Shown piece after piece: positions 1-64,000 of a stretch of DNA of 64,000 nucleotides. The notes below the pieces were generated by a model. That model was given only the letters and a program-made list of their open reading frames with translations. It did not search any database and had not been told where the DNA came from. Position 1 is the first letter of the stretch, and each line of letters starts with the position of its first letter. This stretch comes from Candidatus Poribacteria bacterium (GTDB lineage Bacteria; Poribacteria; WGA-4E; GCA-2687025): contig VGLH01000004.1 in NCBI GenBank assembly GCA_016866785.1, positions 3,573 to 67,572 of the forward strand, written 5' to 3'. Both the position numbers and the translations under genes were made by a program.

Positions 1-857
1 GCTTCGCTGAGAACGGCTCCTGTCAGGGAATCCTCTGCCTTGCGAGCTCGCCACGGGATAGGGGCTACCGCGTGGAGCACGATGCGCGCGGAGCGGACAC
101 GTCCGCTGGTGAGGGTCACGGCGACGGCAACGCCGGATACCGCCCAGTCGAACGCGCTCTTGTCCGCGGCCTCGAGGAACAGGCTTCGCGAGCCCGCCGC
201 AGGCGTCGGCACATGCACTTCGGTGATGATCTCGTTGCTCTCGAGCACGTTCTCGGCGTAGAGCCGCGTGCGCGGCAGTACGAAGAAGTCGTCGAGCGAG
301 ATCACGCGGGAACCATTGGGGCCCGTCACGCTGACGGAGGCGCTCAACGCGACGAGGGCGGTCGCCGTGTTCGACGGATGCACGATGTGGCACGGCATGC
401 CGCCCAGTATCGCGTGGTACTGGTTGTCCGCCGACGTGTCGGCGGCGAAGCAGCGGTCGCCGCCCTTCTTGAGGCAATGGTAGTCCTCGTTGCGGAAGTA
501 CCAGCAGCGCGGTCGCTGGCACAAGTTCCCGCCCAGCGTGCCGACGTTCCGGATCTGGGGCGAGCCGACCGTCTCCGCCGCCTGCGCGAGAGCCGTGTAG
601 CGGTCTCTAACCGCCGGGTGCCCGGCGATGTCCGCCAGCGTGGTCAGCGCGCCGATGCGCAGCCCGTCCGCCTCCGCCCGGATGTAGCGCAGTCCGTCGA
701 CCGCCTTGAGGTTCACCAAACGGTCAGGCGCGATGAGGTGCTCCTGGAGCGTCGGAACCAGGTCCATGCCGCCGGCAAGGGCGAGTCCACCCTCAGCGCC
801 GAGCGCCCGGACCGCCTGCTCCACCGTGCTGGGAGTGACGTACTCGAAGGACTTCAT
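1..857 (-). CDS. FAD-binding subunit of a xanthine-dehydrogenase-family molybdoenzyme (PaoB/CoxM-like); 3' end runs off the window
   Basis: Absent from the ORF track because it is open at the window edge. My minus-strand translation from ATG 857..855 reads MKSFEYVTPSTVEQAVRALG..GGMDLVPTLQEH..VGTLGGNLCQRPRCWYFRNEDYHCLKKGGDRCFA. The start overlaps the upstream stop as ATGA (854..857). Confidence 0.8.
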   Translation of the reverse strand, partial: MKSFEYVTPSTVEQAVRALGAEGGLALAGGMDLVPTLQEHLIAPDRLVNLKAVDGLRYIRAEADGLRIGALTTLADIAGHPAVRDRYTALAQAAETVGSPQIRNVGTLGGNLCQRPRCWYFRNEDYHCLKKGGDRCFAADTSADNQYHAILGGMPCHIVHPSNTATALVALSASVSVTGPNGSRVISLDDFFVLPRTRLYAENVLESNEIITEVHVPTPAAGSRSLFLEAADKSAFDWAVSGVAVAVTLTSGRVRSARIVLHAVAPIPWRARKAEDSLTGAVLSE

Positions 858-2995
858 GTCGTGCCATTCCCTTTCCGTGCGAGTGCGGCGAGCACCTTCG
901 CGCGCGTGATCGGCAGCGAGGGGACGCGCACGCCGATCGCGTTCTTGACGGCGTTCCCGATGGCTCCGGCGACCGGAATCACAGGCGGTTCACCGATTCC
1001 GATGACTCCGCGCGAGAGGGATTCCTCCTCCATCCAGACGACTGGGATGATCTCCGGCATGTCGGGCGTCGTCAGAATCTTGTACGTCTCCAGGTTCGGG
1101 TTGATCTGTTGACCCTGGATCCGATCCATGATCCGGTCTTCGTAGAGCGCCCACGACATGCCTTGGATCGCGCCGCCGATGATCTGGCTCTCGGTCGTCA
1201 GCTTGTCGATGACGAGTCCGCAGTCCTGGACAGACACGAGCCGCCGGACCATGATCTTGCCCGTCTCCGTATCGACGTCGACCTCGGCGGCACAGCATCC
1301 CGCCACGCCGCTGCTCGACAGGCTCCGGTCATGCGCGCCATGGACCGACATGGACTCCGTTCCGAGCAGCGCGCACGCGTCCTTCCACGAGATGGACTTG
1401 CTCGCGTCGCCGGAGTCGCGAATCATGCCGTCTCGCGCTTCGAGCAGGTCGGGCGTCGTGTGGAGCGCCTGCGCGACTTTCGCGAACAGCGCGTCGCGCG
1501 CCATGTCCGCCGTCACCTTGATCGCCGGTGCGACCGACGGGGTCGTCGTCGAGCCGCCGCTGCCGCCGGAAGGCGGGAAGGACGTGTCGCCGATGAGCGG
1601 CGTGATCGCCGACACCGGCAGACCGAGCTCCTCCGCTGCCACGACGGCGACGACCGTTCGGGCGCCGGTTCCCAGGTCCTGCGTGCCGCACTTAACGATG
1701 ACGCTGCCGTCGGCATGGATATCGACCTGTGCCTGCGTGCCGCCTCCGCCTCCGCCCCAGGTGGCGGAACCAATGCCGTAGCCACGCTTGATGACACCGG
1801 GTAGGCTCCCGCTCGGGCGGCGGTTGCTCCAGCCGATCATCTCCGCCGCGACGGCGTACTGGCGATGCCGGCGGTCGCTCCCGTCGTTCTTCTTGCGGAG
1901 TTCAATCGGGTCCATTCCCAGCGCGTCGGCGAGGTCATCCATCGCGGATTCCATGCCGAACGAAGCCTGCGGATGACCCGGAGCCCGCATCGCGCGGGCG
2001 TTGCCCGCGTTGATGTAGACGTCGGAGTGCTGGGCGCGCACGGTCCCGGTCCGGTAGATGTACGGAGTGGGGAACCCCGCTCCGGACCCGATCCCGCCGG
2101 TTCCGTACGACCGCACTTGGTAGCCGACGACCGTGCCGTCCTTCTTCGCCCCCAACTTCACCTGCTGGATGCTCGAAGGTCGGTTCCCGGAGTTGGTCGA
2201 CTCCTGCTCGCGCGTCAGCATGAGCCGCACGGGAGCCTTCGCCATCTTCGCGAGCCGGGCGCAAGCGATACCCTCTTCGCCGGGCCCGAACTTGCTGCCG
2301 AACCCGCCGCCCATGTAGTCGGTGACGACGCGGACGTTGCTGGCATCCAGTCCGAGTGCGCCCGTCAGACCGTCGCGGACGCTGAAGACGCCTTGCGTCG
2401 ATGCCCAGACGGTCAACTGGTCTTGGGCGTCGTTCCACTCGCAGACGACGCCGTGCGTCTCCAGGCAGACGTGCCCCTGAACCTGCGTCGAGTAGGTTCC
2501 ATCGATGGTGGCGTCGGCTCCGGCGAACGCCGCATCGACGTCACCATCCGTGCGCACGTTGCCGTCGTTGGCATTCGCCCGACCTTCGCCGCGTGCCATG
2601 GGGGCGTTGGGCTTGAGGGCATCTTCCTCGCGCACGACGAACGGATAGGTTTCGAACTCGACCTTCACGAGGCGCGCTGCGTCGGTTGCGATGTCCTCGC
2701 TGACGGCGGCGACGGCGGCGACGAACTCACCGGCGAACCGGCACATATCGCGGGCGTTGCGCAGCGCCAGCACCGCTTTGACGCCGGGCAGCGCTTCGGC
2801 GGCGCTCAAGTCCAGCGACGTGATCTTGGCATTCGGATGCGGGCAGGTGACGAGGCGCCCGGCGAGGCACTGCTTCGGCTTGATGTCGTAGGTGTACTTC
2901 GCTCGACCGGTGACCTTCGCGACGGCGTCGACGCGAGGCGTGCTCTTCGTCACCACCGTCATCTGGTCGGTCGGCTTCCACGGCGTGACAGCCAT
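854..2995 (-). CDS. Molybdopterin-binding large subunit of a xanthine dehydrogenase/aldehyde oxidoreductase family enzyme (PaoC/CoxL-like)
   Basis: 713-aa ORF. N-terminus KSTPRVDAVAKVTGRAKYTYD and length are typical of Moco large subunits. It lies between the FeS and FAD subunit genes with near-zero spacing. Confidence 0.9.
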   Translation of the reverse strand: MAVTPWKPTDQMTVVTKSTPRVDAVAKVTGRAKYTYDIKPKQCLAGRLVTCPHPNAKITSLDLSAAEALPGVKAVLALRNARDMCRFAGEFVAAVAAVSEDIATDAARLVKVEFETYPFVVREEDALKPNAPMARGEGRANANDGNVRTDGDVDAAFAGADATIDGTYSTQVQGHVCLETHGVVCEWNDAQDQLTVWASTQGVFSVRDGLTGALGLDASNVRVVTDYMGGGFGSKFGPGEEGIACARLAKMAKAPVRLMLTREQESTNSGNRPSSIQQVKLGAKKDGTVVGYQVRSYGTGGIGSGAGFPTPYIYRTGTVRAQHSDVYINAGNARAMRAPGHPQASFGMESAMDDLADALGMDPIELRKKNDGSDRRHRQYAVAAEMIGWSNRRPSGSLPGVIKRGYGIGSATWGGGGGGTQAQVDIHADGSVIVKCGTQDLGTGARTVVAVVAAEELGLPVSAITPLIGDTSFPPSGGSGGSTTTPSVAPAIKVTADMARDALFAKVAQALHTTPDLLEARDGMIRDSGDASKSISWKDACALLGTESMSVHGAHDRSLSSSGVAGCCAAEVDVDTETGKIMVRRLVSVQDCGLVIDKLTTESQIIGGAIQGMSWALYEDRIMDRIQGQQINPNLETYKILTTPDMPEIIPVVWMEEESLSRGVIGIGEPPVIPVAGAIGNAVKNAIGVRVPSLPITRAKVLAALARKGNGTT

Positions 2996-2998
2996 CGG

Positions 2999-3661
2999 TT
3001 AGGCTCCTTCTCGCATCCGCTCCGCGGCGGTCATCGTCGCCTCGAATATGCGCGTGTACGTGCCGCATCGGCAAATGTTGCCGGCGAGAGAGCGCTTCAC
3101 GTCATCCAGGGTCGGGTTCTTGTTCTCGTTCAGGAGGGCGGTCACGGACATGATGAAGCCCGGTGTGCAGAAGCCGCACATCAGGGCGTCGTGTTCCACG
3201 AACGCCTGTTGGACGGGATGGAGATCGTCTCCGTCTGCCAGACCCTCGACCGTTGTGATTTCGGATCCCTGCGCGTCCATCGCCAGGATAGAACAGGAGT
3301 ACACGGGCGCTCCGTCCTTGAGAACCGTGCAGCCACCGCACGAGGCTCGCAGGCATATGGGCTTTGCGCCGGTGAGTTCCAGATGATTCCTGAGCGCGTC
3401 GAGGAGCGTCGTTCTCGATTCGACGCGGCTGATCGTGTGGGTCTTGCCGTTGACCTTGAGCGTCACCGGACCCATCGAGACGCCCTTGATGGCTTCCTGG
3501 GCGTTCCCCGCGTTGGGTCGAACGACGGGCAGTATGGAAGCGGCGACCGTCGCGCCGCCGACCCCCTTGAGGAAGGTCCGGCGCGAGACGCCGCCCTGCT
3601 GGGAGCTCGTCGGCTCCTCAGAATGGGACGGGGCGTCAGGACGCTTCGTGTGCTCTGGCAT
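2999..3661 (-). CDS. [2Fe-2S]-binding small subunit with twin-arginine (Tat) signal (PaoA-like)
   Basis: SRRTFLKGVGGATVAASILP Tat motif at the N-terminus. Plant-type and second 2Fe-2S Cys motifs are present (CLRASCGGCTV, CGFCTPG, CRCGTY). Confidence 0.9.
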   Translation of the reverse strand: MPEHTKRPDAPSHSEEPTSSQQGGVSRRTFLKGVGGATVAASILPVVRPNAGNAQEAIKGVSMGPVTLKVNGKTHTISRVESRTTLLDALRNHLELTGAKPICLRASCGGCTVLKDGAPVYSCSILAMDAQGSEITTVEGLADGDDLHPVQQAFVEHDALMCGFCTPGFIMSVTALLNENKNPTLDDVKRSLAGNICRCGTYTRIFEATMTAAERMREGA

Positions 3662-3961
3662 GGTGCGCGACGTCCTTTGCTGGTGGCGGCGATACGAGGG
3701 GTAGCCGACGATGGTCAGTCCCCATCGGCGAGGGATCGTTCTCTATGGAGCAAGTGCCTCAGCCGGTTCGCGGATCGTACCACGCGCTGCGGAGTGTGTC
3801 AACGCAGGCGCGACGATCAGATGGCTGTTTCAAGAACATCGCTGCCCTGCGCCTCTGCAGCGCAGGCGAGCGGCTGTCGCTCAAACGCAACGGCACCCGT
3901 CGACGCGCAGACCTTCTGCCGTCGTCGCTCCTGTGTTCCCGCTCTCGCCGGGACAGGCGTT

Positions 3962-4055
3962 GGGAGCCTAGAGTCTGGGTTCCGGCGTTCGCACGAATGA
4001 CGAGACATAGCGGGCTCGCGTAGCTGGACGAGACCCGCTCATGAAACAGCCCTGC
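3962..4055. repeat. Copy 1 of a ~95-nt intergenic element (decayed REP-like palindrome plus conserved TCATGAAACAGCCCTGC block); second copy at 54970..55065
   Basis: Hand alignment: 3962..4004 vs 54970..55012 is 34/43 identical; 4029..4055 vs 55039..55065 is 25/27 identical. Confidence 0.75.
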
Positions 4056-4072
4056 GCGCGTGGAACTTCCGC

Positions 4073-4100
4073 TTGCAGTGCCAGGGCATAGTGCTATAAT
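4073..4100 (+). promoter_or_regulatory. Candidate sigma70-type promoter of the nuo operon
   Basis: TTGCAG (4073..4078), 16-nt spacer, TATAAT (4095..4100) preceded by TG at 4092..4093 (extended -10). About 100 nt upstream of nuoA. Confidence 0.5.
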
Positions 4101-4199
4101 ACGTCTTGGCGCATGGCCGCCCCATCGTCGGGCGCCACCAAGGATCGGGTCCCAGAAGCCCTAGGGATGTGCTTGGCGCGAGGGAGGCAGTGCTGTTCG

Positions 4200-4592
4200 A
4201 TGCGCTATGAGTTCGCGAATGTGTTCGTCTTCCTCGTCGTGGCGTGCGCATTCGTCTTTGTGAACAACGTCCTCTCCAAGCTGTTCCACACGAAGCTATT
4301 CAGCGCCGAGAAGTCTCTCCCGTATGAGTGCGGGGAAGACCCGGTCGACGATGCCCGCCTCAAGTTCAATATCCGGTTCTACATCATCGCGCTGATCTTC
4401 CTCGTGTTCGACGTCGAGATCGCGTTCCTGTTCCCCTGGGCGGTGGTGTTCCGCCAGATCGGGATGGTCGCGTTCGTCGAGATGCTCGTGTTCATGCTGA
4501 TGCTCTTCGTCGGGCTCGCCTATGTCTGGGCGAAGGGCGATCTCGAGTGGGTGCGGGCGCATCACGGTCGCCGCACGACGTCTCCGGAGTAG
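4200..4592 (+). CDS. nuoA: NADH-quinone oxidoreductase subunit A
   Basis: PYECGEDP and [12 protein letters not shown] motifs. I place the start at ATG 4200 (MRYEF), behind GGAGG-like GAGGGAGG, rather than the ORF-track start at 4113. Confidence 0.9.
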
Positions 4593-4597
4593 CTAGG

Positions 4598-5086
4598 ATG
4601 CGCATCCTCCAAGACCAGTTCGACAAGAACGTGCTCGTCACGACCGTTGACGCCGTGGTCAACTGGGCGCGCCTCTCCTCGCTATGGCCCATGACGTTCG
4701 GCCTCGCGTGCTGCGCCATCGAGTTCATGGCGACGGCGGCTTCGCACAACGATTTGGACCGGTTCGGCGCGGGAGTTCCCCGAGCGACGCCCAGGCAATC
4801 CGACCTGATCATCGTGTCGGGAACCGTGACGCTGAAGATGGCGACGCGCGTGAAGCGCCTCTATGAGCAGATGGCAGAGCCGAAATACGTGATCTCGATG
4901 GGAAGCTGCGCGACGAGCGGCGGACCCTACTGGCAGCACGGATACTCCGTGCTGAAGGGAGTCGATCGTGTAATCCCCGTCGACGTATATGTGCCGGGCT
5001 GTCCTCCGCGACCGGAGGCGGTCATCGAAGGACTGCTCAAGCTCCAGGACAAGATCCGCGCGACAACGCTCGCGAAGAAGTCTTAG
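4598..5086 (+). CDS. nuoB: NADH-quinone oxidoreductase subunit B (N2 cluster ligands present)
   Basis: [23 protein letters not shown] and [10 protein letters not shown] motifs. Internal ATG 4598 ([10 protein letters not shown]) sits right after the nuoA stop. Confidence 0.95.
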
Positions 5087-5117
5087 CGGAAGTCGAGAAC
5101 CAGTTCTGGGGGCCCGT

Positions 5118-5603
5118 GTGACCGAGCCAGAGATCCGCGACCGGTTGGTCGCCCAATGCAGCCAGGGCGCGATTCTCCCTGAAGGCGACGACGCGCTCTC
5201 GGCAACGCCGGTCGAGATACGTGTCCACGCATCGTACCTTGCCGAAGTCGCCAGGGTCTGCCGGGGCGACAGCGAGCTCCATTTCGACTCGCTCATGTGC
5301 CTCTCGGCTCTGGATCGCGGCGACGCGCTCTCCGTCGTCTACCATCTGCACTCGATGTCGTTGCGCCACAGAGCCGCGCTACGCGTGGACCTGCCTCGGG
5401 CGAACCCGGTCGTCGAGACGGTCTGTGGCGTGTGGCGGACGGCGGAATGGCACGAGCGCGAGGCGTACGACATGCTGGGCGTGCGATTCGAGGGACACCC
5501 CGATCTGCGCCGAATCCTGCTGCCGAACGACTGGGTGGGCTACCCACTGCGCAAGGACTACGAGACGCCCACGTTCTATCGCGGCATGAAGGTTCCGTAC
5601 TGA
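5118..5603 (+). CDS. nuoC: NADH-quinone oxidoreductase subunit C
   Basis: WRTAEWHEREAYDMLGVRFEGHPDLRRILLP motif. Probable GTG start at 5118, after the nuoB stop. Confidence 0.9.
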   Translation: MTEPEIRDRLVAQCSQGAILPEGDDALSATPVEIRVHASYLAEVARVCRGDSELHFDSLMCLSALDRGDALSVVYHLHSMSLRHRAALRVDLPRANPVVETVCGVWRTAEWHEREAYDMLGVRFEGHPDLRRILLPNDWVGYPLRKDYETPTFYRGMKVPY

Positions 5604-5613
5604 GGAGCGCGCG

Positions 5614-6765
5614 ATGCGCCAGGCGGTTGCCCGGGAGCTTCGCTCCGACGAGATGATCATCAACATGGGCCCGCAGCACCCGAGCACTCACGGCGTGCTG
5701 CGTCTGGAGCTCAAGGCGGATGGCGAGATCGTCGAGGAAGCGATCCCACACATCGGGTACCTGCATCGCGACTTTGAGAAGCACGCCGAGAAGCTGCCCT
5801 ATCCGCAGATCATCCCGTACACCGACCGCATGGACTACATCGCGGCGATGAACAACGAACTGGGCTTCTGCCTCGCCGTGGAAGCCCTCTTCGAGAGGGG
5901 CGGCAAGCCCATCGAAATCCCGGAGAAGGGGCAGTACATCCGCGTCATCGTCGCGGAGCTGAACCGGATAGCGAGCCATCTGCTCGCGTTCGGCACGTAC
6001 GGCATGGACATCGGCGCGTTCACTCCCTTCCTCTATGCGTTCCGTGATCGCGAGCAGGTCCTCGGTCTGTTCGAGGAGGTTTCCGGGGCGCGGCTGCTAT
6101 ACAACTACATCAGGATCGGCGGCGTGGCGCGCGACCTCACGCCGGACTTCCATCACAAGACCAGACGGTTCCTCGACTACTTCGAGCCGCAGATCGACAC
6201 CTACAACGACCTCTTGTCCAAGAACAAGGTATTCCTTGAGAGGACACGCGGCGTCGCGGTGATGAGCGCGGAGCAGGCGATCTCCTACGGCTGGACGGGC
6301 CCCAACCTGCGGGGTTCCGGCGTCAAGTGGGACTTGAGGAAAGACGAACCCTACGGCATCTACGACCGGTTCGAGTTCGACGTGCCGGTGGGCGAGACGG
6401 GCGACTGCTGGGATCGGTACTTCGTCCGCATGGAGGAGTTCCGACAGAGCGTGCGAATCGTTCGCCAAGCGCTGCATCAGATGGAGTCCTCCGGGCTCCT
6501 GCAGTCTGATGAAATCATGGGCAAGGTTCGCGGGACGATCCGTCCGCCGGCTGGAGTCGTCTACTCCCGAACGGAGGCGCCACGTGGCGATCTGGGGTTC
6601 TACATCGTGTGCGACGGAACCGAGTACCCCCAGCGCCTAAAGGTGCGTTCCCCCTGCTTCACGGCGCTGAGCGCCATGCAGGAATTGAGCCGGGGACTGA
6701 TGGTCGCCGACATGATCGCGATCATCGGCAGCATCGACATCGTCATGGGCGAAGTGGACCGCTAG
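5614..6765 (+). CDS. nuoD: NADH-quinone oxidoreductase subunit D
   Basis: INMGPQHPSTHGVLRL, GYLHRDFEKH and the C-terminal SIDIVMGEVDR are hallmark NuoD motifs. Confidence 0.95.
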   Translation: MRQAVARELRSDEMIINMGPQHPSTHGVLRLELKADGEIVEEAIPHIGYLHRDFEKHAEKLPYPQIIPYTDRMDYIAAMNNELGFCLAVEALFERGGKPIEIPEKGQYIRVIVAELNRIASHLLAFGTYGMDIGAFTPFLYAFRDREQVLGLFEEVSGARLLYNYIRIGGVARDLTPDFHHKTRRFLDYFEPQIDTYNDLLSKNKVFLERTRGVAVMSAEQAISYGWTGPNLRGSGVKWDLRKDEPYGIYDRFEFDVPVGETGDCWDRYFVRMEEFRQSVRIVRQALHQMESSGLLQSDEIMGKVRGTIRPPAGVVYSRTEAPRGDLGFYIVCDGTEYPQRLKVRSPCFTALSAMQELSRGLMVADMIAIIGSIDIVMGEVDR

Positions 6766-6786
6766 AGGGATTCGGGGCGAGCTAGC

Positions 6787-8034
6787 ATGCGGGACATGGA
6801 ACTGATCGCGGAAGGCGTGCGGACGGGGCTCGCCAAGGCGACCCAGACGCTGGGCTTGGGCGGCGAGTGGCCTCTCGCTCTGCCTCTGAACGCGGTCGTT
6901 GCAGCAATGTACATCGCGCTGGCTGCGGTGTCCGTTGGGATCGTCGCAGCCGTCCCGATCATCCTCGTCCTCGCCGAGAGGAAGGTGTCCGCGTACTTCC
7001 AAGACCGTCTGGGCCCCATGCGCGTTGGTCCGTGGGGACTGCTCGTCACCTTGGCGGACGGCGTCAAGCTGCTGTTCAAGGAGGACATCATCCCTCCTCA
7101 GGGAGATCGGACGCTCTTCCGCCTCGCCCCGTACGTCGTGTTCGCCTCGTCGTTCGCGGCTGTGGTGGCGCTGCCTGTGTTCCCGTCAGCGATCCTCGGC
7201 AACGTGAGCATCGGCATCTTCTACATCATGGCGATCTCCTCGCTCGGGGCGTTGGGGATCATGATGGCGGGCTGGGCGTCGAACAGCAAATGGTCGCTCT
7301 TCGGCGCGATGCGTGCCGCTGCGCAGATCGTCAGCTACGAGATTCCGCTCGGGCTCTCGATCCTCATGATCGTGATGACGACCGGCACGCTGAACATGCA
7401 GGAGATCGTCCAAGGGCAGTCGGATGGGATCGGCGACTGGCTCGTGTTCCGCCATCCGTTCCTGTTCGGCGCCGGGCTCATCTACTTCATCAGTTCCATC
7501 GCCGAGGTGAACCGTACCCCCTTCGATCTGCCGGAGGCGGAGTCGGAGTTGGTCGCCGGCTTCCACACCGAGTACAGCGGGATCCGGTTCGCGTATTTCT
7601 TCCTCGCGGAGTACGCGAACATGTTCATCGTCACCGCGATCCTGACGACGCTGTTCTTCGGCGGCTGGTCGAGCCCGCTGGGCGGCGAGGCGCTTCTGCC
7701 CGGCGCGGTGTGGTTCATCGCAAAGGCGGCGGTCATCATCTTCGTCATGATGTGGATCCGGTGGACGCTGCCGCGCGTGCGCGTCGATCAGCTCATGAAC
7801 CTGTGCTGGAAGTACTTCCTCCCGATTTCGTTCGTGAACATCCTCGGCACCGGAGTACTGCTGCTGCTGGAGGGAGAGGGCATCGGGCTCAAACTCGGAG
7901 AAGCCTTCATCGGCGTCGGCGCGGTATCGTGGGTAGTGGTCCCGGTCGCTTTGGTCGTGACCGGATTGGCGGCATTCTCGGGCGGCGATGCGAAGCCGCG
8001 TGCTGTCCGACCGCTGACTCCGTCGAGTAGCTAG
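6787..8034 (+). CDS. nuoH: NADH-quinone oxidoreductase subunit H, with a C-terminal extension containing an extra hydrophobic segment
   Basis: AERKVSAYFQDRLGP, LADGVKLLFKED and EAESELVAGFHTEYSG motifs. 415 aa. Confidence 0.95.
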   Translation: MRDMELIAEGVRTGLAKATQTLGLGGEWPLALPLNAVVAAMYIALAAVSVGIVAAVPIILVLAERKVSAYFQDRLGPMRVGPWGLLVTLADGVKLLFKEDIIPPQGDRTLFRLAPYVVFASSFAAVVALPVFPSAILGNVSIGIFYIMAISSLGALGIMMAGWASNSKWSLFGAMRAAAQIVSYEIPLGLSILMIVMTTGTLNMQEIVQGQSDGIGDWLVFRHPFLFGAGLIYFISSIAEVNRTPFDLPEAESELVAGFHTEYSGIRFAYFFLAEYANMFIVTAILTTLFFGGWSSPLGGEALLPGAVWFIAKAAVIIFVMMWIRWTLPRVRVDQLMNLCWKYFLPISFVNILGTGVLLLLEGEGIGLKLGEAFIGVGAVSWVVVPVALVVTGLAAFSGGDAKPRAVRPLTPSSS

Positions 8035-8037
8035 ACC

Positions 8038-9012
8038 ATGTCATCCGTCATCTTCTACGGCTTCGCGTTCTTGGCAATCGTCACGGCTCTCGTGGTCGTG
8101 ACGTCGCGGAACGTCGTTCATTCGGCGTTCGCGCTGATGGTCACCTTGTTCTGCGTCGCCGCCTTCTATGTGTATCTGGACGCCGACTTCCTCGCGGCGA
8201 TCCAGCTCATCGTGTATGTGGGCGGAATCCTCGTGCTGGTTCTCTTCGGCGTGATGATGACCAGCGGCAGACTCGACATGAAGCTGCGCGCAGACGCCGG
8301 GCTCATCGCCCCAGCCGTGATCGTCGGCTTGCTGCTGATGGGGCTGCTCCTGTACGTCGCGCGCTCCGATTCGGCGTGGAAGCGCCAGATTCTGGTCGAG
8401 GACGCGTCCCAGCAGGCGGCTTCCCACATTGCCGAACAAGCCAAGTCTCACACGGAGCTGAAGGCGGTCAGAACGACTCCGGTCGTGCGGCGGTTCACCG
8501 CGTCCTACAGTTTTTCCGAAGCGCCGGACGCATCGGCGCGCCAGATGCTGTCACGGCACGTCGAGGACACCATCCGCAAGACCGGGCTGACGCGGCTCTA
8601 CGTCACGAGCGTCCGATCTGGTCGCGGCTCGGATCGACGGATCGAGGTCGCCGTCGAGAAGCGGCGCACCACGCTCATGGACCCGACGCGCAATCTGTCT
8701 GCCGAAGAGCTGGATGCGATGACTCAGGCTCTGACTTCGGTGATCCCCGGCTTCGTGCCTGAGTCGGTCCAAGTCGTCATTGCGGTGGAACCGGTTCACA
8801 TGCTCCTCATCGAGGGCGTGACCGACCAAGCGGTGTCGCGCCTGACCGAAGACATGGGCTTGCGTGTCGTGGAGGACGAGAAGGGCGTCGTCGGTCTGGG
8901 CGACAGCGTGATGATGGGCGAGTACCTGTTGCCGTTCGAGGTGACGGGTCTCCTCCTGCTGGTCGCTCTGATCGGAGCCGCCGTGATCTCGCGGAAAGGG
9001 GTCGTCGTCTGA
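8038..9012 (+). CDS. nuoJ: NADH-quinone oxidoreductase subunit J with an enlarged loop between predicted TM4 and TM5
   Basis: N-terminal TM1-3 region (FLAAIQLIVYVGGILVLVLFGVMM) and C-terminal YLLPFEVTGLLLLVALIGA are NuoJ-like. 324 aa. Confidence 0.85.
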   Translation: MSSVIFYGFAFLAIVTALVVVTSRNVVHSAFALMVTLFCVAAFYVYLDADFLAAIQLIVYVGGILVLVLFGVMMTSGRLDMKLRADAGLIAPAVIVGLLLMGLLLYVARSDSAWKRQILVEDASQQAASHIAEQAKSHTELKAVRTTPVVRRFTASYSFSEAPDASARQMLSRHVEDTIRKTGLTRLYVTSVRSGRGSDRRIEVAVEKRRTTLMDPTRNLSAEELDAMTQALTSVIPGFVPESVQVVIAVEPVHMLLIEGVTDQAVSRLTEDMGLRVVEDEKGVVGLGDSVMMGEYLLPFEVTGLLLLVALIGAAVISRKGVVV

Positions 9013-9314
9013 TTCCGCTGTCGCACTTCGTCATTCTGAGCGCAATCCTGTTCGTGCTGGGGATGTATGCCGTCCTGACGCGCAGGAACGCGATTGCGAT
9101 CCTGATGGGAACGGAGTTGATCCTCAACGCCGCCAACCTGAACTTCGTGGCGTTCACGCGCTACATCGTAGGCGGGGTCGCGGGTCAGATGATCGCGGTG
9201 TTCGTCATCGTTCTGGCAGCCGCCGAGGCTGCGGTGGCGCTGGCGATCATCCTGACGCTCTATCAGGAGATGAATACGATCAGTCCCGACGAAACCCAGG
9301 AACTGAAGGGCTAG
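9009..9314 (+). CDS. nuoK: NADH-quinone oxidoreductase subunit K; probable non-AUG start (CTG 9009 or ATT 9012)
   Basis: The ORF track starts at GTG 9054. The same frame upstream reads (L)IPLSHFVILSAILFVLG, matching the canonical NuoK N-terminus MIPL.H, with no ATG/GTG/TTG available. Confidence 0.8.
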   Translation: MIPLSHFVILSAILFVLGMYAVLTRRNAIAILMGTELILNAANLNFVAFTRYIVGGVAGQMIAVFVIVLAAAEAAVALAIILTLYQEMNTISPDETQELKG

Positions 9315-9317
9315 CGC

Positions 9318-11618
9318 GTGGCGCTCACGCCGACGATCCTGCTGATCATACTGTTCTCTCCGCTTGCCGCCTTCCTGATCCAGATCCTGATCGGTCGGCG
9401 GCTTTTCGGCGCGACGGACTACCTGGATCCAGCGGACGCCCCCCACGACGGACACCACCACGGCGCTGGGAACCGAGCCGCCGGCGCGATCATCCCAATC
9501 CTGGGCATCGTAATCCCGCTGGTGCTGGTCGTGCTGACGGTTCTGCCGTCGCTGATGCAGCCCACCGATCCGGTGGCGGTCCCAACCGACGGCAACGGCG
9601 CTGTCTGGATCGACCTCGGCGGACACCAGATTCGTATCGGGCTCCTCGTGGACAACACATCGAAGGTGCTCCTCTTCATGGTCACCTTCGTCTGCTCGAT
9701 GATCCACATCTTCGCGTCCGCGTACATGAAGCTGCGCGACGGCAATCCGGAGCCACGCTACACGCGCTTCTTCGCCTACCTGTCGCTCTTCACGTTCTCG
9801 ATGATCCTGCTCGCCGTGTCGGACAACCTGCTGACGCTCTTCGTCGGCTGGGAGCTGATGGGTCTTTGCTCGTACCTGCTCATCGGCTTCTACTACGAGA
9901 AGAAGTCGGCGTGCGACGCCTCGCTGAAGGCGTTCATGACGACCCGGGTTGGCGACGTGCTGCTGTTCCTGGCGCTGGCGATCATCTGGACGAACATCGG
10001 GAGCCTGCGATTCGCAGAAGTGGCTGCCGGGATCCGCGCCGGACACCTGAGCGGCGGGCTTCTCACTGCGGCGGGTATCCTGGCTCTCGGCGGAGCGATC
10101 GGGAAATCGGCGCAGTTCCCGCTGCATACGTGGCTGCCGGACGCGATGGAGGGTCCCACGCCGGTCAGCGCGTTGATCCACGCGGCGACGATGGTGGCGG
10201 CGGGCGTCTACCTGGCGGCTCGCCTTCTCCAGATGGCTGTCCTGGACGCGACGGCGATGCTGTTCCTCGCCTACGTCGGGGCGTTCACAGCCGTCTTCGC
10301 CGCGAGCATCGCGTTCGTGCAAAACGACATCAAGCGCGTGCTCGCCTATTCGACGATCAGCCAGCTCGGGTACATGATGCTGGCAGTCGGAGTCGGCAAC
10401 TACACGGCGGCGATCTTCCACCTGCTGACGCATGCCTTCTTCAAGGCATGCATGTTCCTCGGATCGGGTAGCGTCATCCACGCGATGCACGACGCGCTCC
10501 ATCACGTCCACTCGCACGCCGACGCCCAAGACATGCGCAACATGGGCGGACTCCGGCGCAAGATGCCTTGGACGTTTGCGACCTTCGCCGTGTCCACGCT
10601 CGCCATCTCCGGCGTGCCGCTGACATCGGGATTCCTGAGCAAGGACGCCATCCTGGGCGGGTCGCTGGCGTTCGCCATGCGTGAGTCCGCCCATGCGGCG
10701 TTGCCGGTGCTCGGGTTCGGCGCAGCGCTGATGACCGCCTTCTACATGTTCCGCCTCCTGTTCATGACGTTCTTCGGCGAAGCCGCTGCCCGCGCCGATG
10801 ACCACGACCGTGAAGACGTGTCCCACGCCCACGGACACCTGCACGAATCGCCGGCATTGATGACGGTTCCGCTCGTGGGACTCGCGGCGTTCAGCTTGTT
10901 CCTCTTCTGGTCGGCGAACCCGTTCGCTGAGGGCTGGATCGGCGAGGTGGTGACGCGCGAATCTCTGCCAACCGCGATGGCTCCCGCGTCGTCGATGTCT
11001 GCGATGATTGCGAGCGCGGATGTAACCGAGCACGTCGCGACAGATGCACCGTCGCACGCACCATCAACTGACGCGCACTCGGACGAGAGCGACGTTGCGG
11101 CGCACGGAACCGAGGGACACGGAGAGAGCCATGACGACGTCGCGCACACGGCGCACCAGGTCGGCGTGGTGCTGTCTCTGATCGTCGCCGGTGCAGGCAT
11201 CCTGCTGTCCGTGCTCGTGTACCCGATGTCCCGCATCTCGACGTCGCGGTTGGCGGGCGGCTCGTTCGCCCGAGTGCTCGAACGCAAGTACGGGTTCGAC
11301 GAGCTATACGGCTTCCTCTTCGTTCGGAACCTGTTGCGCGTGAACCGGGCGTCCGCCGCGTTCGACAATCGCGTCGTCGATGGCGCGGTCAACGGAGTCG
11401 GTCGCGTGCTGGGGAGCGGACGGTATTCGATGACGTGGCTCAGCGGCGCGATCGACCGCGCGGTCGTCGACGGAGCGGTCAATGGCGTCGCGAGCGTCAT
11501 CCGCGCGTTCGGAGGAGCGTTCCGCCGCATTCAGACGGGCATGGTTCAGAGCTATCTGCTGGTGATCTTCACGGGCTTAGTGGTGCTGGTCTTCATCTTG
11601 TCGGCATTCGCTCGCTAG
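9318..11618 (+). CDS. nuoL: NADH-quinone oxidoreductase subunit L (antiporter-like), 766 aa with His-rich inserts
   Basis: GWELMGLCSYLLIGFYY and WLPDAMEGPTPVSALIHAATMVAAGVY motifs. GTG start. Confidence 0.9.
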   Translation: MALTPTILLIILFSPLAAFLIQILIGRRLFGATDYLDPADAPHDGHHHGAGNRAAGAIIPILGIVIPLVLVVLTVLPSLMQPTDPVAVPTDGNGAVWIDLGGHQIRIGLLVDNTSKVLLFMVTFVCSMIHIFASAYMKLRDGNPEPRYTRFFAYLSLFTFSMILLAVSDNLLTLFVGWELMGLCSYLLIGFYYEKKSACDASLKAFMTTRVGDVLLFLALAIIWTNIGSLRFAEVAAGIRAGHLSGGLLTAAGILALGGAIGKSAQFPLHTWLPDAMEGPTPVSALIHAATMVAAGVYLAARLLQMAVLDATAMLFLAYVGAFTAVFAASIAFVQNDIKRVLAYSTISQLGYMMLAVGVGNYTAAIFHLLTHAFFKACMFLGSGSVIHAMHDALHHVHSHADAQDMRNMGGLRRKMPWTFATFAVSTLAISGVPLTSGFLSKDAILGGSLAFAMRESAHAALPVLGFGAALMTAFYMFRLLFMTFFGEAAARADDHDREDVSHAHGHLHESPALMTVPLVGLAAFSLFLFWSANPFAEGWIGEVVTRESLPTAMAPASSMSAMIASADVTEHVATDAPSHAPSTDAHSDESDVAAHGTEGHGESHDDVAHTAHQVGVVLSLIVAGAGILLSVLVYPMSRISTSRLAGGSFARVLERKYGFDELYGFLFVRNLLRVNRASAAFDNRVVDGAVNGVGRVLGSGRYSMTWLSGAIDRAVVDGAVNGVASVIRAFGGAFRRIQTGMVQSYLLVIFTGLVVLVFILSAFAR

Positions 11619-11684
11619 CGCTGGACGGAGTCAGCGCCGTCGCACGGGCGCGGCTCGCACGGGACTTCGGGAGGGCTTCGGCTG

Positions 11685-13244
11685 ATGGATGTGCTCACGC
11701 TGCTCTGGCTGGTACCGCTCGTGGCGATGGTCGTTGTGCTCGTCGCCCCGCGGTCGCTCGCACGGATCATCAGCTTGATCGCCACGGCGATCACGCTGGT
11801 GTTGAGCGGCGTCGTGTGGTCGTCGTTCGATCCGTCGGTCGCGAGCATCCAGATGGAGACGCGGCTGGCGTGGATACCGGCGCTCAACATCCAGTACTTC
11901 GTCGGCGTGGACGGCATCAGCATCACGCTGATCCTGCTGACGACCGTCATCTCCATCATCGCCGTGATCGCCTCGTGGAACATCGGGGAGGAGACGCATC
12001 GCGAAGGAACCGAGAAGGGCTACTTCGCCATGCTCCTCCTGCTGGTGTCCGGGATGCTGGGGTTCTTCCTGGCGCTGGACCTGATCCTCTTCTACCTGTT
12101 CTTCGAGTTGACGCTCCTGCCGATGTACTTCCTGATCGGCGTGTGGGGAGGACCTCGGCGCGAGTACGCCGCCATCAAGTTCTTCCTCTACACGCTCTTC
12201 GGCAGCGTGTTCATGCTGGTGGCGATTCTCGCGCTCTACTTCCAGAGCGGCGCGGCGGGAGCCCGGACGTTCAGCATTCCTGAGCTCGCGCAGGCGGGCT
12301 TGCCGGTGCATGTGCTGAACTGGCTCTGGCTGGGGTTCTTCCTCGGCTTCGCCATCAAGGTTCCCATCTTCCCGTTCCATACCTGGTTGCCCGACGCCCA
12401 CGTCGAGGCTCCGACGCCCATCAGCGTCATCCTGGCGGGCGTGCTCCTGAAAATGGGAACCTACGGCTTGGTGCGGATGAACGTCCAGGTTCTATCGGGC
12501 GCGTCGGAGGGCTGGTGGACGTTCCTCGCCGTTCTGGGCGTCATCAACATCATCTACGGCTCGTTCTGCGCGATGGCGCAGAAGGACCTCAAGAAGCTGG
12601 TCGCCTACTCCAGCATCGGACACATGGGGTTCGTTCTGCTCGCGACGGCGGCAAGGACGCCGGAAGGGATCAACGGCGCGATCTTCCAGATGGTCAGCCA
12701 CGGGCTCCTGAGCGGCATGCTGTTCCTCGTCGTCGGCGTCATCTACGTCCGAGCGCATCACCGCTATATCGTCTATCCGACCGAGACGGAGCTGCTGGAC
12801 CTCTATCACATCGACCGGAGCAAGGCTGGGACGATGGGCTTCGGCGGCTTGGCGAACATCATGCCGGTCTACACGGGCGTGATGACCATCGCCTTCTTCG
12901 GGTCGCTCGGGCTGCCGGGGATGAGCGGATTCGTCGGCGAAGCTCTGGCGTTGCTGGGGGCGTGGCGGGTGTATCCCGTATTCACGGTGCTGGCAGTGAT
13001 CGGGATCGTCGTAGGTGCGGCGTACTTCCTCTGGACCATCCAGCGGATGTTCCTCGGCGCCAAGAACCCGGACTGGGCAGGGCTCCCGGACATCAGCACT
13101 CGCGAACTGGTGACGCTCGTGCCGCTGGCGGCTCTGGTGATCGTCCTCGGCGTCGTGCCACGCATCGCCATCGACCTGACGAAGGAGACAGTCGTCGGGC
13201 TCCAGGCAGTTCAGGACGCCGTCGCCCGTCTGACATCCTTCTAG
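11685..13244 (+). CDS. nuoM: NADH-quinone oxidoreductase subunit M
   Basis: FPFHTWLPDAHVEAPTPISVILAGVLLKMGTYG motif. Position between L and N. Confidence 0.9.
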   Translation: MDVLTLLWLVPLVAMVVVLVAPRSLARIISLIATAITLVLSGVVWSSFDPSVASIQMETRLAWIPALNIQYFVGVDGISITLILLTTVISIIAVIASWNIGEETHREGTEKGYFAMLLLLVSGMLGFFLALDLILFYLFFELTLLPMYFLIGVWGGPRREYAAIKFFLYTLFGSVFMLVAILALYFQSGAAGARTFSIPELAQAGLPVHVLNWLWLGFFLGFAIKVPIFPFHTWLPDAHVEAPTPISVILAGVLLKMGTYGLVRMNVQVLSGASEGWWTFLAVLGVINIIYGSFCAMAQKDLKKLVAYSSIGHMGFVLLATAARTPEGINGAIFQMVSHGLLSGMLFLVVGVIYVRAHHRYIVYPTETELLDLYHIDRSKAGTMGFGGLANIMPVYTGVMTIAFFGSLGLPGMSGFVGEALALLGAWRVYPVFTVLAVIGIVVGAAYFLWTIQRMFLGAKNPDWAGLPDISTRELVTLVPLAALVIVLGVVPRIAIDLTKETVVGLQAVQDAVARLTSF

Positions 13245-13272
13245 AAGCCCTCGCTCTGGGAAGCAGCGCACT

Positions 13273-14784
13273 GTGCAGTCACTATCGAACCTTGAGAGCC
13301 TGACGCACTTCGTACCGGAGCTCGCCCTCGCCTCGTTCGCGGTGGTCGTGCTGATCGCCGATCTCCTGGCGCGAGGGAGAGGCAGTCAGATGGCGGCAGC
13401 GCTGGCGCTGCTGAGTCTCGTCGTCGTCGGCGCCATCGTCGCTGCCGAGACGCACGACGGCGAGCTCCTGTTCATGGGCATGGTTCGGCACGACGCGTTC
13501 TCGCAGTTCCTCAAGGTACTGATCGCCGTCTGCGGCGCGACGACCGTCGTCGTCTCGTGGCGCGCGCCCGAGATCGATGGGAAGATGAAGGGCGAGTACT
13601 ACACGCTCCTGCTCTTCGCGATCTTCGGCATGTTCCTCATGGTCTCAGCCGCGAACCTGGTGCTCGTCTACATCGCGGTGGAGATGGCGAGCATCAGCTC
13701 CTATCTCCTCGCCGGCTTCGTCACGTCGCGGACACGGTCGAGCGAGGCTGCCTTCAAGTACGTCATCTACGGCTCCGTGGCTTCGGGCGTCATGCTGTTC
13801 GGCATCTCGCTGCTCTTCGGCATGGCCGGCGGCGCAGACATCGCCGGGATGTCTTCGCGCCTTGTCGGAGCGCCGAACGTCGGAGTGGTCCTCGCGCTGG
13901 TGCTCGTGTTCGCCGGGATCGGCTACAAGATCGCGTCCGTTCCGTTTCACATGTGGTCACCGGACGTGTACGAGGGGTCGCCGCTACCAGTGACGGCGTT
14001 CCTGTCTGTTGCCTCGAAGGCGGCGGGATTCGGTCTGGCGATCCGCTTCTTCTACGATGGGTGGGCATCCGCCAGCGCGTCGGTCGCCGACTGGCCCACC
14101 TTCGTCGCCCTCGTGAGCGTTCTGACGATGACCGTGGGCAACTTCGCCGCGATCGGTCAGCGGAACCTGAAGCGTCTGCTCGCCTATTCGAGCATCGCTC
14201 ACGGCGGCTACCTCCTGATGGGCGTCGCCGCGATGGGAGGCGGATCGTCCGAGCCCATCGCGCCCATGCTGTTCTATCTGGTCGTCTATCTCTTCATGAA
14301 CTTGGGCGCGTTCTACATCGTGCTCCACCTATCGCATCCCTCGCGCCTTGGCTCCGAGACCATCGACGGCTATCGCGGGCTTGTTCGCCGGAACCCATGG
14401 CTCGCGGTGTCGATGAGCGTCTTTCTGTTCTCGTTGATCGGCTTGCCGCCGTTCGCGGGCTTCTGGGGCAAACTCTACCTGTTCAAGTCCGTGATCGACC
14501 GCAGCCTCGCGCCAGGCGGCATCGCAGGTCACAACTTCACCTGGCTGGTCGTCGTCGGGCTGCTGAACAGCGCCGTGTCGCTCTACTACTACTTCAGCGT
14601 CGTCAAGGCAATGCTGCTCGACGCCGGCGAGGAAGAGGGTCAGGTCCGCGCTCACCCGGCATTTGCCGTGTTGCTGCTCCTGCTGCTGATACCGACACTG
14701 CTCCTCGGCTTCGTCACGACATCCGACGATCCCTGGGTTCGCGACGCCTCCCTGAGCGCCGCCTCGACCTCGCTGGTGCCCTGA
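13273..14784 (+). CDS. nuoN: NADH-quinone oxidoreductase subunit N
   Basis: VPFHMWSPDVYEGSPLPVTAFLSVASKAAGF motif. GTG start. Last gene of the nuo block. Confidence 0.9.
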   Translation: MQSLSNLESLTHFVPELALASFAVVVLIADLLARGRGSQMAAALALLSLVVVGAIVAAETHDGELLFMGMVRHDAFSQFLKVLIAVCGATTVVVSWRAPEIDGKMKGEYYTLLLFAIFGMFLMVSAANLVLVYIAVEMASISSYLLAGFVTSRTRSSEAAFKYVIYGSVASGVMLFGISLLFGMAGGADIAGMSSRLVGAPNVGVVLALVLVFAGIGYKIASVPFHMWSPDVYEGSPLPVTAFLSVASKAAGFGLAIRFFYDGWASASASVADWPTFVALVSVLTMTVGNFAAIGQRNLKRLLAYSSIAHGGYLLMGVAAMGGGSSEPIAPMLFYLVVYLFMNLGAFYIVLHLSHPSRLGSETIDGYRGLVRRNPWLAVSMSVFLFSLIGLPPFAGFWGKLYLFKSVIDRSLAPGGIAGHNFTWLVVVGLLNSAVSLYYYFSVVKAMLLDAGEEEGQVRAHPAFAVLLLLLLIPTLLLGFVTTSDDPWVRDASLSAASTSLVP

Positions 14785-14890
14785 TCCGCCCGCTCCTGTC
14801 CATCTGAAACCCAACGCGCCCCGCCGCCGTTGTCCTCAGTTGCCGGAGGACTCTCGGACTGTACGTCTGGGTAGCGGAAGGACAGGAATC

Positions 14891-17269
14891 ATGCGCGGTT
14901 TGCTGTGGCGAGCCCGGTTTCTCGCCGCTGGAATGGTATTCGTCGCCGCGACCGTCTCAGCACAGACCGTTGGCGCATCTCGTGACCCCGTCGTTCGCCG
15001 CACCTTGTACCAGGCTGCCCTCGAGCGAGAGGCGCTCACGGGCTCCGATGCTCGCCTGCTGGGACTCGGCGGGGCAGGAGTCGCCATCAGCACGGGCCCC
15101 GAATCCCTGCTCTGGAGCCCCGCGTCACTCACCGACTCCGAGAACGTCCGCATCGCCGTAGCCGACGAGCCGGTCCGATCACGCGGGGTCTCGCGTGAAG
15201 GCAGCGTCGCCCTTTCCGGCAACCTACGCGCTCTGGGAAGCGATCGTTGGGGAGCTCTCGGCGTCGCCCATTGGGCTCAAGGCTGGGGCATCGACCCTGT
15301 GCGGAACCGCACCCTCGCCGTCGGGTACGCGTCGGCACGCGAACGCGGTCTGGCATTCGGTGTGGCGCTACGCCGCGAGACGCGCACCACTGCCGAGACG
15401 GATTTCGGCGGATGGGGCATCGACGGCGGCGTCAGCTACGCCTACGAGTTCAGCGATCAACGTCGAGTTGGGCTCGGCGCATCCGTCACCAACTTCGGCA
15501 CGCGCCTGTCGAGCAACTCCGGCGAAGGGCTGGCGCTCGCCTACAGCCCACCCATCGTGCGAGCCGGCATTGCGTACCAACCGGACGCCGACACGCTTCT
15601 GGCGTCGCAGTGGTCGTACGCGCACGACGATCTGCGCGAAGTCCCGGACCGCCACCGGTTCCATCTGGGGCTGGAACGTTGGTTCGCCGAAAGCCGGGCG
15701 GCTGCGCGAGTCGGCTACAACGCGACCGTGCGGCGGGATCGCTTCGGCAAGGGCGTGTGGAGCTTCGGCGCGTCCTATCGGGTCCTGTCCGGCAGGCTGG
15801 ACTACGCGCTCGTGACCGGCAAGGACGCCCTCGGACGCCAGTTGCGCGCGCGTCACCTCATCACCATGTCGCTCGACTGGGCGAGCCCGGTCCTGTCGCT
15901 CCGTCGCACGTCGGCTCCAATCGCCCAGGTTCCGGTCGAAGACCCCCAGCCGGTTCAGCTCCCGGACGGAATCGACCGGCTCGTGACCGTCGAGCGCGAT
16001 GTCTTCTCGCCTAGCCGCGACGGTGGCGGCGAGGCGCGGTTCCACATCGCGTCGCTGCCATCGGCGTGGACGCTCGAAATCATGGATCGCGACCGTCGGA
16101 CGGTCCGCAGCCATGCCGGCGAGGCGAAGGCGCCGATCACGACGCTTGGATGGAACGGACGGGATCGCGACGACCTCGTCGTGCCAGATGGCGTGTATTA
16201 CTGGAGGCTCATGGGCTCTGGAGGCACGAACCGGGTGCTCTCGCAGGGAGCCGTCACCGTCGATGCGTCGGCTCCCGTCATCGCGATTGCGTCAGAGCCC
16301 TTGGCGTTCCTGCACGACAAGCAGTCGTCGGATGCCCGCCTCAGCCTGGCGGCAACAGACGCCGGGATCATCACTGCGTGGTCTGTGCGCATCCAGGATG
16401 CGGGCGGGAAGGTATTGGTCGCCACGGCTGGGAAAGGCGTGCCTCCCCGGTCCATCGCGTGGCGGAACTGGCAGGAATCGGTCGACGCGGGGAGTTCATG
16501 CGTCGCCGAGCTCACGGCGACTGACGAGGCAGGCAACGCATCTGCCGTTCGTCTGACGATGCCGGTCCTCGACCTTCGCCATACGTCAGCGGCGGTTGAG
16601 AACGGCTCCTTGGCGGTATCGATGCCAGCGACGGCGTTCGCGCAGAACGGAATCGGCTTGACATCGCAGGGAAGCCGACTGGTCGCACAACTGGGCGAGG
16701 CGTGGCGCGCTCATCCGAACCTCGACCTCGTGATTCAGCAGAGCGCTGACCCCGTGACGCGTGCCGTCACGACGAGTCACGTCGCCACGTTGCAGTCCGC
16801 TCTCCAGTCCACAGCGTCCGCCGATCGTTCCCCCGTCCGTGTCATGGACGCGCCGACGGCGGACAGCGCGGCGGTCAAGATCGTGTTATCCGGCAGGCTT
16901 CGGGCGTCGTTCGAGCCGTCAGTTGCCAGAGCGACGCCGACTCCACGGATCCCAGCGCCGGAGGGTTCCCCGGCTTCCGCAGCGGAACAGACGCCCGCAG
17001 CCTCCGTCGCAGCGCCGACCCCCGGCGCGGTCGCGGTGTTGGTCGGGTCGTTCCGCGAAAAGCCCCGAGCCGATCAGCTCGTGGCGCAGATCAACGCGAT
17101 GAACCTCGGATCGCCAGCGAGGATCGAAGTGGTCTCGCTCTCCGGCGAGAACTGGTACCGCGTGCTGATCGGCAACTTCTCGTCGCGGGACAGCGCCGGG
17201 CCCGTGCACGCGGCGGTACGTCAACGGGTGAACGCCGACGCCATCCTCTTCGTGTCCGATCCGCGCTAG
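14891..17269 (+). CDS. Secreted multidomain protein: N-terminal beta-barrel-like region, FlgD-Ig-like middle region(s), C-terminal SPOR domain
   Basis: Signal peptide MRGLLWRARFLAAGMVFVAATVSAQT from ATG 14891. The first ~340 aa have an alternating amphipathic pattern ending ITMSLDW. The segment WNGRDRDDLVVPDGVYYWRL is FlgD-Ig-like. The C-terminal VAVLVGSFREKPRADQLV..NWYRVLIGNFSSRDSA is SPOR-like. Confidence 0.7.
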   Translation: MRGLLWRARFLAAGMVFVAATVSAQTVGASRDPVVRRTLYQAALEREALTGSDARLLGLGGAGVAISTGPESLLWSPASLTDSENVRIAVADEPVRSRGVSREGSVALSGNLRALGSDRWGALGVAHWAQGWGIDPVRNRTLAVGYASARERGLAFGVALRRETRTTAETDFGGWGIDGGVSYAYEFSDQRRVGLGASVTNFGTRLSSNSGEGLALAYSPPIVRAGIAYQPDADTLLASQWSYAHDDLREVPDRHRFHLGLERWFAESRAAARVGYNATVRRDRFGKGVWSFGASYRVLSGRLDYALVTGKDALGRQLRARHLITMSLDWASPVLSLRRTSAPIAQVPVEDPQPVQLPDGIDRLVTVERDVFSPSRDGGGEARFHIASLPSAWTLEIMDRDRRTVRSHAGEAKAPITTLGWNGRDRDDLVVPDGVYYWRLMGSGGTNRVLSQGAVTVDASAPVIAIASEPLAFLHDKQSSDARLSLAATDAGIITAWSVRIQDAGGKVLVATAGKGVPPRSIAWRNWQESVDAGSSCVAELTATDEAGNASAVRLTMPVLDLRHTSAAVENGSLAVSMPATAFAQNGIGLTSQGSRLVAQLGEAWRAHPNLDLVIQQSADPVTRAVTTSHVATLQSALQSTASADRSPVRVMDAPTADSAAVKIVLSGRLRASFEPSVARATPTPRIPAPEGSPASAAEQTPAASVAAPTPGAVAVLVGSFREKPRADQLVAQINAMNLGSPARIEVVSLSGENWYRVLIGNFSSRDSAGPVHAAVRQRVNADAILFVSDPR

Positions 17270-17290
17270 GAAGAACCCGCGCAGCAGCGG

Positions 17291-18190
17291 CTAGGGGAGG
17301 CTGACGAGACGGTCGACGGCATCGAACTCATCCTCCGTGAGCCGCCACCCCTGGGCGCCGACGTGCTCGACCACCTGTTGCGGCGTCTTTGCGCCCACCA
17401 ACACGCACGTCACTGCCGGGTTCCTCAGCAGCGCGTTGATCGAGAGCTGAACCAGCGTCTTGCCGCGACCCGAGGCGATCTCAGCCAAGCCGTCGATGAT
17501 CGGTTCGACACGCCGAAGCGACGCATCGGCGAACGAGTCCATCCGCGCTCGCTCGTCATCCTCAGCGAACCGGTGACCCGGTCGGTACTTCCCGGTCAGC
17601 AGACCTTTTGCCAGAGGGCTGTGCGCCAGTATGCCGATTCCCTCCTGCTGGCAGAACGGCAGGATCGTGTTCTCGATGGATCGGTCCAGCAAATGGTAAC
17701 ACGGTTGCAGTGAATGGAAGGGCGTCGTCTTCATCGCTTCTTCCATCTCTCGGACCCCGAAGTTGGACACACCGAGATACCGCGCTTTGCCGCTCCGACG
17801 AAGGTCGTCGAGAGCTCGCATCGTCTCGTCGATCGGGTACCGGGCGTTCCACCAGTGAACCTGGTAGAGGTCCACGTAGTCCGTCCGCAGGGCAGCCAAG
17901 CTGTCGTCGATTGCCGTGCGGATGGCTGCGGCTGAGAAGTTCCCGCTGACCTTCGTCGCAAGGAACACGGAAGATCGGCGACCGTCGGTCAGCGCTCTAC
18001 CGATGACTCCCTCAGACCCTCTGTAGGCTTGCGCCGTGTCGATCAGCGTGATGCCGTGATCGATGGCGGCATGGATCGTCGCGACCGCCTGCGCTTCGTC
18101 GACCTCTCCCATGCCCCCGCCGATGGGCCACGCCCCGAAGCCGATCACCGGGATTTCCGGACCGTCTCTGCCGAGCGTGCGAGTCTCCAT
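17291..18190 (-). CDS. Aldo/keto reductase
   Basis: GFGAWPIGGGMG, IDTAQAYRGSE and YVDLYQVHW motifs. Start could also be 18205. Confidence 0.9.
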   Translation of the reverse strand: METRTLGRDGPEIPVIGFGAWPIGGGMGEVDEAQAVATIHAAIDHGITLIDTAQAYRGSEGVIGRALTDGRRSSVFLATKVSGNFSAAAIRTAIDDSLAALRTDYVDLYQVHWWNARYPIDETMRALDDLRRSGKARYLGVSNFGVREMEEAMKTTPFHSLQPCYHLLDRSIENTILPFCQQEGIGILAHSPLAKGLLTGKYRPGHRFAEDDERARMDSFADASLRRVEPIIDGLAEIASGRGKTLVQLSINALLRNPAVTCVLVGAKTPQQVVEHVGAQGWRLTEDEFDAVDRLVSLP

Positions 18191-18514
18191 CGAGTCTCCC
18201 TCCATCCAGACTGCGTACCGTCACTGCGAGTATGCCGACCCCCACCAACGGGCGCAACGCGAAGCGGTCGTCGCCTTGAATGACAGACGAGGTCGCGCTA
18301 CGATAGACAAATGCTGACTGTGCCGTCATTGCGTCATGGAGCCGATGACGGCGATAGAACGGGCCCACGCAACCTTGCCACACCGAACCCTTGACGTTGT
18401 CTCGTCTGACGGCTGACCTCATCCATGTTGCCCTATGCAGGGGCTTGGACCGATTCCGCTTGGTCATCCGTCATGGGTCGGTATGACTCCCATCGGCATG
18501 CGAAAGGTGCATCC

Positions 18515-20107
18515 ATGACTGAGCGAGCCACGCGCACCACGGCGGTCGCCGCGCTCTGGTGCGGCATCGTTACGGCTGCCTTGTCACAGAACGGCGACGT
18601 CCCGATACCCGTGGAGGTCCGCGCGGCGACTCGGGGTGACCTCACGCGGGACATTCGACTCACGGGCGTCGTAGCTCCACGCGCCCAGGTGAGCGTCTAC
18701 ACCCGCGTTCCCGGAAACATCAAGGAGTTGCGGTTCGAGGAGGGTCAACGGGTCTCGAAGGGAACCGTGCTCGCCGTGATCGACGAGTTCGACACGCTGA
18801 GCCTTGGGGTCCGCCAAGCGGAGGCTCAGGTGGCTTCGGCGACGCTGATGCTCGAACAGGCGCGCAAGATGTCTGAGGCGCGCGCCAAGAGCCAACTGGA
18901 GCAGGCGCGCGCTGGTGTCGACGCGGCGACGGCGGTCGTCGCCCAAGTTCGCGAACTGTCGGGACCGCGTGTCGAGACCCAGGTCGCCCAAGCCGAGGCA
19001 GGTCTGGACGCGATGCGGGCGACCTTGCGCAAGATCCGTGAAGGGGCCCGTGTTGAAGAGCGCGAGCAGATTCAGGCGGGCCTAACGCAGGCAACGGCCG
19101 CCCTCGACAGCGCCGAGAGCACTTTCCGGCGGATGAAAGAGCTCTACGAAGCGGGAGCCGTCAGCCGCCAGACGTTCGAAGGCACGGAGACACAGCTCAA
19201 GGTAGCTCGCGCTCAGCACACCGTCGCCAAGGAGCAGGTCAAGCTGGTCGAAGAAGGGGCGCGACCGGAGGATATCGAGGCGGTCGAGGCGCAGGTCCGT
19301 CAAGCAGACGCGGCGCTCGCGCTGGCGAAGAGCCAGGTTGCCGCCAAGACGTGGGAGCTCGACCTGGCTCAGGCGGAGTCCGGGCTCCGAACCGCCCAAG
19401 CAGGCATGGCGCTCGCCCAGACCGCGTGGGACTCCGAGCTGTGGCGCAACGAGATCGCCCTGGCGGAAGCCGCCGTCGCTGCTGCCAACGTCGGACTGGA
19501 AATGGCGAAGCTGCGTCTGAAGGACGCATCCGTTGTCGCACCGATCACCGGGGTCGTTGCGCGCCGACCGGTGGACGTCGGTGACTTCGTCAACGCGGGA
19601 TACAGCATGGGCGATCCGGTGTGCGAGATCGTCGACACAAGCGTGCTCTACGCGGTCGTGGACGCGTCGGAGTCCGACTTGCCGTACATCGAGGCGGGAG
19701 CTTCGGCGGACGTGAGCGTGCGCGGCGGTGGTCAGCCCCTTGAGGGAACCGTTTCGCTGATCGGCGCCGTGGTGAACCCACGGACGCACACTGCGGTCGT
19801 GAAGGTCGCGCTCAAGGGCTCCGACGGCATCAAACCGGGCGCCTACGCGGATGTCACGCTGTCATCGTCGATGCGAGCCGGGGTAGTCCTAGTACCCCGA
19901 ACCGCTTTGACCGAACAGCGGGGAGATCAGGCAGTACTGTACGTCGTCGTGGGCGACCGCGCCGCTAAGCGCATTGTGACCACGTCGTCGTCGAAGGGGG
20001 ACCTGATCGAGGTGACGTCCGGCGTGCAGCCGGGCGACCAGGTGATCGTCAGCGGTCAACGGCGCGTGTCTGAGGGCTCGCGCGTGCGGGTTGCGGGCAC
20101 GAGCTAG
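18515..20107 (+). CDS. RND efflux periplasmic adaptor (HlyD/MFP family) with an unusually long coiled-coil region
   Basis: Signal anchor, lipoyl-like halves (VSKGTVLAVID .. VVAPITGVVARRPV) separated by ~250 aa of Ala/Glu/Gln-rich heptad-like sequence. Directly upstream of the RND pump. ATG 18515 follows GAAAGGTG. Confidence 0.85.
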   Translation: MTERATRTTAVAALWCGIVTAALSQNGDVPIPVEVRAATRGDLTRDIRLTGVVAPRAQVSVYTRVPGNIKELRFEEGQRVSKGTVLAVIDEFDTLSLGVRQAEAQVASATLMLEQARKMSEARAKSQLEQARAGVDAATAVVAQVRELSGPRVETQVAQAEAGLDAMRATLRKIREGARVEEREQIQAGLTQATAALDSAESTFRRMKELYEAGAVSRQTFEGTETQLKVARAQHTVAKEQVKLVEEGARPEDIEAVEAQVRQADAALALAKSQVAAKTWELDLAQAESGLRTAQAGMALAQTAWDSELWRNEIALAEAAVAAANVGLEMAKLRLKDASVVAPITGVVARRPVDVGDFVNAGYSMGDPVCEIVDTSVLYAVVDASESDLPYIEAGASADVSVRGGGQPLEGTVSLIGAVVNPRTHTAVVKVALKGSDGIKPGAYADVTLSSSMRAGVVLVPRTALTEQRGDQAVLYVVVGDRAAKRIVTTSSSKGDLIEVTSGVQPGDQVIVSGQRRVSEGSRVRVAGTS

Positions 20108-20163
20108 CACGGGACGCCGCTCACCACTCGATCCACTGACCGCCGTTTCTGGAGGCAGAACGC

Positions 20164-23100
20164 ATGTTGCCGGTCCGCAAGCCCGTCCTCACGACGATGA
20201 TGGTGCTGGTATTCATCGTTCTGGGCGCGGTGTCGTTCATGCGAATCAAGGTCGACCTGTTCCCCGAAATCAGCTTCCCCTACGTCACGGTCGTCACGAT
20301 CTACCCGGGCGCGGGTCCTGGCGAGGTCGAGACGCAATTGACGGAGAAGATCGAGGACGAGGTCGTCGCGATCAGCCGCGTCAAGCGCGTGATGTCGACG
20401 TCACGCGAGAACGTGTCCGTCGTCGCCATCGAGTTCGAGCTGGGAACCGACGTCGATCTCGCCTCGATCGAAGTGAAGGACAAGGTCGACGCGATCCGGT
20501 TCAGCCTTCCGCAGTCCGCCGAAGACCCATCCGTCACGAAGTTCGATATCGGCGCAGCGCCCGTGATGGACCTCTCTCTGTCCGGCAGTCTGCCTCTGGA
20601 AGACCTCTACGAGCTGGCAGACACGAAGCTGAAGGACGCCTTCTCCCGCGTCGATGGGGTTTCGAGCATCGCCATCGTCGGCGGCAAGGAACGTGAGATC
20701 CAAGTGAACCTGGACAGCCGAGCCCTCAACTCCTACGGTCTGAGCCCGATGGAGGTCTACCAGACCGTCGCGATGTCGAACCTGTCCGTGCCGGCGGGCA
20801 GAGTCGTGGAGGGACCCACGGAATACAGCGTTCGCATGCTGGGTGAATTCGGTTCCCTTGCCGAGCTCGAGGCGATCCGTATCCCTACGATGACCGGCGG
20901 CTCGGTGCGACTCACCGATGTGGCGACCGTCGTCGATGGGTTCAAGGATCAACGCTCACTAGCCCGTCTCGACGGGAACCCGAGCGTCGGCATCACCATT
21001 CAGAAACGCAGCGATGCGAACGTGATCGAGACCGTGGATGGCATCGCCAAGGCAATCGACCGACTCGCGGATGTGCTGCCCAGCGGGGTCGATATCGCCG
21101 TCGTGCGCGACAGCTCGACATTCATCCGATCCGCCGTGCGCGATGTGATCATCAGCATCATCCTCGGCATCGTGCTGACGTCGGCAGTTCTCTACCTGTT
21201 CCTGCACGACCTGAGATCGACGGTCATCGTGGCGATCGTGATGCCAGCCTCCATCGTGGCGACCTTCCTGCTCATCGATTTCGCCGGGTTCACGCTGAAC
21301 CTGATGTCCCTTCTCGGGCTCGGCATCTCCATCGGAACGCTGGTCGCCAACGCCATTGTCGTGTTGGAGAGCATCTCGTCACAGATCGACCGAGGAGAGA
21401 GCCCCCGTTCGGGGACGGAGATCGGCGTTCGACAGGTCATGGTTGCGGTGATCGCGTCCGCGACGACGAACGTCGTCGTGTTCGCGCCGATCGGGTTCAT
21501 GTCCGGGATCGTAGGTCAGTTCTTCAAGCAGTTCGGGCTGACCGTCGTGTTCGCCACGCTCTTCTCGCTGTTCGTGTCCTTCACCTTGACGCCGCTGCTC
21601 GCCTCCCGACTCCTGAGGTCCAGCGCGCCTGTGCCATCGCACGGCCCGCTGTCCGCCTTGTTCCGCCTGTGGGATCGAGCCTACGGCGCGTTGCAGGAGT
21701 CATATGGTCGGACCCTCGTCTGGTCCCTCAAGCATCGCCTGCTAACCATCGTGATGGCGACGGCGCTGTTCGTGGGCGGCATCTACCTGTTCAAGTTCAT
21801 CGGCAGCGACTTCCTGCCGCAGTTCTACTCGGACACGATCACCATCGGCATTCAACTGCCTCCAGGGGCGAGCCTGGATGCGACGGACCAGCGCGTCTCG
21901 CAGATCGAAGCCATCGCGCGGAAGCTGCCGGAAACCGTGAGTGTGGCGAGCTCGTTGGGACGCGGCAGCAGCGGACAGGAGGGCGTGGAGTTCGCTTCCA
22001 CCATGCTCATCCTGGACCCTGACCGCAAACGGCGCGGCGGCGTGATCGTCGGCGAGCTTCGGTCGCTGCTGATCACGGAAGTGCCAGACGTCGACCTGAG
22101 CTTCGACACATCCCAAGGCGGCGGCGACAGTGGCATGGATGTTTCCATCGAAGTACGAGGTCAGGACTTGGACGAGCTCACAGCGCTCGCGGAGTCCGTC
22201 AAAGCGCTCGTCGATGCGACGCCCAATCTGGTCGACAGCCGCATGAGCCACCGGTCAGGCAAGCCGGAGCTGGCGGTACAGTTGGATCGTGACCGCCTGG
22301 ACCGGTTCCACCTGAGCCTCGCGCAGGTCGGTGGGCTGCTTCGAACCAGCCTGACCGGTGAGGTGGCATCGGTCTATCGCGAAGGCGGCGAGGAATACGA
22401 CATCCGAGTCCGACTCGACGAATCCGACCGGGAGCAGCTCGAAGACGTCGACCGACTGCTGGTGCGAGTCGGGGAAACGTCGGTTCCTCTGGTCGATCTT
22501 GGCGAGGTGTCGTTCCGGCGTGGTCCGGCGGAACTGACGCACACGGACAAGCAGCGAACCATCGCCGTGGAAGCCAACATCGCTTCAGGCGACCTCGGTT
22601 CCACGATCGCCGCGCTACGAGCGCAGACGAACGGCATGCGCCTACCCGACGGATACTCCATCCACTACACGGGTCAGGCAGAGATGCAGCAGGAGTCGTT
22701 CGCGAGCATCGTCACGGCGCTCATCTTGGCGATCATACTGACCTACATGCTGCTCGCGGCGCTGCTCGAGTCGTTCGTGCACCCATTCACGATCATGTTG
22801 ACGCTGCCGCTGGGGTTGGCAGGTGCGAGCGCCGCGCTGCTCATCTCGCGCCTCTCGATCAACATCTTCTCGCTGATGGCAATCGTGATGCTGGTCGGGA
22901 TCGTCGTGAACAATGGGATCTTGCTGCTCGACCTGACGCGCCAGTTCCGCGTCCAGGGGATGGCGATGCGCGACGCGCTGATCGCCGCCTGTCCGCTCCG
23001 TCTTCGTGCGATCCTCATGTCCAACGTCGCCATCGTGGCTGGGATGCTGCCGCAAGCGCTCAGCACCGGCGGCGTTGCGGCGGTTCAATCCGCCATGGCG

Positions 23101-23220
23101 GTCGTCATGATCGGGGGCGTGACAGTGTCGATGGTCTTCACGCTGTATGTCATCCCGGTCGCATACACGATCGTCGACCGCGTGGCTCGGGCCCCTGAAG
23201 TGGAAACCGGTTCAGCGTAG
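20164..23220 (+). CDS. RND efflux transporter permease (AcrB/HAE1-like)
   Basis: 1018 aa, 12-TM architecture with two large periplasmic loops and a typical N-terminus (PVLTTMMVLVFIVLGAVSF). GGAGG lies 8 nt upstream. Confidence 0.95.
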   Translation: MLPVRKPVLTTMMVLVFIVLGAVSFMRIKVDLFPEISFPYVTVVTIYPGAGPGEVETQLTEKIEDEVVAISRVKRVMSTSRENVSVVAIEFELGTDVDLASIEVKDKVDAIRFSLPQSAEDPSVTKFDIGAAPVMDLSLSGSLPLEDLYELADTKLKDAFSRVDGVSSIAIVGGKEREIQVNLDSRALNSYGLSPMEVYQTVAMSNLSVPAGRVVEGPTEYSVRMLGEFGSLAELEAIRIPTMTGGSVRLTDVATVVDGFKDQRSLARLDGNPSVGITIQKRSDANVIETVDGIAKAIDRLADVLPSGVDIAVVRDSSTFIRSAVRDVIISIILGIVLTSAVLYLFLHDLRSTVIVAIVMPASIVATFLLIDFAGFTLNLMSLLGLGISIGTLVANAIVVLESISSQIDRGESPRSGTEIGVRQVMVAVIASATTNVVVFAPIGFMSGIVGQFFKQFGLTVVFATLFSLFVSFTLTPLLASRLLRSSAPVPSHGPLSALFRLWDRAYGALQESYGRTLVWSLKHRLLTIVMATALFVGGIYLFKFIGSDFLPQFYSDTITIGIQLPPGASLDATDQRVSQIEAIARKLPETVSVASSLGRGSSGQEGVEFASTMLILDPDRKRRGGVIVGELRSLLITEVPDVDLSFDTSQGGGDSGMDVSIEVRGQDLDELTALAESVKALVDATPNLVDSRMSHRSGKPELAVQLDRDRLDRFHLSLAQVGGLLRTSLTGEVASVYREGGEEYDIRVRLDESDREQLEDVDRLLVRVGETSVPLVDLGEVSFRRGPAELTHTDKQRTIAVEANIASGDLGSTIAALRAQTNGMRLPDGYSIHYTGQAEMQQESFASIVTALILAIILTYMLLAALLESFVHPFTIMLTLPLGLAGASAALLISRLSINIFSLMAIVMLVGIVVNNGILLLDLTRQFRVQGMAMRDALIAACPLRLRAILMSNVAIVAGMLPQALSTGGVAAVQSAMAVVMIGGVTVSMVFTLYVIPVAYTIVDRVARAPEVETGSA

Positions 23221-23245
23221 GGCATCTCGCATGGAGGCTGTCTCG

Positions 23246-24670
23246 ATGAGAGATCGCAGTCGTATCTCGGCACTGGCGCTGTTCTTAGCGATCGTTGCCG
23301 CCGCGCCAAACGCAATCGCCCAGGACGCGACCGAGACGTCCCTGACACTGGACGCCGCCATCGCCCGCGCCTACGAGAACAACCGGAACGTGCGGATTGC
23401 CGAGGAAGCGGTGCTCGGCGCTCAAGCGAGGATCGAGGAAGCTCGCGGCGTGCTCCTTCCGTCTCTCACGCTGACCGGCGCGTTCACGTACAACGGGAAG
23501 CTGCCCGAGAGCGTGCTCGACTTCGGCGGATTCAACCCGTTCGCCGCGATGGGTGCCGAGGGCGAGGACGAGGATGGCTCCGGCGATGCGTCCGGGGAGG
23601 ATGCCCCCGTGGTCGAAGACCCGGCGGCGTCGGACAAGCCCATCGAAATCGAGATCGGGACCAAGCGCGACTGGCGAGGCATTGCGCAGGTGCAGCAACC
23701 GCTCTTCACGTGGGGCAAGGCGACGAACGCCTACCGCGCTGCATGGGACAGCCTGGAAGCGGCTCGACACGGACTCGACGCGACTCGACAGGACGTCGCC
23801 TTACGCGTCAAAGAGGCGTTCTATGGGGTTCTGCTGGCACGGGAAGTGGCAGGTGTTGCCTCCAAGGCGCTCGAGCAGGCGGAGCGACGGACACAGACCG
23901 CGCAGCAACGCCTGACCGCCGGCGTCGCCACGCGTCTGGACCTGCTGCAGGCGCAGGTAGCGCTCGCGAATGCTCGCACGCAGACACTGCGCGCCGGAAA
24001 CGGGCGGAAGCTGGCGCTCGAAGGCTTGGCGCTTGCGATCGGTGTCGAGACCCAAGAACTGGGCGAACCCGAAGGCATTCTGGACTGGATGCCGGCGGGG
24101 ATCGAAGCGACGGGGTTGGTCGACGAGGCTCTGATGACCCGGTCCAGCCTCCGGCAGTTGGCAGCGCAGCGCCAGGTCGCCCAGCACATGCTGAAGGTCG
24201 CTCGCGCCGCGAACCGTCCCAATCTCGCGGCGACCGGCACCTACTCGTGGAACGACACGGAGAAGCAAGACCCATCGACGACGTGGTCCGTTGGGGTCGG
24301 ACTGAGCTGGCCCATCTTCAATGGATTCGCCAACCGTGCGCGAGTCAGACAAGCGCTGTCCGGCGTGAACCAAGCGTCTGCCGGGCTCGAGGCGATGTCG
24401 GACGCCGTGGCTTTCGAGGTACGACGCGCCGTGCTTGCCTACGAGGAGGCGTCCTCCGTCTTGCAGACGCAGGAGGAGACGCAGCGCCAAGCGGCGGAAG
24501 CCCTCCGCATCGCCAACATCTCCTTCGAGAACGGGCTCATCACGAGCGTCGAACTTGCGGACGCCGAGCTCGGCAAGACGCAGGCGGACATGCTGCTCGC
24601 GCAGGCGTCCTATGACGCGCTCGTGGCGCGAGCGAGACTGGAACACGCAGTCGGCGCACCGATCCCGTGA
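23246..24670 (+). CDS. TolC-family outer-membrane efflux channel
   Basis: Signal peptide ending NAIAQD. LTLDAAIARAYENNRNVRIAEE opening and tandem coiled-coil repeats are typical of OEP/TolC. Start chosen after the pump stop, behind GGAGG. Confidence 0.85.
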   Translation: MRDRSRISALALFLAIVAAAPNAIAQDATETSLTLDAAIARAYENNRNVRIAEEAVLGAQARIEEARGVLLPSLTLTGAFTYNGKLPESVLDFGGFNPFAAMGAEGEDEDGSGDASGEDAPVVEDPAASDKPIEIEIGTKRDWRGIAQVQQPLFTWGKATNAYRAAWDSLEAARHGLDATRQDVALRVKEAFYGVLLAREVAGVASKALEQAERRTQTAQQRLTAGVATRLDLLQAQVALANARTQTLRAGNGRKLALEGLALAIGVETQELGEPEGILDWMPAGIEATGLVDEALMTRSSLRQLAAQRQVAQHMLKVARAANRPNLAATGTYSWNDTEKQDPSTTWSVGVGLSWPIFNGFANRARVRQALSGVNQASAGLEAMSDAVAFEVRRAVLAYEEASSVLQTQEETQRQAAEALRIANISFENGLITSVELADAELGKTQADMLLAQASYDALVARARLEHAVGAPIP

Positions 24671-25842
24671 TGGATCGGGCGGTTCAGGACTTGACGTCGC
24701 GCCTCAAGGTTCGCGCACTGGAACTCGGTTTCGACGCCGTGGGGGTAGCGCCCGTCGCTCCCTACGATCATGCCGACGCGTTCCGCCGGTGGCTGGACGC
24801 CGGTATGCACGGCGAGATGGCGTACATGCCTCGAACCCTCGACAAGCGCCTCGATCCAGAGCGCGTGGTGCCCGGGGCGCAGTCCATCGTCTGCCTCGCC
24901 ACGCTCTATCGAACGAGCACCGAGAGACCCCCGGAACATGCCATCCCGAGTCGCGGCATCGTCTCCTGCTACGCGTGGGGGGACGACTACCACGAACTCC
25001 TCGGCGCACGAACCGAGGAACTTGCCGCTTGGATCGACCAGAACGCGGGAGCCACCTCACGCGCGTACGTCGATTCGGGGCCCGTCCTGGAGCGGGAGGC
25101 AGCGGCGCGAGCCGGAATCGGATGGTTCGGCAAGAACACGATGCTGCTGAACCGGCGCATGGGCTCGTACTTCTTCCTGTCGGAGATTATCACGACAGCC
25201 GCGCTGGAACCCGACTCGCCGACGACCGATCATTGCGGTTCCTGCCGTCGGTGCTTGGACGCCTGCCCGACGCAGGCGTTCCCGGAGCCGTACGTCCTCG
25301 ACGCACGGCGATGCATCTCCTACCTGACCATCGAGCTGAAAGGCGAAGTCCCCGAGCCGCTTCGCGAGGCGGTCGGCAACCACGTGTTCGGCTGTGACAT
25401 CTGTCAGGAAGTCTGCCCCTGGAACCGGAAGGCGGCGCGGACTGGCGAGTCCGCGTTCGTTCCTCGACCGGGTCTGACCGCAGCCAAGCTGGCGTCTTTG
25501 ATGTCGATGGCAGAGGATGCCTTCCAGAAGGTCTTCCAGAACAGCCCAATCATGCGCGCCAAGCGTCGCGGACTGCTCCGCAACGTCGCCATCGCGCTGG
25601 GGAACACGCGGAATCCCAAGGCGCTCGAGCCTCTGACGGTCGGCTTGGAAGACCCCGAGCCCCTGGTCCGTTCTCACGTCGCGTGGGCGATCGGTCGGAT
25701 CGGAGGGAAAAAGGCACGCGCGATGCTGCGCGCCGCTGCAAGCCGGGAGCGCGACGACTCGGTACTCGCTTCGATCCGGCGCGCGCTGGGGGTTCAGCCA
25801 GACCCGTCGTCCCACGCCGGCAACGACACGATGGATCGGTAG
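24670..25842 (+). CDS. queG: tRNA epoxyqueuosine(34) reductase
   Basis: CGSCRRCLDACPTQAF and CDICQEVCPWN ferredoxin motifs, CISYLTIE, and C-terminal HEAT-like repeats. The start overlaps the TolC stop (TGATG). Confidence 0.9.
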   Translation: MDRAVQDLTSRLKVRALELGFDAVGVAPVAPYDHADAFRRWLDAGMHGEMAYMPRTLDKRLDPERVVPGAQSIVCLATLYRTSTERPPEHAIPSRGIVSCYAWGDDYHELLGARTEELAAWIDQNAGATSRAYVDSGPVLEREAAARAGIGWFGKNTMLLNRRMGSYFFLSEIITTAALEPDSPTTDHCGSCRRCLDACPTQAFPEPYVLDARRCISYLTIELKGEVPEPLREAVGNHVFGCDICQEVCPWNRKAARTGESAFVPRPGLTAAKLASLMSMAEDAFQKVFQNSPIMRAKRRGLLRNVAIALGNTRNPKALEPLTVGLEDPEPLVRSHVAWAIGRIGGKKARAMLRAAASRERDDSVLASIRRALGVQPDPSSHAGNDTMDR

Positions 25843-27779
25843 TTCGAGTAGTTGTGGTGGGCGTTGCGCTGTGGGACGTACAGCCGCGTGCCCTCGAACG
25901 CCCGGTCCTGCGTGTAGACCCATACCGACCGCGTGTCCCACACGACGATCTCATCGCGGGCGTCGCCGGTCAGGTCGATGGGCTCGCAGCAAAGGGTCGG
26001 GTGACCGTCGTCAGGCAGTTGGACGATCTGCGAGCCGTAGGCGTCGTAGAGCCCGCCGTCTTGGGGCATCGCGGACAACAGAAGGTGCTCCTGACCGTCC
26101 CCGACCCAGTTGGTCGGCGTCAAATGGCTGCCCATCGGAAACGGGCTGAACCGCGCCAGACGGTTCCCATCGGCATCGTACGTGACGACGATTCCCGGTT
26201 CGCCCCAGAAGGTGATCGTCGCGACTTCGAGGCCCGTGCGAGCCGGATCCAGGTTGGCGACGTGGCAGCACTGGGCATGTCCAGGTCGGTCGTGCCGGAG
26301 TATGCGCCCGCGCAGGTCGCTCCAGATCATGCCCTCGTCGCTGCAGGCAAAGAGAGCTCGGATGGAGCCATCGGGCCCGACGGGGGCGAAGGCGACGCCG
26401 TCGGCATGGTCTCGGACGCCGTCGAGGGTCCAGAGCCCCTCGCCGTCCGGGCTGAGCAGCGAATAGCCGATCAGCACCTCGTCGCGACCGTCGCCGTCGA
26501 CGTCGAGGGCGTACGGATAGTGACCCGTATTCCCCGACCAATGCCAAAGGGGTTCGAGCTCGGTGTCGTACGCCCAGAGGTTGTTGTACCGGTCTTTGAT
26601 CACGAGGTTGCGCGGCGCGCCGCTTCCTTCGAGGTCGCAGAAGAAAAGCGAGTCGCCGATGATCCGGTGGTAGACGTGCTCCTTGAGCCAAGTTCGGTTC
26701 TCGCCGTGCAGCGGCGTCGGGACTCGGCGCTTCTCGGCTCCCGTCTGCCCGTCGCGGACGACGATTTGGAAGTCCTTGGCGTAGATCACCTCCTCGCGAC
26801 CGTCGCCGTCGATATCATGGATCTGAACCGCGACGTCGTTCGTCAGGAGACCGCACGAGTCGCTGGGTGTTCCGACCTGCCACAGAATCCGCCCATCCAG
26901 CCGAACCGCCGTGAGGCACGACACGCCGTCGAAGTCGTAGCCAGACAGAGGCACGTTCTGCGCAAAGAGCATCTCAAGCTCGCCGTCGCCGTCCAGGTCC
27001 CCGAACCGGACGCTCTTGCCGACTCCGAAGCCCGGCGTCTCGAAGCGCCGCCACACGATGGGCTGCGGCACTTCGGAGGCTCTCCGCCGTCGCGTAGCGC
27101 ATCGCAGCGTTTCGTCCTGGTCGAGGCGTGCGAGCTCGGGCTCTGGAACCCAAACTCGGACGGCGCGGAAGCGCGCGGGGATGGTCGCCATCAGAGCCAT
27201 CCGTCCCGCTGCTACCTGGATCGGGCCCTCTGAGCGGATGACAGGCGATCCGCCCACGGCGACTTCGACGGCATGTCCGGTTACGGACAGCGACACAGAG
27301 ATCCATCGGTCTCCGTCGAAGGCGCACTCAGCCCTGCCGAGCTCGCGGCGCTCTTCGTCGTCCACCTCGGCGAGCACGAAGTGGTCGCCCTCGAAGTAGG
27401 CTCCGACCCAGTGACGCGGATCCTCGGTTCTCAGGCAGACCCCCGCGCGACCCTCCCGAGAGAAGCGGCGCACGGCGACCGTCGCGCGGCAGTCACGCCA
27501 CGCCGGATCGCCGACGCCGATCATCGGCGTTCCCTGCTCCAGAAAGGACGACTGGTGCAGGTAGGGGACACCGTCCTCCTCGCCCACGAGCCACCTCGGA
27601 AGGCGACGCCAGGAGTGGTGCAGCGTCAACTCGCGCCATCCGATGGCGGGACGCTGGCGGATGTCGTGGTACTCTCCGAGCGGCGAGTAATCGCAGGCGA
27701 GCGGGCCCAAGGGCAGCGACGCGAAGTCGTCGCGAAGGACGATGTGCCAGGAGCCCATCGCTTCATTCCTCGCCGTCAT
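25794..27779 (-). CDS. Hypothetical protein: N-terminal jelly-roll/lectin-like region plus FG-GAP-like beta-propeller (PL11 rhamnogalacturonan-lyase-like by motif)
   Basis: Repeated DxDGDGxxE motifs (GDLDGDGELEM, DIDGDGREEV, DVDGDGRDEV, DLTGDARDEI). No signal peptide seen. Confidence 0.6.
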   Translation of the reverse strand: MTARNEAMGSWHIVLRDDFASLPLGPLACDYSPLGEYHDIRQRPAIGWRELTLHHSWRRLPRWLVGEEDGVPYLHQSSFLEQGTPMIGVGDPAWRDCRATVAVRRFSREGRAGVCLRTEDPRHWVGAYFEGDHFVLAEVDDEERRELGRAECAFDGDRWISVSLSVTGHAVEVAVGGSPVIRSEGPIQVAAGRMALMATIPARFRAVRVWVPEPELARLDQDETLRCATRRRRASEVPQPIVWRRFETPGFGVGKSVRFGDLDGDGELEMLFAQNVPLSGYDFDGVSCLTAVRLDGRILWQVGTPSDSCGLLTNDVAVQIHDIDGDGREEVIYAKDFQIVVRDGQTGAEKRRVPTPLHGENRTWLKEHVYHRIIGDSLFFCDLEGSGAPRNLVIKDRYNNLWAYDTELEPLWHWSGNTGHYPYALDVDGDGRDEVLIGYSLLSPDGEGLWTLDGVRDHADGVAFAPVGPDGSIRALFACSDEGMIWSDLRGRILRHDRPGHAQCCHVANLDPARTGLEVATITFWGEPGIVVTYDADGNRLARFSPFPMGSHLTPTNWVGDGQEHLLLSAMPQDGGLYDAYGSQIVQLPDDGHPTLCCEPIDLTGDARDEIVVWDTRSVWVYTQDRAFEGTRLYVPQRNAHHNYSNYRSIVSLPAWDDGSG

Positions 27780-28242
27780 AGTACTCCGCCGGCGTCAGGC
27801 GACCGAGGCGACGAGGCGGGCCCATCGCGACCTTCCCTGAGTCTGGATAGTCGACGACCTCGGCAATCGGGTTGTCGGCTGTAATGACGATGACGAGCTC
27901 GACATCGCCGTCGTTGATGATCTGATGAGCCTCGCCGGGTCGGCACAGCAGGAAGTCCCCAGCCTCGAAGGGAATGCGTTCGTCGTTCTCGACGCGCATC
28001 ACGCCGGAGCCCTCCAGCACCTGGTAGAACTCCCACTGAGCGGCGTGCCGATGGTAGGGCCAGGGCATTTTGCCTGGCGGAACGCGGATGATGCAGACGT
28101 CGAACGGGAATCCGCCCTTCTGCTGGGGCGTGTCGCTGTGCGGCGACATCGCTTTCGTCACCGGATGGTAGGTGTAGCCGTACTTTCCTTTGGGCGATGA
28201 GCGGCCGTCGCGACCGAGTCCAGCCGTCGAGACTTTGTCCAT
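27763..28242 (-). CDS. Cupin domain protein
   Basis: HRHAAQWEFYQVLEGSG ... GEAHQIINDG is a two-motif cupin signature. Overlaps the downstream gene start by 17 nt. Confidence 0.75.
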   Translation of the reverse strand: MDKVSTAGLGRDGRSSPKGKYGYTYHPVTKAMSPHSDTPQQKGGFPFDVCIIRVPPGKMPWPYHRHAAQWEFYQVLEGSGVMRVENDERIPFEAGDFLLCRPGEAHQIINDGDVELVIVITADNPIAEVVDYPDSGKVAMGPPRRLGRLTPAEYYDGEE

Positions 28243-28316
28243 GGTGAGCTCCGTCTTTCGTGCCGTCCGACGGACACTCTACTGCGGAGCGCTTGGCGTG
28301 CCAAGAGCGACCGGCT

Positions 28317-29423
28317 TTACGCCGCAAGACCGCACACTTGATCGACGAGCTCGGTGATCGCCTCCACTTTCTCGATCTGTCCCGTCTGCGAGATTTCGTC
28401 GGAGATGCCGAGGATCAGCCTCGGGGCGAACATGTCGATGCAGCGTCGAGTGAAGTCCAACAGCTCGCCGACCGGACGGTAGTCGAGGAAGTCGATCGCG
28501 GGCAGCAGATCGAGCACGACCATCTTGTCGCCAACGGATTCCAGTATCTGCTCCAGCGTGATGTCGCCCATCGGCTCCGGGGTCAGCGCTTCGACGCCGT
28601 CGAGTCGCGTATCCAACAAGAACGGCAGAATCTGCCGCGACATCCCGTCCCAATGCGTGTGGACGAACCTTCCAGCGGCGTGCAGGCGGTCGGCGATGCG
28701 CTGCCATCGCGGCAGCAGATACTTGCGCAAGACCGGCGGCGGGGAGAACTCGTTCGTCGCGTGGTCGCCGAGGTTGAAGATGCGGCACGGGAGATGTAGA
28801 GCCGCGTCGAGCAGGCGGTCGTCGCGACGGTCGCACGCTTCGAGGTACTCCTCGATGGCGGCAGGATGGTCGTGCAGCATGTAGTACGTGCCGGTCAAGC
28901 CGATCCAGTTCTTGATGAGCTCGGTGAAACCGGAACTGGAGAGAAACACGGTCGGCTCGCCACGATGACCGACCGCAGCCTCTGCCGCCCGGAATCTGTC
29001 CACGTTCGCCCGGTAGTGCTGCCGGTCGATGATCGCCGTCACGGCGCGGAGGTCTTCGACGGACCGAACCGGATACTCGACGATCCGATGGTTCACGTGG
29101 CGTCCCTCGAGCCAGATGTCTTGGTACACGGTTTCCAGCGTGCCCTGGGGCGTTCGGATCGTATCGACCGAGTGCGTGTCCGTGCGGCGCGACGCGCGCT
29201 CGACATCGCTGGGGTCCTCGTACCCCTCGATACCGGCGGACGCGGCGTACCGAATGGAGCACGAGAGGGCGTCGTAGATTTCGAGATGCGACATGCCAGC
29301 GAACCGCGCGGGCAGCGTGTTCCTGGAGGCGTGGTGCCCGATCCAGGTTTCCAGCCGCGGCTGCCACAGCACCCGATCGGCGGTTCCCTCGAAGATGGCG
29401 AGGTTCAACTCCCTGCGGGTCAT
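28317..29423 (-). CDS. Uroporphyrinogen decarboxylase (URO-D/MtaA-like) family protein, paralog 1
   Basis: 368 aa. Overall URO-D-like TIM-barrel layout with a C-terminal HTHWDG..LDGVEALTPEPMGD segment. This is the weakest of the four assignments. Confidence 0.55.
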   Translation of the reverse strand: MTRRELNLAIFEGTADRVLWQPRLETWIGHHASRNTLPARFAGMSHLEIYDALSCSIRYAASAGIEGYEDPSDVERASRRTDTHSVDTIRTPQGTLETVYQDIWLEGRHVNHRIVEYPVRSVEDLRAVTAIIDRQHYRANVDRFRAAEAAVGHRGEPTVFLSSSGFTELIKNWIGLTGTYYMLHDHPAAIEEYLEACDRRDDRLLDAALHLPCRIFNLGDHATNEFSPPPVLRKYLLPRWQRIADRLHAAGRFVHTHWDGMSRQILPFLLDTRLDGVEALTPEPMGDITLEQILESVGDKMVVLDLLPAIDFLDYRPVGELLDFTRRCIDMFAPRLILGISDEISQTGQIEKVEAITELVDQVCGLAA

Positions 29424-29453
29424 CGAGTAGCCTTTCCTGAGAGCCGCACCAGC

Positions 29454-30560
29454 TCACGCGGTCCGAATGGGGTAGGCCCCGTGTTCGTGGCAGGCTTCGT
29501 AGAACGCCAGGATGTTCGCCAGCGGCGTCGCCGGGACGATCTCTGACGACGACCCGATGAACAGACCGCCACCCGGAGCCCCGACGCGCATGGAATGACG
29601 CACCTCGCGACGGATGTCATCCGGGGTTCCCAGCGGAAGGAGCTGCGAGCAATCGATGCCTCCCACGAGCAGGAGATCGTGCCCGTAGCGCTTGCGCAGG
29701 CGCTCGATGGTCATCTCGGCGATGGGCTCGATCGGGTTGATCCCGTCGATGCCAGCATCGACCAGGTCGTCCATGATGCCCCACAGGTTCCCGTCTGAGT
29801 GGTAGACGACCTTGATTCCCCCGGCGTGGCACTCATCGACGCACTGCCTGAGCAGCGGGATGAAGGTTCTCCGAAGGAACTCCGGCGAGAACAGCAGACC
29901 GGCTTTGTAGGCGATGTCATCACCGATGAAGTAGATGGGCCCGAGCTGTTCCTCCGCAGCCACCTGCGCGCACCGGCGGCCGCCTTCGCCGAACAGCTCG
30001 AGGAGGCGATCCAGCTCCTGGGGCTCGTCGTAGATCCAATATGAAAAGCGCTCTTGGCTCATCAGCCCGTAGACGGCGTGGAAGCCGCAACCCCCACCGG
30101 GCACGTACATCGTCTTCGGTGCGAAGCGCTGCTGCTGAGCGCGGATTCCGGCAGTCCAGCTCGTGCGAAGTGATTCCACCGTTGGCGGCTCGTATCGGTA
30201 CGCTCGAAGCTCTTCGACCGTCTGAATGGCATAGCGGGTTACCCAACTCGTTCTGCCCGATATCTTGTGCGACGTGCTCGCCTCGCCTTCGCGCTCTTCC
30301 GCGAACGAACCTCCGTACCCACGGCAGAGATCGATGCCCAGCTCGTGGTAGGCGCGAACCATCGTCGCGTGGTAGTCATCGTCGCCTCTCGCGAAGTGCT
30401 CGACGACGTGCCGATTGTCGATGTAGTCCCAGATGGGGACCCGATCCGGCTCCTGGTGGTTCATCGCCAGTCGGATGCGGTCCCAAACGGCTCGGTCGAG
30501 CTCCGCGCCATAGCCCTCGGTGGGTTTCACACGATCCGCCGCGCCAGCGCTGTTCGACAT
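29454..30560 (-). CDS. Uroporphyrinogen decarboxylase (URO-D/MtaA-like) family protein, paralog 2
   Basis: PDRVPIWDY N-terminal motif and VVYHSDGNLWGIMDDLVDAGIDGINPIEP C-terminal motif, typical of the non-HemE URO-D family. Confidence 0.7.
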   Translation of the reverse strand: MSNSAGAADRVKPTEGYGAELDRAVWDRIRLAMNHQEPDRVPIWDYIDNRHVVEHFARGDDDYHATMVRAYHELGIDLCRGYGGSFAEEREGEASTSHKISGRTSWVTRYAIQTVEELRAYRYEPPTVESLRTSWTAGIRAQQQRFAPKTMYVPGGGCGFHAVYGLMSQERFSYWIYDEPQELDRLLELFGEGGRRCAQVAAEEQLGPIYFIGDDIAYKAGLLFSPEFLRRTFIPLLRQCVDECHAGGIKVVYHSDGNLWGIMDDLVDAGIDGINPIEPIAEMTIERLRKRYGHDLLLVGGIDCSQLLPLGTPDDIRREVRHSMRVGAPGGGLFIGSSSEIVPATPLANILAFYEACHEHGAYPIRTA

Positions 30561-30667
30561 GCTGCTTCACGCCTCCCCAGTGAGTCCAACCCCTCGATGC
30601 AGCGGTCTGCTTGCTCGACACGACAATAGCCGACCCCCGGCTCGCGCGCGAGTCGGAAACGCCGCGC

Positions 30668-30720
30668 TTGTTCGGCGGTACGGTACGCGCTACAATGGGA
30701 ATAACCCCTCCCGGGGGATA
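30668..30720 (+). promoter_or_regulatory. Candidate csoR promoter plus GC-rich pseudo-palindromic operator
   Basis: TTGTTC (30668..30673), 17-nt spacer, TACAAT (30691..30696). Immediately followed by ATAACCCCTCCCGGGGGATA (30701..30720), a C-tract/G-tract inverted repeat of the kind bound by CsoR-family repressors. Confidence 0.5.
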
Positions 30721-30748
30721 GGATGTGGACTCGCGACAGGGGATCGGG

Positions 30749-31033
30749 ATGCCACAGGACCATCGGCACGACCACAAGAAGACCCAGCAAGTCGCTCGCC
30801 GGCTGGCGCGTATCGAGGGCCATGTGCGGAGCATTCGGCAGATGGTCGAGGAACAGCGCGACTGCTCCGAGGTGCTGATCCAGGTGTCGGCAGTTCGTGC
30901 CGCGCTCGAAGCCGTCGGACGTCTGCTACTGGAGGATCACTTCGAGTCCTGCATCGTGTCTGCCATCCAGGAGGGCGATCATCACGAGGCTATCGAAGAG
31001 TTCAAGCAGGCGTTCTCAAAGCTCGTCTACTGA
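30749..31033 (+). CDS. csoR: CsoR/RcnR/FrmR-family metal-sensing transcriptional repressor (Cys..His..Cys pattern as in Cu(I) CsoR)
   Basis: RLARIEGHVRSIRQMVEE helix, Cys in RDCSEV, and His/Cys in EDHFESC (H-x3-C). Start could be GTG 30725. Confidence 0.8.
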   Translation: MPQDHRHDHKKTQQVARRLARIEGHVRSIRQMVEEQRDCSEVLIQVSAVRAALEAVGRLLLEDHFESCIVSAIQEGDHHEAIEEFKQAFSKLVY

Positions 31034-31051
31034 CTCAGGAAGGGCGGAACC

Positions 31052-31183
31052 ATGCACGAAGGCGGACACGGAATCCTCGGCGACCACACCCCCGAGGGCA
31101 AGAAACGCGCCCATCGGATCATCGGGTTCATCATCGCTGCGCTTGTAGGAGCGGCGTTCGTGTTCTGGCGCGTGTTCGGCTGA
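31052..31183 (+). CDS. Unannotated 43-aa His-rich single-TM micro-protein between csoR and the P-type ATPase
   Basis: Below the ORF-track size cutoff. ATG 31052 lies 7 nt after AGGAAGGG. Translation is MHEGGHGILGDHTPEGKKRAHRIIGFIIAALVGAAFVFWRVFG, stop 31181..31183. Confidence 0.45.
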   Translation: MHEGGHGILGDHTPEGKKRAHRIIGFIIAALVGAAFVFWRVFG

Positions 31184-31219
31184 TCGCCGAGCAAGCCAAA
31201 AGCCAACCCGGAGGTCGGG

Positions 31220-33115
31220 ATGAGCTCAGCAGCGGAGCCCCGAGTCGGGCAAAGTGCCGCAGCCTGGACAAAGGCGCTGGCGGTTCCAGCAATCGTCCTC
31301 GCCCTCATCCTGGCTGCGGCTGGACTCCCCTTGCTCGCCGACAGCGACTTCTCGCTGTCTGCCATCGCGCTCGCATTCGGCGGAACCGTCATTCTCTACC
31401 GCACCGTCGTCGCGACGCTGGAAACCCGTCGCGTGACGGCCGGCGTCCTCGTCGTCATCGCCCTGGTCGCCTCGGCGATTGTCGAGGAGTATCTGGCGGG
31501 CGCTATCGTAGCATTCATGATGATCGGCGGGGAGTATTTGGAGGAGATCGTCCTGGCGCGCACGCAACGATCCGTGCGAGCGCTGATTCAGCTCGCGCCG
31601 GACACGGCGGAAGTGTGGTGTCAGGAACAGTGGCAGACGCTCGCCATTGACCATGTGAGCGTCGGCGACCGTGTTCTCGTGCGACCCGGCGGCCGCGTGC
31701 CGGTCGATGGAGTGATCGAGACGGGCCGAGCGGCGTTTGACGAGTCGGCGCTGACAGGCGAAGCCGTCCCGGTGGATCGAGCCGTCGAGGACACCGTCTG
31801 CGTCGGTACCATCGCCTTGACGGGCTCCGTCGAGGTTCGCGCGACGCGGGTCGGGGAGGACACGACGCTTGCGCGGATCGTCCGCGTCGTTCGCGAGGCG
31901 CAGAGCAACAAGGGACGCACACAGCGGATCGCCGACCGTTTCGCAGCCTATTTCACGCCGGCGATCCTCATCATCGGCGGACTCGTCTGGGCGCTTACGG
32001 GCGACCCGATGCGCATGGTCACCGTGTTCGTCATCGCTTGCCCATGCTCGCTCGTGCTGGCGACTCCGACCGCCGTCGTCGCTGCGGTCGGGAAGGCGGC
32101 GAGGATGGGCGTGCTGGTCAAGGGCGGCGCAGCCCTCGAAGCTCTGGGGCACACGACCGCCCTCTGCCTCGACAAGACCGGAACGCTGACTTCGGGCGAG
32201 CTCGAGGTCATCGACGTCATGCCCGCATCGCCGTGGACGCGCGAGGACGTGCTCCGCCTGGCGAGCCGAGTCGAGGCTGCATCCGAACACCCGATCGGCA
32301 AAGCGATTGTCCGCGCGCATCGGGGTTCTTCGCAGGCGGCGACTGCCACACGGACCTCAGGCGTCATTCTCACGCCTGGCGTCGGAGTCGAAGGCGACGT
32401 GGCAGGCGAGCGCGTCACGGTCGGCAATGAGCGAGCGTTGGCGGGCTTGGGCGAGTCAGCGGAGACCGACCAGGCGAGGCTGTTCATCGAAGAGCACGAG
32501 AGCCGAGGCGCGACGCCCGTTGTCGTTCGCGTGGGCGACCGTGTGGCGGGCTGCATCGCGCTCTCATCGGTGACTCGCTCATCTGCGTCGCGCGTCGTGG
32601 ACGAAGTCCGACGCTCGGGGATCCGTCGCGTCGTGCTGGTAACGGGCGATCACCAGGCTGCGGCGCAGGCGTTGGCTTCTCAACTCGGCATTGACGACGT
32701 CCGCGCGCGCGTGATGCCGGAGGAGAAGATGCGCATCGTCGAGGAGCTCCAGGGCGCGGGCGAAGTCGTCGCGATGGTCGGTGACGGCGTCAACGACGCT
32801 CCGGCGTTGGCGATGGCGGACGCCGGAATCGCGATGGCGGCGGGGACCGATGTCGCCGTCGAAACGGCGGACATCGCGCTCATGGGCGACGATTTGGGCG
32901 CGCTGTCTGAGACGCTCGTCCTCTCTCGCCGCGCGGTTCGGACGATTCGCCAGAACATCTGGGTTTTTGCCGTCGCTGTGAACGTTGTCGGGATCGCCCT
33001 CGCCGGCTCCGGCGTGCTGCACCCGATCGGTGCCGCCGTGGTTCACAACGCCTCCTCGATCTTCGTCGTCGCCAACTCCGCGCGCTTGCTGTCGAGTGCT
33101 CGACAGAAGGGATAG
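31220..33115 (+). CDS. Heavy-metal translocating P1B-type ATPase without an N-terminal metal-binding domain
   Basis: LTGEAVPV, CPC (VIACPCSLVLATP), DKTGTLT and GDGVNDAPAL motifs. 631 aa. No CxxC/HMA region before the first TM segments. Confidence 0.9.
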   Translation: MSSAAEPRVGQSAAAWTKALAVPAIVLALILAAAGLPLLADSDFSLSAIALAFGGTVILYRTVVATLETRRVTAGVLVVIALVASAIVEEYLAGAIVAFMMIGGEYLEEIVLARTQRSVRALIQLAPDTAEVWCQEQWQTLAIDHVSVGDRVLVRPGGRVPVDGVIETGRAAFDESALTGEAVPVDRAVEDTVCVGTIALTGSVEVRATRVGEDTTLARIVRVVREAQSNKGRTQRIADRFAAYFTPAILIIGGLVWALTGDPMRMVTVFVIACPCSLVLATPTAVVAAVGKAARMGVLVKGGAALEALGHTTALCLDKTGTLTSGELEVIDVMPASPWTREDVLRLASRVEAASEHPIGKAIVRAHRGSSQAATATRTSGVILTPGVGVEGDVAGERVTVGNERALAGLGESAETDQARLFIEEHESRGATPVVVRVGDRVAGCIALSSVTRSSASRVVDEVRRSGIRRVVLVTGDHQAAAQALASQLGIDDVRARVMPEEKMRIVEELQGAGEVVAMVGDGVNDAPALAMADAGIAMAAGTDVAVETADIALMGDDLGALSETLVLSRRAVRTIRQNIWVFAVAVNVVGIALAGSGVLHPIGAAVVHNASSIFVVANSARLLSSARQKG

Positions 33116-33118
33116 TCG

Positions 33119-33685
33119 ATGACGCTGGTGGGAAGGCGGATCGCCCTCGTCATCGCGGACGGATACCACGAGCATGAGTTCTGGTACCCGTACTACCGGT
33201 TCCGGGAAGAAGGCGCCGAGGTCACAGTCGCCGGCGTTCGTCCGGGAGTCGTGCACGGCGAAGGGCGCAACGGACGAGACGGATTGGCAGCCCAGATCGC
33301 GGTCGCGGTCGCCGATCTGCGCCCGGAATCCATCGACTGCCTCTACCTGCCCGGCGGCATCTGGGCGCCGTTGGCATTGCGGGTCAACGAGCCGACGCTC
33401 GAGCTCACCCGACAGGTGCTGAACCGAGGCGGGATCGTTGCCGCGATCTGCCACGCGTCATGGGTACTTGTCTCGGCAGGTGTCGTGCGAGGACGCCGCA
33501 TCGCATGTCCCGGCGATATGAGCGACGATGTGCGCAACGCCTGCGGCGAGTACGTAGCAGACGGCGCCGTACAGGACGGCAACCTGATCACGGCTGTCTA
33601 CTTTGCCTACCTACCGGAACACCTCCGGTTGGTGATTCCAGCCGTTACGGCAACGCCAATTGAGCCAACAGGAACGTCAGGCTAG
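33119..33685 (+). CDS. DJ-1/PfpI family protein
   Basis: RIALVIADGYHEHEFWYPYYRF and the nucleophile-elbow-like AAICHASWVL motif. Confidence 0.85.
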   Translation: MTLVGRRIALVIADGYHEHEFWYPYYRFREEGAEVTVAGVRPGVVHGEGRNGRDGLAAQIAVAVADLRPESIDCLYLPGGIWAPLALRVNEPTLELTRQVLNRGGIVAAICHASWVLVSAGVVRGRRIACPGDMSDDVRNACGEYVADGAVQDGNLITAVYFAYLPEHLRLVIPAVTATPIEPTGTSG

Positions 33686-34491
33686 AGGGACGACGGCGGG
33701 GACCACAGCGCATCGTCTGTGATCCCGAGGCGGTCGGCGAACAATAGGACTTGCTGTGGGATTGCGATCTCGTCTACGTCGTGGGAGTCGCCGCCATACG
33801 CCAAGAGCACGCCGCGTTCGACGCACAGCCGGTAGAACGACTCCAGGTGCACCTGGCTGAACTGGAACATCTTGGGCGTCAGCTCGATGGCGATGTCGCG
33901 CTGCCGCATCCGGTCAAGCGTCTCAGCCAGTCGCTTTTCGTCGATGACGTCCATCATGGCATGTGCGAGCGCCGCCAGTCGATCCGGAGCGACTCGGAAG
34001 ATGCGGGGCGATAGCACGAACGGATGCGCAACGATGTCCGTCGCCGGATGATTGACCGCAGCCTCCAGCATGTAGAGTTCGTGGTCGGCGAGGATGCGGG
34101 GATCGAGCCGAACGGGCTGGGCGACGCCACGGATGTTGTAGTGGTTCGGCGCCATCACGACGTAGTCGAAGAGCGCGCCGATCTGCGGCGTGATGGACGC
34201 CATGCGATGGCGCATGATGTAGGCTTCGACCCCGAAGTAGACGCGGATGTCTCTGCCGGACGCGGCTTGGTCCACTTCGCTGCGGAGCTCGCGCAATCTC
34301 GTGCTGTTGAGTTCCAGTCCGTAGCAATGATCCGTGATGCCGATCTCGGAGAGTCCTGTCTTCTCGGCGGCATCGAGAATCTGACGCAGCCGCATGTCAT
34401 CGGTTGCGCACGGCGATAGGTGCGTGTGTATGTGGTAGTTCGCCGTCAGCACGCGGCTCCCTCCGATGACGCTCGAGACGCTCTCACTCAT
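33682..34491 (-). CDS. PHP-domain metal-dependent phosphoesterase (histidinol-phosphatase-like)
   Basis: YHIHTHLSPCA N-terminal His motif, GITDH, VAHP and GGDSHD motifs. Confidence 0.75.
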   Translation of the reverse strand: MSESVSSVIGGSRVLTANYHIHTHLSPCATDDMRLRQILDAAEKTGLSEIGITDHCYGLELNSTRLRELRSEVDQAASGRDIRVYFGVEAYIMRHRMASITPQIGALFDYVVMAPNHYNIRGVAQPVRLDPRILADHELYMLEAAVNHPATDIVAHPFVLSPRIFRVAPDRLAALAHAMMDVIDEKRLAETLDRMRQRDIAIELTPKMFQFSQVHLESFYRLCVERGVLLAYGGDSHDVDEIAIPQQVLLFADRLGITDDALWSPPSSL

Positions 34492-34765
34492 CTCCCTCAG
34501 CGCTGGATATACGCGTGTCAGACAACGCTCGGTACAGGCGATGGGCGTCTTCCTTACGAACCGCGCGCGTCGGAAGCTCGACGACTTCGCATTCGAGGCG
34601 ACCGCGCGACCCGAAGCTCAACTCGATCCGGTCGCCAACCCGTAGCTCTCTGCCCGGCTTCGCAGACTGCTCGTTGACGAGCACTCTCCCGCTGCGGCAG
34701 AGCTCCGTGGCGACAGCCCGTCGCTTGATGATCCGGCTGGTCTGGAGGTACTTGTCGAGTCGCAT
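34484..34765 (-). CDS. S4-domain RNA-binding protein
   Basis: MRLDKYLQTSRIIKRRAVATELCRSGRVLVN is a classic S4 motif. 8-nt overlap with the PHP gene. Confidence 0.8.
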   Translation of the reverse strand: MRLDKYLQTSRIIKRRAVATELCRSGRVLVNEQSAKPGRELRVGDRIELSFGSRGRLECEVVELPTRAVRKEDAHRLYRALSDTRISSAEGDE

Positions 34766-34777
34766 GCCAGCCTTCGT

Positions 34778-35230
34778 CTAGTGTTTCTTTGCCGTGATGT
34801 TCTCGAGAACCGCCGTGATCGCCTGCGAGCAGAAGCTCGCGAAGTCGCGGTACAGGAACTCAAGGAACGCCTGGCGTACGTTGTCCGAAACGTCGAGCTC
34901 CCTGGCTCGCGACTCCTCGTCGAAGATCGACAACGCCTCGCGGCTGGACAGGAAGTATTCCGAGTTCTCGAGGAAGTAGCCGGCGGAACCACGGACCCAT
35001 TCGCGGACCCCGGCTCTCATGTGCTCGAAGACGTCGTCGAGAAACTGCCTGTCGTCCAGATCCTCAGGCAGAGACCACTCGCCTTCCTCGATGAGAGCCT
35101 GAATCAGGTCCCACAGATTGTCCTTGAACAAGAACGCGTCCAACGTCCCCGGCTGGTTCTGCTCCGACGAGGTCGTCGGGGCTTGGCTCCGGTCTGGGTT
35201 ACGGTTCATCGTCCAAGGTGCCCTCTCCAC
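34778..35230 (-). CDS. Hypothetical acidic protein
   Basis: 150-aa ORF with protein-like (not Arg/Ala/Pro-biased) composition, 12 nt upstream of the S4 gene. No family recognised. Confidence 0.5.
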   Translation of the reverse strand: MERAPWTMNRNPDRSQAPTTSSEQNQPGTLDAFLFKDNLWDLIQALIEEGEWSLPEDLDDRQFLDDVFEHMRAGVREWVRGSAGYFLENSEYFLSSREALSIFDEESRARELDVSDNVRQAFLEFLYRDFASFCSQAITAVLENITAKKH

Positions 35231-35743
35231 TGGTTCGCGAGCTCACTGCTCGGCAGCGAGTCGCACCAACGTCACCTGTGTCGCGCCGAATCCGTTCGCG
35301 CTTGGTCAATGATACCGTTGCAGAGGACGAGTATCAACGCCACGCGCTGACGCCATCCCATGAGGCAGGACAGAGCCGGATCGTGCTGGCTTCCTCGAGG
35401 TCGTGTCCTGAACCTGAAGATCGGGACGATCTGTTCCTGGGTCCAGGAAAGAGGCATCAAGCTCTCTACGCCATGGTCATCCTACACGGCAAAGTGGAAC
35501 AGACCACCACGCGTCGAGGATACCTTCACTTCCGTCCGATTCCTGGGGAGCGTGTGTGCATGTCATACTCCGCTGGGATACGAATCGACAGCAACGATAT
35601 CGAAGCCCGGACTCACGCAGCCCGATTCACGCGGAACGGACGGGGCGTACGTCCATCCGTCCTGTAACGAGGACACGACGACGTGCCCGACGGACGGCGA
35701 GCCTCAAGTCCGGTCGCCGGGGACAGACTCAGGAGACTCCCCT

Positions 35744-37717
35744 ATGTGGTTTGCCGCTCTCTTCGTCGCATCGGCGCTGGATTCGCCCACTCCCGCGCCT
35801 CGCATCCCCGATGGGGCATGGTCCGAGATGCTAACGCTCGGGGGGCACCCCCGCGTCATCGGGTACCGCGACTTCCTGGTGACCCTGGCGCGGACGAAGC
35901 CGGACGCCTATCGCGAGATCGTCCAGAGCGATTCGCTCTTGGCGAGGGGAATCGTCCACGCCGTCGAGGGTCTGCCAAAGGAGTCGATCGCCCTGTTTGT
36001 GCGCCTGGCACTTGGGCACGTCGAACGCGGTGTGACGAACCTGCACCAGGACACCTGGATATGGCTGACGGAGGTCGCGCTGACGTACGACCTCTTCCAC
36101 GACGCCATCGAGCCTGCCGACCGTGCGCGCATGATCGACTGGATGAACGCCCACCTCGGCAGCTTCACGGCGGATGAGAACGCGTTCCACAACTCGACGC
36201 TCTCCAAGATCCTCTGCTACCTGCGGATCGCCTACGCGACCTGGGGCGAGAACCCGCGCGCCCGCGAGTTCCGCGATGAAGCCCTGACGCGGCTCTACGA
36301 GGGGAAGGTTCTGCCCGTCCTGCACGAGTTTGGGGCAGGAGGAGGGTTCACCGAATGTGGCTGGTACACGCGCGGATCACTGTGGTATCTCGTCCAGGCG
36401 CTGGAACTAGCTCGCCGGATCGAGGGGTATGATGGCTTCGAGCTGGCATCGCGGTTCTTCTACCAACGACTCGCCTACGAGATGTACCAGCCGTACCCCG
36501 GGCTCTGGATGTACGGCGCGGAGCGTTACCCGGTCGAAGGCGACGGGGCGGCGACCTACGGGGGACACAACGAGTACCCGCGACACACACGGACGCTACT
36601 CGCGCAGTATTTTCGCGGGTTGGAGCTAGCCAGATACGTCGCTGCCAAGCGCCGGAGGGGGTCGAACCCCGAGGCGAGGCTGGTCGATTTCCTGTACGAG
36701 GAGGAGCCTGACGCGCCGCTCGATCCCGCCGGGCTCCCCCTGGCGCATCTGGTGGAAGGGATCGGGAAGGTCTACGCTCGAAGCGATTGGACGGACGACG
36801 CGACCTGGTTCCGATTCGAGTGCGGGGACTACTGGGCGGGGCATCAGCATTACGAAGTCGGCAACTTCGAGATCTTCCGCCACGATCCCTTGGCAACCGA
36901 GAGTGGAGAGTACACGGACTACCTGGACAACCACTCCGTCAACTGGCTGATTCGGACGATCGCTCACAACTCCATCCTCGTCCACCAGCCCGACGAGACG
37001 TGGCGCGACATGCGCGACGGCGGGCGCAACGCCTACGCCAACGACGGCGGTCAGGCGAAGAAATGGCAGTGGACCGTCGACAACCTCGACATCTGGGAGG
37101 CGCGGCGCGAGGAGTTCGAGCGCGGAGACATCGTCGCCTATCGGAACGCGCCGGAGTACCTCTACGTCGCCGGTGACGGCACGAAGGCGTACGCGTCCAC
37201 GAAGCTCCGGTCATGGGTTCGGCAGATCGTGTTCCTTCGTCCTCACACGTTCGTCATCTTCGACCGCGTCGTTGCCACGCGTGCCACCTACGCCAAGACC
37301 TGGCTGCTCCATACGCGCAACGAGCCGACCATCGACGGAACCCAGATCACGGCGGAGCACGGGAAGGGAACGCTCCACGTCCAGACGCTTCTGCCGACAA
37401 GCCCTGTCGTGCGGAAGGTCGAGGGTTACACGTACGGTGGACTGACGTTCGACCCACGTCCATCGGTTCACACGCCCACCGCCAACCGATGGCGCGTCGA
37501 GGTGTCGCCGTCCGCAGACAGCGTCGACGATGTGTTCGTGCACGTGCTTTCGACCGACGGGCCTGTGACAGCGACGGCAGCGCGCGACGGAGAAGACGTG
37601 CGCGTCACGGTCGGCGATTCGGTCGTCCGGTTCACTGAGAAGGTCGGCGGAACGCTCAGAATCGGCAGCGAGGAGGTTCCGCTTCGGGCAGAGGTCGTCA
37701 AGGGGACGTTCGAGTGA
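35744..37717 (+). CDS. Heparinase II/III-like (polysaccharide lyase-like) protein
   Basis: AGHQHYEVGNFEIFRHDPLATESGEY..NWLIRTIAHNSILV resembles the heparinase II/III family core. ATG 35744 lies 8 nt after AGGAG, and the N-terminus is hydrophobic (MWFAALFVASAL). Confidence 0.6.
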   Translation: MWFAALFVASALDSPTPAPRIPDGAWSEMLTLGGHPRVIGYRDFLVTLARTKPDAYREIVQSDSLLARGIVHAVEGLPKESIALFVRLALGHVERGVTNLHQDTWIWLTEVALTYDLFHDAIEPADRARMIDWMNAHLGSFTADENAFHNSTLSKILCYLRIAYATWGENPRAREFRDEALTRLYEGKVLPVLHEFGAGGGFTECGWYTRGSLWYLVQALELARRIEGYDGFELASRFFYQRLAYEMYQPYPGLWMYGAERYPVEGDGAATYGGHNEYPRHTRTLLAQYFRGLELARYVAAKRRRGSNPEARLVDFLYEEEPDAPLDPAGLPLAHLVEGIGKVYARSDWTDDATWFRFECGDYWAGHQHYEVGNFEIFRHDPLATESGEYTDYLDNHSVNWLIRTIAHNSILVHQPDETWRDMRDGGRNAYANDGGQAKKWQWTVDNLDIWEARREEFERGDIVAYRNAPEYLYVAGDGTKAYASTKLRSWVRQIVFLRPHTFVIFDRVVATRATYAKTWLLHTRNEPTIDGTQITAEHGKGTLHVQTLLPTSPVVRKVEGYTYGGLTFDPRPSVHTPTANRWRVEVSPSADSVDDVFVHVLSTDGPVTATAARDGEDVRVTVGDSVVRFTEKVGGTLRIGSEEVPLRAEVVKGTFE

Positions 37718-37747
37718 TCTGAGACGGTGGCTGAGAAGGAGTCCACG

Positions 37748-38620
37748 ATGGAGCGCGATCGAGTTCGGTGGGAGAACATGCTGCCGGCGGAGTTCCGCGA
37801 GGCGGTCGAGGCGCTGCCCGTCGTGTTCCTACCGCTCGGAACCGTCGAGTGGCACGGCGAACACAACGCGCTGGGACTGGACGCCCTCAAAGCGCACCGG
37901 TTGTGCGTTCTCGCCGCCGAGCAGGCAGGCGGCGGGGTCGTCCATCCACCGGTCTACGGCGGCATGGGCGGGCTCGACATGCCGGCAACGGTCGTCCTGG
38001 AACCCGAAGACGCATGGGAGAACCACCTGCTGCGGTCGTGGCTGGAAAAGCTCTGCTATGAGTTCCGCCGCCTCGGGTTCCGCGCGATCCTCATGCTGAC
38101 GGGTCACTACGGACACAACCAACAGATCGTGGTACGAGAGACGGCGGCGCGGATGACAGAGCGCCTGCAGATCCCCGTGCTCGGGACGCCTGAGTACTGG
38201 CTGGCGCAGGACGTCGGTTATCTGGGCGACCACGCGGGCATCGGCGAGACGTCGTTGCTGTGGCATCTCATGCCGGAGCTCGTCGCCATCGACCGGATAC
38301 GCACCGATCCCGACTACGGCAAGACGGATACCATCGAGAAAGGCTCTTCGCCGGAACTCGGGAACCGGTACGCCGACGTGATCGTGCGCCGTCTGGCGTG
38401 CCTGGCGCGGTCGATGCCGGACTGGGACGACGCGACTCGCGACGCCTTCGTCCGGGCGGAGCGAGCCCTCGTGACGGCGCAGGTCAAGGGATGGAGGTCT
38501 CAGCATGCGTGGGCAGCGTGGCGTAAGTCATTTGCCGGAGAGCTCCTCGGGTATGGAGCCATGCTCGAGGCTGGGGACTTCGCAGGGATCGAGCGGCTCG
38601 CTGCTCAACTGTTCCCGTGA
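37748..38620 (+). CDS. Creatininase-family amidohydrolase
   Basis: FLPLGTVEWHGEHNALGLD and MLTGHYGH motifs. Confidence 0.8.
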   Translation: MERDRVRWENMLPAEFREAVEALPVVFLPLGTVEWHGEHNALGLDALKAHRLCVLAAEQAGGGVVHPPVYGGMGGLDMPATVVLEPEDAWENHLLRSWLEKLCYEFRRLGFRAILMLTGHYGHNQQIVVRETAARMTERLQIPVLGTPEYWLAQDVGYLGDHAGIGETSLLWHLMPELVAIDRIRTDPDYGKTDTIEKGSSPELGNRYADVIVRRLACLARSMPDWDDATRDAFVRAERALVTAQVKGWRSQHAWAAWRKSFAGELLGYGAMLEAGDFAGIERLAAQLFP

Positions 38621-38624
38621 CGCC

Positions 38625-39764
38625 CTACTGGTCGACGACCGATCCGTCGACGTGCAGGCGCGTGTTGACTCGTCGGCGGCGGAATGGATGCGCTTCCTGA
38701 GCCCCTTCGATCAGCTCGACGCCGATCCCTGGCGCATCGGGCACGATGAGGAAGCCGTCTTCAGCCCTCAGCGCGCCTCGGACGATCTCGCTCTTCGGCG
38801 GCTCGTGCTCGCCTCTAGGGTACTCCTGAAGAGCGAAGTTGGGAATGCATGCCGCCAGCTGGACGCATGCCGCCGTGCTGACCGGGCTCAAGGGATTGTG
38901 GGGAACCACGCCGACGTGATGCGCCTCCGCCAGCGCGGCGATCTTCTTGCTGTGCGTCAAGCCTCCCGCCATGCACACGTCGGGTCGCACGAACTGAACC
39001 GCGTTCCGGTTCAGCAGCATCTGGAACTCGTAGATCGTGTGGAGCCTCTCGCCGGTTGCGATAGGGATGTGAATCTTCTCGGCGATGTGCGCCATAGCGT
39101 CGAGGTTGTCCGGTAGCGTCGGATCCTCGTAGAAGAAGGGATGGTACGGCTCGATGCCGCGCGCCAGGACGATCGCCTCGGACGGCGTCAGCCGCCGGTG
39201 GATCTCGATGCACAGGTCGACGTCGTTCCCGACGGCGTCGCGATAGGCGGCGACTGTCTCGATGGCGTCGCGCATCTTGTCGGCGTGCGTCTTGAAGTAG
39301 GGGATGTCGTGCGACTCGTCACGGAACGGCGTCAGGTGACCGACCGCCGTGAAGCCGCGCTCCTTCGCGTCGATGCACCCCTGAACGAGCTGCTGGCGTG
39401 TGCTTCCGAAGACGTGGTAGTAGACGCGCGCCTTATCCCGTGTCTTGCCGCCGAGGAGCTGGTAGCAGGGGACGCCGAAGTGCTTGCCGGCGATGTCCCA
39501 CAGGGCGATGTCGATAGCACTGAGCGCGCCCATGATCGCCGCGCCCCGGAAGTGGCTCCAGCGATACATGCTCTGCCAGTGATGCTCGATGCGGAGCGGG
39601 TCCTGACCGATAAGGTAGTCGCGAAACGTCTCGACCGCGCGCTCGGACGCCTCCAGGTAGCCCCAAGCTCCCGACTCGCCCAGCCCGACGATGCCTTCGT
39701 CGGTGTGAACCTGGACGAACAGGTAGGACGCAATCGGCAATGTGCGGACGTCGGCGATCTTCAT
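38625..39764 (-). CDS. Enolase-superfamily dehydratase (mandelate racemase/muconate lactonizing family; galactonate/mannonate-dehydratase-like)
   Basis: HTDEGIVGLGES, SAIDIALWDIAGKHFGVPCYQLLGG and VVPHNPLSPV motifs. Confidence 0.85.
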   Translation of the reverse strand: MKIADVRTLPIASYLFVQVHTDEGIVGLGESGAWGYLEASERAVETFRDYLIGQDPLRIEHHWQSMYRWSHFRGAAIMGALSAIDIALWDIAGKHFGVPCYQLLGGKTRDKARVYYHVFGSTRQQLVQGCIDAKERGFTAVGHLTPFRDESHDIPYFKTHADKMRDAIETVAAYRDAVGNDVDLCIEIHRRLTPSEAIVLARGIEPYHPFFYEDPTLPDNLDAMAHIAEKIHIPIATGERLHTIYEFQMLLNRNAVQFVRPDVCMAGGLTHSKKIAALAEAHHVGVVPHNPLSPVSTAACVQLAACIPNFALQEYPRGEHEPPKSEIVRGALRAEDGFLIVPDAPGIGVELIEGAQEAHPFRRRRVNTRLHVDGSVVDQ

Positions 39765-39909
39765 GGAACCTCTCTGGACATTCGTCAGTGTGGCTCATCC
39801 CATGGCTCAGGGCAACTGCGGGCGCCTGACGGCGAACCAAACAACGAAGGGCTCCGTGACAGCGGAGCCCTATCCTCAACGGTACGCGCCACCTCGGATG
39901 GCGCACGCG

Positions 39910-40770
39910 CTATCGGGTTCGCATCGCCCCCCATGTCGTCGAGAGCTTGCCTCTCGGCTCGACAGCGAGCACGAGGTGGCCCTGCTCGGTCAACCAGTTC
40001 TTGACGAACTCGATGACGACCTCGCCTCGGTTGTCGGCTTTGGGGTCGGGCCCGGGCCACGCCTTCTGGATCAGGCAGGCGACGACGCCGCCCGTCTTAC
40101 TGTTGACCGCGACAGCGGGATCCGCGTCATTCGCGCCACAGTCGGCGAAGGTCGTCACGACCCAGTCGGTGCCTTTGAACTGCTCGACGTGCCACGGACG
40201 GTCATTCGTGTAGTCCTTGAGGGAGGGCAGGTACTTCTTGCCCGCCGCATTGACGACCTGCGCGTTGCATCGGCTGCCGAAGGACAACCCTGGGATGTCC
40301 ATGATGTTCGCCGCTCCAGCAGCGCCGTTGTCGGGACTACGCACACCGCCTTCGTAGCTCATGTAGCCGAACCAGTCGGCGATGTTGATGACGGTGTTGC
40401 CATTGTCGAGGTACTCCTCGATGATGGAACCGTCGGGCTGCTTGTTCGGGAAGGGGTAGAGCCCGCTGGGCATCGTACCGCACGAAAGGATGAGCACGTC
40501 CTTCTTGCCGTCCTTCGTGCGATCCTTCGTCCATTTGGCGAGCTTCGAGTTCTCCCCGACCTCGTCTCCGTCGCCAAAGACGGTTGTCGTGTCGAACATG
40601 CCCTTGAGAGCAGCGACCATCTGGTCGGTCTCGCGCGTCACGTCACCTGGGATGATCCATCCCGTGTTCGGCGGTCCCGCGTAGAACGCGAGGTCGACTG
40701 CCCAAAGGCTGGTGGAGATGAGAAGGGAGGCGATCGACAGACAGACGCCGCACCACAGGCGTCTTGACAT
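39910..40770 (-). CDS. Secreted hypothetical protein
   Basis: Signal peptide MSRRLWCGVCLSIASLLISTSLWA. Protein-like composition. No family recognised with confidence. Confidence 0.6.
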   Translation of the reverse strand: MSRRLWCGVCLSIASLLISTSLWAVDLAFYAGPPNTGWIIPGDVTRETDQMVAALKGMFDTTTVFGDGDEVGENSKLAKWTKDRTKDGKKDVLILSCGTMPSGLYPFPNKQPDGSIIEEYLDNGNTVINIADWFGYMSYEGGVRSPDNGAAGAANIMDIPGLSFGSRCNAQVVNAAGKKYLPSLKDYTNDRPWHVEQFKGTDWVVTTFADCGANDADPAVAVNSKTGGVVACLIQKAWPGPDPKADNRGEVVIEFVKNWLTEQGHLVLAVEPRGKLSTTWGAMRTR

Positions 40771-41032
40771 GGTCAGGACTCCTTATTCTGCGCGGCGCGC
40801 GCGATGCGCTTGCCGCGAACCGTCCGATTCCCGCGCCGCCGCATCGGTCGCCACTGACCCCGGCAGCGCGACGTGTACGCATATGCCACAGGAATGTCGC
40901 GCGCGCAAGTAGATTGGGCACGGCAATTCGCGCAGGCAACCAAGCGGGCACACTGGAACCGTAGACGCTCAGCGGCTATCCATCTTCCAGTGAAACGCCG
41001 CTTCGGTTCCACCTGGCAAAACGGGAGGAGAC

Positions 41033-42181
41033 ATGACTTCGTACGAGCGCATCATGCGTCAGGCGCACTTCCAGCCGGTCGACCGCATACCGCTGCTAGC
41101 CGGTTGGATCAACGGCGCCGTGCACCTTCAGGAGCTCGGTGGAACGACGGAGGACGAGTTCTGGAAGGACCCATGGACAGGGGCGCTGAAGGCGTACAGG
41201 AACCTGGGCGCCGACGGAATGTTGGGTCACATCGTGCCGCGCGGACAGGACACGATCCGACAGAGCTACATCCTAGAACGCGACCAGACGAACCATTCGG
41301 TCGATGAGGTGCTTGCCTTCGCCGAATCGCGTCCGACGGACGACGAGATTCTGGCGCGGTTCGACGCGGACGCGTACGCAAAGGAACTGCGAACGCACCT
41401 GGAAACCACGCAGGCGCGGTACGGAGACGTGCAGTACCTGCCAGCCCGGTGGGACTGCTCGGCGACCTTTGGCTGGTACGGCACGTTTGGCTACACGGCG
41501 TACTACGAAGCGGTCGCTCTGCATCCTGAGGCGTTCGACCGCATCTACCGCGCCAGCGCCGTCGCGGCGCGGGCCCGGAACGAAGTGATTGCGCGCGTCT
41601 ACTCGGCGCTGAAACGTCCGCCGCTCATCATGACCGGCGACGATATCTGTGACAACAACGGGCCCATGGTGTCGCCGCGATTCCTTCGCAAGCACTACTT
41701 CCCGTGGCTGAAGTACTCGCTGGAGCCGTTGCACCAAGGCGGTATCAAGACGATCTGCCACTGTGACGGCAACGTGATGCCGATCATGGATGACATCCTC
41801 GCGTGCGGGTTCTGCGGGCTCCAGGGGTTCCAGGAAGAGCTCGGCGTCCACATCTCCGACCTGGTGAAGCTTCGTACCGCGACGGGAGACCGACTGCTGC
41901 TGTTCGCGGGCATGTCCGTCACGCGGACGCTGCCTTGGGGTTCCGTCCAGGATGTCGAGGAGGACGTCGCCTACGCGATCGACGTCACGGAGGGCGGCAA
42001 GGGGCTCTTCCTCTTCTCGGCGAACGTCATCAATCCCGAAGTTCCTACGGACAACATCCGTGCGGCGTACCGACATGCCGCCCAATACTCGACCGGTTTC
42101 AGCACGCCCGTTCAAGAGCGGCGAACCGAGTGGCCCTTCGGCGTCAAGACGGGAGAACTGATCGGTGCCCGAGTCTTCTGA
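41033..42181 (+). CDS. Uroporphyrinogen decarboxylase (URO-D/MtaA-like) family protein, paralog 3
   Basis: FQPVDRIPLLAGW N-terminus and ICHCDGNVMPIMDDILACGFCGLQGFQ core. GGAGG precedes the ATG. Confidence 0.7.
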   Translation: MTSYERIMRQAHFQPVDRIPLLAGWINGAVHLQELGGTTEDEFWKDPWTGALKAYRNLGADGMLGHIVPRGQDTIRQSYILERDQTNHSVDEVLAFAESRPTDDEILARFDADAYAKELRTHLETTQARYGDVQYLPARWDCSATFGWYGTFGYTAYYEAVALHPEAFDRIYRASAVAARARNEVIARVYSALKRPPLIMTGDDICDNNGPMVSPRFLRKHYFPWLKYSLEPLHQGGIKTICHCDGNVMPIMDDILACGFCGLQGFQEELGVHISDLVKLRTATGDRLLLFAGMSVTRTLPWGSVQDVEEDVAYAIDVTEGGKGLFLFSANVINPEVPTDNIRAAYRHAAQYSTGFSTPVQERRTEWPFGVKTGELIGARVF

Positions 42182-43241
42182 GGCGCAGCTTCCCGACATT
42201 GGCAAGATATCACCGGACGTGTTCGAGACGCTCATCAAGCCGCGTCTGGGCAGGAAACGCGCGGATGTCTTGGTTCCGCCCAAGAGCGGCGTCGACGTCG
42301 GCGTCATCGACATCGGCGGCGGTCGCGTGATGGCGATGTCGACCGACCCCGTCTTCATTGTGCCGCAGTACGGATGGGAGCGCGCCGCGTGGTTCGCGAT
42401 CCACATCCTCATGTCCGACGTCGCGACGAGCGGTCTCGCGCCGACCCACCTGACCATCGACCTGAACCTGCCGGTTTCCATGGATGCCGCCGCTCTCGGA
42501 ACGGTCTGGGAGACGATCCACCGGGAGTGCGACCGATATGGCGTCGCCGTCGTCACGGGACATACCGCGCGCTACGACGGTTGCGACTACCCGATGGTCG
42601 GCGGCGCGACCGTCATGGCGATTGGCGATGCGGACCGATACGTGACTCCTGAAATGGCGCGCCCAGGCGACGCCGTTATCGTCACGAAGGGTCCCGCCAT
42701 CGAAGCCGCTGGCTTGTTCGCCGCCACGTTCCCGGATCGCGTCTCCCGCGCGTTCGGCGAGGACGCCGCGCGGCGCTGCGAGGAGCTCTTCTGGCAAATG
42801 ACGGTCGTGGACGACGCGCTGACGGCGGCGCAGGTCGGTGTGCGAGACGACGGCGTGACGGCGATGCACGACGCGACGGAATGCGGTCTGTGGGGTGGCA
42901 TCGTCGAGGTCGCGCAGGCGAGCGACGTCGGGATGCGGATCGACCAGAGCGCTATCCCGCTGAACCAGGATGCCGTTCGGCTGTGCGAGCTGTTCGGGGT
43001 CGATCCCTTCCCGGCGATCAGCGAGGGCACGCTCGTGATGACGTGCTGCCCCCACCGAACCGAGGCGGTCCTGTCGGCGCTCAAGGGCGCTGGCATCGTC
43101 GCCGCGCAGATCGGCGAGGTCGTCGAGGAACCGTCGTGCCAGCTCCTGTCCGAAGGCGCATGGCGTGAGCTGGCGCATCCGCGCGTCGACCCGTTCTGGC
43201 GCGCGTTTGCCGATGCGCTCGCAGGGGAGCCCAGCGACTGA
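42165..43241 (+). CDS. AIR-synthase-related (PurM/HypE/SelD-superfamily) protein; not a canonical SelD
   Basis: GVDVGVIDIGGGRVMAMSTDPVF and VVTGHTARYDG motifs of the PurM superfamily. GTG start overlaps the preceding URO-D gene by 17 nt. Lacks the SelD GxGCK-type N-terminal motif. Confidence 0.75.
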   Translation: MPESSEAQLPDIGKISPDVFETLIKPRLGRKRADVLVPPKSGVDVGVIDIGGGRVMAMSTDPVFIVPQYGWERAAWFAIHILMSDVATSGLAPTHLTIDLNLPVSMDAAALGTVWETIHRECDRYGVAVVTGHTARYDGCDYPMVGGATVMAIGDADRYVTPEMARPGDAVIVTKGPAIEAAGLFAATFPDRVSRAFGEDAARRCEELFWQMTVVDDALTAAQVGVRDDGVTAMHDATECGLWGGIVEVAQASDVGMRIDQSAIPLNQDAVRLCELFGVDPFPAISEGTLVMTCCPHRTEAVLSALKGAGIVAAQIGEVVEEPSCQLLSEGAWRELAHPRVDPFWRAFADALAGEPSD

Positions 43242-43260
43242 GGGCGGGAGTTTCAGAGGC

Positions 43261-44058
43261 ATGACGGGGATCCGGCTGCTCTATCGCCGGTGGCGGAACC
43301 AGCACGTGGCTCGCTGGTACACCCGCGATCCGGATCGCCTGAAGCGCTGGATCGCGGAAGCCAGGCTAGAGACGCTGCCAGCTCCAGCCATCGTTCCGAT
43401 ACGGAAGCCACTGTCTGAGTGCTGCATCGCACTCATCACGACCGGCGGCTTTCACTTGGGTTCCGACCCACCGTTCAACATGGCGCGCCCGGAAGGCGAT
43501 CCGTCGCTGCGCCGAATCCCAATCGACGCGCCGCGAAGCAGCGTGCTCGTGACGCACGACTACTACGATCACCGCGACGCGGAGCTCGACATCAACGTCG
43601 TGCTCCCGATTGACTGACTCGCCGAGCTCGTCGCCGAAAGAATCGTCGGCTCACTGCATCCGGTCGCGTACAGCCTGATGGGGCACATCACCGGCGGCTG
43701 CGTGGACGCGCTCGTATCGGATACGGCTCCTGCCATCGTGGATGAGCTCCATCGTGGAGAAGTCGACATCGCGCTTCTGACCCCCGCCTGAGGCATCTGC
43801 CACCAGTCCGTGGGACTGGTTCAGCGAGCCGTGGAGGAGTCGGGGATCCGCACGGTGTCGATCACCATGAGCGCCGAGATGACCGCCCACGTGCAGCCGC
43901 CTCGTGCGCTGCTGGTCGATTTCCCGCTGGGACATCCGATGGGCAGACCGAACGATCCCGATATGGGCAGCCGCGTACTCCGAGAGGCGCTGGAGGTTCT
44001 CACGAACCCGGAGCACGACGGTCGGATCGTACGCAGCTCTATCTGGTACGCCAGCTAG
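43261..44058 (+). CDS. Glycine/sarcosine/betaine/D-proline reductase selenoprotein-B-family (GrdB/PrdB-like) protein; single frame with two in-frame TGA codons (43615..43617 and 43789..43791). Candidate selenoprotein or pseudogene
   Basis: One continuous frame reads MTGIRLLYRR..ALITTGGFHLGSDPPF..THDYYDHRDAELDINVVLPID-TGA-LAELVAERIVGSLHPVAYSLMGHITGG..DIALLTPA-TGA-GICHQSVGLVQRAVEESGIRTVSI..FPLGHPMGRP..TAG. The ORF track splits it into 43165..43617 and 43810..44058. Confidence 0.55.
43802..43820 (+). promoter_or_regulatory. SECIS-like hairpin downstream of the in-frame TGA at 43789
   Basis: Perfect 8-bp stem ACCAGTCC / GGACTGGT with GTG loop. The stem starts 10 nt after the TGA. Confidence 0.5.
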
Positions 44059-44126
44059 CTGCGGGAGACCAAAGAGCCGCTCGAGCGCGACAGCCGCGAT
44101 GCGATCCGCGCCCGAGCGACACACTC

Positions 44127-44151
44127 TTGCCGATGGGGTCGGCATCGGCAA
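44127..44151 (+). terminator. Stem-loop downstream of the GrdB-like gene (possible terminator; no clean T-tract)
   Basis: TTGCCGATG-GGGTCGG-CATCGGCAA, 9-bp perfect stem, followed by TAGTGTTG. Confidence 0.3.
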
Positions 44152-44237
44152 TAGTGTTGCGGAGGACATTGCTGACGTATGAGTCACTCGCGTGGCTCCG
44201 TCAAGCGCGGAACGGGATCGGCGCAAGGAGAAAGCTG

Positions 44238-45362
44238 ATGGGTCTCGATCTTGTCGTCAACGCCGGAGAGCACGCGCGCCGCGACGCATTCGCACGAGTA
44301 ACCGTCGATGCGGCGTCGCTGCCATCGGGCGGCATGAGCCTCGTCGACTCGGTGACGGGAACCTCCCTGCCGGTTCAGGCGTCGGATGCGGTGGATGGCA
44401 AGGTGGAGCTCACCTTCCCTTGCCCCTATCTGGTGCGGCGTGAGACGCGGCGGTTCCAGTTGGTCACGGGCTCGTCGCCCGGTCGCGTCGCGGTCTCAGA
44501 CAAGGGCGGAGCCATTGCCGTGGAGATCGGCGGCGAGCCCTTCACGACGATGCTCTACGGGCCCGAGCACTACCGTCCGCACTGGTATCCCGTGCTGGGT
44601 CCCGGAGGCAAGGAGGTCACCGAGACCGGCGCGTCGGATCACAAGCACCACCGATCGCTGTACGTCGCCTACGGCGAGGTGAACGGAGTGGACTGCTGGG
44701 CTGAGGGAGCCAACTCCGGGCGCGTCGTCGTCCAAAAGCTGTCGGAGGCGAAGGGCGGCTCCGTCTTCGGAACGGTGACCACCGAGAGCTTGTGGCAGAG
44801 CCTCGACGGCAAGCGACTGATGACCGACCGCGTCTCGTGGCGCATCTACGCGCTTCCGGTGAACCGACGGATCATCGAGTCGGTCGTCGAGTTCCGAGCG
44901 ACCGAGGGGGACGTTCACTTCGGCGACACGAAGGAGGGCGGCATCATGTCCGTCCGCGTCGCGCCAATGGTGAAGGTCTCGAACACGGGAATCATCGTCA
45001 ACTCCTTCGGCGGGACGAACGAACGCGAGACCTGGGGCAAGCGCGCCAACTGGTGCGACTACTCAGGGTACATCGACGGCGTGCATCTGGGCATCGCCAT
45101 CATGGATCACATAGGGAACCCGCGCCACCCGTGCCACTGGCACGTCCGCGATTACGGCTTGATGACGACGAACATCTTCGGACGCGGCACGTTCGAGTCG
45201 GGACGAAAGCTCCTCGACGGCGACGGGCAGTACGTGCTGAAGGCGGGCGACTCGTTGACATTCCGATATCAGGTCGTCGTCCACGCCGGAGACGCCGAGG
45301 ACGCCGATCTGGCGGGCGCGTACCACAACTTCGTCAATCCGCCGTCGGTGACGGTCGGTTGA
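44238..45362 (+). CDS. PmoA-family / DUF6807 protein, paralog 1 (family name is historical; not a methane monooxygenase)
   Basis: HWYPVLGPGG, DHKHHRSLYVAYGEVNGVDCW, FGDTKEGGIMSVRV, NWCDYSG and HWHVRDYGL motifs. ATG 44238 lies 7 nt after AAGGAG. Confidence 0.7.
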   Translation: MGLDLVVNAGEHARRDAFARVTVDAASLPSGGMSLVDSVTGTSLPVQASDAVDGKVELTFPCPYLVRRETRRFQLVTGSSPGRVAVSDKGGAIAVEIGGEPFTTMLYGPEHYRPHWYPVLGPGGKEVTETGASDHKHHRSLYVAYGEVNGVDCWAEGANSGRVVVQKLSEAKGGSVFGTVTTESLWQSLDGKRLMTDRVSWRIYALPVNRRIIESVVEFRATEGDVHFGDTKEGGIMSVRVAPMVKVSNTGIIVNSFGGTNERETWGKRANWCDYSGYIDGVHLGIAIMDHIGNPRHPCHWHVRDYGLMTTNIFGRGTFESGRKLLDGDGQYVLKAGDSLTFRYQVVVHAGDAEDADLAGAYHNFVNPPSVTVG

Positions 45363-46383
45363 TTCGCTGGAACCGGCGATACGCCCCTCGAGCGGCGGGC
45401 TCGGCGACGCGCCAGAGCCACGACCGCAGAGGGGCGGTCGTCTTCGTGACGGTTCCGAACGCCATTTCCTGCGCGCCGAACGACTCCTTGAACGCCACGA
45501 GCCCGTCGTTGCCCGGCGGCGATGCCCCGAAGTCCGCCATCTCCACCCCAGCCTGAGTCGCGTCGCGCAGAGCGGCGTCGTAGAGCAGATGGTTGGGCGA
45601 GTACCGCCGTTCCGATGGTTCGCTGGCAGCCATCCAGATCGTCATCCAGCGCCCGAAGCGGAGCTCTAGCAAGCCGGCAACCACCGAGCCTTCTCTCCGA
45701 GCCACCCACAGCCTACCGAGGCTTCCTGCCAAGAGCATCTCGACCAGCACGAGCGGCTTCGCCAGGCTGCCGAACCGACGCATCGAATCGGCGTAGAGCG
45801 CGTAGAACGCCCGCACGTCGTCCGGGCACGAAGACGCCTCGACCGTGACGCCGGACTTCCGCGCTCGCCGGATGTCGGTTCGGACGCTACCGCGATAGGC
45901 GTCGTGCCAGAGCGTGTCGAGATCGTCCGGCAGGGAGAGCCAGTGCGTACGCTTCGAGTCGAAGTCGGCGAAGCCAGCCTGACGAGCGATTGCCAGACGG
46001 TCCTCGTAATCCGTTGGGTGGAGGGTCAGACGGAGGAAGGCGGCGCTTGCACGCCGCGAGCGATCCTCCCATCGATTCAGCGCAGACGCGAACTCCGACT
46101 GGGACGGCGACTGTGCCAAGTAGCCGCCGTAGAGATTCCAAGGTCCCGCCTCGGCGATCCGAATGCCTGGTGCCGGGCGGAAGTCGAACGATGACCATAG
46201 GCAAATCGACCGCCCGTCTCTGACATGACGGCTGTCGCCCGCGACGTACTGCGGGAAGGCGGCAGTCAGGGCTGCCTTCCACTCGCTGGAATGGAATGCG
46301 CAGGCGTCTGGGCACTGCTTGGCGAGCTCGTCCCACTCGTCGCCGGGTTGTGCCTGAACCCATTCATCGTCAGTTGCCGCCAC
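45334..46383 (-). CDS. FemAB-like / GNAT-fold acyl- or aminoacyl-transferase
   Basis: N-terminal FHSSEWKAAL and C-terminal LWVARREGSVVAGLLELRFG..YSPNHLLYDAAL..DFGASPPGNDGLVAFKESFGA pattern, resembling FemAB/BioF2-like acetyltransferase domains. Confidence 0.6.
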   Translation of the reverse strand: MAATDDEWVQAQPGDEWDELAKQCPDACAFHSSEWKAALTAAFPQYVAGDSRHVRDGRSICLWSSFDFRPAPGIRIAEAGPWNLYGGYLAQSPSQSEFASALNRWEDRSRRASAAFLRLTLHPTDYEDRLAIARQAGFADFDSKRTHWLSLPDDLDTLWHDAYRGSVRTDIRRARKSGVTVEASSCPDDVRAFYALYADSMRRFGSLAKPLVLVEMLLAGSLGRLWVARREGSVVAGLLELRFGRWMTIWMAASEPSERRYSPNHLLYDAALRDATQAGVEMADFGASPPGNDGLVAFKESFGAQEMAFGTVTKTTAPLRSWLWRVAEPAARGAYRRFQRINRPSPTAD

Positions 46384-47332
46384 GCGGGTCCTCCGTCGGC
46401 GCCCTGGCGAGCAGCGGAAGCGCCAGAGCGCCTACGATGCACGCGAAGACGAGCACGATTGCGTGGAGAACGAAGCCAGACGCGATGGCGCTGCCGGCGT
46501 CCACGCCGGTCGCCATCATCGCCCACGCCCACGGGAGCTCGATGGTTCCCACATTTCCGATGGACTGGATAGGGAGCAGGTTCACCAATCCCGCGACCGA
46601 GAGCGCGAACAGACCTTGCGGCGCGCTGATCGACGGAAACAGGACGGCGAGCAGATACACCTGGAACGCGAACCGGAGCGCCAGCGAGAGCGTCGAGTAG
46701 CCCAGTCCTCGCAGCAGGGAGGCGCTCCACGCGACGCGACTCACGTCCTGCAGCAAAGAAGCGACGCGAGCGCCGACGACCGGAACGCCGCCCAACACGG
46801 ACAGTCGCGGCTGCGCCCAACGAAACACCGCGAGACCGACGGGCATGGCGACCACTCCGGTCGCCGCCACCGCCGCCACAGCGCGCGACGCGGTCGAGCC
46901 AGCCGCAGACGACTCGAACGCCGTGGTGCAGAGCAGCGCGACCAGCATCATGCACCACAGGTCTAGCAGGCTGGCGACCAGCAGCGACGACACGGCGCGG
47001 GTACCTGAAACCGATCCACGTCCGCGCAGCAGAAGCACGTAGGATACATCGCCAGCGCGCATCGGGAGCGTGTTCGACCAGAACGTCTGCGCGGCGACTA
47101 CGCCCAACAGCTCGCGACTCGAACAAGCTCTATCCAACAGCGCCGCGAACCGGCGGGACTTCGCGACGATGGACAACCCGTAGCCGCCGAATGCGATGAC
47201 GATGTGCTGGTATCGGAGGCGCGCCAGATTGTCGGACATCGTCCGCCACTCGACGCCGCGCAGGAGCCACATGGCAGCGGCGATGCCGACCGCCGTGGCG
47301 ACTGCCCATCGCGCGCGTCTGGCGCCACTCAC
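46370..47332 (-). CDS. UPF0104 / lysyl-phosphatidylglycerol-synthase-TM-like (flippase-like) membrane protein
   Basis: About 8 hydrophobic segments. The opening (WLLRGVEWRTMSDNLARLRYQHIVIAFGGYGLSIVAKSRRFAALL) is typical of the family. 14-nt overlap with the downstream FemAB-like gene. Confidence 0.7.
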   Translation of the reverse strand: MSGARRARWAVATAVGIAAAMWLLRGVEWRTMSDNLARLRYQHIVIAFGGYGLSIVAKSRRFAALLDRACSSRELLGVVAAQTFWSNTLPMRAGDVSYVLLLRGRGSVSGTRAVSSLLVASLLDLWCMMLVALLCTTAFESSAAGSTASRAVAAVAATGVVAMPVGLAVFRWAQPRLSVLGGVPVVGARVASLLQDVSRVAWSASLLRGLGYSTLSLALRFAFQVYLLAVLFPSISAPQGLFALSVAGLVNLLPIQSIGNVGTIELPWAWAMMATGVDAGSAIASGFVLHAIVLVFACIVGALALPLLARAPTEDPRGGN

Positions 47333-47345
47333 GCGTTCGCCCGTC

Positions 47346-48338
47346 CTAATCGAAGAGCTCGCCGATCTCGACCGTCCGCCGTTCGTCCGACGCTCTGCCC
47401 GTCGCCTCGCACAGCGCGAGCGTCTGCAGGTTGTTCCTGCCGGAGATTCCCGGCTCGACGCCCTCGAGGATGTACCGATACACGTCTTCCAGGACCGACT
47501 GCTCGGATTGCGGCACGGACAGCAGCGGAACCGCCTGCGCGTCGCGGCTGTGGGTCGGGCGGAACTCGATGCCAGCGATGTCGTGGCATCGGAGCGTCCC
47601 CGTCGTCGTGTGGATGAACGTGCGATGGAAATCGTTCTGCGCGACGTGCGTCAGGCAGTAGGTCGCAACGACGCCGTTCGCGAACTCGATCACGGCGCTC
47701 ACGTTCGCGTCGTGGGGCGTATATCGGCTCCAGGGGGCACCGAAGGTGCGTGCCGTCACGCGCTGGGCGGGCCCGAACCAGTAGACGAAGTTGTCGAAGT
47801 GGTGGCAGCTCATGTCCCAGATCATCGCGTTCTTGTAGTCGAGGGTTCGCGGTTCCGGGCGGTAGCGGTGGTGGATCAGGTCGAGGAACGACGGCTCGCC
47901 GTACTGCTCGGTTCCGAACGCCTCGCGCATCGTGCGCTCGACCTGGAAGTAGCGGTAGTTCTGAGAAACGCAGAAACAGAGTCGAGCTTGCTCGGCTTCG
48001 TCAACGGCGGCGCGGGCGAGCTCCCAGTCGAGGGTCATGCCTTTCTCGGTGAGCACATGGACGCCAGCCCCGAATGCGATTCGGGCATACGGGACGTGCG
48101 TCACCGTCGGCGTGCAGATGATCGCCAGATCCGCTTCGACGGAGCCCACGGCGTCCTGCACGTCCGAGAAGCAGACGGACGCCGGAAGCCCGGTTTTCTG
48201 CCGTGCGGCTTCGAGATAGCTGGGGTTGACGTCGACGAGCGCCGCAGACACGTACCCATCCATGCGGGCGACAACATCGAGGGGCCATGCGCCCCTGCCC
48301 CCGGCGCCGACGTGGATGACTCTCAGAACGCGAGGCAT
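47346..48338 (-). CDS. Gfo/Idh/MocA family oxidoreductase
   Basis: N-terminal Rossmann motif RVIHVGAGGRGAW and EKGMTLD motif. Confidence 0.85.
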   Translation of the reverse strand: MPRVLRVIHVGAGGRGAWPLDVVARMDGYVSAALVDVNPSYLEAARQKTGLPASVCFSDVQDAVGSVEADLAIICTPTVTHVPYARIAFGAGVHVLTEKGMTLDWELARAAVDEAEQARLCFCVSQNYRYFQVERTMREAFGTEQYGEPSFLDLIHHRYRPEPRTLDYKNAMIWDMSCHHFDNFVYWFGPAQRVTARTFGAPWSRYTPHDANVSAVIEFANGVVATYCLTHVAQNDFHRTFIHTTTGTLRCHDIAGIEFRPTHSRDAQAVPLLSVPQSEQSVLEDVYRYILEGVEPGISGRNNLQTLALCEATGRASDERRTVEIGELFD

Positions 48339-48378
48339 CGGTTCCTCCCTAATCCATCTTGGAAGTTGCTACGGATAC

Positions 48379-48480
48379 TGTCATTCTGAGCGAAGCGAAG
48401 AATCTGCCCGGCACGTGATGCGCGAGATCCTTCGTCGCTTCGCTCCTCAGGAACCTATCCTGAGCGCAGCGAAGGATGAC
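48379..48480. repeat. Cluster of three GC-rich CTGAGCGAAGCGAAG-type motif copies (two direct, one inverted) able to form long imperfect hairpins
   Basis: CTGAGCGAAGCGAAGAATC (48386..48404), inverted GATCCTTCGTCGCTTCGCTCCTCAG (48427..48450), CCTGAGCGCAGCGAAGGAT (48459..48477). Confidence 0.7.
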
Positions 48481-48561
48481 AAGCCGTATGAACTTCTGCG
48501 GTCGAGTACTCCCTGTTGCCTCGAACAGCGCGGTCGCCGCCGTGTCCGACGGCTGCGCGTC

Positions 48562-49461
48562 CTACGATGCGTCGAGTGTCAGGGCTGCTGCGAAGGCTGC
48601 CTGGGTCGCCATGAGCACGTTGTCGATATCGACGTTCTCCGGCACGTCGGTCTCCCGGTGGTAGCTCGGCTCCGCATAGTGCCACGAGCCGATGTTGATG
48701 ACGGCGGTCGGGAAGCCCGCGCGGATGAACGATCCGTCGTCGTCCCCTGGCGACGAACGCCTTCCCTTGGTCTGAGTCAGTCCGATGCGATACCGGTCGT
48801 TGACTTCGGACATCAGGTCGGCGATGCGCTCGCCCTCCGGCTCCGTGTAGAGCGTGACGTTGGTCCGACGCCCGGCGCGGACATCCTCGTCGGGTCTGCC
48901 GCCGATGCCGTCCATGTTGAGCACGGCGATCAGGTTGTCGCCTCGGTCGCGCGCGACTTCGGCGGCGTGGATGCTCGTCCACGGCGCGTGCTCCTCGTTG
49001 CACCAGAGGAACCAGAAGCTGCGCCTCGGCTGGTTCTCGCTCAGCGCGCGCGCCATCTCGATGAGCGCGACCGTCCCGACGCCGTTGTCGTAAGCGCCCG
49101 GCGAATCGACCCAGCTCTGCGAGTCCTTGTGGGCGACGAACACGATGGTCTCGTCAGGCTGGGCGGAGCCGACGCGGACCGCGTTCAGGTTATACGCCGC
49201 CATCCAGGGGCCCGATGCGGGCCCATACTGCTGCGCCTTGGGCTTGGACTCGTCGCGCTCGCGCGCCTGCACGGGCACCGCCTGCTTCTCGACGGTGTAC
49301 CCGCACGCCTCGAGCTGAGCGACAATGTAGTCGTCCGCCTCGTCGAGCGTATGTTTCGCGTGTCCTGGGAGCGTGTGGTTGATCTTGCGGTACGGAATCG
49401 GGTCCTTGCATAGGTGGAACAGGTCTCGACGCAGGCGATCACCTGACAACCGGTCGATCAT
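48562..49461 (-). CDS. M28-family metallopeptidase
   Basis: FVAHKDS..GAYDNGVGTVALIEMAR, WCNEEH and LNMDGIG metal-ligand motifs. I prefer ATG 49461 (MIDRLSGD) over the Arg-rich ORF-track extension to 49635. Confidence 0.75.
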   Translation of the reverse strand: MIDRLSGDRLRRDLFHLCKDPIPYRKINHTLPGHAKHTLDEADDYIVAQLEACGYTVEKQAVPVQARERDESKPKAQQYGPASGPWMAAYNLNAVRVGSAQPDETIVFVAHKDSQSWVDSPGAYDNGVGTVALIEMARALSENQPRRSFWFLWCNEEHAPWTSIHAAEVARDRGDNLIAVLNMDGIGGRPDEDVRAGRRTNVTLYTEPEGERIADLMSEVNDRYRIGLTQTKGRRSSPGDDDGSFIRAGFPTAVINIGSWHYAEPSYHRETDVPENVDIDNVLMATQAAFAAALTLDAS

Positions 49462-49561
49462 CGCCCGGACGGTCTGCACGACGTGCCTCCTGGTTGGCGG
49501 AACCGACGCGGTTCGAGAACGTCGTAAGGTCCGACTCCCGCTCGCCGTCACGCAACGGTGC

Positions 49562-50176
49562 CTACAGAGCCGCCTCGGTCGTCGGCGTCCGGTAGAGGCT
49601 GATGGTGATATCGCCTGCCTGCGTGACGCGGACACTCGCCGCGCACCCCTCGGACGAAGCCGTCAGATCGACCGAGTCCGTCGTCGCCCGGACTGCCAGG
49701 ACGTCGGTTCCGATGCGATACCGACCGGGTTCGCCCTTGAGCGGCTGTGCCGGTGCGCCTCCGGTCTGAGACGCGTACGCGTCGACGACCGCCATGATGA
49801 GGTCGTCCTGCGGTCGGTCGAGATGCTTCCGGGCGTGGCTCGCGGCGTGAAGCGCTCGGGCTCGGAGTCGCTCCTGCACGCGCAGCACGTCACTCGATCC
49901 GTCGTGTCTCACGGAGTTCCGAAAGACGAAGTAGGCGAGCGCGATCAGCCCGGTCGTCAGCACGGACGCCAGCAGCATCACGATTCCGCGACGGTCTTGC
50001 CCCGTGGCGATATCGGCGAAGTCGCGCGTGTGGTGCGGCAGGTCCGTCGTATGAGCGAGCGCCGAGGCAACGACCGACAGCGCCCCAACGAACAGCCCGG
50101 CGAACAGCACGCCTCGCCTATTGAGACGTTGCGGCGGAGCGTCTTCCGGGGGCGACAAAGGCGTCCTTCGGACCAC
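49562..50176 (-). CDS. Hypothetical two-TM membrane protein
   Basis: Two hydrophobic segments (VLFAGLFVGALSVVASAL; IVMLLASVLTTGLIALAYFVF). The ORF-track start overlaps the PBP1A 3' end by 59 nt. An in-frame GTG at 50110 would remove the overlap. Confidence 0.45.
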   Translation of the reverse strand: MVRRTPLSPPEDAPPQRLNRRGVLFAGLFVGALSVVASALAHTTDLPHHTRDFADIATGQDRRGIVMLLASVLTTGLIALAYFVFRNSVRHDGSSDVLRVQERLRARALHAASHARKHLDRPQDDLIMAVVDAYASQTGGAPAQPLKGEPGRYRIGTDVLAVRATTDSVDLTASSEGCAASVRVTQAGDITISLYRTPTTEAAL

Positions 50177-52370
50177 GGATCGCTTCCTTCATAAACTCCG
50201 TCCAGATCGGAATCGCCGCCTCGGAGCCGGTCGCCTTGACGCTCTTCTTAGGATCGTCGAAGCCGACCCATACGCCGGTGACGACGTGGGGCGTGTATCC
50301 GATGAACCACGCGTCCGTGTAGTCGGACGTGGTGCCGGTCTTCCCGGCAGCCGGATAGGTGAATCCGAGACGGCGGACGCGCGCTCCGGTTCCATAGGTG
50401 ACAACGTCTTGTAGCACAGACGTCGTCGTGTAGGCGACCCACTCCTCCATGACGCGGGACGTTTCAGGAACCTGCTCCTCCAACACCCGACCCGAGCTGT
50501 CGACCACATAGCGGATGGCGATGGACTTGACGCGCACGCCCCCATTCGCCAGCGTTCCGTACGCCGACGTAATCTCCAGCGGCGTGACCTCCGACGAACC
50601 CAAAGCGAGCGACGGGTACGGGGCGAGCGGCGTTTCGATGCCGCAGCGACGAGCCATGCGCACCGTCGCCGTGACGCCCACGTACTCGTTCATCAGCCGC
50701 GCCGCCGGGATGTTCAGAGAACGCACGAGAGCCCGACGCAGATCGACCTCGCCTTCGTGCGAGAAGCTGATGTTGTGGGGTGTCCAGCCGCGATAGGTCC
50801 AGGGCTCGTCCTCGATCGTATCGGAGGGCTTCATACCGCGTTCCCATGCCGCCGTGTAGACGAACGGCTTGAACGCAGATCCGGGCTGGCGCTTCGCCTG
50901 GGTGACGTGGTTGAACTGGCTGTAGTCGTAGTCGCGCCCCCCGACGATGGCTCGGACGTAGCCCGTTTGGACCTCGATCATCACCAGTCCCGCTTGGATG
51001 TAGTCGCCCGGCTCGTGCTTCGCGCTCAGCTTGGCGTCTGCCGCCGCGACCATGTCGCGGTACGGCGGGTACCGGAGCTGCTTGTCGAGCTCTTCGAGCT
51101 CCTTGGCGACGATGCGTGTGCCGGCATCCTGGGCGATGGGGTCCATCGTCGTGTAGACGCGCATGCCTTGGTTGTAGAGCTGCTCCCGGCTGTACCGCTG
51201 CTCAAGCAGCGCGCGGATGTAGGAACCGAAGTACGGAGCCGTTCCCCGGAACCGGCTGCGGCGGGGACCCTCGACGACGAGCTCCTCAGCCTGGGCGGCG
51301 ATCATGTCGGCACGCGAGATGTAGCCTCGGCGGTGCATCTGCCGGAGGATCAGATTGCGGCGTTCGCGAGCGTTCTCAGGATGGAGCACCGGCGAATAGC
51401 GCGTCGGAGACTTCGGGATCGACGCGAGCAGAGCGCACTCCGATAACGAGAGCTCGGCGACGTCCTTGTTGAAGTAGTAGCGCGCTGCCTCCTTGACCCC
51501 GGCGAGGCTGCGACCGCTGTGCCTGCCCATGTCGATGAAGTTGAGGTAACGTTCGAGGATCTCGTTCTTCGAGTAGCGGCGTTCGATCTGGACCGCGAGG
51601 AGCCACTCCTTCGCCTTGCGCAGCAGAATCTTCTGACGAGTGAGCATCAGGTTCCGCGCAAGCTGCTGGGTGATCGTGCTGGCTCCATACCGCCGGTTCC
51701 GAACGACGTTCCAGAACATCGTCACGGCGAACCGCCGCGCGTGGATCCCCGGATGCTTGTAGAAGTCGTTGTCTTCGATGGCGATGAAGGCGTCGATCAG
51801 GTGCTTCGGGGCTTCTTCCAGCGCGATCAACTGGCGGGCGAGCCCTTCATCGACGTTGTAGAGCTCGTCGACGAGCTCGGGCTCCAAGAAGAACCGACCC
51901 ACGGACGCGCCGTCAGCCTGCTGGACGTCCGCCACCGCGCCGTCGCGAATCGCCACGACGAAAGCCTGCGGGTTCTGCCGGATACGCGGATGGATGAATG
52001 CGCGCGGGAAGACCTGGACAGTCGAGTCACCGGCGTTCGGCTGACCGCTGTAGGTTCCCTCGCGGAGGTTGTCCGCCGTGACGGGAGCGTAGTCGAGGCG
52101 TTCCATACGCCGCTTGAGGGTCGTCCACGGCGTGCCCGCCACGATGGGGGGTGTGTCGGCGTAGACCTCCGTATGCTGCTTCCAGACGGCGACCTCGCCG
52201 TACTCCAGCGGGTCGAGCTCCGGCAGGTTGCGACTCACCTGGGTCAGGTAGACGATTCCCGCCGCGGTTGCTCCGACAAGTCCGATCGCCAGCAAGATCG
52301 CCGCGACCTGGCACAGGCGGACGAGGATGCGTAGGGGGCGGTTTCGGACGATGGATGCGGGCAAACGCAT
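50118..52370 (-). CDS. Class A penicillin-binding protein (PBP1A; glycosyltransferase + transpeptidase)
   Basis: GT51 motifs (AIEDNDFYKHPG, GASTITQQLARN), transpeptidase SAFKPF, and an N-terminal TM anchor. Confidence 0.95.
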   Translation of the reverse strand: MRLPASIVRNRPLRILVRLCQVAAILLAIGLVGATAAGIVYLTQVSRNLPELDPLEYGEVAVWKQHTEVYADTPPIVAGTPWTTLKRRMERLDYAPVTADNLREGTYSGQPNAGDSTVQVFPRAFIHPRIRQNPQAFVVAIRDGAVADVQQADGASVGRFFLEPELVDELYNVDEGLARQLIALEEAPKHLIDAFIAIEDNDFYKHPGIHARRFAVTMFWNVVRNRRYGASTITQQLARNLMLTRQKILLRKAKEWLLAVQIERRYSKNEILERYLNFIDMGRHSGRSLAGVKEAARYYFNKDVAELSLSECALLASIPKSPTRYSPVLHPENARERRNLILRQMHRRGYISRADMIAAQAEELVVEGPRRSRFRGTAPYFGSYIRALLEQRYSREQLYNQGMRVYTTMDPIAQDAGTRIVAKELEELDKQLRYPPYRDMVAAADAKLSAKHEPGDYIQAGLVMIEVQTGYVRAIVGGRDYDYSQFNHVTQAKRQPGSAFKPFVYTAAWERGMKPSDTIEDEPWTYRGWTPHNISFSHEGEVDLRRALVRSLNIPAARLMNEYVGVTATVRMARRCGIETPLAPYPSLALGSSEVTPLEITSAYGTLANGGVRVKSIAIRYVVDSSGRVLEEQVPETSRVMEEWVAYTTTSVLQDVVTYGTGARVRRLGFTYPAAGKTGTTSDYTDAWFIGYTPHVVTGVWVGFDDPKKSVKATGSEAAIPIWTEFMKEAIRGPKDAFVAPGRRSAATSQ

Positions 52371-52439
52371 CGAGCGGTGGTCTCCGGTCGCGCCGAACGG
52401 CGCCGCGCCATTGGGCCCCGACGCACCAGATTATGGTCT

Positions 52440-52468
52440 GCAGGAACCGGGGTGTCAATCGGCTGCGA
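52440..52468 (-). promoter_or_regulatory. Candidate sigma70-type promoter of the PBP1A gene
   Basis: On the minus strand: TTGACA (52468..52463), 17-nt spacer, CATAAT (52445..52440). About 70 nt upstream of the start codon. Confidence 0.5.
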
Positions 52469-52556
52469 AGCTCTCACCCACGACGCAAGAGGATTCTGCC
52501 GGACGGAGCAGCGACAGACGAGGACGCGCGCTGTCGTTGCCGAGCGGACGCAAAGC

Positions 52557-53615
52557 TCATGTCCAGCCGAGGTCGTACGCCGTCTCGTACATCGCCACGA
52601 TGTTCTCGGCGGGGCTGACGACCTGGATGTTGTGACAGGGCCCCAAGATGTACCCGCCGCCCTCGCCGAGGATCGACAGGTTCTCCTCGACTTCGCGCCG
52701 CACGTCTCCGACGGACCCGAAGACCAGCGTCTGCTGGTTGTCCACGCCTCCGTGGAACACGACGTCCTTGCCGAAGTCGCGCTTGAGCGCGCGCCGTGCC
52801 ATCCCCCTGCAACGCCACTGGATCGGGTTCAGCAGGTCGATGCCGATCTCGATCATGCGAGGAAGAATGTCGCGCACGGCTCCGTCGTTGTGGTGGAACA
52901 CGTACACGCCCGCGCTGTGCGCCAGGTCGATCATCCGCTTCATGCGCGGGATCAGAAACTCCTCGAGGAGAGCCGGGGAGCACATCAAGCCCTCCTGAGC
53001 TCCCATGTCCTCGGCGACGTAGCTGAAGTCAACCTTGCCCGGAAGCTGCTCGTAGATGCGAGCCGTGTTCTCATAGGCAAGGTCGAAGAGCTTGTCGAGG
53101 CAGTAGTGGACGATCTCGGGGTTCTCGATCAGGTCGATGAACGCCTGCTCCTGGCCCCTCAGGTTCTTGTAGACCAGGAACGGCTCGGATCCCCCGCCAC
53201 GGATAGGATGTTTACCCAGAGACGCAGCCTGCTCTTTGAGGTGGGATACGTCGTACCAATCCGGGCTGGGCCACTGGAAGTTCGCCTCGATCTCCTCGAC
53301 GGACGAGTACTGCGCCAACGGGTTGTGGATGCACTCGGAGTACGCTCCGCCGTCGTGCTCGACCGTTCGGTATCGACACCCGTAGATATCTTCGCCTGGC
53401 GGGCTCGCGGGTCCCGTGTAGTGAGGTCCGACGCCGTCGATGCGGTCGATGTGCAATCGCTCGAACATCTCCGTGGTCGTGGCGCATCCCATGTGGGCTA
53501 GGAGCTTCCGTGTCGCCTCGCCGGTCGCCCAATAGTCGAGCGGCACGCGGTCGGGCTTCTCGCGGCGCATCACGGCGAGCCATCGTTCGCGGGGAGTCAT
53601 CGTCTCCGTGGGCAT
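52557..53615 (-). CDS. Uroporphyrinogen decarboxylase (URO-D/MtaA-like) family protein, paralog 4
   Basis: EKPDRVPLDYW N-terminus and VFHHNDGAVRDILPRMIEIGIDLLNPIQ core. I prefer ATG 53615, 8 nt after AGGAAGGA. Confidence 0.75.
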   Translation of the reverse strand: MPTETMTPRERWLAVMRREKPDRVPLDYWATGEATRKLLAHMGCATTTEMFERLHIDRIDGVGPHYTGPASPPGEDIYGCRYRTVEHDGGAYSECIHNPLAQYSSVEEIEANFQWPSPDWYDVSHLKEQAASLGKHPIRGGGSEPFLVYKNLRGQEQAFIDLIENPEIVHYCLDKLFDLAYENTARIYEQLPGKVDFSYVAEDMGAQEGLMCSPALLEEFLIPRMKRMIDLAHSAGVYVFHHNDGAVRDILPRMIEIGIDLLNPIQWRCRGMARRALKRDFGKDVVFHGGVDNQQTLVFGSVGDVRREVEENLSILGEGGGYILGPCHNIQVVSPAENIVAMYETAYDLGWT

Positions 53616-53781
53616 TGGCATGTCCTTCCTCATCGGTTCGGGTGCGTGGATGCTCGGATGTCGCCGAAGTCGCGCCGGCAGGCTCATCTCCTCAGACGTC
53701 GCGCCGCGCTTGTGCGCTCCGGCATCGTGTGGCAGATAACTCATGAACCACCGGAGCCCCGCACGAACCGAGGACATGACC

Positions 53782-54621
53782 ATGCCGACAGCGCGCGTCG
53801 TCGAAGAGGACCTCCGCTACAAGTTTCTGGCGGACGGCCGGCTCGCCCTCGCCTACAACAAGGGTCACCTGTCGTGGGGCGACTTCTACCTGTCGCGGCC
53901 CAACTTCTTTCCGGTCTACTCTCCCAGCGGCAGAGCCGTCACGACGAACTGCGCCTACCGGTTCAACCACCATAAGAGCATCTTCATCGGCCACGCGCGA
54001 GTCAACGGGGTCAACTTCTTCCACGATAACAACCCGACGAACCCGAGCCTCGGAGATATCCGGTTCGAGTCGGGCGTCGTCGATGAGCAGGGCACTCGCG
54101 TTCGCCTTCGGACGACGAACTCGTGGGTCGCCAAGAGCGGCGAGCAGATGCTGGACGAGGAACGCGAGATCGTGTGGACGCCCAGTGAACGCGTCCACGT
54201 GCTGGACATATCGAGCGCTCTGACCTCACGCGTCGGCGAGATCACGTTTGGCAAGGACACGCACTCCTACATCGGCATCCGCGTTGCGGATACGATCGAT
54301 GTCGAAGACGGCGGGAGAGCCGTCAACTCGGCTGGACAGGTGAACGAAGCCGAGGCGATGAACCAGTTCGCCGACTGGGTCGACTATTCCGGGGACGTCG
54401 CCGGTCAGACGGTTGGGATCGCGCTGATGCACCATCCCGACAATCCGCCGTCGCCGTACTTCGTCCGGGACTACGGGACGTTCCTGTCGAACTTCACTTT
54501 GCGCGAGCCCTACGTGCTTCCGGATGGCGGTCGCCTGGTCCAGCGCTTCCGTATTCTGGTCCACGAGGGACCAACGAACGAGGTGGACATCGGTTCCTAC
54601 CGTGAGGCGTTCGTCGGCTGA
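53782..54621 (+). CDS. PmoA-family / DUF6807 protein, paralog 2
   Basis: NFFPVYSPSG, FNHHKSIFIGHARVNGVNFFHD, FGKDTHSYIGIRV, DWVDYSG and YFVRDYG motifs parallel to paralog 1. Confidence 0.7.
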   Translation: MPTARVVEEDLRYKFLADGRLALAYNKGHLSWGDFYLSRPNFFPVYSPSGRAVTTNCAYRFNHHKSIFIGHARVNGVNFFHDNNPTNPSLGDIRFESGVVDEQGTRVRLRTTNSWVAKSGEQMLDEEREIVWTPSERVHVLDISSALTSRVGEITFGKDTHSYIGIRVADTIDVEDGGRAVNSAGQVNEAEAMNQFADWVDYSGDVAGQTVGIALMHHPDNPPSPYFVRDYGTFLSNFTLREPYVLPDGGRLVQRFRILVHEGPTNEVDIGSYREAFVG

Positions 54622-54969
54622 CGGTGCGATCGTGTACCCGCGTCGTTCGTGAGGCGATCCTCCCGGCGACGCGGCACCGTCGGTGAGGAGTCCGAGCAGC
54701 CTGGCGCTCCCCCCGTTGCGTCAGAATCAAGTGCTCCCGAAATGTTGCGGATGCCTCGTAATCAAAGTGCTCCCCACGGCTGTTTACTTCTCCAGTACGA
54801 TGCCGATGAGTGGCAGAGCTCTATCGGGTCTGGCTGCGAATGAGCGGTTGGCTGATGCGATGCTGGTGTGTCCGGCGAGTCGGATCAGGTCGATGGCGGT
54901 GTTCGTAGCGCCGACATGACTAGGGGAATGTGAGGGCAGCGAATCGTGGATCGGTCTTCATCCGAAAGC

Positions 54970-55065
54970 GGGAGCCCAGAGCCTGGATTCCCGCTTTCGC
55001 GGGAATGACAGGTCGTGTTGGACCTGCGCAGCAGGCGGCGAGACTCGTTCATGAAACAGCCCTGC
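54970..55065. repeat. Copy 2 of the ~95-nt intergenic element, with an intact REP-like hairpin
   Basis: ATTCCCGC-TTTC-GCGGGAAT perfect 8-bp hairpin (54987..55006), followed ~40 nt later by TCATGAAACAGCCCTGC (55049..55065). Aligned to 3962..4055 as described there. Confidence 0.75.
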
Positions 55066-55080
55066 CTAGCGGGAGCTTGC

Positions 55081-55109
55081 TTGACACCCCGACGGTCGCT
55101 CCCTATCCT
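55081..55109 (+). promoter_or_regulatory. Candidate sigma70-type promoter of argH
   Basis: TTGACA (55081..55086), 17-nt spacer, TATCCT (55104..55109). The ATG at 55120 is only 10 nt past the -10 box. Confidence 0.4.
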
Positions 55110-55119
55110 ATGCCGAGCC

Positions 55120-56649
55120 ATGTGGAGACGTGCCAGGAGTCCTCAATGGTCGGAGCGCGAGGCAAAATCCAGCGCGGGACAGATCGTCCTCGATTACACC
55201 GAGTCGACTCGCGCCGACGGGCGGATGGCGCTCCACGACATCTGGGGGAGCCAGGTACACGCGCTGATGCTGGCGCGTCAGGCGATTCTTTCCGATGACG
55301 ACGTGCGACGTATCCTGGCGCCACTCGAAGAAGCGCGCGCTGACGCGGAAGCGGGTCGCCTGACGCTCGATCCAGCCCTTGAAGACGTCCACATGAACGT
55401 CGAGTCGCGCCTGATCGCAGCAACCGGCAGGGAGTATGGGGGCAAGCTGCACACTGCCCGCTCGCGGAACGATCAGGTTCTCACCGACGCGAGGTTGGTG
55501 GTGCGCGAGGAACTGCTCGCGACCGAAGACCTGACCACGGTGCTCGTGACGACGTTCCTGAACATCGCCGACAACCATGCGTCGGCGGTGATGCCGGGGT
55601 ATACGCACACGCAGCATGCCCAGCCGGTCACACTGGGGTTCTGGGCGACGGCGCACGCGGCGCTGCTGCGCGAGGATTTGCGCCGACTCGCCGCTGCCTA
55701 TCGCACGACGAATCAGAACCCACTGGGCGCGTGCGCTCTCGCAGGCACGAGCTTCATGATCGACCGGGCGCTTACGACTCGCCTGCTCGGATTCGATTCG
55801 GTTCAGGAACACGCGTTGGCGGTCGTGTCGGGGCGCGACTTCGTCATCGAGTCCTTGTTCGCCCTGACGATGCTGATGACGAATCTGTCGCGCATCGCCG
55901 AAGAGATCGTCTACTGGACGACGCACGAGTTCCGAACCATGACGCTGGACGACGCGTACGCCTTGGGCAGCTCGATTATGCCGCAGAAGAAAAACCCGGA
56001 TGTCGCCGAGCTGGCGAGGGGCAGAACCAGCGGCGTGATCGGCAGGCTGACCGAAGCGCTCGTCATGATCAAGGGGCTCCCGCTGGGATATCACCGCGAC
56101 CTGCAGGGGGACAAGCCCGCGCTGTGGGATGCGTTCGACACCGCGAACGCGACGCTTCGCGTGCTCGAGGGCGCACTGGCTACGGCGCGGTTCAACACGG
56201 ATCGCATGCTCGATTTGACCTACGCGAACTTCAGCACGGCGACGGAGCTCGCCAACTTTCTCGTCTCAGGGCGACGACTGCCTTTCCGAGAGGCGCACGA
56301 GATCGTCGGATCGCTGGTTGCATGGCTCGTGGACGCCGGCAAGACGTTCCGCGACGTCGGCGATTGCGTGTCGTACCTCGAAACACGAGAGCAGCACCTG
56401 GACGTATCGCTGCTGGAGGAGATACTGAGTCCGATCGCTGCCGTCGGGCGCAATCGCAGCCTGGGCGGGACATCGCCTCGGGAAGTCGAGCGGATGTCAC
56501 ACGAGTTACGGCTCAGCGTCGATAACGTTGCCGGCAACATTATCGAGCGCCGCGACTCGATCCGTCGAGCCCGAGAGGAGACCGCTCGCGCCGTCGCGGC
56601 AGTGCTTGGCGGCGCGTCGGTTCGCGAAGCGCTCCCGTCGGTTGCCTAG
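55120..56649 (+). CDS. argH: Argininosuccinate lyase
   Basis: GGKLHTARSRNDQV, GYTHTQHAQP and GSSIMPQKKNPDVAEL signature motifs. Start uncertain (55120 preferred; in-frame ATG also at 55051). Confidence 0.95.
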   Translation: MWRRARSPQWSEREAKSSAGQIVLDYTESTRADGRMALHDIWGSQVHALMLARQAILSDDDVRRILAPLEEARADAEAGRLTLDPALEDVHMNVESRLIAATGREYGGKLHTARSRNDQVLTDARLVVREELLATEDLTTVLVTTFLNIADNHASAVMPGYTHTQHAQPVTLGFWATAHAALLREDLRRLAAAYRTTNQNPLGACALAGTSFMIDRALTTRLLGFDSVQEHALAVVSGRDFVIESLFALTMLMTNLSRIAEEIVYWTTHEFRTMTLDDAYALGSSIMPQKKNPDVAELARGRTSGVIGRLTEALVMIKGLPLGYHRDLQGDKPALWDAFDTANATLRVLEGALATARFNTDRMLDLTYANFSTATELANFLVSGRRLPFREAHEIVGSLVAWLVDAGKTFRDVGDCVSYLETREQHLDVSLLEEILSPIAAVGRNRSLGGTSPREVERMSHELRLSVDNVAGNIIERRDSIRRAREETARAVAAVLGGASVREALPSVA

Positions 56650-56668
56650 AGGTCCGGAAGGAGGCTAC

Positions 56669-57406
56669 GTGACAGCATCAGCATTGCGGCGTGCTATCCG
56701 CCGCGTGACTTGGTTCCTCTGCCTGGTTGGAGCAGTCGTTACCTCTGTCGGCTGCGCCCACTACCCGCATACAGCGCTCTATACGGGCGGGCTGCAGATT
56801 GGGGCGGACGAGACGACGCGCGCATCGTGGATCTCGGTCGATCAGAAAGGGCGTCGAGGCGTCTACGGTCATCCCTACGACCCGGACGCGATGACCGCAT
56901 CCCATCCGGAGCTCCCCTACGGCGTGTTCATCCGGGTCACCAACCTCGACAACGGCCGAGCGGCCGTGCTCCAGATCACCGACCGGGCGAAACTCCGTCC
57001 CGACAAGCGCCTGTTCGTCTCCTACCACGCCGCTCAGTTGTTGGACATGGTCGATGATGGCGTCGCCAATGTGCAAATCGAGCCGATACTGGGTCAAACC
57101 GGTGTCGCATCGTGGTACGGGAGCGTGTTCCACGGCCGGCAGACGTCGAGCGGCGAGGTCTACGATCAGGAGGGACTCACGGCGGCACATCGGTTCCTGC
57201 CCTTCGGCACAATCGTGCGCGTTACGAGCGTGACCTCCGGGAAGTCGGTTCTCGTCCGAATCAACGACCGAGGCAGCTTCATCAAGGGACGTGTCATCGA
57301 CCTGTCCCGTCGCGCTGCGGAGGAGATCGGCCTCGACCGCGAAGGCAAGGGCCCGGTCAGCGTGGAAATCGTGCGGACGCCGCCACCGAGCGGCAGGAAC
57401 GCATAG
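56669..57406 (+). CDS. rlpA: RlpA-like lipoprotein with two DPBB (double-psi beta-barrel) domains
   Basis: GTG 56669 follows GGAAGGAGG. Lipobox-like LVGAVVTSVGC. Canonical domain GVASWYGSVFHGRQTSSGEVYD..VRVTSVTSGKSVLVRINDRGSF, preceded by a degenerate copy (FIRVTNLDNGRAAVLQITDR). Confidence 0.8.
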   Translation: MTASALRRAIRRVTWFLCLVGAVVTSVGCAHYPHTALYTGGLQIGADETTRASWISVDQKGRRGVYGHPYDPDAMTASHPELPYGVFIRVTNLDNGRAAVLQITDRAKLRPDKRLFVSYHAAQLLDMVDDGVANVQIEPILGQTGVASWYGSVFHGRQTSSGEVYDQEGLTAAHRFLPFGTIVRVTSVTSGKSVLVRINDRGSFIKGRVIDLSRRAAEEIGLDREGKGPVSVEIVRTPPPSGRNA

Positions 57407-57410
57407 CTCC

Positions 57411-58131
57411 CGTGACGAACCCGATCATCGTCCCGCTGGATGTGCCGGATCGAAGCAGCGAGCGTCGCTTGCTGAACCGACTCGCCGACTCGGTCGAGAT
57501 CGTCAAGATCGGAAAGCAGCTCTTCACGTCGGAGGGTCCCGATTCGGTTCGGATCGCCCATGCGTACGGCAAGCGTGTCTTCCTCGACCTGAAGTACCAC
57601 GACATCCCGAACACGGTTGCCGAAGCCGTACGGTCCGCTGCGACTCTGGGAGTCTGGATGCTCAACGTCCACGTGTCCGGCGGGGGACCGATGGTTCAAG
57701 CGGCTCGTAAGGCGTCTGATGGCGCGGGGTCGAGCCCGCTTCTCATCGGCGTCACGGTGCTGACGAGCCTGGACGATGAGTTGTGGCGCGACGTGTTCGG
57801 TGACACAGGTCGGTCCATCGAGTCGCAGGTGGTACACATGGCGCGCGTGGCGTGTCAATGGGAGCTCGACGGCGTGATCGCGTCGCCGCAGGAGGTCGCC
57901 GCGATCCGTAACGCGTGTGGAACCGATCCCCCCAGCGTGACCCCCGGTGTGCGGCCCTCCGCATCCGGTGACGACCAGCGGCGCACAATGACGCCTGGCG
58001 ACGCGATCCGTGCCGGAGCCGACTATCTGGTGATTGGCCGACCGATCACGGAAGCTGCCGACCCAGCGGGCGCGACGCGCGCGATCCTGGAGGACATCGA
58101 GACGGCTCGCGTAGCGGCGTCAGCGAGATGA
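57411..58131 (+). CDS. pyrF: Orotidine 5'-phosphate decarboxylase
   Basis: IIVPLDV, KIGKQLF, FLDLKYHDIPNTV and the C-terminal YLVIGRPI motif. GTG start. Confidence 0.9.
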
Positions 58132-58871
58132 CACGGCGCGAGGAATGGGAACGCGAACCCCATGCGTGGAATCGGCAACGAATCGCCCATGTCTCGCGGA
58201 CGGTGGCACGCAACTGGGCAGATATGACCGCATTCATGCGGGAACGCGTTAGGCGCCAGGCGGAGCGCTCGGGACCTGCACTGATCGTCGATATCGGATG
58301 TGGCAACGGAGGGTTCTCCGATGGACTCGACGACGCGATTCGGATGTACGTCGGCGTGGACCCGTCTGTGGAAATGCTCGGCAATGTCAGGCGCAGCAGG
58401 CAACGGCGATATGCGCTGGGCGTCGGCGAGCATGTACCGCTGGCTGATGCTATCGCCGATGTCGTCGTGCTGAAGACGGTGCTGGCACACTGCTTCTCGC
58501 CGAACTCGGTGGTGCGGGAAGCGGCGCGCGTGGCGCGGCCGGGCGGCATCACCGTCGTGTCGACAGGGAACCGGGGCGCGTGGTATCAAGTTCTGAGGGA
58601 CGTTCGGAGACGGTTCCTCCGGGCTCGCGGCGGCTCCGATGGTCACCTGTTCGGGTTCACTGAGGATGAACTGGCGCGATTGCTGACGGATGCTGGTTGG
58701 TCCGTAACCGAAAGGCGCCAATCAGGGTACCTCGTGCTGCCGCGATTCGTGGACCGATGGTTGCCGAACGTCTGGGTGGACGGCATCGCGCGAATGTGCG
58801 ACGCCTTGGGCGCTCGGCTGTTGCCGAAGTCAGGCGGAGTGCTCGTCCTAGTCGGGGTGAAGTCGGCATGA
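58128..58871 (+). CDS. Class I SAM-dependent methyltransferase
   Basis: LIVDIGCGNGGFS motif I. 4-nt overlap with pyrF. Confidence 0.8.
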   Translation: MTRREEWEREPHAWNRQRIAHVSRTVARNWADMTAFMRERVRRQAERSGPALIVDIGCGNGGFSDGLDDAIRMYVGVDPSVEMLGNVRRSRQRRYALGVGEHVPLADAIADVVVLKTVLAHCFSPNSVVREAARVARPGGITVVSTGNRGAWYQVLRDVRRRFLRARGGSDGHLFGFTEDELARLLTDAGWSVTERRQSGYLVLPRFVDRWLPNVWVDGIARMCDALGARLLPKSGGVLVLVGVKSA

Positions 58872-59572
58872 GCTACGTCAGCACATCCGCAACGGTTGGC
58901 GATAGCGAGTCGCGCGGCGGCGTCGCGACCCCTGCGTCGATTCGGATCATCCGCGACGGATGGGCGAAGCGGTGTCTGGACGTTGCGTTCTCGGCGGTCG
59001 GACTGCTGGCGCTGTCGCCGTTGTTCGCACTGTGCGCCGTGCTCGCCAAAGCCCAATCGCCGGGCGGAGTGTTCTACTGGGGTCCCCGAGTCGGTCGTGG
59101 GGGGCGCCCATTCCGCATGGCGAAGTTCCGCACGATGATGTGCGACGCTCCGTCGAAGGGCCCGGGCGTTACTGCCGAGGATGATCTGCGCATGACGGCG
59201 GTCGGCAGGTTCCTTCGACGCACCAAGCTGGATGAGCTGCCTCAACTGCTGAACGTTCTGAACGGAACCATGAGCCTCGTCGGACCCCGGCCGGAACTGC
59301 CTCAGTACGTTGCCCACTATGACGAGCAGCAGCGACGTGTGCTGTCGGTACGTCCCGGCATTACGGGTCCCACCCAGATAGCGTTTCGGCACGAGGAGAG
59401 GATGCTGGCGGGGCGCGAGGACGTCGAGAGCTACTATGTCGAGTCGATCATGCCCCGGAAACTCGCCATGGACTTGGCGTACATCGCTGATCGTGGGGTC
59501 TGGGCGGACCTGGGCTACCTGTTCCTCACCGTGTGGCGCATCGTCGTACCGAAGAAGGAGCCCACCACTTGA
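58868..59572 (+). CDS. Bacterial sugar transferase (polyprenyl-phosphate glycosyl-1-phosphate transferase family)
   Basis: KRCLDVAFSAVGLLALSPLF, FRMAKFRTM, DELPQLLNVLNGTMSLVGPRPE. ATGA overlap with the methyltransferase stop. Confidence 0.85.
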   Translation: MSYVSTSATVGDSESRGGVATPASIRIIRDGWAKRCLDVAFSAVGLLALSPLFALCAVLAKAQSPGGVFYWGPRVGRGGRPFRMAKFRTMMCDAPSKGPGVTAEDDLRMTAVGRFLRRTKLDELPQLLNVLNGTMSLVGPRPELPQYVAHYDEQQRRVLSVRPGITGPTQIAFRHEERMLAGREDVESYYVESIMPRKLAMDLAYIADRGVWADLGYLFLTVWRIVVPKKEPTT

Positions 59573-60471
59573 CGGGCATTCTCAAAGCCGTCATACCGGC
59601 GGCGGGAACCGGCACACGGTTGCTCCCGGCGACCAAGTCGCAGCCGAAGGAAATGCTTCCTGTCGGCAGGAAGCCGGTCATCCAGTACGTCGTCGAGGAA
59701 CTGGCGGCTGCAGCGGTGGGCAAGGTGCTGGTCATCACCAGCCAGCAGAAGCGCGCTATCGAAGATCATTTCGACATCGACAGCGTGCAGATGGATCGGC
59801 TGGCGCGCGGTCAGAAGTCCCTGGACGTGATGAATCACCTGTCCATCGACGTGCAGATGTTCTACACGCGCCAGAGCGTTCCGAAGGGCTTGGCGGACGC
59901 CATTGGGTTGGCGGAGCATTTCGTCGGCGACGATCCGTTCCTAGTGAGTCTGGGAGATTCGATCCTGCGTTCCAGCGAGCCGGGCGGCGTCCTCAAGCGA
60001 CTCATCGAGACGCACGCGCAGCAGCGGCCGGCAGCAACGATCGTGTTCGAGACGGTTCCTCGCGAACAGGTGATCCACTACGGAATCGCGCAGCCGAAGA
60101 ACGGCGCCGGCGAAGTGTTCGAAGTCGCCGACCTCATCGAGAAGCCCTCCATCGACGAGGCTCCGAGCGATCTGGCTGTGGCCGCGCGGTACCTGCTCGA
60201 CCCTGTCATCTTCGATTACATCCGTCGGACGCCTCCGGGTCGGGGCGGTGAGATCCAGATCACGGACTCGATGCGACTGATGCTGCAAGACGGTTTGCGC
60301 GTCTGGGGCGTCCGGCTGGGCCCTGACGAGCGTCGCTTGGATATCGGCAACTACGCCAGCTACTACGAGGCGTTCCTCGAGATGGCGCTGGACGACCCGG
60401 ACCCCGATGTGCGCGCCTCCTTCGAGGTGTATGTCAGGAAGCGGCTAGGAATCACGGGAAAGGCTCGGTGA
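59569..60471 (+). CDS. galU: UTP--glucose-1-phosphate uridylyltransferase
   Basis: KAVIPAAGTGTRLLPATKSQPKEMLPV motif. I prefer TTG 59569 (8 nt after GAAGGAG, TTGA overlap with the upstream stop) over GTG 59533. Confidence 0.9.
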   Translation: MTGILKAVIPAAGTGTRLLPATKSQPKEMLPVGRKPVIQYVVEELAAAAVGKVLVITSQQKRAIEDHFDIDSVQMDRLARGQKSLDVMNHLSIDVQMFYTRQSVPKGLADAIGLAEHFVGDDPFLVSLGDSILRSSEPGGVLKRLIETHAQQRPAATIVFETVPREQVIHYGIAQPKNGAGEVFEVADLIEKPSIDEAPSDLAVAARYLLDPVIFDYIRRTPPGRGGEIQITDSMRLMLQDGLRVWGVRLGPDERRLDIGNYASYYEAFLEMALDDPDPDVRASFEVYVRKRLGITGKAR

Positions 60472-61304
60472 CCATGTCGATCGTACGCGTCGCTGCGGTT
60501 CAGATGGATGTCCGTATCGGCGAGAATACCGCGAACCTCGACAAGGTGCTGCGACTTCTGGCTGAGGCTGCCGGCAAGGGCGCGCTGCTCGTCGTGTTCC
60601 CGGAATGCGCCCTGTCGGGCTACTGCTTCACGAGCCTTGCCGATGGCATGCCGTACGCTGAGGACGCCGATGCGGTCGCGGCACGAGTCGCAGAGCGATG
60701 CCGACAACTGAACGTGACGGCGGTGATCGGCTTCTTGGAGCGCGACGGCGAGGACGTGAGGAACAGCGCACTGTTGACGACGCCGGACGGCGAATGGCAT
60801 GTCTACCGGAAGACGCACCTCCCGACTCTGGGTATCGATCGATTCGTCACACCGGGCGATGCGCTGCCGGTGTTTGACACGCCCGTGGGCAAGGTGGGCG
60901 TGCTGATCTGCTATGACATCCGGTTCTCAGAGCCGGTTCGGGTCCTCGGGCTCCAAGGAGCTGACATCCTCGCGCTGCCGACGAACTGGCCCGAAGGCGC
61001 GGAGAGCAGCCCCGACATCATCACGCGGGCTCGGGCATGGGAGAGCCGCGTCTACGTGGTCGCCACCAACCGCGTGGGGGTCGAACGGGGTCGTCGCTTC
61101 ATCGGCCGCAGCCAGATCGTCGCTCCCAGCGGGCAAATCCTGTTCGAGGCGTCCGCGACGGACGAGACGATCCTCTATGCCGACCTGGACCTGTCGTCGG
61201 CGCGCCAGAAGCGCATCGTCAACGAGCCGGGCGAGTGGGAACTCGACATCACCGGCGACCGCCGCCCCGAACTCTACGGACTGCTGACGGCGAGTCCGGA
61301 CTAA
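60468..61304 (+). CDS. Carbon-nitrogen hydrolase (nitrilase superfamily)
   Basis: Glu-Lys-Cys triad contexts VVFPECALSGY, YRKTHL and LICYDIRF. Confidence 0.85.
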   Translation: MTMSIVRVAAVQMDVRIGENTANLDKVLRLLAEAAGKGALLVVFPECALSGYCFTSLADGMPYAEDADAVAARVAERCRQLNVTAVIGFLERDGEDVRNSALLTTPDGEWHVYRKTHLPTLGIDRFVTPGDALPVFDTPVGKVGVLICYDIRFSEPVRVLGLQGADILALPTNWPEGAESSPDIITRARAWESRVYVVATNRVGVERGRRFIGRSQIVAPSGQILFEASATDETILYADLDLSSARQKRIVNEPGEWELDITGDRRPELYGLLTASPD

Positions 61305-61336
61305 CGAGTGCCTATCACCAACCGAGCCCTCTGCCG

Positions 61337-62983
61337 ATGAACAGTCCTTCGCTCTGGGCGCGTTTCTGCGTGCCCCCTTGGCAGCCGCGCGCGCTTGCCT
61401 GTCTGTCCGGCGTGCTCGTCACGCTTGCTCTGCCGGACTGGAACCTGGCTCCGCTCGGTTGGGTCGCGCTCGTGCCGCTCCTGTCCGCCGTCTCGTCTGC
61501 GCGGAGCCTGACCGGCGCGGTTCGACTCGGGTGGCTCAGCGGGTTCGCTGGGTTCCTGGGTACCATCGGGTGGCTATACAGCTTGGGACCCTATACCGGG
61601 CTGCCGCTGCCGTGGGGTTGGGTCGCCAGCAGCGGCGGGGCGATCCTGCTCGCGGCTTACCTCGCGCTCTATGTCGCGCTATTCGCCGTGCTGACGCGTT
61701 GGCTCCTGCCCGAGTCGGGTTGGCGCTTCGTCTTCGGCGTTCCCGTGCTGTGGGTAACCGCCGAATGGCTGCGTGGGTGGGTCATTACCGGGTTCCCATG
61801 GGGAGCCCTCGGAACGACCCAGTGGAATCTGCTGCCCATCGCACAGGCGGCGAGCCTCGGCGGCGTGCCGCTCATCAGCTTCGGGCTCGCGCTGATCGGC
61901 GCGACTGTCATCAACGCCGCGCGACGCAGAACGTCCCGACGCGCGATGGCGTACGAGTCGCTTCCGGCGGCGATTCTGACGGCGTTCCTGCTCGCGCATG
62001 GGTTCTATGCGCTGTCCGAATCCCGAACGCCCGTCGATACGGTTCGCGTCGCCATCGTGCCGGGCAACATCCCGCAGGGCGAGCGCTGGTCGCGCGAGCT
62101 CCTCGAGTCCAACTTCGACGACTATCTCGCCCTCATGGGCAAGGCGGGCGACGCGCGAATCGATCTCCTGGCTCTTCCAGAGACGTCGCTACTGCTGCCG
62201 TACCTCGACCCGCGGCAGCAGGAACGCGTGACGGCGCTGCTGCGAGAGAAGCAGATGCCCTTGCTGTTCGGCACGCCCAGAGTGTCGCGACGCGGCACGT
62301 TGCGGGAGGGTTACAACGCGGCGGTACTGCTCGATGCGAACGGGCAGTTCGTCGATGAGTACTACAAACAGCATCTGGTCCCGTTCGGAGAGTACGTGCC
62401 TCTGCGCGAGTACCTGCCGAAGTTCCTCGTCGAGGACGTGATCGGGGTCGCCGACTACAACTTCGGCAAGCAGTCGAACGTCCTGACCCTAGCGCGCGCG
62501 GATCGTCCCGCGATCCGTCTCGGCGTGCCCATCTGCTTCGAGTCGGTGTTCCCCAACATCAGTCGGGAGTTCGTCCGCAACGGGGCGAACGTGTTGGCGA
62601 TCCTCACCAACGACGGCTGGTACGACGGAACCGCAGCCGCCGGGCAACACAACGCCTTCGCCGTCTTCCGCGCCATCGAAACGCGACGGGCGATCATACG
62701 GGCGGCGAATCGCGGCATCTCGTGCTTCGTCGAGCCGACGGGCAGGATCCGACCTCAGCGTGTCCTTCCGCACGACCAGGCGAGTATGATTGTGGACGAC
62801 GTGCCGTTGTTCGATGGCATGACGGTGTATTCGCGGTGGGGCGACTGGGTGTCGATGGCGACGGCGATCACCACGGCGCTGTTGTTCGGGCTCCGAGCGT
62901 TTCGGTTGCGGACGGCGACCCCGGCTGACCCACCGCCCACGAGCAAGGGGGAGGCAAGACGTGGCAAGTCCTCTCACGACTGA
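61337..62983 (+). CDS. lnt: Apolipoprotein N-acyltransferase
   Basis: Multi-TM N-terminal half, then a C-N hydrolase domain (LPETS, YYKQHLVPFGEYVP, PICFESVF). ATG 61337 rather than the ORF-track start at 61037. Confidence 0.9.
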   Translation: MNSPSLWARFCVPPWQPRALACLSGVLVTLALPDWNLAPLGWVALVPLLSAVSSARSLTGAVRLGWLSGFAGFLGTIGWLYSLGPYTGLPLPWGWVASSGGAILLAAYLALYVALFAVLTRWLLPESGWRFVFGVPVLWVTAEWLRGWVITGFPWGALGTTQWNLLPIAQAASLGGVPLISFGLALIGATVINAARRRTSRRAMAYESLPAAILTAFLLAHGFYALSESRTPVDTVRVAIVPGNIPQGERWSRELLESNFDDYLALMGKAGDARIDLLALPETSLLLPYLDPRQQERVTALLREKQMPLLFGTPRVSRRGTLREGYNAAVLLDANGQFVDEYYKQHLVPFGEYVPLREYLPKFLVEDVIGVADYNFGKQSNVLTLARADRPAIRLGVPICFESVFPNISREFVRNGANVLAILTNDGWYDGTAAAGQHNAFAVFRAIETRRAIIRAANRGISCFVEPTGRIRPQRVLPHDQASMIVDDVPLFDGMTVYSRWGDWVSMATAITTALLFGLRAFRLRTATPADPPPTSKGEARRGKSSHD

Positions 62984-64000
62984 GCTGGAATCGCTCCGCA
63001 GGCGGCTCCTGGAACTGCGAGAGCATCTTTGACCTGCCAGGCAAGCAGGAGGAGATCGGTCGGCTGACCGAGGAATCCTCAAAGCCGGGGTTCTGGGACG
63101 ATGCCGAGCGCGCCCAGAAGGCAGGTCAGCGATTGTCGACGCTCAGGTCCGAAGTCGACGCCTGGGAGTCGCTTCACTCGCGCGTCGAGGATGCGTGCGT
63201 CCTCAGCGAGCTCGCTGACGAGGAGGGCGACGAGTCGACTCAATCCGAGCTCGCGGCAGAGCTCGAAAGACTGCGCGGACTGGTAGCCAACCAAGAGTTC
63301 GCCCTCATGCTGAGCGGCGAACACGACGCCCACAACGCCATCGTCAACATCCATCCGGGCGCAGGCGGGACGGAGTCCCAGGACTGGGCGGACATGCTGC
63401 TGCGCATGTACCTGCGTTGGTGCGAGACGCGCGGGTTCCAGACGGAGATGCTCGACTACCAGGACGGCGACCAGGCGGGGATCAAGAACGCGACGGTTCT
63501 CGTCCAAGGATCGTACGCGTACGGCTACCTGCGAGCCGAGAAGGGCATCCATCGGTTGGTCCGGCTGTCGCCGTTCGACGCGAACAGCCGACGGCACACG
63601 TCCTTCGCAGCGGTGCACGTGACACCGGAGATCGACGACGACATCGACCTGGACATCAAGCCGGACGACCTGCGTGTCGACACCTACCGGTCCGGCGGTC
63701 CCGGCGGGCAGCACGTGAATCGTACCGATTCCGCAGTGCGGATCACGCACCTGCCGACCGGCATCGTCGTCGCGTGTCAGAACGAACGGTCACAGCACAA
63801 GAACCGTGCGACGGCGATGCGCATCCTGCGCTCGCGCCTCTACGACCACTATCAGGAACTCCAGGCGCAGGAACGCGCGAAGGTCGCCGGCGAGAAGAGC
63901 GACATCGCCTGGGGCAACCAGATCCGGTCCTACGTCTTCCATCCTTACCGGATGGTTAAAGACCATCGTACCGAGTTCGAAACCGGCAACGTGGATGGCG
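62961..64000 (+). CDS. prfB: Peptide chain release factor 2; requires programmed +1 frameshift at 63030; 3' end runs off the window
   Basis: Frame 0 runs from GTG 62961 (MASPLTTELESLRRRLLELREHL) to TGA 63030..63032. The +1 frame continues DLPGKQEEI..FWDD..SPF..GGQHVNRTDSAVRITH. AAGGGGGAGG lies upstream of the start. Confidence 0.95.
63027..63033 (+). promoter_or_regulatory. prfB autoregulatory +1 frameshift site CTT TGA C
   Basis: Exact match to the canonical CUU UGA C shift heptamer. The upstream SD-like stimulator is weak (GAGAGCAT). Confidence 0.9.

Follow-up and report, generated by a model that had tools for sequence, protein, structure and literature searches.

Introduction

A selenoprotein family listed as "proline reductase PrdB" (pfam07355), in which selenocysteine (Sec) forms part of a UxxC motif, has been catalogued in environmental sequence since 2005 (PMC1088965, PMC2398784, PMC1794560); the motif itself is given in Table 2 of PMC2398784 and Table 3 of PMC1088965. 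In the Sargasso Sea, PrdB ranked third in abundance among selenoprotein families (42 Sec forms, one Cys form), and it was among the top families of the GOS survey, with 235 Sec and 110 Cys forms (PMC1088965, PMC2398784, PMC1794560). The family is also present in Deltaproteobacteria, e.g., in Anaeromyxobacter and Geobacter uraniumreducens (PMC1088965, PMC2398784, PMC1794560). Moreover, SECIS remnants have been documented in genes that lost Sec by conversion to Cys (PMC1794560).

The locus considered here lies in a 64,000-nucleotide stretch of contig VGLH01000004.1 from a Candidatus Poribacteria bacterium, the whole of which is referred to as the window. Bacterial SECIS elements act only directly 3' of their own UGA. 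According to the rule of bSECISearch-type predictions, they present a small apical loop with G(U) at about 16-37 nt from the UGA, and SelB recognises the GU in this loop. A sequence-only reading of the window had pointed to an in-frame TGA in a gene of the GrdB/PrdB type, followed by a SECIS-like hairpin, as a candidate Sec codon. The features on which the following sections draw are:

43261..44058, + strand: PrdB-like (GRDB family) selenoprotein gene, assigned by translation and profile scores; two in-frame TGAs interrupt its frame
43615..43617, + strand: upstream TGA, a probable nonsense mutation of the CGA-to-TGA type, replacing the near-invariant Arg of a P-x-D-R-L motif (homolog alignment, five contigs)
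43789..43791, + strand: the flagged TGA, predicted to be the conserved Sec codon of the family (TGA in 157/158 scored loci, Cys in some homologs)
43789..43800, + strand: U-G-I-C redox motif (UxxC), predicted from invariant alignment columns and the published motif
43802..43820, + strand: predicted SECIS hairpin, whose 8-bp stem, ACCAGTCC/GGACTGGT, carries a GUG apical loop (fold, conservation in 139 homologs, RNAalifold)

Results

Gene, reading frame and family

The frame comprises 265 codons from the ATG at 43261 to a TAG at 44056-44058. Past the flagged TGA it reads ..DIALLTPA*GICHQSVGLVQRAVEESGIRTVSI.. and remains open up to this TAG, as the earlier reading had described, and both the coordinates and the assignment to the GrdB/PrdB family were borne out by translation and profile scores. 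The frame is, however, not uninterrupted back to the ATG, owing to a second in-frame TGA at 43615-43617 that this reading had overlooked. The stretch between the ATG and the Sec codon, which would have to be uninterrupted in a functional gene, is thus broken.

The translated protein scores 32.1 bits against the Pfam GRDB model (PF07355; gathering cut-off 22, E = 9.6e-8), which makes it a member of that Pfam family. The best NCBIfam model is TIGR04483, D-proline reductase PrdB, which matches residues 39-258 at 172.9 bits and has an equivalog cut-off of 300 bits that the window protein does not reach. Against TIGR01918, the glycine/betaine/sarcosine/D-proline reductase selenoprotein B subfamily, it obtains 48.5 bits, short of the cut-off of 65.45. 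The window protein is thus homologous to clostridial PrdB and not an equivalog of it, given the score below the cut-off and the lack of a PrdA partner. The gene is a PrdB-like, stand-alone representative of the GrdB/PrdB selenoproteins and belongs to the PrdB-type UxxC family already catalogued.

A search of 5.8 billion proteins retrieved 49 relatives with identities of at most 55%, so that even the nearest database protein is at most about 55% identical to the window protein. Most database homologs are gene calls of about 170 aa that stop exactly at "..LLTPA", i.e., at the residue preceding the flagged TGA. The scan of species-representative genomes (one genome per species) yielded 257 relatives and that of metagenomes another 190; the loci were searched with a second alignment (A2), the initial one (A1) having proved too divergent. 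Relatives occur in Methylomirabilota, Poribacteria, Binatia, Nitrospinota, Tectomicrobia, Acidobacteriota and many Deltaproteobacteria. A sequence search of the PDB gave no significant match, and neither did a Foldseek comparison of a confident AlphaFold model with the PDB reveal a significant fold match; no structural analogy is therefore drawn.

The flagged TGA as a selenocysteine codon

Alignment with GrdB/PrdB-family members, which the sequence-only reading had suggested as a check, places Sec or Cys at the flagged column. The aligned codon is TGA in all of the best 80 genome loci among the 257 relatives. When genomes and metagenomes are taken together, TGA occupies this position in 157 of 158 scored homologous loci, the sole exception being TCG. 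Among the full-length homologs, two carry Cys at this position (P0005, P0007) and one has Arg, encoded by a genuine CGA codon (P0002). An apparent Trp in a further homolog (P0001) was discarded, as its source had translated TGA as Trp.

The surrounding residues follow the pattern P-[AGT]-U-G-x-C-[NH]-[QR]-S-V-G-L. The U/C-x-x-C context that had been claimed for the codon was therefore recovered as U-G-x-C, which is the published UxxC motif. At the nucleotide level, all 139 sequences agree at columns T4 G5 A6 G7 G8 and T13 G14, the latter two being the TG of the TG(C/T) codon for the motif Cys. Protein conservation extends for about 85 residues beyond the TGA across the homologs, and the SVGL..PPR..GHP motifs are kept 3' of it. 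Elsewhere in the window TGA serves as an ordinary stop, as had been stated: of the 29 annotated genes, 16 have TGA as their stop and the other 13 have TAG, and TAA is not used.

Could the flagged TGA be an ordinary stop as well, with a hairpin that is due to chance or purely to coding and a downstream frame that is left untranslated? The scan for Sec machinery within the window, which is described below, would be in line with this reading. The conservation of all homologs over some 85 residues beyond the TGA, the retention of TGA in nearly every scored locus, the existence of Cys homologs and the published status of the family as a selenoprotein family all speak against it. The hairpin bears on the same question from both sides.

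A conserved hairpin 3' of the flagged TGA

The proposed layout, a perfect 8-bp stem with a GUG loop at a spacing of 10 nt, was found as described at 43792-43820. The TGA is followed by a 10-nt spacer, GGCATCTGCC (43792-43801), the 5' arm ACCAGTCC (43802-43809), the loop GTG (43810-43812) and the 3' arm GGACTGGT (43813-43820). With its loop beginning 18 nt 3' of the UGA, the hairpin agrees with the bacterial SECIS rule for spacing and loop given above. In isolation it folds at -11.7 kcal/mol. Perfect 8-bp hairpins with loops of 3-10 nt are rare in the window, which contains only 21 of them per strand in its 64 kb, and only 0.4-0.5% of all TGA trinucleotides have such a hairpin at SECIS distance. 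The 65-nt region around the hairpin is thermodynamically unexceptional when compared with shuffled sequences (z = -0.21), a test of little information in DNA with a GC content of 65%, so that the argument from the single sequence is only moderate. Rfam 15 produced no match at the gathering threshold in the whole window, and a search of 43500-44000 at E up to 10 returned chance-level matches only (E above 2). The unexceptional fold and the missing Rfam match both favor an ordinary stop.

The main support for a SECIS comes instead from conservation in homologs. In a gap-free alignment of 139 distinct sequences, which starts 3 nt ahead of the TGA and reaches 45 nt beyond it, the helix formed by columns 17-24 with columns 28-35 is paired in 94.5% of cells. 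The hairpin is thus conserved in register among Sec-containing orthologs, and it shows compensatory changes: pair 18-34 is UA in 68 and CG in 52 sequences, pair 21-31 is GC in 106 and AU in 17, and pair 22-30 is UA in 87, UG in 40 and AU in 9. None of 500 shuffles came up to the real alignment in paired fraction or in covariation score, pairing dropped to 8-57% in controls with the 3' arm shifted by 1-3 columns, and RNAalifold independently predicted the identical helix.

The position of these changes within codons is informative. Column 21 falls on the third position of a Gln/Arg codon, whereas its partner, column 31, opens the Leu codon CTG/TTG, so that, e.g., CAA occurs with TTG in 17 sequences versus CAG with CTG in 106. 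Likewise, column 18 is the third base of an Asn/His codon, and its partner is the first base of a Val/Ile codon. The covarying positions are thus largely synonymous, and coding constraint alone is insufficient as an explanation, which is a further point against an ordinary stop. The first two loop bases, G25 and T26 (G and U in the RNA), are invariant in the 139 sequences and are also part of a Val codon; this invariant GU would fit the GU that is recognised by SelB.

A conserved lower stem (columns 12-15 with 37-40) was considered and rejected: each of its four pairs is present in no more than about 28-86% of the sequences, and the register differs between lineages. Because of this inconsistency, only the 8-bp upper stem is claimed here. 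In members without TGA at the Sec column the hairpin may nevertheless persist as a SECIS remnant, with 8/8 pairs in both the CGA locus (L177) and the TCG locus (L110) and 6/8 canonical pairs in a Cys-type locus (L164). In another Cys-type locus (L165), 2-4/8 pairs are left.

Taken together, there is very little doubt that the flagged TGA is the conserved Sec codon of the family and the hairpin its SECIS. At the level of the family, the ordinary-stop reading is effectively refuted, and for the window it retains hardly any probability.

An upstream TGA at a near-invariant arginine

The second in-frame TGA (43615-43617) is located 174 nt upstream of the flagged one in the same frame (..NVVLPID-TGA-LAELV..) and corresponds to codon 119. 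In the homologs this column holds Arg in 150 of 160 sequences (94%); a stop, Cys or Sec occurs there in none of the 160, nor do any of them contain another in-frame stop inside the domain. The Arg is kept even in Cys-type homologs that are only about 25% identical. Since CGA is among the Arg codons used at this column (CGG, CGT, CGC, AGG, AGA and CGA), a CGA-to-TGA transition would be the simplest origin of the upstream TGA.

A sequencing or assembly error would have the same appearance. The true codon would then be CGA (Arg), one transition away and in use at this column in homologs, and the locus would be an ordinary intact PrdB-like selenoprotein gene. However, five contigs that were assembled independently, from four samples, carry the same TGA: L081 (SRR16108672), L169 and L171 (SRR16108666), L170 (SRR7985589) and L173 (JGI 3300020221). 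Elsewhere, 0-3 SNPs separate these contigs from the window, and one of them has a 113-bp duplication. The upstream TGA is therefore a real allele and not an assembly error, and a sequencing or assembly artefact is very improbable. All sequences with this allele are at least 99.9% identical, so that its fixation says little about selection in either direction.

Another possibility is that the gene is functional and that the upstream TGA is read, either by a near-cognate tRNA or as a second Sec, while the flagged TGA encodes Sec, resulting in a full-length protein with a residue other than Arg at position 119. This reading could draw on the finding that the upstream TGA is the sole allele in the four samples, as well as on its sequence context, GAC-UGA-C. 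UGA-C is the leakiest stop tetranucleotide in E. coli termination. In a search for a SECIS downstream of this TGA, the sole hairpin was one of 5 bp at -6.3 kcal/mol, whose 8-nt loop contains no GU, and the fold of the region has a z score of +0.15; hence nothing SECIS-like follows it, which argues against a functional gene. The hairpin of the flagged TGA lies 187 nt from the upstream TGA, too far to serve it, as a bacterial SECIS has to follow its UGA directly. A stop, Cys or Sec at this column is also without precedent among the homologs, and the maintenance of Arg at about 25% identity indicates that Trp or Sec would hardly be neutral there. A functional gene is therefore unlikely. More specifically, it is improbable that the upstream TGA constitutes a second recoding site without a canonical adjacent SECIS, whether by Sec insertion or by programmed readthrough at the leaky UGA-C. 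If it did, the locus might encode a functional variant enzyme, or its expression might be coupled to selenium or to termination efficiency.

Consequences for the product and conservation of the copy

In an AlphaFold model of a full-length homolog (P0002; pLDDT 90.7, pTM 0.89), the protein folds into one compact alpha/beta domain. Arg114, which occupies the column of window codon 119, lies near the start of helix 112-120, and the Sec-column residue 172 is placed between strand 165-169 and helix 175-188, a position that is typical of a redox site. According to this model, a product ending at residue 118 would be devoid of four strands and four helices, i.e., about half of the compact domain would be missing.

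The two parts of the interrupted frame might, in principle, act together. In a split gene, an N-terminal polypeptide of 118 aa would assemble into an active protein with a C-terminal selenopeptide that is initiated on its own; conserved residues are kept in both halves, and an in-frame ATG exists at 43678 (Met140). Nonetheless, there is no Shine-Dalgarno-like sequence before 43678, a start at this position would remove residues 120-139 of a single compact domain, and none of the 160 homologs is split, all of which makes a split gene very unlikely.

Of 55 columns with a conservation of 90% or more, the window copy departs from the consensus at five (P43A, W44I, I97V, R119stop and P253D). The homologs show a median of one departure at the same columns, and only 11 of 160 reach five or more. 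Such a number of departures would be consistent with relaxed constraint as well as with a divergent branch. Apart from the upstream TGA, the copy has no frameshifts, and the UxxC motif, the SECIS (8/8 pairs), the PPR and GHP motifs and most other conserved motifs are intact. It follows that any inactivation must be recent, or else that the stop is tolerated. The perfect preservation of the remaining frame, the UxxC motif and the SECIS is also what a functional gene would be expected to show.

Some observations do not sit easily with a pseudogene. One is the otherwise intact frame with its retained UxxC motif and SECIS; another is the leaky UGA-C context, owing to which some readthrough product might be made.

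Gene neighborhood and Sec machinery

Two genes precede the PrdB-like gene, which is followed by a DUF6807 gene:

42165..43241, + strand: "AIR synthase family" (PurM-like) gene with Pfam AIRS and AIRS_C domains, ending 20 nt before the PrdB-like start
41033..42181, + strand: URO-D/MtaA-CmuA-like gene, overlapping the AIRS-like gene by 17 nt

The AIRS-like protein was considered as a candidate SelD and rejected, as it scores 64.5 bits against a selD cut-off of 125 and has no N-terminal Cys/Sec motif; it also stays below the cut-offs of the ThiL and HypE models. When the five window neighbors were compared with about 165 loci by tblastn, the AIRS-like gene was linked to PrdB-like genes in only 6 of them and the other neighbors in none, and the contexts of three homologs are mutually unrelated. 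With a single recurring neighbor in 6 loci, no functional inference is made from context. The nearest relatives of the AIRS-like gene (L174, 75% identity; L175, 65%) have no PrdB-like gene downstream; in L174, the pair of URO-D-like and AIRS-like genes is present and the PrdB-like gene absent. Neither the protein search nor these AIRS-gene relatives provided a closely related species with a PrdB-like gene for comparison. Among named relatives, the NuoD protein of the window comes closest to Candidatus Poribacteria (65-73% identity), and other NuoD relatives reach 78-90% identity.

Profile models detected no selA, selB or selD among the 37 ORFs scanned in the window, and no tRNA was found in its 64 kb. 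No grd genes were present among the scanned ORFs either. A D-proline reductase system would be recognisable by prdA and/or prdC in the same cluster; neither prdA, which encodes the pyruvoyl proprotein, nor prdC is adjacent to the gene or among the 37 window ORFs, and the contexts of the homologs contain neither of them. D-proline reductase function is therefore not supported for the window gene by sequence comparison, considering the sub-cut-off score, the lack of prdA and prdC, and the neighbors that differ between homologs.

Discussion

An intact Sec site behind a probable nonsense codon

As far as the Sec site is concerned, the locus would correspond to the established scheme of bacterial Sec insertion. 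The TGA at 43789-43791 is the conserved Sec codon of the family and provides the U of the UxxC redox motif, and the hairpin at 43802-43820 is its SECIS, to whose GU-containing apical loop SelB-GTP with Sec-tRNA(Sec) would bind; the loop-bound SelB would then deliver Sec to the ribosome at the UGA. However, with an upstream TGA at a near-invariant Arg that has no SECIS of its own, translation should normally end at codon 119, short of the Sec codon, and it is doubtful whether ribosomes reach the Sec codon in the source organism. We consider the locus to be, with fair probability, a recently pseudogenised selenoprotein gene in which the Sec codon and SECIS are still intact.

A pseudogene of this kind would offer a snapshot of early selenoprotein gene decay, in which a natural population has become fixed for a nonsense codon but still has a perfect Sec codon and SECIS. 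The locus is also relevant for annotation: gene callers cut it into fragments of 118 aa and 75 aa, and nearly all of its relatives are truncated at the Sec codon in gene calls. "PrdB-like selenoprotein gene with premature stop" is suggested as the annotation. The PrdB-like family stands alone, lacking a PrdA partner.

Comparison with known systems

The closest counterpart is the PrdB family of Zhang and Gladyshev. The window gene shares its Pfam domain, the position of Sec in UxxC at the same column and a hairpin with G in a small apical loop directly after the UGA; in both cases, Sec forms greatly outnumber Cys forms, and the carriers are non-clostridial bacteria. The window copy differs by the additional TGA at a conserved Arg codon and by its unusual divergence, which is evident from its identity of at most about 55% and its five departures at the 55 conserved columns.

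PrdB of Clostridium sticklandii and Clostridioides difficile resembles the window protein in that TIGR04483 is the best curated model, in the UxxC Sec motif and in its similar length; in contrast, the window score of 172.9 falls far short of 300, and no prdA or prdC was found. Homology to GrdB, GrdF and GrdH (TIGR01917, TIGR01918) covers the C-terminal part of about 140 residues, including the Sec region. GrdB, however, has about 430 aa and is encoded beside grdA, grdE and grdC, and against the GrdB models the window protein scores 39-51 bits, far under the cut-offs. With genes that carry SECIS remnants, finally, the window copy has in common that it retains a SECIS, here an intact one that is probably unused now. 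Unlike in those genes, its Sec codon is intact, and the lesion is a nonsense codon upstream.

Variation at the Selenocysteine Codon and Within the Population

In two homologs of the PrdB-like selenoprotein gene, the selenocysteine codon has been replaced by a point change, to CGA (Arg) in locus L177 (L177:1501-2304) and to TCG (Ser) in locus L110 (L110:~980), while all pairs of the SECIS hairpin (8/8) are kept in both. Either errors or inactivating mutations of recent origin account for these losses, and the two loci show TGA/CGA interconversion within the PrdB-like family. As for ordinary termination, the 29 annotated genes of the window end in TGA (16) or TAG (13), and none ends in TAA. The NuoD protein encoded in the window shares 65–73% identity with that of Candidatus Poribacteria, the source of its top-ranking named matches, and up to 90% with metagenomic relatives.

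The population carrying the locus (the window, the metagenomic locus L173 from JGI 3300020221, and the Logan contigs) is otherwise 99.9% identical, the exception being a tandem duplication of ~113 bp in L173 (L173:524-757). The duplicated stretch is intergenic:

44112-44224, in the gap separating the stop codon of the PrdB-like gene from the start codon of the DUF6807 gene

Contig comparison showed that the 113-bp duplication is absent from the window and from the Logan contigs, and it therefore reflects either structural polymorphism inside the population or a difference in assembly.

Gene Neighborhood

Three paralogous URO-D/MtaA-CmuA-like (methyltransferase-like) genes lie within the 64 kb, all scoring far under the family cut-offs:

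29454-30560, minus strand
41033-42181, plus strand, overlapping the “AIR synthase family” (AIRS) gene
52557-53783, minus strand

A further ORF carries a NuoJ match limited to its first ~134 residues (models, ~170–280 aa), and has a C-terminal extension past the match:

8038-9012, plus strand, 324 aa

The pair of URO-D/MtaA-CmuA-like and AIRS genes is also present in L174, the nearest relative, where it is followed by a gene for a CMD/AhpD-like protein instead of a PrdB-like gene. A weak linkage of AIRS/PurM-like to PrdB-like genes, confined to particular lineages, may exist: in four loci of a Syntrophaceae-like group (L063, L067, L072, and L078), an AIRS/PurM-like gene (~5164-5940), whose product shares 25–30% identity with that of the window, lies directly 5′ of the PrdB-like selenoprotein gene (~6001), which is the same gene order as in the window.
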